Part shown: in pieces, positions 1 through 64,000 of the stretch
How positions within the stretch are numbered: the stretch's first letter is position 1
Layout of the letters: every line of letters starts with the position of its first letter
Assembly (NCBI RefSeq): GCF_009914755.1
Contig: NC_060929.1
DNA: 64,000 bases
Source of the DNA: the human T2T-CHM13v2.0 reference genome, Homo sapiens
Direction: 5' to 3' (one strand)
The notes under the pieces: model-generated
Seen by the model: only the letters and a program-made list of their open reading frames with translations
What the model was told of the DNA's origin: nothing
Databases searched by the model: none
Made by a program: the position numbers and the translations under genes

Positions 1-1790
1 TCATTTCAGCCGCTTAGGAGCCCTTGCTGAGAAACTAGTGCAGTCTTTTGGAGGAAAGAAGACACCCTGGGTTTTTGATTTGCCAGAGTTCTCATGATGG
101 TTCTTTTTCATCTGTGTGAGCTTAATGTTTCATTAACTGTGATGTAATTTGAGTATAGTCAGTTGACTTCTTTTTGAATGTTTTCAGAGGGCCAGTGTTT
201 TATGCAGGGTGTTTATTTGTAGCTGAATTCTTGTCCTAGTTTCACAGAGGGGTATATTAGCAAAGTAATTTTGGTGTTAAAGTTTGGGCTGTGGTCTGGT
301 AGATGGGCTTAAGTGTTATGGCCAGTAGGTAGGCTCTTACTCAGCTATGTGACTCCTCTGTATTTCCTCAAGATTGCAGCCGTGCCCCTCAGTGCTCTGA
401 AAATGTGGGCTCCTCTCCCACTCGAGTGCTGGCTGCACATCTCAGCTTAGCATTGCCAGGCTGCCCACCATAGCTCTGGGGTGATCTTGGTTTATGTTCG
501 CTTCCTAGCTTGGAGGCAACAGGGGAAGGGACTCCGGTTGGTGGTAGTTGTGGCAGAGAGCCTTTCACTTGTCTATGGGCCTCTACCCTAAAGAGATGCA
601 GAACCACTGTCAATCAGTGCAGTCGGCCCAGGGTGGGTGACTGCCCTGTGCCCAAGATGGGGAAGGAGGCCCTGCCTGGTGAGGAGCAGGAGGAGCTGGC
701 AGGGGAAGGGAGGTCACCAGCGAGACAGACTGACTGCTGCTTATGGCAACTGCAGCTTCCTGGAGGTACAGCTGAAGTACTCAGGGTTTTTGTTCCTTCC
801 TCTGTCCAAGGGTAGCAAGGGCAATACCACTGCAGTGGCAGTGACAGAGGGACTTTCGGTTGCCTCTGTCAGCTCCACCTCAGAAACATGGAGCCACTGC
901 TACTGGGAATCTTCAGCCGAGGGGCGAGGTGGCTACCCTGCTGGCCTGAGGTGGGGGATCTACTTGGTGAAGAGTCAGGGATTGGTTCTCACAGGGAGAA
1001 GAGACTGGGCTCCTGTCCATATGGTGACTGTGGCATGCTAGAAGCCCAGATGAAGGCTTCACTGTTTCTTCCCCAGACTGAGGGCAGCAGGTGTAGGACT
1101 GCTGCTGTGGCAGTGGCATAGGGGCTATCAGTTGCCTCTGGGAGTCCTTCCTCAGGGAAGACAGAGCCACTACCAGTGGGAATGCTCAGCCAGGGGAGGG
1201 ACGGCTGTTCTGCTGTCCAAAGCCAGGGTCCCTGCCTGGTGAAGAGTTGGCTATGGGAGCTCACAAGGTAGAGAGACTGGGCTCATCTCCATATGGTGGC
1301 TGTAGTGTACTAGAGGTACCAGTGTAGCGACCGGGCCCTGTGTTCCTTCCCAACCCAAGGGTGGATAGTGTGGTACCATTTTAGCTATAGTGGTGGAGGG
1401 GCTATGGGTTCTCTCTCAGATTTCCTCCTCAGAGAAATGCAGAGCCACCTCCAACTGAAGCATTCAGGTAGGCTTGATGGTTGTGCTGGAGTCCCAGGTC
1501 GGGAGGCCCTGTCCAGTGAGGAGAAGTGGAAATGGGGACCCGTGTGGGGAACAGTCTGGCCGCGTTTTGTGAGGCAGCTGTGCACTTCCTGGAGTTCTGT
1601 TCCAGTCCCTAATCACTGTGCCCCCTCCAGAGCCTGAGGGCAACAGCAGTGAGGGCTGTGGCACAGCAAAAATAGCAGCCTGCCTCTCCCTTCGGGAGCT
1701 CTGACCTAGGGAAGTACAGAGCTGCTACTGGCCCGAGAGCCTAGGCAGGGCTGGTGTGACCATGCGAGGGTCCCAGGACGATGCATATTT
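1..1790 (-). mobile_element. Old LINE-1 5' region (5'UTR/ORF1 start), antisense
   Basis: Antisense-L1-like motifs (gcagtcttttggaggaaagaagacaccctgggtttttga...) and internally repeated GC-rich units (ccctgcctggtgaagag...gagactgggctc). Subfamily not resolvable by eye. Confidence 0.6.
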
Positions 1791-2434
1791 CGGCCTGCTT
1801 GATGGCATCCTACATGGCCCTTAAGTTCTGTTCACTTTTTAAGTATTTTCTACTTTTTCTTCCTTAGACTCAAGGAATTTTAATTTTCCTATCTTAAACT
1901 TTGTTGATTTTTCCTATGGCCCGCTTAAACCTTTTGAATTTCCCTAGTGAAATTTTCATTTCAGTTATTATGCTTTCAACTCCTAGAATTTCCTCTTGGT
2001 TTCTTTTTGTTTTCTTTTTATTGATACTTCGATTTGTTCATTATTTTCATGAGTCATTCATATTTCCCTCTAGCTCTGAGCATCTTTATGATAGTTGTCT
2101 TTGTGTAGCATGCCACCATCTGGTCTTCTCCATAGATGTTTTCTATTTATTTTTTTCCATTGACTGAACCATACTTTCCTATTTTTTTATGCCTTTTTTT
2201 TTTTTTGTCTTACAGTGTTGCAACTCGGGATCAGATTTTCCCACTTCTGTAAGATTTGCTGGGTTTTGTTTTGTTTTGGTTTTTGTTTTCTTATTGCTGT
2301 AGGGTGGCACTAGTCCAGGAATTAGCCTGAAGTATAACCTGTAGGTCTTCTCACATTTTTTTCTGAGCCCACGTCTTTCCCTGGCCTTGTGCAGTGACTT
2401 TCTAAATTCCCCATGTGTGCAGTTGTTCTTTGTT

Positions 2435-2728
2435 TTGTTTTGTTTTGTTTTTGAGATGGAGTCTTACTCTGTCACCCAGGCTGGAGTTGCAGGGGTGTGA
2501 TCTCAGCTCACTGCAACCTCCACCTTTTGGGTTTAAGCGATTCTTCTGCCTCAGCCTCCTGAGTAGCTGGGATTACAGGCACCCACCACCACACCTGGCT
2601 AATTTTTATGTTTTTAGTAGAGACAGGATTTCCCCATTGGCCAGGCTGGTCTCGGAACTCCTGACCTCAAGTGATCCGCCCACCTCAGCCTTCCAAAGTG
2701 CTGGGATTACAGGTGTGAGCCACCAGGC
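2435..2728 (-). mobile_element. Alu (AluS-like)
   Basis: T-rich tail followed by antisense Alu body ending gagccaccaggcc. Confidence 0.92.
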
Positions 2729-3367
2729 CAAATGTCCTTATCCTTAATGTCTGATTCCCCAAAGCAGAAAAAGAGGGGAACAGAAGGGGAAAAAAGTAGG
2801 CACTGTTCCTTAAATCCTCTGGAAGCCACATCAGGTCAGTGGGGATTGCAAAAATGGCAGCCTGCATTTGTGTTTGCACCTCCGTGATTCAAAGCAGTAA
2901 TTTGCAGTCAGAACCCAGATCCCCATTATTTGGAGAACAAGGTCTTTATTGCCACTTTGGCCACCAAAGGCCACGCTAGGGATGCTAGTACGGCTTCAAG
3001 CCATGAGATGAGGAGATTGGAGATGGGTAGCTGCTGCCAACTAATATTAATTTCACTTGACTGGCCAGGCCTTCCCCTAGAAGCTACAAGCCTTCATATA
3101 GTTTCCAGAGTTTCAAAATAGTTGTATCAGACAGATTCTGACACCTCAGTTGTCTAGGTGGATAGATAGAACCTTGGTGCTTCCTACTCTACCATCTTCC
3201 CTGACATCTACTTTTTCTTTTACCTTACATTTATTTTGCACTTTTGGCATTTTCTGTCTTTAAGTATGTAAGTAGTATGCCACCATCTGGAGTTCTGATG
3301 GGGAGGTGCTACTGATGTCTATTGGGTAGTATGCTGAGGGTGAGGTCTTGCATAAAAGTCACAGTTA

Positions 3368-3665
<298 letters not shown>

Positions 3666-3951
3666 TTACAGTTATGAAGTTAATTCTTATCATTTGGGGA
3701 AGAGATTTTGATAGGTTGCTTGTCACACATCCATCATTATCTTCAGCTACCCAGAAGGCTTTGTTTGATATTTACTCTTTAAATGTACATTTTATGGCAC
3801 TTAACCTCGGTGCCCATTTAGGTCTCTTCCAAGTATACTTTCCTTTCTTTCCTGTTCTAAAGCCTTTTAAAATAAACTTCCACTCTTGCTCTGAAAAGAA
3901 ATAAACATACATTTTGTCATTTGATAAATGTTTAAATTTTCCACTTGGAGG

Positions 3952-4943
<992 letters not shown>

Positions 4944-5111
4944 CCAGAAACCAGAGTTTTTAAATTGCAGCTTTCTTAGTAGGCATGGGCTATAAAAGGA
5001 AAAAGATTAACCCACTCACTCCTGTTACAAGGAAGGACAGAAAGTGGAAGAAAACTTCATTTTTAGTTTTGTTATGGAAAAGTTCGAGTATATATAAAAG
5101 TAGAGAGAATA

Positions 5112-5410
5112 GGCTGGGCGTGGTGGCTCAAGCCTGTAATCCCAGCACTTTGAGAGGCCAAGGTGGGTGGATCACGAGGTCAGGAGATTGAGACCATCCT
5201 GGCTAACACGGCAAAACCCCGTCTCTACTAAAAATACAAAAATTAGCTGGGCGTGGTGGCATGTGCCTGTAGTCCCAGCTACTTGGGAGGCTGAGGCAGG
5301 AGAATGGTGTGAACCCAGGAGGTGGAGGTTGCAGTGAGCTGAGATCACGTCACCGCACTTCAGCCTGGGCGACAGAGCGAGACTCCGTCTCAAAATAAAT
5401 AAACAAAAAA
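5112..5410 (+). mobile_element. Alu
   Basis: Sense Alu body with A-rich tail. Confidence 0.92.
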
Positions 5411-5450
5411 GTAGAATAATATAATGACTTCCCATGTATTCGTCATCCAA

Positions 5451-6662
<1,212 letters not shown>

Positions 6663-6935
6663 TATCTGTATCTTGTCTTAATGCACTGACATTTGTATAA
6701 TGTTATTACATCCAAGAATAGGAGAGGTGATTATTTGTTCAGATATACTTTAATGTCATTCATCTGATATACTTTAATGTCATTCAAGACTGGTATAAAA
6801 TTTCCCTTATATAGATTTTTCATATTACTTGTAAATTTACTGTGATTCTTAGTATAAATGAAGGCTATTGATTTTAATATGTCAATTTTATATCCAGCTA
6901 CTTCAGTGAGTTTTATCATTCATTCTCTGGACTGT

Positions 6936-7165
<230 letters not shown>

Positions 7166-7974
7166 TAGAGGTAGTTTTACTTTCTCTTTACTCATATCTA
7201 ATTGATTTATATTGCCTGATTGCATTGGTTAATATGTCTAGTACAGTGTTAAATTGTAGGGAAAATAATGGGTGTCTTTGCCTTGTTCTTCAGCATAGCA
7301 GAAATAGCTCTAGTGTATTTAATAGATACTAGCTTTAGGACAAAGGTCTATGTATTCTATTATGTTGAGGAAGTATCCCTCAGTTCATTTTTGCTTGAGT
7401 GTGTTTATTGTCTGTGGTGCTGAATTTTGCTGAACATTTTCTCAGCATCTCTAGATGTGTATTATTCCTTACTTAAATGCATTTAATGTACTATAATAAG
7501 TGCTATAATAAGGGGAGTGAGTTGTTGGAACTCAAAGTTAGGAAAAGGTACACAGAGGAGTTAACATTTGAACTGAGTCTGAAGGATACAAAGGAGTTCA
7601 GAATGTAGGAAAAGGAGGGAAGACATTCAGGAGTATAAATAATTACAGGAATGGGGTAATTTATGAGTCCATCATAGGCTTTGGGTACTAGATTATATTT
7701 CCTAAATTCATATGCCTCCTCCTCCTCTGATCCTTCTGCTCCATTCTCTTGGTCACTCTTACACACTCACCCGCCTTAACTGAGTTTGTTTTATTCATTT
7801 GTTCACTTATCAGTTCAGCTGTCATCCATTATTTTATATAGTGTTTTTTAGAATTTTATCCTCTTTTAGTCATATAGCAAACCCTTACTGAGATACAATT
7901 AATCCCTTCTACACATTTAGTCTCAGCCAATCACATGAATCATGGGCTGTTGCTTTCTTTTTTTCTTTTTTCAG

Positions 7975-9557
7975 GATGTAAGAGCACACCTAAAATGACA
8001 AAGTCAACTCAAACTCAGGATTCATTTCAGGAGCAGATAAGGAAAAGATTGAAAAGGGATGAACCCTGGAACTTCATATCAGAAAGATCCTGCATATATG
8101 AAGAGAAATTAAAGAAACAGCAGGACAAAAATGAAAATTTACAAATAATTTCAGTTGCCCATACAAAAATCCTTACTGTAGATAGAAGCCATAAAAATGT
8201 TGAATTTGGCCAAAACTTCTACCTGAAATCAGTCTTCATTAAGCAACAGAGATTTGCTAAAGAAAAAACTCCATCAAAATGTGAAATACAAAGAAATAGT
8301 TTCAAGCAGAATTCAAATTTACTTAACCAATCAAAAATCAAAACAGCAGAGAAACGCTATAAATGCAGTACATGTGAAAAAGCCTTCATTCACAATTCAT
8401 CCCTTCGTAAACATCAGAAAAACCACACTGGAGAAAAATTATTTAAATGTAAAGAATGTTTAAAAGCTTTCAGCCAAAGTTCTGCTCTTATTCAACATCA
8501 AAGAACTCATACAGGAGAGAAACCCTATATATGTAAAGAATGTGGGAAAGCCTTCAGCCATAGTGCATCCCTTTGTAAGCATTTAAGGACCCATACTGTG
8601 GAGAAATGCTATAGATGTAAAGAATGTGGTAAATCCTTCAGTCGAAGGTCTGGGCTTTTTATACATCAAAAAATCCATGCTCAAGAAAATCCCCATAAAT
8701 ACAATCCAGGCAGGAAGGCATCCAGTTACAGCACTTCCCTTTCTGGAAGTCAGAAAATTCATCTCAGAAAGAAGTCCTACTTATGTAATGAATGTGGCAA
8801 CACCTTTAAGTCTAGCTCATCCCTTCGTTATCATCAGAGAATTCACACTGGAGAGAAGCCTTTTAAATGTAGTGAATGTGGGAGAGCCTTCAGCCAGAGT
8901 GCCTCTCTTATTCAACATGAAAGAATTCACACCGGAGAAAAGCCCTATAGATGCAATGAATGTGGGAAAGGCTTTACTTCTATTTCACGACTTAATAGAC
9001 ACCGAATAATTCATACTGGAGAGAAATTGTATAATTGTAATGAATGTGGTAAAGCCTTAAGCTCCCACTCAACACTTATTATTCATGAGCGAATTCATAC
9101 TGGAGAAAAACCATGTAAATGTAAAGTATGTGGAAAAGCCTTCAGACAGAGTTCCGCTCTCATTCAACATCAGAGAATGCATACTGGAGAAAGACCCTAT
9201 AAGTGTAACGAATGTGACAAAACATTCAGGTGTAACTCATCGCTTAGTAATCACCAGAGAATTCATACTGGAGAGAAACCATATCGATGTTTAGAATGTG
9301 GGATGTCTTTTGGCCAAAGTGCAGCTCTTATACAACATCAGAGGATTCATACAGGAGAAAAACCCTTTAAATGTAATACATGTGGAAAAACTTTTAGACA
9401 AAGCTCATCACTTATTGCACATCAAAGAATTCATACTGGAGAGAAACCCTATGAATGTAATGCATGTGGGAAACTCTTTAGCCAGAGGTCATCCCTTACT
9501 AATCATTATAAAATTCACATTGAAGAGGACTCCTTAAAAGCCGATTTGCATGTGTGA
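7975..9557 (+). CDS. ZNF354B: KRAB zinc-finger protein 354B, final (spacer + zinc-finger) coding exon; KRAB exons lie upstream of the window
   Basis: Polypyrimidine tract and AG acceptor at 7973-7974, phase 1. 13 C2H2 fingers arranged 4 + degenerate finger + 9, the Kid1/ZNF354 layout. C-terminus [13 protein letters not shown]; lies upstream of ZFP2 on the same strand. Confidence 0.9.
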
Positions 9558-9662
9558 AAGCCTTAAACCAAAACTCATCAGAGAATACATGCTTGAGAGT
9601 GATTTATTAAATATAATGAATATGAGAAAACTCTTAGTTCTCATCAGATACTAAGTTTTAAG

Positions 9663-9668
9663 AATAAA
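9663..9668 (+). promoter_or_regulatory. Candidate poly(A) signal AATAAA for ZNF354B
   Basis: AATAAA ~105 nt after the stop. ATTAAA also at 9606-9611 and 10271-10276; usage not determinable from sequence. Confidence 0.4.
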
Positions 9669-9980
9669 CTTTAGCTATGTAATAACTTATGGGAAAAGCT
9701 TTTATACTTGTCACTCACTTTTTAAAATATCCCGAGACAGTTCACTGTTGCAGACATTGAAATTGGCCATTTGTAAGATAAAAGGTATGTTTATAAAATC
9801 TCTTTATATAATATATGCTATCTATGACATGCAAAAAAGAAAAGTCTGGGTGCTGAGGTGCTGAATTTTTCATTAGAAAAACATTTGTATAAACTACTAT
9901 TATATAAATATAAGCATATTTATTACAGCAAACATTTTAATAGCAAACAAAACAATTGATCTTAAAAATATATGCAATAT

Positions 9981-10145
9981 ATACTTACCTGGCAGGGAAG
10001 ATTACCATGATCACGAAGGTGGTTTTCCCAGGGCAAGGCTTATCCATTGCACTCCAGATGTGCTGACCCCTTCAATTTCCCAAAATGTGGAAAACTCAAC
10101 TGCATAATTTATGGTAGTGGGGGACTACATTCGCACTTTCTCCTG
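9981..10145 (+). pseudogene. U1 snRNA retroposed pseudogene, full length
   Basis: atacttacctggcaggg...gatcacgaaggtggttttcccaggg...attgcactcc...gcataatttatggtagtggggg...tcctg matches U1 end to end with CpG decay. Sm site altered (ATTTATG vs ATTTGTG). Flanked by TSD-like atatatgca(a/g)tat. Confidence 0.95.
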
Positions 10146-10739
10146 AAATATATATATATATGCAGTATTAGAGCAAAGGACCAATAAGAGATAAAAACTA
10201 ACTGAACTACCTCTTAGTGCCTGGAATTTACCTTTTCCTGACTTACTGTCAAACTTCGTGCATGGCTTTTATTAAAAAAGAAAAAATCTGTTCTCTTCTT
10301 TGTTGTAGTCATGTCCAAACAACATCTAATAGCCTCCCATATTTTCTATACATTTCCTAGTTTTGTTTTCAGAATTTTTTCTTTATTGTCTTGAAGTCAT
10401 ATTTATTATGAAACCATACTTGCTATGCTCTGAACAGTAATGTTAGATAGTTTAGGTTGAAGCATTTTGTTTGTTTAGGCAATCACTTCAAGGTTAAAGC
10501 TATTAATATTTTTTTAGTTGGCTGCAGATGAAATCCTAATTGTTTAAAGAGCCTATCACTTGTGACAGTCTTCAGAAGGAATCAGTTTATGAAATAAAAG
10601 TTTTTTTTCCTCGTGGGGTTTTAAAAGTTTCAGACTGCAAAGGAAATTCTTTAAAAATAATTGTAAATTTCAAAACTGATTTACTTAGAAATGTTTGTTT
10701 AAGCCTGAGTTTGGGCCAGATATTATCCTGAGCGCTAGA

Positions 10740-11920
10740 AATTGTATAGAAGAAAGAAACAGACCTTAAAGAAGTCATGAATTGAGTGGGTGGAGAAGAG
10801 GAGGTTAAAGGGAGTAAGCAAATCATAATGTGTTGGGGTTTTCACAGATAAATAGTTAAGCTGTGATGCTGTGTTGCAGAATACAAATGGAGAGATTTGC
10901 ATGGGATGCAGAAATATGGAAGACTAACCAAGCAGACCAGGAGAGACCAGCAATAGTGTCCCAGAGACCATGATGTCTGAGCCCAGTTTTGGAAGAATAG
11001 TAGGTATTCTTCATGAAGTGAGATCCTGAATAGAGGGAGCCACATATGCAAAGGTGTAGGGTGGGTGGGTGACAGCATATTACATTTGTAGAGAATCTAT
11101 AGGAAGTAATGAAAAAGAAAAGCTTGAGAAGAAGGCAGTGGCTAGGTAACAAAAGGTCTTACTTGCCAAACTAAGGAATTTGAATTTTATTCTGAAATTT
11201 AGGGTACTAAGTAACGACTTTAAGTGATGGAAACTGTATTGCACGAATGTGTAGAGGATGAATTTAGGAGATTGAAGACTGCTGAACAGACTGAAGCCTA
11301 GAATTCAGCCTCCAGTGATGGGTGAAGGAGGCTCTAAGCTCAAGCAAGGATAGTCAGTGAAGAATATGTTGCACATGCTAATGTAGTAAGAATAGATAAG
11401 GCATAGTTTTTGCAATCAAATAATTGGGGAAGGTGATTGACACACAGGGTAGATTAACTTTACCTGGATGGATGGTGGTGTGATATGCCTTGTAGGCAAT
11501 ATAGGGGTAAACAGTTTGATTTTATACATGTTAAATGAGTCATCCAAACCCAAAAGGTCAATTTGAGCTGGATGGCTTGAGTTAGGAGTAATTAAGATAT
11601 AGTTAGTGAAAAGCTTGGCACATGTAAATTGGCCATGAGAATGTACAGATTAGAATGAGAAAGGGATCATGGATACAACCCAGGAAAACATCAATATACA
11701 AGAAGTAGATGAAGGAATTGTGCAAAGATGAAAAGGAATGGCCCTGTATGTAGGAGAAAAGGCAGAAGAGTGATGTCACTGAACCCAAGGGATAAATGAA
11801 TCTCAGATGGGCAGTAGTGTCAGGTGCTATAAAGGAAGTAATAAGGAGAGTAAATTGGTAAATGAGATAATTGTAGACTTTGGCAAGAGAAATTTCACTG
11901 AAGGAGGGTGAACAAGTAGG
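10740..11920 (+). mobile_element. Degraded LINE-2-like fragments
   Basis: Purine-rich L2-like motifs (aaggaatttgaattttattct; gtgatgtcactgaacccaagg). Confidence 0.45.
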
Positions 11921-12797
11921 CTGTTGAAGACTATTTCAAATATAATTGAAGGGAAGAATGACTTAGGGACCATTTCTGGTTTAATAATGTATGCACATGT
12001 TGAGGGTAGATTAAAGAAGACATTGCTGGGAGGAACAACTTTTGTGAAATAAATTGGAGTCATAGCATAGGTGGAGGAATTAACCTTAATTTCAGGGATG
12101 GAAAAGCCCACATAAAGAAGGGAATACAGATAAGTGATTTGGAGGTGAAGGAATTTTCTGCCTGCTGACTCATTTTCTCTAAGGAGAAAGACTTCATTTT
12201 TTAAGAGTCTCAATTTGGATATTTGAGTGCTTAATGATATTAAATTAATGAGTTTCAATCCTTGTCCTGGAGGTTTTTTGGGAAGTCAAGGCTCTTGAGT
12301 TTTATTTCCTACCCTTGTTTCTATAAGAAAGCTCCATGTTTGTCAGTTTCATGTATTTGATAGTTGTTATTTTTAATTATAAGGAAAAAATTTGCTGGTG
12401 AATTAAAGTTTGAAAACTACTCAGGGAGGGAGAGAAAATGCTTTTTAAAAAGTGGTAAATCTGAGGAGACTGCAAAGAAATGTCAGAGTTCAACAGGCAT
12501 GTGGAGGTAGATGGAAAGGCATTCCAAATTGGAGAAAAGCTTGAGCAAGGCAAGGAGGCATGACGTGTTCATGGTATTATTGCAAATTGTATTTTAAAAC
12601 TTCATTCCTGTTTGTTCCTAGTATATAGAAGTATAATTGGTTTTTGTATATTGACCTTGTATCCAGCAACCTAGCTAAATTCACTTATTTCTAATAGCTT
12701 GCTTGTAGATTTTTTTGGATATTTTACACATAATGATAATCTAAATAATTTCCATTCTGTTTCTCTTTTCCAATCATAATACATTTTATTTTTCTTA

Positions 12798-13227
<430 letters not shown>

Positions 13228-14493
13228 TCATATTCCTAGTGTGATGTGAGTTTTTATCATAAAAGGGAGTAGTATTTTGTCATGTCCATTTTCTGCATTG
13301 GTTGAAATGATCATTTTGTTTTTCTCTTCATTCTTTTAATAGATAATTGTTTGAATTTTGGTGTTAACCAATGTTTCATTCCTGAAATAAATTCTACTTG
13401 GTCATGATATATCATCATGTATGTGTATATGTATATAAGATCAGGTTTCTTCCTTAGTAAACAGAAGCCTGATGAAGTGCCCAACGTTGTGTTCTAAGAA
13501 CTTAGAGCAAAAGGAAATTATCCAAGTCTCAAGGAAAGATGTAATAATACATGGAAATGAGGTACTCTTGGAAGGCAAGGCCTGGGAGCAAAAGGCTCAG
13601 AGGAAGAATAAATCTAGCATTTGTAGGGACCTGTAGGGAGACTGGCTTTGCTGGTGTAGAGGGCTCCTGGTAGGATAAAATAAAAATATTTGAAATGAAA
13701 GCTACAGTTACCCTGTCAGAGACTTTGAATGCTGTCTAAGACTGTAGGAGTTTGGATATGATGATGGACATATTAATTCACTATATTTCTGAGGAGCAAA
13801 TGACCAATTTGAGACTATTTTAGGAAGAATTATCTGATAGAATAGATGATTCAAAGATTATTTGATCATTTCTGATTATGATCAAATGATTCAAAGATTA
13901 TCTGATCATTGAGAAACTGAAGGACTGATTGTTGGGAGTAGGTCTTTGGGCGAGTCTGTGAGAAGAGTTCTTAATGAGAACTAAAAAGGTTATTTCTGTT
14001 CTTGGTGTCCCAAACTGCTCTGGTATTTTGCCAAATACTACAGATAGTAAAATTCTTAATTAAAGCTGACATGGTTATATTTTTAAAAATTTAGGTGCAA
14101 TTAGTCTTTCAAGATCAGAAGATATTTAGTTAGTATCATAGTTCAGTCTGTTCCAAGCTGTAAAGTCAGTTATTTCAGTAATGTAATTTCTAAGATCTAT
14201 AAAAAATGAAAATATTTTATTTTCTTATATAACTTTCTGTGAGAGCATTGAACAGTCAAGAAACTTGTATGTTTTCCAGCCCCCATTCTGCTTCAAGTTA
14301 CATGGTGTCTAGCCTTTTCAGCTCTAGAAATTCTACATTATTATGTAATATCCTGCTTTATGGGTCTTGGTGGTATATGGTATAGATCAACTCAAAATTT
14401 AAAATTTTCATCGTATGAATTTTTGTGTAGAGATTTCAAGATGAGTTGATCTGAGAACAAAAAGAACTCCAAAGAAATCTTACTATTTTCCTG

Positions 14494-14576
14494 TTGGTAT
14501 ATATTGTTCAATAAAACACTATATTGGTATATATTGTTCAATAAAACACTATATTGGTATATATTGTTCAATAAAA
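14494..14576 (+). repeat. 30-bp tandem repeat, ~2.8 copies
   Basis: Unit ttggtatatattgttcaataaaacactata. Confidence 0.9.
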
Positions 14577-14599
14577 TAATTATGTATTACGAATTAAAT

Positions 14600-18330
<3,731 letters not shown>

Positions 18331-18347
18331 AGAAAAAAACAAAGCTA

Positions 18348-18780
18348 GGCCGGGCGCAGTGGCTCACGCCTGTAATCCCAACACTTTAGGAGGCTGAGGC
18401 AAGTGGATCACTTGAGGTCAGGAGTTCGAGACCAGCCTGACCAACATGGTGAAACCCTGTCTCTACTAAAAATACAAAAATTATCCGAGCACAGTGGCTA
18501 GTGCCTGTAATCCCAGCTACTCAGGTGAGGTAGAATCGCTTGAACTTGGGAGGCGGAGGTTGCAGTGAGCCGAGATTGCATCCAGCCTGGACAACAAAGC
18601 GACAGACTGTCTCAAAAAACAACAACAACAACAGCAACAAAGCTGGGCATGGTGGCATGTGCCTGTAATCTCAGCACTTTTGGAGGCTGAGGTGGGAGGA
18701 TCACTTGAGGCCAGGAGTTCGATACCAGTCTGGGCAACATAGGTAGATCCTGTCTCTACGAAACATTTTAAAAAATTAAA
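18348..18780 (+). mobile_element. Alu followed by FLAM/left-monomer Alu
   Basis: Full Alu with (aac)n tail, then a monomer. Confidence 0.88.
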
Positions 18781-18884
18781 AACTGACTGCTATAACTTTT
18801 TGGTAGATTAGCCCTTTTATCATTATGTAATTTTCCTGTCTCAATTTTCTTTGTCTACAAAGTCCACATTATCTGATATTAATA

Positions 18885-19200
18885 CAGTAGACCACTTCAG
18901 TGCCTTTGACATTGAACTCATGGGTTCTGGGTGACCAGGGTCATTGTCCAATATCAAAAGAACATTCAAGGGCAGTCCCTTACTGGCAAGGTACTTCGTG
19001 ATTTCACGGACAAAAGCATTAGTGGAACCAGTCCAGAAAAAGTTTCTCATTGTCCAGGCCTTTTGGTTGTGTGCCCAAGAACAGAAAGTTCATCCTTAAC
19101 CTTTTCCCTCCAAGGCTTGGAGGTTAGCAGCATTGTACATAACAGCAGTTCTGATCATAAACCCGACTACATTTGCACAAAACAGTAGAGAGACTCCATT
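18885..19200 (-). mobile_element. Tigger (TcMar/pogo) transposase DDE-domain fragment
   Basis: Minus-strand translation KYLASKGLPLNVLLILDNDPGHPEP matches the Tigger/CENP-B-type LLLDNAPGHP motif. Confidence 0.75.
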
Positions 19201-19504
19201 CCTTCCTACCTTTATTTTTTGTAAAGACAGCATCTCGCCATGTTGCCCAGGCTGTCCTGGAACTTGCGGTCTTGAGTGATCCCCTGACTTCGGCCTCCCA
19301 GGGTGCTGGGATTACAGGCATGAGCCACTGTACCCAGCCTGGCCTTTACCTTTCTTACAGCTCTCTGGGATTTGGCATTATTTCAGGTTTGCCAAGAAAA
19401 TAACATCCGTTTCCAAGATTTAAAATGTTGCTGGTGTGTCCTTACTTGTTTTTCCTGACCTTGTGAATTAACAAGTTTTCAAACAATCTGTTACATTTGC
19501 TTTT

Positions 19505-20032
19505 AGTGGTACAGAGGAGGCAAAATACATTTTTCTTGCGCGTCCTATGTTGGTGGCTGAGACCCCTAAGACAAAAGACAAATTAACAAGAGCAAAACAT
19601 ACAAGTTTCTTTAATACAAGTTTTACATGACACAGCAGCCTACATAAGGAAATGAAGTCCCAAAGAAACAGTTAAAGTTGTGTATTTTTATGCTAAATTT
19701 GATGAAGTCACAGAGAAATATAAATGGACAAAGAGGATATGATCTAATAGTAATACACTGGGGGCAACTTAGCAAGGCCTGTTTGTTCAAGAGTTTTCTC
19801 TGTGACTGTGTGTCTTCAGCAATAAAGATGTTACTTTCCTCCAGGTATAGGGAGTGCAAATCTCACATGAGAATCTTACGACCTGCTTCAGGGGACGTTA
19901 GGAAATTCTTCCTAGGTTTTACAACCTGCTTCGTGGGAGATGTGTGGAAAAGTCCTTCCTGTTTCTGCTGTTTTCTCAAATGATGAGGTGCCATATTTTG
20001 GCAGTGAGTGTGTGTGTCCTGAACTATATCAG
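19505..20032 (-). mobile_element. ERV1-class solo LTR (MER31/MER67-like)
   Basis: Motifs ggctgagacccctaagacaaaagacaaattaacaagag and acttagcaaggcctgtttgttca recall this LTR group; family assignment from memory. Confidence 0.5.
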
Positions 20033-20448
20033 TACGTGTTAGGAGGGAACAAAATTAGATGTGTTGTACCCAATCTGCCTTCTTTTCTTCTTTACTGTAT
20101 GCTTTGAAGGCTGCAAAATTTCCTCTAAATATTCCCTTTACCTAAATCTTTTCTAAAAAGTTTCTAGTCTTTTAAAAAATGTTTAGCTTAATTACATTGT
20201 CAAAGAATATGGTCTTGTGTGATACCAATTGCTTGAAATGTGTTGAGGCTACTTTACAGACTAGTATGAGATCATTTCTTAAGTAAATATATGCTTTTCC
20301 ATGTGTTTTCTTCAGTTTTGGGGTGGAGTAGTCTACATGTCTATTCATTAACATAAAACTAATTTTGCTTTTCAAATATTTCATATCTATAGTGACCTTT
20401 TTGTCAGCTTTTCTATTAGTTACTGAGAAGGTAGGTTAAAAACTCTGA

Positions 20449-20970
20449 GGCCAGGGTGGTGGCTGACGCCTATAATCCCAGCATTTTGGGAGGCCAAGGC
20501 AGGAGCGTTGCTTGAGCCCAGAAGTTTGAGACCAGCTTGGGCAACAGAGTAAGATCCCATCTGTACAAAAAAGAAAGAAAACAAAATTAAAAATGGGTTC
20601 TGCCCATGTTTGCTTTATGTATTTTGTATCTTATGTTATTAAATACATAAAAGTTTAAAATATTTTATTTGCTGGTAAATTAATGCCTTTTTTTTTTTTT
20701 TAAGACACTCTCTTGCTCTTGTCACCCAGGCTGGAGTGAGGTGGCGCAATATCGGCTCACTGCAACCTCTGCCTCTCAGGTTCAAGTGATTTTCTTGTCT
20801 CAGCCTCCCGAGTAGCTGGGACTACAGGTGCCCGCCACCACGCCTGGCTAATTTTTTTTGTATTTTTAGTAGAGACAGGGTTTCACCATGTTAGCCAGGC
20901 TGGTCTTGAATTCCTGACCTCAGGTGATTCACCCACCCGCCTCCCAAAGTGCTGAGATTGCAGGCCTGGC
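20449..20970. mobile_element. FLAM (+, ~20449-20580) and antisense Alu (~20689-20970) abutting the promoter
   Basis: Alu motifs. Confidence 0.88.
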
Positions 20971-21155
20971 CAGAGAGACGACTTTAGCCGGGGTAAGGGG
21001 CCGCCTGGGAACCCCGCGTCCCGCCTGGACACACCGATGACCTGCAGAGGCCACACCGTGGGCCACCTCAGCTGGCCACTGGCACAGCCTTGCCCTCTGG
21101 GGCCCCGTTCTCGCACACGCCGACGGCCTGGCCGCACTGCAGCCCCGCAGCCTTG

Positions 21156-21168
21156 TGGGAAATGTAGT
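21156..21168 (-). promoter_or_regulatory. ZNF143/THAP11-type promoter motif ACTACAnnTCCCA
   Basis: TGGGAAATGTAGT on + equals ACTACATTTCCCA on -, a motif common at KRAB-ZNF promoters. Confidence 0.8.
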
Positions 21169-21240
21169 CTGGCGCTCCGGGCTGTAAGCGCCGGTCGCGG
21201 CTGTGTCGGTCGCCGCTGCTCCCGCTCCTGCTGGGAGAGG
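21165..21240 (+). other. ZFP2: ZFP2 non-coding exon 1 (start approximate)
   Basis: Strong donor AGG|GTGAGT at 21241 inside the CpG island, just after the ZNF143 motif. Confidence 0.75.
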
Positions 21241-23263
21241 GTGAGTGCGGGGCCGGTGGCGGGGGCGCGCGCCATCCGTGAGTCTTGTAGGCCCCCGCAG
21301 GAGGAGCTCCGGATTGCGGGGCGAGGCCCCAGCTTCCTGAGGGTTGAGGGGCGGGCCCGCAGCAGATGGGCCGGGGGTGCGGCCTCACTGCGCCTGTGGA
21401 GCGCCGGGCCTCCGGCTCCAGGTGCGCTCCCTCTTCCCCAGGAGCTGGCGGCGGGAGCACGCTGGCAGCTGAGTGTCCTTCGGCGCTGTCCTGGGCAGGC
21501 GCCGAGGTGGAATCACAGCCCCGGAGCAGCGGGGATGGGGGCTCGAACAAGGGCCACGCCGGCCACCACGGGTCAGGGAGGGGCCCAAGGTTCCAAGAGT
21601 CGCTCGGACCCGGGTTCCTCCCTGGCTTTCCCCAGCCGCGCGCAGCTTTGTCCCGGGACACGCTGCGACCGTGGAGCGAACCTAACCCGCGGACATCCCG
21701 GGGATTCTGGGCCAGAGGCTGGGTCTCCCTGTGCAGCATCTGCCCTTTGTGTAAACCGGGTCTCCGGACCCGCCCTCTGGATCTCATTCCGAGAGCGCTG
21801 GCGTGGGCTCCCCTCCCATCTCACAATAAGAATGGGGAGGCCAACCTGGTGCAGGTTTCGACCTCGGGGAATCTTTTCTTTTTTTCCTTAAGCGATTTCA
21901 CTGTAGCACAACTGGAAAATTGAGATTAAAACAATCATTCAAAATCTATCTCCATCTGCATGGCAGCGTGGATATGTGTATAAGCATAGAAACACTTTGT
22001 ACTTTGTTTTTAAACAGAAATATGAATATTAGCAGCTTTTTCTCCATCTATCTTTTAAAACTGAGTCATGAGATGCATTTGGTAAGGGGTTTGAAGTGCA
22101 CAAATCTTAAGCCTTGTAATTTTTTACTGGCCTAAACACCCAATGAAGATAGAGAATACATCTGAAAAAAACATTGGAATATGTTGACACCATCTACTTA
22201 TACCAGATTTTAAATAGAGCTACGTCATTTTAATGAGTGTGAGGGAAAGTATGGATGTGTCGTATTGAATCCTCTCCTTAGGTTTTTGTGTTAGGGTTTT
22301 CTTTTTTCTTTTTTTTTTTCAGTATTATAAACAGTATAGGCCATCTGGCTACATACATCTTTGCATTTTGTCTTATTCTATAAATCTCTTAAAGTGAAAT
22401 TTCTAGGTCCAGGGTACAGTAAGGATTTTGATACCTCCTGTCTTATTCCCTCCAGAAAAGTTGCAGTTTATATAAACACTTGCAGTGTAAGAGTGCCAGA
22501 TTTACCCACACCAACTGTGAATGTTAGTATTCTCTTGAACTTCTGAGAGGTGCAAAAGATAGGATTGTTTACATTTGCATTTTGAACACTAATGAATATT
22601 TTCACGCAGTTTGCATTTTGTATTTTAATTTTGTATCTGATACATAAGCATGTTTCCTGACTGTGCAGAAACGTCACAGGTTCTTATGGTCACACATGAA
22701 AACCTTTTCTTCACGTTTGGGTGTTTGACATCACTGGCAGAGAAGCTGTCTGTCCCACGAGATTACAAAAATGTTTGTAGTTTCTCTTAGTACTTTCATT
22801 TTTTGTGTACATTTTTATTTTTTTCCAAATGGTAAGCCTTTGTTACAAGTTACTTAGTAATTTTTTCTTCGTTGATATGAAATGTCACTTATTTCATATC
22901 TTGAATGAAATATATATATACACACACATACATAAATACATGTGTATTTGAACCATTTAGGTTGGTAGAATTTTAATTTGTTCCATTGATGCTTTTCCCT
23001 GTTCGGCTATAACATCCATGATTGCGGAGAGTTTATCTGTTTTATTTACAGCTGTATCCACCCCTACCCCATGCAATGGTGCCTAGTATACAGTAGGTGG
23101 TCAACAATGTATCTGGTAAATAAGTCAGTAATATTGTGTTCCAATTCTTGTAGCTTTATGAATACTGGTGGGCAAGTTGTCTCTCATCAGTATTCTTTTT
23201 TAAAAAAGTCTTAGTTGTTGTAACACACAACTTAAATATTTTTTCCATAATTAGTGAACTTCT

Positions 23264-23551
23264 TTTTTTTTATTGAGACGGAGTCTTGCTCTGTCACCGA
23301 GGCTAGAGTGCAGTGGTGTGATCTCGACACTGCAACCTCTACCTCCCCGGTTCAAGTGATTCTCCTGCCTCAGACTCCTGAGTGGCTGGGATTACAGGCG
23401 CCCACCACCACTCTCTAATTTTTGTATTTTTGGTAGAGACAGGATTTTGCCATTTTGGCCAGGCTGGTCTCGAACTCCTGGCCTCAAGTGGTCCACCCAC
23501 CTTGGCCTCCCAAAGTGCTGGGATTACAGGCGTGAGCCACCGCGCATGGCC
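23264..23551 (-). mobile_element. Alu
   Basis: Antisense Alu body. Confidence 0.9.
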
Positions 23552-23844
23552 CATATTAACTGTAAAATATTGTTACTTAGGCATAACTTGGCTGGGAATG
23601 TGTTAAGTTTATGAATTAAAGAAATGACATCCTGGTATATTGAGACATATTGTGCAAGAATATGTCATGTCTCTCTGTCTTTCGTCTTTGTATAGCTAAA
23701 TAGGCATAATGAAGTGAACTTAATACATGAAAATCATTTTCTTTATGTAGCTACTATCCAGGTCTTATTTAGTTTATTTATAGGTATTTTCATTGTTGCT
23801 GTTGCAGGAGTCTTGTTTCTCATGGCTTCTTTCCCTTCCCTCAG

Positions 23845-23941
23845 CTCTGCCTCCTTTGGCTTCTGTCCCTCCCCAAGGAAGAACCCCACAGGAAGGAAGG
23901 AGAAGGCAATGGCTGCTTGGCCTCTGCCATTGGGAGCTCGG
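23845..23941 (+). other. ZFP2: Putative ZFP2 initiator exon (ATG 23909, encodes MAAWPLPLGAR, phase 0)
   Basis: Acceptor ttcccttccctcag (AG 23843-23844); strong Kozak gcaATGG; 33 coding nt; donor CGG|GTGAGC at 23942. Typical pre-KRAB exon. Confidence 0.65.
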
Positions 23942-25556
23942 GTGAGCTCATTTTTCCCTCTCAAACCTCCCCCTTCCTCCTGTACTGCATGTGGGCCTCA
24001 CTGCTCAGGACAGGGTTATTGAAATAGCAGAATGCTGGATATTTTTCACAAAGCCCCCTCTGTGTTCCTGACCTCTGTTCCTAGCTGCCACTTACTCAGC
24101 TGGATACCCTGGCCTGCTGTGTTCTTGGTGCTGTTCAAGGGTCAGAAAGGGAAAAAAGTTATATGCAAGCTGGTGCTGGTGCTTATAGGGCTTATGGGCT
24201 CTCAGGGATCATAAAAGAGGGCACATCTGCATGGTATACAGTCATAATTGCACCTGAATATGGTAATAAGAACAAGTGTGGTTAGGGACCCAGTTTATCC
24301 GTATTCCAAGCTGGAGTGAAGGGGAGGATCAGGGTGGTGGCCAGGAGAAGTAGGTAGTGTTTGCCCATCTCAGGGGTTGGGAAGGGATAACTGGAGAGGA
24401 TTTGTTATAAGGGAGTCAGTGTGTCCAGAGTTTAAATCCCAGCTCTACCATTTAATAGCTACATTGTCTTGGCAAGAGGCTTGGCTTTCCTGAAACATTA
24501 TTTTCTCATGGTCATAATAGGAATTACAGCATTACCTGTCTGCCATATAGGTGACATGAAGAACGTCACCTGGCTGATTTCATTTAATAGTAATAGCTAC
24601 TTCATAGGTCTGTTGAAAGTTCAAATAAAATAATAAAAGTAAAAAATGCCTGGCATGGCTCCTGGAATGTTGAAGTTATTCAGTAAGTTGTAGGCATTCT
24701 TAGTATCATCCCAGCCAAGAGCCTGTGTATAGACTTTTAGAGGTGGACTGAAGGGGGCAGTGACTGATAGTGAGAAATGCTCTGCTGGAGTAGAAGAAAT
24801 CGGATAAAAATTTTAGGACCAAGTGTCGGGAAGGAGGAGTTTGTGTGTTTGGCAGGGTGGTGGCCATGGGGGTGGAGGTCAGTCTGAGGAATTTTGATAA
24901 GGGAGTTCGCACAATCAAAACTTTCCTAGGAAAAAGTAGTGTCCGTGAGATGGAGGGAAGCATGGAGCTGGGATAGTAGGTGAGGATTCCAGGCTTCTCT
25001 GAAAAAGAAAATAAGGCATCAGAAGACTTGGCCCTAACTTCTTTTTTTTTTTTAAGGTTAAACTTACTTAGCCTTGTTGTCTGGAATACTGAAGACTTAA
25101 CGGCATTTTCTCTTCTCATAAAAGTATGTATTAGGGGTCGTTGATTTATTAGGATCACTTGTTTATTTATTAGAGACCAGTTTAAAGAAAGCTTCGTGGA
25201 GGCAAGTATAAACTGTTGTGATTTCCATTTGTACTGCTTTCTTCAGTATTATCAAACTCAGTTATAAAAGGCAAAATAACTTTTAAAATGGGGGTATTGG
25301 ACAAAGGGAGTTTCTGGAAGAGGGAAATGTTGAAAGGGGAAGCATTAAGAAGATTTTGGTTGATGACTGTTGTGGTTTGGTTGTCAGTAACCTACATTTT
25401 AATTTATGTAGCCAAAATAGTGTTAATTTTTAAATCAGCTTTTTCTGAGGCACAGTTTAATAAAATAACCCAATTTAAGCATAGAATTCATTGAGTTTTG
25501 ACAAATTTATGCACCAACATAGCCACCACCTCAGTCAAGGTACAGAACTTTTGCAT

Positions 25557-26128
25557 CACCCCAGCCAGCCAGTGTCCTCGTGCCACTTCTACTCCACGTC
25601 CCCCTCCCCAGCCAGACAGTGTCCTCGTGCTACTTCTACTCCACGTCCCCCACCCCAGCCAGCCAGTGTCCTCGTGCCACTTCTACTCCATGTCCCCCAC
25701 CCCAGCCAGCCAGTGTCCTCGTGCCACTTCTACTCCACGTCCCCCTCCCCAGCCAGACAGTGTCCTCGTGCCACTTCTACTCCACGTCCCCCACCCCAGC
25801 CAGCCAGTGTCCTCGTGCCACTTCTACTCCACGTCCCCCTCCCCAGCCAGACAGTGTCCTCGTGCCACTTCTACTCCACGTCCCCCACCCCAGCCAGACA
25901 GTGTCCTCGTGCCACTTCTACCCCACGTCCCCCACCCCAGCCAGACAGTGTCCTCGTGCCACTTCTACTCCACGTCCCCCACCCCAGCCAGACAGTGTCC
26001 TCGTGCCACTTCTACTCCACGTCCCCCATCCCAGCCAGACAGTGTCCTCGTGCCACTTCTACTCCACGTCCCCCACCCCAGCCAGACAGTGTCCTCGTGC
26101 CACTTCTACTCCACGTCCCCCACCCCAG
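25557..26128 (+). repeat. 47-bp minisatellite (VNTR), ~12 copies, inside an old antisense L1 3' end
   Basis: Near-identical units ccccagccag(a/c)cagtgtcctcgtgccacttctactccacgtccccc(a/t); period 47 (e.g. 25574 to 25621). Confidence 0.95.
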
Positions 26129-26579
26129 GAAGTCACTGGTTTGATTTCTGTCCCTACAGTATTGCCCTTTGTAGAACTTCATGTCAGTGAAATCAAACAG
26201 TATATATTATGCCTGGCTTTTTTTGCTCAACGTAATGTTTTTCAGGTCTTTACATGATATTGTGTGTAGTAATAGTTTGTTCCTTTTTGTCTTAAGTAGT
26301 ACACAGTTGAATATACCACCTTTTGTTCATTCACTTGTGACAGACATTTCAAGTTGTTTCCTGTTTTTAGCTATTATGAATAAAACTGCTCTGTACATTC
26401 ATGTATGAGTCTTTTTGTGGATATATACTTTAATTTCTCTTGGGTAAATACCTAGGTCAAGTGTACATTTGACTTTGTAACAAACAGCTAAACTGTTTTC
26501 CAAAGTATATGTACCATTGTACATTCCCTCCTGCAGTATTTGAGAATTCCAGTCGCTCTACATGCTCTTCCATACTTGG

Positions 26580-26990
26580 TGTATCCATTTCCAAGAGCTG
26601 CTGTAATAAAGTGCCACAAATTGAGTGGCTCGAAACAATAGAAATTTATTGTCTCACAGTTTTGGAGGCCAGAAGTCTGAAATGAAGGCATTTGCAGGGC
26701 CTTGCTCTCTGAAACTGGTGGGGGAATCCTTCCTTTACTCTTCCTAGCTTCTAGCTTCTGGTGGTTTGCTGGCACTCTTTGGTGTTCCTTGGTTCATGGC
26801 TGCATCGCTCTAATCCTTACCTCCTTTGTCATCTGATGTTATCCTTATGTGTTCATGTCTTCAAATAGCCGTTTTTCTTATAAGGATACCAGTCATATTT
26901 GAGACAACCTGTTTTCAGATGAGGTCCTATTGCAAGGTACTAGAAGCTGGGACTTCAACATACCTTTTTTGGGGGACACAGTTCATAACA
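26580..26990. mobile_element. MLT1-family MaLR solo LTR
   Basis: gctgctgtaataaagtgccacaaatt...gaaatttattgtctcacagttttggaggccagaagtctgaaat...ggggacacagttcataaca. Confidence 0.75.
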
Positions 26991-27104
26991 CTAGGTATTA
27001 TAAGCTTTTTAAATTTTAGTTATTTTCAAGGGTGGAAAATGCATCTTGTGGTTTTTTGGTTTGTTTTTTTTTTAACTTTTATTATGAAATAATTTCAGAC
27101 TTTA

Positions 27105-32202
<5,098 letters not shown>

Positions 32203-33436
32203 TGAACTATACAAGTTCCTGCCACCCATCCTTCCAGTAAAGTTTTCTGAGGACATACTTTTTAAATGGAAAAATAACAGGAGGATCCTCTAACTGAAAC
32301 CAGGTAGGACCAGAGTCAGCTCCTCAAGCCCCTGAGGCAGTCTGGCCAAAGCTGGCCTTATGGAGCGAGCGTGTGGAGAAGTCTGGGGAACTGGACCCTC
32401 TTGTGAGGAAAGGGCTGAACAAGCTCATGTTCTCTTTAGTGAAAGTGGTCCAAATTCAGACCCAAAAGCCTCCATTATGGCATTCCCTGGCACTCTTCCT
32501 ATACTTTATACATTGAAGGCAGCTCCCTCTTTTATGGCCAGTATAAGCAGGCAAAGAAACAAAGGAATATAGATACATATATGTGTACACATATATATTT
32601 GATATAGTTAAAATATATACATATTTTATATATGTATATATACATATTTGGGGGTAGGGAAAGGAGAGGAGGGTCCTGTAAACCTAAACAGTCATCACAT
32701 TACCCCACATGAGCCTGACTTTAACAAAAAGTTGACTCCTGGGGGTTAAGTGACAACATGGGTGCAGCAAGAAGGGAAAGGGCACAAATTTAACTATTAA
32801 ATATACTTTGATATTTGTTTGGCACAATTCAGGCCCACTCCAGGCTTCTGCCTTTGCCAGACAAGTAAGCTCATGATATTCAAAGAGATAAATAAATAAA
32901 TAAATAAATAACAATTCAAGCAGAGCTGCATACCACAGTTTTCCTTAAAGTCAGTTGGCCGGCACACAGTTTCCCAACCACCAGGAACAGAAACTTTGGC
33001 TCCAAGGCAAACGAAACAAACAAAAAAAATTATTTCCACTTACAACATGAAAATACAGAAACTTCATCAAAGAAAGAAAACTATCAAAGAAGTCTACTTC
33101 CAGCAAAACTGAGGTAGCACTGCTTTCTCTGCATTCAATGCTTAAGTGGTTCTCAGTACAACGTGTTCTTAAAAAATGCTCACTTGACTGACAGGTGCAG
33201 CATGTTGATGGATAAACTCAACATGAAATGCAATAGGTCAAAGAAGGAATGAGCAAGAAGTGAGGGAAATCAGAGTTCTGGATAAATTAGCTTAAAAGGG
33301 GGTTGTCACCAGACTACAAATGCTCTTGGCTGGCCTTGGCTCTCCAAGAGCTCTAAATCGCCTGGAAATTAATGCAGTGTGATTAAGTTAACACTCCTAT
33401 TCAAATCTGTGTAAATCTTTAAAAATAATTATTACT

Positions 33437-33730
<294 letters not shown>

Positions 33731-34102
33731 TTATTACAACCTAATTTCAACCATGTAAATAGCGCTACACACAGTACAGACCTGCCCTTAGAAACAATAT
33801 GCAAAACAGATCTGGCACTGTATCATTTTATAATGTGAATTCACCCTAACCATCCCATCCCCCCCTCCCTGCTCTATGCCTTCCCCTACCAAAAAAAAAA
33901 AAAAAAAACCTAATTTGTGCAAGAAATGGCAGGCTTATTCTATCTGAAGGCTACAAAAAAAAGATAACATGTAGCCAGGTTCAAATATTTTGGGAGATTC
34001 CCCCAAAACAAGAAATAACCAAAATAACCAAAAAATGAAGAAAGTGCCTAAAACATGGTACAGCATTTTAGAGCCCTTTCAGATACAAAGCAGAGAAAGC
34101 TA

Positions 34103-34863
34103 TGTTGGGAGAAAAGCTGAGTGTTGGGAAAAAAAGCTGAGGCAGGGCTTGCATGTCTGACATAGTGTAAAAGAGTCTTGGAACGTGTCTGGGGTCTGGG
34201 GTCTAAAACCCCTCGTGGCCTTTGGAATACCAAGTTTAGTGCTAAAGGGTGGAAGGCTGCCCTGCCGCACCGTTATCTAAGCCCAGGGCGTAAAACCCCT
34301 CGTGGCCTGGATGGAATCCAGGGCTCAGGGCGTAAAACCCCTCGTGGCCTGGATGGAATCCAGGGCTCAGGGCGTAAAACCCCTCGTGGCCTGGATGGAA
34401 TCCAGGGCTCAGGGCGTAAAACCCCTCGTGGCCTGGATGGAATCCAGGGCTCAGGGCGTAAAACCCCTCGTGGCCTCTGGAATGTGTCTACACTTGCTGG
34501 CTCCTTGCTTCTAGCACTCCCAGGCTCATAGTTCGATTGTATCGTAAACTAGAAGAACGTGTTTCCCATTATCTCAAGCAGCAGAACATGTTCCATATGC
34601 TTCAAAGAAAATGGTAAACCATCTCAGCTGTAGATCATTGCTTGATAAATGGTTTTCTTTCAACCCCCACATCCTCACCACCTGCTGCTTTGTTTGATCA
34701 CCAGTAAATAGTGCTTGCTTCCAGAGCTTGGGGCCTTTGCAGCCTCCATACTAGCATTGGCCCCCTGGTCCCACTTTCACTCTTGACTTCTCTTTGCTCA
34801 TTCCTTTGACTCTGCTGGACTTGTAGCCCCCACGGCCTGGTGTTGAGTCTGATCACCCCAACA
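34103..34863 (+). mobile_element. ERVK-class solo LTR (LTR14C/HERV-K14C-like)
   Basis: TG...CA termini (tgttgggagaaaagctgag ... gatcaccccaaca); imperfect 6-bp TSD aagcta/aaggtg. Family name from memory. Confidence 0.7.
34284..34475 (+). repeat. 42-bp tandem repeat, ~4.6 identical copies, inside the LTR
   Basis: cagggcgtaaaacccctcgtggcctggatggaatccagggct starting at 34284, 34326, 34368, 34410 and 34452 (partial). Confidence 0.95.
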
Positions 34864-36595
34864 AAGGTGTGAAGTAGAAACTATCCTGATCTTCAGTAAT
34901 TTCCCAAAAGGTCCAATTCCTCAGTTGGCTGCAGGGCAGCGGGCAGATCCTTGCTGCTGCTCCTGGGACAGAGCCACTAAGTCTGCTCCTCAGGACACAA
35001 GCCCTCGGGCCTTGAGCTGAGTGCACCTCTCCCTTCCTCTTCTCTTTTCCTTCGCTTCATTTCCCACTCCACAAAGGTGTCGAAGAGATTTGGCCAGGCC
35101 TCATCTTCACTGTGGTTGCTGAGGTCAGGGCCAATCACCTGAGTGAAGTTAAGGAACATGTTCCAAGAGTCCCGGGAGATGCCCTTGATCCTCAAGGGGT
35201 TCTCTGTTAGGAAGTTCAGCCATTGGTCCAATACTGGAGAATTGTTCTGGGTAGAGACTAGTTTCCATAGGGTGATGGCTATTTGCCGATGCAGTGACCA
35301 CTGCCCTTCTTCAGAGTCCAGGCCAAACTGAAATGTAAACTGGTAGAGATCCTTGAATTTATTCTCCTGTTTGGCTTCTGTTAAGAGGCTGGAGAACCGT
35401 GCACAGATTCTGTCACTGCTGTCTGCATTTAATGCTTTGCAGCCATCAAAAATCTTTCTGGTGAATTTGCACATGGTTGCAGCCTGGAACTTCCAAGCCA
35501 AGAGCAGCACTCGGAATTCTGTGGGGTCGACACATAGGTCATTGCAAAAGTGCTCCATGCCTTCCTCCAAAATTGCATCTTCCCACTCATCCTTGTAGCA
35601 CCTGAACAGTTCTTCCAACCCCTGCAAGGAAGACTCCTCGGCACTGGAGTTGGACTCCCTCCCACCATCTCCTGAGGATGTTGGCAGCTGGCAGCCTCGG
35701 CCTTCTTGGTCCCATTGACAAGGCTATCTCTACTTGGCATGCCACAGGGTGGTACTTGCTCCTCACAGTGGCCTGCACCCTGCCTGCTGTGTGACTTCTT
35801 GCTGGGGTCATGGTCTGCATTCTTGCTGCCCAGGGTCAATGAGGGATTCTTACACTTGGTGACACACTGGCCCATGGTACTGGTGTCCCGGCCTCTAGAA
35901 TGGCCCCCTCTGGATCAGTTGCCCTCACTGCCGCTGGCCCATGCACCTCAACATGTCATCAGTCAGAGGAGCTAGCCAACAGCTGCTCCAGAGGTTCCTC
36001 CAGTCAAACCCTTTCTGGAAACGATGGCAGCATGGCGGGTCCAACCCTCCTACCATCCCCGCTGGGGTTTCCAGGCTCCCTACCCCTGCCGCCACCACCC
36101 CTTCTTCCACCACTGCCACCGCCTCCTTCATCTGCCAAGGGAAGTGAACCACTGGGTTCATTTTTAGGGACTGAACCTTTTTATAGGGAAAAAAGGTTCC
36201 TTTTAATAGGGAAAGCGAACCATTGGTGTTTGTCACTATATGTGTGTTAAGTATTTTTCTGGTTATTATGCGGTCTTATTTCCTTTATTCTCCTTTCTTT
36301 ACGTTTGTTGAACATCTGATGATTTTCTTAGTTCCCTTTCTCCTTGGTTAAAATGGAAATTCTGCACTTTTCCTGAAAATATTTGTCAGTGATTTTTAAT
36401 ATATTTTTGTAACTTTGAAATATTGATTAAATAAAAATTAGGGAGAAAATGATGTAGAAAGAAAGGTAGACAATGAACTCTGTGCCTGAGTGTTGACACT
36501 TTTTCTGGAGTTCCTAGTCTTGGATGTGAAGTACACAAATTTCTTGGAAATTGATTTTGCCCTCTGTCTCGTATTCAGTCCTTCTTTCTCCACTA

Positions 36596-36974
36596 CGGTT
36601 GACCCTTAAATAACACAAATTTGAACTACACAGGCCCACTTTGATGTGGATTTTTTCCAATAAAAATTACACTGAGTGTGCCTGCCTTTCCTGCCACCTG
36701 CTCTACCTTCGCCACCCCTGAAACAGCAAGACCAACCTCTCCTCTCCTTCCTCCTCCTCTGCCGTCTGTATGTGAAGACAAGGAGAAAGACTTTTATGAT
36801 GATCCACTTCCATTTAATGAGTATATGTGAAATAACTGTTATGTTATTAGTAAGGCTTCCAGTCAACACTAGGCTATTAGGAGTTAAGTTTTGGGGGAGT
36901 CAAAAGTTACACATGGATTTTAGACTGTGAGGGAGGTTGGTGTCCCTAACCCCCATGTATTCAAGGGTCAGTTG
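36596..36974. mobile_element. Tigger2a-like non-autonomous DNA transposon
   Basis: Terminal inverted repeats cggttgacccttaaata...tattcaagggtcagttg with TA target duplications at 36594-36595 and 36975-36976. Confidence 0.8.
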
Positions 36975-37123
36975 TACTTTCTCCCTTTTCCTTATTTACA
37001 TATCAAAATGCTCTCTGTCCTTAAATGATGAAAACCTTTTCTATTGCTTTATTTCTATTATCTATTCTTATTTCCATAGTCTTACTCTCATTTTCTTTAC
37101 AAAAAGTTTTAAGTAATTTATCT

Positions 37124-37501
<378 letters not shown>

Positions 37502-37853
37502 TCAAGTGTCCTGTGTTTGGTCATCATGTACCATTTGGGGCAGGGATTCCTTCCTTCACCAATGAGGTGAATAGGAGGTGATCACAACACCACTCCTTCC
37601 TCTCCCATGGGAATCTAGAGCCGCCTTTAGTGCCTTTCCTTATTTCTCACTTATACCTACTCTTCCTGTCCTTACCTCCCAAAACACTTTTTATATTATG
37701 TCTCTGGTTATTTCGTGATTGGTGGCAGACATTTTCTTCCATCTGGAGGGCAGCATGTTTTCTCAGGCAGATCTTTGTCCTTTCAGTGCTGCTGGGATTT
37801 TCACTCCCCTCAGAGGGTTTGGTTGGCATAATCCCTTATTGAGGAATTTTTAG

Positions 37854-38003
<150 letters not shown>

Positions 38004-38251
38004 TAACTCAAAACCCACCTCTTGACAATCATAAGGCCTGATCATAAGGCATTGTTTTAGGGTGTTTGCTTGGTGTCCTCTCTTTCAAGGCAGAAGATTG
38101 AAATTTTCTGTAGAGAATGGAAAATGGGGAACTTCATAAGCCACACCTTCCTTGTTTCAGAAGCCCTGAAGGAGAAATGATCAGAACTCTGCTAGGATTG
38201 GTTTTTAGGCTCAGTTCAGAACCCAAATTTAATGTCTCTCCTCTTAAGCAG

Positions 38252-38341
38252 GAAATCACCTTTCCAAACCCAATGGGACTTCCCAGCTGGAACGAGAACT
38301 GAGTCTGATGCAAAAAGAACCGCCTGAGGGTGGCTTTCGAG
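38252..38341 (+). other. ZFP2: ZFP2 KRAB-B exon, open frame: (G)NHLSKPNGTSQLERELSLMQKEPPEGGFR
   Basis: Acceptor ctctcctcttaagcag; donor GAG|GTAAGT at 38342; 90 nt, phase 1-1; KRAB-B-like SKP..SQLE motif. Confidence 0.85.
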
Positions 38342-38924
38342 GTAAGTGCCAGGCTGTGCAGACTTGTTAAATGAGTGTGTCTTTGGGGAAAATCACTTCA
38401 GAGATTGTTGGGTCTCTGGAGAGACTAGGGCCACTGGATGTGTGTTCTCAGATGACACCTCCGCATTACTGATGGGCCTCTTTTCTCTAGGGCTCACTTA
38501 TGTCATCTTGCAGGGAGGTGGTGGATTATGAGGAGTAAATGAGTTTTTACATTTATGGCACTTACCCACTGCGTGGAACATACTGAGCATTTGGTAAATG
38601 TTAGCAACCACTATGTCCTCTTCTGTCTTCCTCTGCATTCTGAATTGAAACCCTGTCTTTACGCATCTTCTCTGGGCTTTTACTGTCTTTCATGAGTGTT
38701 TCCTCTCAACCATAACGTATATCCATAGCTTCCTTTCTGTCATTCATGTAAATATTTGTAAGCTTTTTCTCCTTCAAAGGAAACTAACATTTCTCTTCCT
38801 CTGCATTGTGTGAGAGAGTTTTAGACAGTCTTCATTTAAAAACATGAAAAATGATGTTAGCCTTGTTTTCATTTCTAGCAGCCTTACATTGTGTATATTT
38901 TCTTTCTCATTCCCAAAATTCTAA

Positions 38925-41093
<2,169 letters not shown>

Positions 41094-41832
41094 CTAATAT
41101 GTAGGCTCACCGAATTGTCATTGAACATGTTTTTCTTTACATTCCCTGACTACGACATTGCTTGCTGGAGTAAGTACTTAAATATTTGTTGAGTGAATAT
41201 TTAATGACATCAATTAGAATTTTCATAAATCTGGTGAAAATATAAATTTGAATTTATGAAATTCATATCAATACAGATTGGATAATTATTGGGATGAATG
41301 AATGAATGGGCAGGGCAAAACAGCAAAGGTGGGACCCTCAGGACAATAACATAGTGAGGGGGCCAAGGATGCTCTGGTGAAGGTGAGTGGTCCAAGGAGG
41401 AGGAGAGGGCCCAGCAGAGAACATGGTCGAAGGGAGAGAGGAGAGTCAAGGTAGAGTATGACAGTGCCAAGTAGGGAATGAAAATGCCTGTTGCATTTGG
41501 TGATGAGGGAGTGGCCTGGGACCCAGGGAAGAGCCCATTTAGTGCTGAGAGAAATACGCTGTGGGCAGAAAAGTGAAGAGGAAGCAAGCAAGTGAAGACT
41601 TTTAAGTACAGACTGTCGTTTCAACAAGGTCAGCTTCTAAGGAAAAGGAAGAAAGAGTAAGAACTCAGAAGAAGCCTGTGGTTTGTTTTTTAACAAGGAA
41701 AAGACTTGAGTGTATCTGAAAGAGCAGAGAGGTGTCCATTGCAGTGGGAGAAACTAAAGATAGGCGAAAGTTGAATGGAAAGGAGCCCATAGAACATGAT
41801 GATTTGCAAACTCCAGATCTTGTTCTTTCCAG

Positions 41833-41979
41833 ATTTTCTTGGATATTGCTGTCAGATTAATCTGACATTTAGTCCTCTCATTATCCTGTCCCAGTCAAGG
41901 GGAGAAAAGTATTGACTGAGTGCTGTGCTCAGCTCTTCCACAGCCAGCATCTCACTTACTTGACACAAAACATCTATAG
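41833..41979 (+). other. ZFP2: Putative ZFP2 cassette exon, partly MIR-derived, with TGA (41913-41915) in the KRAB frame
   Basis: Acceptor tgttctttccag; donor TAG|GTAAGT at 41980. The 3' half and flank (~41908-42050) resemble antisense MIR. Confidence 0.65.
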
Positions 41980-42601
41980 GTAAGTACTGGTACTCCTCTT
42001 ACGGTGGAAGACATTGGCTCTGAAAGGTGAAATAACATGTCAGAATCTGAACACATATCTTTTGTTTTGTTGGTTTTTTACTTTGAGTTTAATGGTAATT
42101 CTCGCTTTCTTCCCTTGCCCTGCTGTGTTGTTATTTCCTAGTATATTTAGTAAAACTAGAAACTTCTGTATCCTGGCCTAATTTTCTTTTCAGCATCATT
42201 TCTTTTCTCTGTACTAAAGCTTTGTACAGTTGAAAGCATTGTTAGATTTTTGCTCCTGTTTTACAAAAGATGAATAGAAACTGCAAATCCAGAAGTGCTG
42301 TCCCTGGTGCCAGTATTTTCATTGTAAACTGACTAATTTTGAGAAAAGATAGAAATTTTTAGTAATGTGGAAAGCAGTGTCTTTTAGCCTCTCATCAATA
42401 GCAATTAGATTTAAATCATTTAATCATATTCAGTTATGAAGGAGATAAAAATTAAGAACATGAATAAAGTACTATCAAAGATTATGTGTAAAAATACAGT
42501 TGGGGATTCTATAATCTTTTTAGCTCTCCAGGAAGCCACCCTAACCATCCCTAAACATAGGAGCCTGCTGTCTGTGTTTCACACATGATTTTTAAAAATG
42601 T

Positions 42602-47200
<4,599 letters not shown>

Positions 47201-47289
47201 TTAATTTGATCTTTGTCTAACTTCTTAAGGTGGAAACATAGGTCACAGATTATGGGCCATTCTTATTTACTGTAAAAACATTTAAAGCT

Positions 47290-48192
47290 CCTTCCGCAGG
47301 CAGGAGAGTCAGCTAGCCACCCAAGAAAACATCATGAAAGATACCGATATCAAGAGACTACTGTATACCCATCTTTTATGCATATTTTCAATTATCCTAA
47401 GTGTCTTCATTCCATCACTCTTCTTGGAGAACTCCTCAATATTGGAAACACACTTGACATGGTTGTGCGTCTGTTCTGGTTTTGTAACTGCTGTCAGTCT
47501 AGTACTATATTTAGTAGTGAAACCAAATACATCCTCTAAAATAAGTTCATTATCATACAAGGTAACCAGATTTTTGAAATGCTGTATCTACTTTCTTATG
47601 TCTTGTTTCTCCTTTCATGTAATTTTTGTTCTATATGGAGCACCACTAATAGAGTTGGCATTGGAAACATTTTTATTTGCAGTTATTTTGTCTACTTTTA
47701 CTATTGTGCCTTACTTATGTTTGTTAGGACCAAACCTCAAAGCATGGCTAAGAGTTTTCAGTAGAAATGGAGTTACATCCATATGGGAGAATAGTCTCCA
47801 GATCACTGCAATGTCTAGTTTTGTAGGAGCATGGCTTGGAGCACGTCCTATTCCTTGACAGGGCAAGAGCATGGCAGGTATGGCCCATCTCCTGTACGCT
47901 TGGAGCGACCTTTGTCCACGTGGCTGGCCTTGTTATTTCACCACTCTGGATATACTGGAATAGAAAGCAACTTACATACAAGAACAATTAACTGGAGCAA
48001 AGGGAGATATTTCTTTGTGCAGATTCTGTAAGGGCTGTGCAGAAATGTGTGTGGTCAAAGCCAAGCAGTTCCATTTACAGCACTGTTTTTTATGTAGTTA
48101 CAACATGATGTGATTGTAGCTTTTTAAACTATGAAACCCCTGAGAGATTGTACCTTCTAGTTGAAATAAAGTATTTATAATAGAAAAAAAAA
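47290..48192 (+). pseudogene. PIGFP1: Processed pseudogene of PIGF (GPI biosynthesis class F)
   Basis: MKDTDIKRLLYTHLLCIFSIILSVFIPSLF... from ATG 47334. Frameshift near 47855 gives a stop at 47858; parental stop TAA at 47989-47991; AATAAA 48165-48170; A-tail; TSD aaaaacatttaaagct / aaaaatattgaaagct. Symbol from recalled 5q35 location. Confidence 0.92.
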
Positions 48193-49366
48193 TATTGAAA
48201 GCTATATAATTTCCTCTAAGCATTGCTTTGGTTGTAACACATAAAATATTATCTCATTCCATTGTGATTTCCTCTTTGACCTCTCAGAATTTACAAATTC
48301 ACTGCTTAATTTTCAAACATGAGGATTTCCCAGATAGTTGAAATGTAATTCTTTAGGTGTCTTTTTTTAATTGTAATGTTTTGTGTTTGTGTGTATATGT
48401 GTACAATATACGTAACATAAAATTTGCCATTTTAGCCATTTTTAGTGTATAATTTGGAGGCATTTAAATACATTCACATTGTTGTGGAACCAGCACCGCC
48501 ATCCGTCTCCAGAACTTTTTCATCTTTCCTAATGAAAACTCTATATCCTTTAAGCAATAGCATCCCATTCCCCGCTTCCGCCAGCCCCTGGTAACCTCCG
48601 CTTTCTGCCTCTATGAATTTGACTACTCTAGATACCTCATATGAGTTGAATCATGCAATATTTGTCTTTTCGTGACTGGCTTATTTCACTTAGCATAATA
48701 TCTTCGAGGTTCATCCTTGAAGTGGATTCAGCATGTCACTGCCAGTCTTTTTATACCCAAACTAACTTCCCCATTCATGTTTATTTTTTATTCAAATTGA
48801 ATATTTAAATAATAGCAGAAATGGTTTAGGAGTACTGTTATTACTGAATCTTCATATTTAAGACTGTGTTTTGCCTTTCTCTGCACATGTGTGGAGTGCT
48901 GACCATGTGGAGTTCTTGAGTCACATCAGTTCTTGCAGGCATGGCCCCATTGTCTTTCGGCATCCTGTGTTCCTGAGAAAATCTCTTCTGCCAGTTTTTT
49001 AAAAATTTGTAGGTAATCTTTTTTTTTTTTTCTTTCGTAAGCATCAACTCCTCAGAACTAACTTTTAAGTCTAAATTCCATGAAGGTATACTGAATCCTA
49101 CTATTAAGTTTTCTGTAGTACAAAAATATGTTTGAACTTAAAATGATTAATATTTTCCAGAATAGCAAATACTTTGTTCTTTTTGTAATTTGATTTTTGA
49201 AATACATACACAGAAGAATGTGTAAAATCTGACTGTTCAACAAAAACCTACATACTCTTCTAAGCCCTTTATTAACTAACTTTTGTTCTTATATCAGCAC
49301 TATAAGATAGGTACCATTTAACAAATTTGGACAATAGAGCACAGAGAGGTTAAGAAACCTACGCAA

Positions 49367-52082
<2,716 letters not shown>

Positions 52083-52625
52083 ACCTGCTGGTATTTTCAT
52101 ACTCAGTTTGACAGTTCCTCTGTTTGGGGTTACTTGGTTGTATGTGTTTTGGAAGTGGAGCCTGGTTGTCTTTCCACTTTTTCTCTCTTTTCACTTAAGC
52201 AGATCAGGTTGGAAGAAAGAGGCCTGGTTAATGCTTATTTCTTGCTTCACAGGAAAGCCTGTGCCCATAGGCCTTGGTTTGTTTGTTCAGTGTTGATCTC
52301 TCTCTGTTGACTTCGATCAGCAATCGGAAAGCTGATTCTCAGGTTGCAGTGCCAGTCCTCTACCCCTTATTTTGTCTGGGATAAGAAATAGGATCTAAGA
52401 AAATTCAAGTCTGAGTAGCTACAAGGTCCTTTTCCAGCCTCCTCTCAAACAGTTTAGCAGATCCCCTGGCCTGTCCCTACCACCAGTTCTCATCTTTAAG
52501 GAATGCGTATTTAGGAAATGGTAGTATCCCTTAGGACTGTCTTACCCCTGTGAATAAATTACAGCCTGCTTAAAGTTTAAGGGGAAGAAACCTCTAGATT
52601 GTGTCATCCTCCTTTAAGAGTTTAA

Positions 52626-55890
<3,265 letters not shown>

Positions 55891-56420
55891 TGACCATATT
55901 TCTTAATCCTCATTTTATATCTGTGACCCTCAGAGCCAGTGAGACAAGTAACTAGTTAAGATGGTGTTAAGAGCCACGGTTTGAATCCAAGTTTGTCTGA
56001 CTTTGAGTCAGCAATCTTTACATTGTGTCACACTGTGACATTTTAGGAAGATTAATTTGGTGTAGGATTCTAGGTGGCCTCGTAGGAGGAAAGAAACTTC
56101 TGGCAGGAATACCAGGTACAGTGTGCAGGGTTTCCTGATCTGCCTTTCCCAATCCCAGCTCTTCTGCATGTGTTTCCTTAGTTCCATCTTCATTATGTAG
56201 CCTACTCCAGTGGTCAGTGCCTTCACTGTCCATCCCTCCTGAATGGGCTCACTCTTTTCTCTGCTTATGCAGTACATCTGCCATCCCCTGCTTTCAGTTC
56301 CCCTGTTATCTTTGGATCAGTTCACTGTTGTTTCTCTCCCTTCCTATTTCTCTACCTAATTTTGGGTACATGTTTGAAAGCTCTCAAATGTGCTCAGCAG
56401 TTATTTTAGTTGATAGCTAG

Positions 56421-57968
<1,548 letters not shown>

Positions 57969-58044
57969 GGAATGTTTTCACTGGCCCTTACCTCATGATT
58001 AACTCTTCAGTAATAATCATATGAGACATACAATGTAGAAACCT

Positions 58045-58050
58045 AATAAA
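58045..58050 (+). promoter_or_regulatory. Candidate poly(A) signal AATAAA for ZFP2
   Basis: Lies ~77 nt after the stop; usage unknown. Confidence 0.35.
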
Positions 58051-58665
58051 TGTAATGATTGTGGGAATCTTTCAGTTGAAGTACAATATGTCATATCAGA
58101 TAATACCACTGCAGAGAATCCATCTAAAAGTAGAGAAATCTTGATTCAGAATGTATAATTTCCTTTATATCAGAAGGTTTAAATAGCTAATATAAACAAT
58201 GAAGAGTCATGCTGAAGATAAGTTCTGTTATATCATACCGCACATTCTCCTTTGGCTATCAGAGACTTTACACTGGAGAGAAAAATGTGAGAGTGTTTAA
58301 CTGGACAGCCCAGAGACCTGGTATGTAGTCCTAATCTGCCACTGCCTTGGACAACTTGCCTACTTCCACCAGGTTATGGTTCTTTATTTGGTAAATGAAT
58401 GATTTTGGAGTTAGAAATCTTGTAGGAGCTCTGTTAGCTCTAAAATGCTACAACTCTATAAATATAATGAATGCTGGGAAATCTTTGTTCTTTTACGATC
58501 TTATGCTGTCTGTATGCAGTCTAGATGCTCTTGTTCCACAATCTGGTTTCCTTGGATCCTTTTAGTCAAAATGATTTACCTTTACGAATTCCTAGTACCC
58601 TTCCATGCCCCTAATCTTCCCCTGCATTGTTATTTTGTCCCCTAACTACAGGCTGGTTTCCATAA

Positions 58666-60524
<1,859 letters not shown>

Positions 60525-60699
60525 CTATCAGTTTAAGACAGATGGCTTAACACCTCTGTTTGAGTGGGTTGAAGAGTGAGTTAAATGTTCAGAAGAACTT
60601 AGCAGCCTTACTGAGGTGGGAGAAACTCAGAAAGGTAACTATAGAGGGAGGCTGGGGCTTGGAGCGTACCAGAAGAGCTGTGGGCTGCACGCAATGGAA

Positions 60700-61120
60700 A
60701 GCCCAGTCCGTGATGGTGTAAGAAAGTAGAGATTTAGTTTTCTCACATAACAAATCTGGAAGTGGCTGTCACTTCTTCACAGATAAAACAATTCAGTGTC
60801 TTGAGTTTAATGTGGTTTCCATCATGGTTACATCATGATGGCCATAGTATCAAGTAATGTATCTGCATTCAAGGCAGGAGGGAAGGGGGAGGAGAGCACC
60901 AGCAACATTTAGTGCCTTCGATCAGGAGAGTTTTTCCCAGAAGCCACTCAGCAGACTCCTGCTTATATCTCATTGACCACAGCTGTGTTGCATGGCCACC
61001 CCCTAGCACAAGGAAGGCTGTGGAAAGAAGTATTTAACCCTTCCAGCCTCTATAGAGGAGGCAGGCACAAAAAAAGGGGGGTTGAGAATGGTGTTGATTT
61101 AGCCAGCCAACAATCTGCCA
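60700..61120. mobile_element. MLT1J/K-like MaLR LTR relic
   Basis: ttttcccagaagccactcagcagactcctgcttatatctcattgaccacagctgtgttgcatggccacccc motif. Confidence 0.55.
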
Positions 61121-61948
61121 GGAAGTGTTTGTATGATTTAAGGTAGGATTGAGCAAGTTCATAACTGAAAAAAGAGGTGTGGAAGAGTGAAGGTCCAGAA
61201 AGGAGGGGACACGCAGCTCAAAGTGGGAAGATCTGGAACACAGGTGGAGGCTGCAGGGATCACTTTCAACAGGAGGAAGGAAACTTTTCCCTGGGAGAGA
61301 TGTGACGCCACAAATGATGGGTACAGAAGACATTCGTGGGTGGCAACGGAGGAAGTTCCTGTGAACTCTTAACTGTTTGAACCTTCAGCATCCAGTCTTC
61401 CAGTCTCTCTTGGCTAGGTGACCTCTCAAGGTTAATATTTTACCAGTTTTGAGTCATTGCATCCATCCTAGGCTTCAAAACCCTTCATTTTTCCCTTTCT
61501 CTCTTGTCCTGTGCCTGCCTTCTGAGCGTTTATTTTGCTGCTGTCATTATCATTTCCATCTATTTTCTACCCATTTCTTTTGTCTGCCTCCTTTCTTCCC
61601 CTCTAGCTCTCTCTCTTGAGATCATGTGGGGAACAAGAAAAAAAATATCTGAAGAGGAAGGAGGAGACCCTGTAGAAGAGAGAGATTATTAAAAATCTAA
61701 GTTCCTGAGGATACAGCTAATTTGATGTTTTATTCCCCCTTCTTTCTGTTTTAACTCCAATGGTTTGTATTTGAGTATAGGCAAGGAGACCCAGGATCTG
61801 CATGCTGAGTTGAGAAGTGTATGTGTGTGGAAGGAGGCGAGGGCAGAAGAGTGGAGAATCTCAGTGTCAATGATTTGCCCCATCCTCCTCCAGCCTCCAA
61901 ACTTGGAATGAAGGGAAGGGTGCTCTTTATTTGTGAAACAATAAAGAA

Positions 61949-62492
61949 ACCAATTGGGTTTCTTTTGTGGAATTTCAGAATTAGGACAGAGGCACTTGGG
62001 TGTTAGAAGATCAAAGTACTAGATATGAGAGCTGATGCTGACATCTTGGGTCATGTGCAAATTTAATTGTAAGCAAAGGAATCCAACTGGGAGGAGTACT
62101 GGGAGTATAAGGGTCTGGGAGAGAGGGCCCTTCATTTCAGTGTCCGTTCTCAGGCAGAACTGAAGTTTCAGTAATATATGAGGATTTTTTGGTAACTTAA
62201 AGTACAGTACAGCCAGGCCTTGTGGCACCTGGGAATCACCAGCAGCCAAGGACGTGTGCATGCTCTCTCCCTCTGTCTTCGTCCCCCACCCCTCGCCACT
62301 GCTACCACCACCACATGGGCTCTGTTACTGCTTTGTCCATCCCCTCACTGGTGGTTGGATTCCTTTGTTTACGATTAAATTTGCACATGACCCAAGATGT
62401 CAGTATCAGCTCTCCTATCTAGTGAACTTTCATCTTCTAACATCCAAGTGTCTGTCCTAATTCTAAAATTCCACGAAAGAAAACCATTTGGT
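61949..62492. repeat. Long inverted repeat: arms 61949-62087 and 62354-62492, 266-bp spacer
   Basis: Hand alignment of 139-bp arms: 10 substitutions and two 2-bp indels (~90% identity). Confidence 0.92.
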
Positions 62493-64000
62493 CCAGATCA
62501 TCCTTTTAAGACAAGCCTCACAAGTCACCTTTTCTGGCTAAGTACCCATCCAGTCAGCTGGTGGGAGGAGGCCCGCCATGTGATCGCTGTCCATGCAGTC
62601 GGGCCGGTGTGCAGCAAACTGACAGATACGACCAATATGTCATGAGATAGTTACTGAGCACCTACTCAGTAGTTGCTAGTGATTTAGAGCTCAGAAGGAG
62701 CTCAAGGTAGGGAAGTCTGAAATAAACCAGGAGTTAGGATGCACTAGGGTAACTCTGAAGGTAGCAAGAAACACAGCGCCCTCTGGAACTATAGAGAATT
62801 GGGTGACCAGGGTATTTCCTCTATGGCTGGATCATCATTCAAAAGACTCAAATAGGGCCATTCCCTCCACTTGAGCTCTGTGAAATGGGCCTCTGGGCAT
62901 TTAAAGAGGTTACCAGTCAGGGTTCTTTAACGAATAAAAGTGGAGCTGCAGAATATGGTGCCAGTACCCCTCTCCTAGATACTGCATAGCTTCCAACTGC
63001 CTCTGGCTCCTGAAAAATATCACAACAGATCTGGAGGAGAAGGGTCTCTGAAAAATTTATGAATGCTTATAACTTAATTGAGGTAGGTTATTTCCCTGCC
63101 TATATACACATTGGCATGATCTGATGGTCTGTGGTCAAGAGACTCATAAGTAATTGGCCTGTGCTGCATGTTATTGTGACAAGGATGAGTAAGACCTTGT
63201 TCCTACTCATAGTGTAGTTCATTCAAGCAACTAACATTTATTGAGCTCCTAGCATAAGTCAGCTTCTATGAATTCCAGGGTAAATGACGCCTGCTCTCTG
63301 CTGTCAAGTAGCTCCTAGCACACAGTGCCATAAGAGTGAACTAGTTGGGTGAACAGAAGACGGGAGGAAATGAGAAGGTGCAGGGAAGAATAGGAGTAAT
63401 GGCAAGAGAGGCTAAGAGAGCATAGTGTATATTCAGGAAATTCTAAGAGATGTATGATTTAAGCATAGAGTAGAAGTCAAGAAGCAGGAAGAAATGAGGC
63501 TAAAGGAAGACCTTATTATATCACGCTTCAAGGGTCCCAACAGGGCTCAGCAAATGGACACCAGGAATTACTGGCACGTAGCCACTGTCCTGGGGAAGCG
63601 TAAGCAGACTGGTGATGGAGGTCTTGGTCAAATGTAAGTGTTCATTTGCATATCCATAGTTAATAGAGCAGAAGGGAAAGGGGTTCTCCAGACCACGTTT
63701 TAACCTCCTTTCTCCGAGGAGACTGGTTCCTGATGAGAATCCTTGACAGAAGCGGGGGCTTCCTCAGTGAATACTCAGAACAATATAGTGTGTGAGTCCT
63801 GGCTAAAGTCAAAGGGTGTGTCAGGCTTCATATCAGAGGTTTCACTGCTTCTCTTCAGCTTGAATAGTTTTGTTTTTTAGTTGGCTGTGGAAGGGCACCT
63901 GTTAGGTACTCCTAACAGACTACAGCATCACCAGGACAAATGGGTCAGATAAATGAAGGTTTTATTACTGTTTTCAGTTCTGGAAGACTTGGGCCTTTGT

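What the first reader, a model, noticed from the sequence alone, without database searches (positions are those of the whole stretch)
41833..41979. MIR-derived stop-containing cassette exon could act as a KRAB on/off switch
Seen: a 147-nt candidate exon with strong sites lies between KRAB-B and the finger exon. In the KRAB frame it reads DFLGYCCQINLTFSPLIILSQSRGEKY* (TGA 41913-41915). Its donor falls in antisense-MIR-like sequence. Known: antisense MIRs are a recurrent source of exonised splice sites. Inference: inclusion turns the KRAB exons into a uORF or KRAB-only peptide (possibly an NMD target), leaving finger-only ZFP2 from ATG 56583, while skipping restores the fusion. One SINE exon could toggle repressor versus non-repressor with the same DNA-binding array.
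Basis: partly seen in the sequence, partly recalled or inferred. Interest (0 to 1): 0.7.

Follow-up and report, generated by a model that had tools for sequence, protein, structure and literature searches.

The report
Stop exon locking ZFP2's worn KRAB
An already annotated exon of the human ZFP2 gene puts a stop codon between the gene's repressor (KRAB) exons and its zinc fingers, and it likely works as a standing lock on a likely decaying repressor domain rather than as an on/off switch.

Summary
The exon is real: RefSeq ZFP2 exon 4, 147 nt, AG/GT, TGA at 41913-41915 in the KRAB frame; skipping it rejoins KRAB to the fingers in frame. RefSeq exon 1 has no ATG, so skipping alone gives only half a KRAB. 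I found the missing 11-codon start exon (23845-23941). Orangutan and macaque records join it to KRAB-A, KRAB-B and this exon as KRAB-only proteins. Against a switch: a published census lists ZFP2 among 15 genes with no transcript joining KRAB and fingers; the donor is the gene's strongest; the KRAB has lost KAP1-contact Leu21, carries a helix insertion and differs from macaque at a neutral-like rate (16 of 86). For a switch: 11 of 12 critical residues and the frame survive, and some chordate ZFP2-cluster protein has a KRAB. The exon adds no AUG, so it poisons only KRAB-bearing transcripts (stop 64 nt before the last junction, NMD predicted). MIR origin fits by recall only; no tool could test it. 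Skipping reads were not available. Verdict: likely an old poison exon locking a decaying KRAB; functional toggle about 10%.

The parts
21179..21240 (+). ZFP2 exon 1 (RefSeq); contains no ATG
   Evidence: annotation; ATG list
23845..23941 (+). Start exon absent from the RefSeq model: ATG 23909 in strong context, 11 codons (MAAWPLPLGAR), phase-0 donor GTGAGC, acceptor tract in the top 0.4% of AG sites
   Evidence: orangutan P0185 residues 1-11 match 11 of 11, macaque P0187 matches 23840-23938 at 76%
37854..37989 (+). KRAB-A exon (Pfam KRAB E 2.3e-18); Leu21->Ala, one-residue insertion in helix 3, Leu40->Pro in human (ZNF93 numbering); internal ATGs 37879, 37935, 37945, 37956
38252..38341 (+). 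Degenerate KRAB-B exon, 90 nt, one codon shorter than in the orangutan and macaque proteins; no Pfam match
41833..41979 (+). The finding: 147-nt exon (RefSeq exon 4), no AUG, stop codons in all three frames
41913..41915 (+). TGA ending the KRAB frame, ending 64 nt before the last exon junction (NMD predicted)
41977..41987 (+). Strong 5' splice site, 9 of 11 U1 matches
41915..42050 (-). Stretch resembling a MIR in antisense, containing the donor; boundaries approximate
   Evidence: recalled resemblance only; not shown by any search (negative)
56506..56582 (+). Open 25-codon stretch before the annotated start, the old KRAB-to-finger linker
   Evidence: gap-free and about as conserved as the part after the ATG in the 3 related proteins that cover it
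56583..57968 (+). Annotated finger-only ZFP2 CDS, 461 aa, 13 C2H2 fingers

Best explanation
The exon places a stop codon in the KRAB reading frame of ZFP2 and adds no start codon, so it likely acts as a mostly included, likely MIR-derived poison exon that locks off a likely decaying KRAB and leaves finger-only ZFP2 as the likely working protein. Shown: with the start exon at 23845-23941, inclusion gives a 113-aa KRAB-only ORF stopping 64 nt before the last junction; skipping gives a 573-aa (571 with the acceptor at 37860) KRAB-finger ORF; transcripts that lack the start and KRAB exons have the same two upstream AUGs with or without this exon. Inferred: KRAB-bearing mRNAs are mostly sent to NMD or make an unstable KRAB-only peptide; the 461-aa protein comes mainly from transcripts that skip the KRAB-side exons (2 upstream AUGs, against 8 in the RefSeq form); any rare skip product would recruit KAP1 weakly. 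Whether the exon caused the KRAB's decay or was tolerated after it is unknown.
For: Frame and isoform table. The published KZFP census lists this KRAB (hg19 span 20,098 nt against 20,102 in the window) with status 'no transcript', defined as no suitable transcript with both domains, for 15 genes including ZFP2. All 3 near-identical KRAB records among the 6 hits of 38 candidates lack fingers; 2 of them (orangutan, macaque) run into this exon and stop in it. The donor is the gene's strongest. [quoted passage not shown] KRAB-A departs from 54 reference KRAB-A boxes at Leu21 (Leu in 94%, Ala in 0), by an insertion (0 of 54), at Arg30 and at Leu40 (Pro in 0); the three primate copies rank 54-56 of 57 on a profile built from the references. 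Leu21 is a required KAP1 contact and position 40 prefers aliphatics (PMC9753469). Human-macaque differences over start and KRAB exons are 16 of 86, against about 12 expected if neutral. Human and the two other primates end the peptide differently, which implies a 1-nt shift, so the 147-nt in-frame length is likely incidental.
Against: 11 of the 12 KAP1-critical residues are kept in all three primates (0 of 12 vary against 6 of 33 others, Fisher p 0.14). No stop or frameshift lies in the start exon, KRAB-A, KRAB-B or linker, and the indels seen are in frame. KRAB-A alone (5 of 45 against macaque, 2 of 45 against orangutan) is slightly below the neutral expectation and does not settle constraint. 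The neutral rates rest on recalled genome-wide divergences of 6.5% and 3.1%. The profile ranking is biased because the references trained it. A 54-member Atlas cluster named ZFP2 has at least one KRAB-bearing member. ZFP2 has a mutually exclusive exon event in TCGA data and a three-exon cluster in annotation, so this region is alternatively spliced. The acceptor is only moderate. The protein database returned no full-length ZFP2 orthologue at all, so the absence of a fused form is weak evidence. MIR origin and inclusion level are untested.
Confidence: 0.6

Rival explanations
1. Regulated switch: tissue-specific skipping, together with the start exon, makes a full KRAB-ZFP2 repressor, while inclusion leaves the finger-only form.
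For: Frame open from ATG 23909 through the fingers, 573 aa. Strong start context and acceptor of the start exon. 11 of 12 critical residues kept. Linker before ATG 56583 conserved without gaps in 3 of 3 related proteins that cover it: 14 of 24, 10 of 17 and 21 of 25 identical. KRAB-bearing member in a ZFP2-named cluster. Precedent in ZNF71.
Against: No annotated fused transcript. No fused record among 6 hits of 38 candidates. Strongest donor of the gene. Leu21Ala, helix insertion, Leu40Pro and neutral-like divergence.
Confidence: 0.12
2. Dosage control: inclusion is regulated and tunes ZFP2 mRNA level or translation through uORF-triggered NMD; the KRAB exons matter only as a uORF, not as a domain.
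For: The stop meets the NMD rule in human (64 nt) and, assuming the same donor, by about 60 nt in orangutan and macaque. Alternative splicing of ZFP2 internal exons is reported. TE-exonising NMD targets are common (bioRxiv 10.64898/2026.10.22.760879).
Against: KRAB-bearing RefSeq-type mRNAs already carry a 3-codon uORF and 8 upstream AUGs with or without this exon. No regulation data found. The exon peptide diverges at a neutral-like rate, 3 of 23 against macaque.
Confidence: 0.16
3. The 113-aa KRAB-only peptide is itself a functional product, a KAP1 adaptor or decoy like KRAB-only proteins.
For: The ORF is annotated in two other primates; its ATG is the first in the transcript.
Against: NMD predicted; impaired KRAB; C-terminal tail differs by frame between human and the other two primates; these records may be projections or predictions rather than observed proteins.
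Confidence: 0.07
4. The exon is not MIR-derived but arose from ordinary intron or another old repeat; the lock reading stands and only the origin label is wrong.
For: No tool showed MIR homology. The donor does not read like the one major MIR donor given in PMC2394776 (CTA/gtaagt; here TAG/gtaagt). The acceptor lies outside the MIR-like stretch.
Against: The by-eye recalled resemblance runs collinearly over about 130 nt across the donor, and none of the tools used holds a MIR model.
Confidence: 0.05

Closest known systems
KRAB zinc finger genes with a genomic KRAB but no fused transcript (15 genes incl. ZFP2, ZNF134, ZNF239, ZNF345; PMC10547255 Table S2, rows seen)
   Same: ZFP2 is itself on this list; same KRAB-finger pair
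   Different: The list gives no cause; here the blocking exon and the start exon are located
Exonised antisense MIRs (PMC2394776, passages; FGB MIR exon PMC4615370, passages)
   Same: Strong donor, UTR placement, in-frame stop, old element
   Different: MIR identity not tested here; the donor seems not to be the major MIR donor; the acceptor would be non-MIR
ZNF71 KRAB / KRAB-less isoforms (PMC8038441, passages); ZNF268a (PMC6953056, search listing only; its KRAB-less isoform is recalled)
   Same: One gene, same finger array, with or without KRAB; ZNF71 also has an 11-codon start exon before the KRAB exon
   Different: ZNF71 loses the KRAB by skipping the KRAB exon and both forms are quantified in RNA-seq; here an inserted stop exon blocks it and the fused form is unobserved
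TE-derived NMD poison exons such as DDX49-MIRc/AluSp and SETDB1-AluSx3 (bioRxiv 10.64898/2026.10.22.760879, passages)
   Same: TE exon with a premature stop, conserved in primates, truncating to an N-terminal domain
   Different: Here the exon is in the selected RefSeq transcript and a second ORF lies wholly downstream in the last exon

Membership tests
Exonised MIR | Homology to a MIR consensus overlapping the exon, antisense | not testable with these tools
   No repeat library; indirect tries negative; resemblance recalled only
Exonised MIR | Used as an internal exon with canonical splice sites | tested here: met
   AG/GT, RefSeq exon, orangutan and macaque protein records spliced into it
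Exonised MIR | Donor is the major MIR 5' splice site (CTA/gtaagt) | tested here: inconclusive
   Donor reads TAG/gtaagt against the site in PMC2394776; by recall it maps to a second MIR donor
Cassette poison exon | In-frame stop more than 50-55 nt upstream of the last junction | tested here: met
   64 nt
Cassette poison exon | Both inclusion and skipping occur | tested here: inconclusive
   A mutually exclusive event 6|7 between SpliceSeq exons 3 and 8 is reported but cannot be mapped to window coordinates; no KRAB-finger transcript is annotated
Cassette poison exon | Inclusion isoform rises on NMD inhibition | not testable with these tools
   No expression data
Canonical KAP1-recruiting KRAB zinc finger protein | Start exon, KRAB-A, KRAB-B and finger exon in one open frame | tested here: met
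   573-aa ORF when this exon is skipped
Canonical KAP1-recruiting KRAB zinc finger protein | All 12 silencing-critical KRAB-A residues intact | tested here: not met
   11 of 12; Leu21->Ala, plus an insertion in helix 3 and Leu40->Pro
Canonical KAP1-recruiting KRAB zinc finger protein | Expressed transcript joining KRAB and fingers | tested here: inconclusive
   None annotated in human; none among 6 hits; at least one KRAB-bearing member of unknown species in a ZFP2-named cluster
Canonical KAP1-recruiting KRAB zinc finger protein | KAP1 binding and repression | not testable with these tools
   No KAP1 sequence was available as a partner

The most novel reading that the evidence does not exclude
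A single SINE-derived exon gates a hidden 571-573-aa KRAB-ZFP2: in some tissue or stage the exon is skipped while the start exon at 23845-23941 is used, the KRAB still recruits KAP1, and the same 13-finger array flips between repressor and non-repressor.
Probability: 0.1. Interest if true: 0.6.

Novelty: new member of a known kind. Interest (0 to 1): 0.27.

Why it matters
As a lock, it is a clear worked example of how a roughly 105-million-year-old KRAB zinc finger gene is uncoupled from its repressor domain, and it explains why ZFP2 is listed as having no KRAB-finger transcript. Locating the start exon and the exact junction makes the question testable in public RNA-seq in minutes. If the switch held, a transposon exon would be controlling the KRAB system that polices transposons, and ZFP2 functional data made with the 461-aa clone would be incomplete.

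Tried and rejected
MIR test by self-comparison of 4 query stretches against the window: no hit beyond self at meaningful E; five weak-hit regions read by eye showed no MIR. One recalled MIR motif: 2 matches, chance level. Rfam: 4 chance-level matches. Plasmid and phage records: none and one 43-nt match at E 0.6. Orthologue search with the linker in the 5.8-billion set: 0 of 9 candidates; with the whole finger exon: swamped by paralogues, none of the 120 listed above 66% identity. The RING_CBP-p300 match of the exon peptide (E 0.002, below cut-off) is rejected as chance. P0188, named 'zinc finger protein 2 homolog' (wombat, KRAB plus fingers), is not counted as an orthologue: it is not among the top 8 linker matches. 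The other 13 of 14 candidate ATG-donor pairs in intron 1 were dropped because no protein record matched them. A near-cognate start in exon 1 in the KRAB frame was looked for by eye in the translation and not seen. The exon's 18-nt palindrome is rejected as functional: the macaque protein implies non-compensatory changes. No KRAB-KAP1 complex was predicted, as no KAP1 sequence was at hand. The two main MIR-exon papers (Krull 2007, Lin 2009) are not held, so whether they list ZFP2 is unknown. Supplements of PMC6071210, PMC6995393 and PMC2879366 could not be read and may hold exon coordinates or TE labels; those of PMC9712015, PMC10020087 and PMC2394776 had no ZFP2 row in the files held.

Full report
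Observation. Exon 41833-41979 is 147 nt with canonical AG/GT ends and is exon 4 of RefSeq ZFP2. In the frame of the KRAB exons it stops at TGA 41913-41915, with a second TGA at 41961; skipping it leaves one open frame from the KRAB exons into the finger exon. The 136-nt exon at 37854 scores as a Pfam KRAB box (E 2.3e-18) and the last exon has 13 C2H2 fingers. The donor matches 9 of 11 bases of the U1 5' end read from the window's RNU1-39P copy, a score reached by 6 of 2051 GT sites; the acceptor is moderate, 11 of 15 pyrimidines.

The start problem. RefSeq exon 1 has no ATG, and the first ATG in the KRAB frame is 37935, after the DV and EEW motifs; skipping in the RefSeq structure would therefore give a 535-aa protein with half a KRAB-A. 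A scan of intron 1 for ATG-to-phase-0-donor stretches gave 14 candidates. One, 23909-23941, encodes 11 codons in a strong context inside a 97-nt exon with an all-pyrimidine acceptor tract. ZNF71 has the same 11-codon start exon layout (PMC8038441, passages). A search with KRAB-A returned 6 proteins of 38 candidates. Orangutan 'ZFP2 isoform 5' (P0185, 115 aa) and macaque 'isoform X7' (P0187, 137 aa) map piece by piece to this start exon, KRAB-A, KRAB-B and the finding's exon, and stop in it. The third close record, P0184, reads from KRAB-A into the intron. None has fingers. These are annotation records and, by my recall of how such names arise, may be predictions or projections from human, so they are not independent proof of splicing. 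They do show that the exon sequence and a stop in it are shared by apes and an Old World monkey.

What inclusion does. Of the 16 exon combinations computed, start+KRAB-A+KRAB-B+fingers gives 573 aa (571 with the acceptor at 37860). Adding the exon cuts this to 113 aa, ending 64 nt before the last junction, which meets the NMD rule. The exon contains no AUG, so exon 1 joined to the finger exon has 2 upstream AUGs with or without it, against 8 in the RefSeq form. The exon therefore harms only KRAB-bearing transcripts. That is the anatomy of a selective poison exon. That NMD actually acts, and which isoform makes most protein, are inferred.

Is it skipped? The human KZFP census lists ZFP2 (age 105 My) with status 'no transcript', meaning no suitable transcript with both domains, one of 15 such rows (PMC10547255, passages and supplement rows). 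MIR exons as a class have the strongest donors, highest inclusion and most constitutive use (PMC2394776, passages). On the other side, TCGA SpliceSeq holds a mutually exclusive event for ZFP2, exons 6|7 between 3 and 8 (PMC6995393, table passage; PMC9712015, passage), and ZFP2 has an annotated three-exon cluster (PMC6071210, passage). I could not map these to the window. If exon 8 is the finger exon, they describe transcripts that bypass two upstream exons and swap one pre-finger exon for another, which is not a KRAB-finger fusion. In the ESM Atlas a 461-aa ZFP2 cluster (53 members) has no KRAB member, while a 509-aa cluster named ZFP2 (54 members) drops out when KRAB-bearing clusters are skipped, so at least one member, of unknown species and unproven orthology, has a KRAB. 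The 25 codons before ATG 56583 are gap-free and about as conserved as those after it in the 3 related proteins that cover them (P0002, P0017, P0019; P0001 starts at the ATG). The ancestral gene was thus very likely a normal KRAB zinc finger gene.

Would the KRAB work? It has Ala for the contact residue Leu21, an extra residue in helix 3 seen in 0 of 54 references, and in human Pro at position 40, where aliphatics form the interface core. Human and macaque differ at 16 of 86 residues over start and KRAB exons (neutral expectation about 12 from a recalled 6.5% divergence); human and orangutan at 4 of 86 (expected about 6). KRAB-A alone is less clear: 5 of 45, P 0.02 under strong constraint and 0.39 under neutrality; the 12 key sites do not vary, but Fisher p is 0.14. 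No frameshift or stop has hit the KRAB side. The reading is relaxed constraint and weak KAP1 binding, not proven loss.

MIR origin. No tool here holds repeat models. Five indirect tries were negative and carry little weight. From memory, about 41915-42050 lines up with an antisense MIR that supplies the donor, though not the major donor printed in PMC2394776. I treat this as likely and untested.

Literature. Searches for ZFP2 with KRAB, with neighbouring genes, with uORF, with exon and splicing, and with SpliceSeq (listings, with passages read in PMC6481875, PMC9140126 and those cited above) found no paper on this exon. The library lacks most subscription papers, and the two main MIR-exon studies were not held. 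TE-derived NMD exons (bioRxiv 10.64898/2026.10.22.760879, passages; no ZFP2 mention in the main text) and KRAB versus KRAB-less isoforms are known kinds.

Verdict. A real, annotated exon. Best reading: an old poison exon that locks a decaying KRAB (0.6). Dosage control 0.16, regulated switch 0.12 (about 0.1 that it also yields a working repressor), functional KRAB-only peptide 0.07. New member of a known kind; interest 0.27.

Noticed in passing
window 23845-23941 +: Start exon missing from the RefSeq model; its last codon is Arg (Gly in macaque) where Gln is commonest in KRAB genes (38 of 56 proteins), and its donor matches U1 at only 6 of 11, which may favour skipping.
   Followed up: yes
window 37854 vs 37860: Tandem acceptors 6 nt apart at KRAB-A; RefSeq and both primate records use the upstream one, adding two residues, and the tract is poor (8 of 15 pyrimidines).
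   Followed up: partly
window 41895: A possible internal acceptor (12 of 15 pyrimidines) would give an 85-nt version of the exon sharing the same donor.
   Followed up: no
window 41850-41867: Perfect 18-nt palindrome inside the exon, one of only a few non-TA palindromes of 16 nt or more in the window; the macaque protein implies it is broken there.
   Followed up: partly
window about 41560-41780: Purine-rich stretch just upstream of the exon that resembles an L2 remnant by recall; untested.
   Followed up: no
window 56567-56635: Two upstream AUGs just before the main start: one overlapping out-of-frame 22-codon ORF and one 2-codon ORF ending 2 nt before ATG 56583.
   Followed up: no
window 61950-62200 (-) and 62250-62520 (+): Two closely similar stretches in inverted orientation, about 150 nt, seen when reading.
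   Followed up: no
window 42532-42754, 45494-45693, 45944/46009-46113: Other exon-like stretches with good splice sites between this exon and the finger exon; candidates for the mutually exclusive partner.
   Followed up: no
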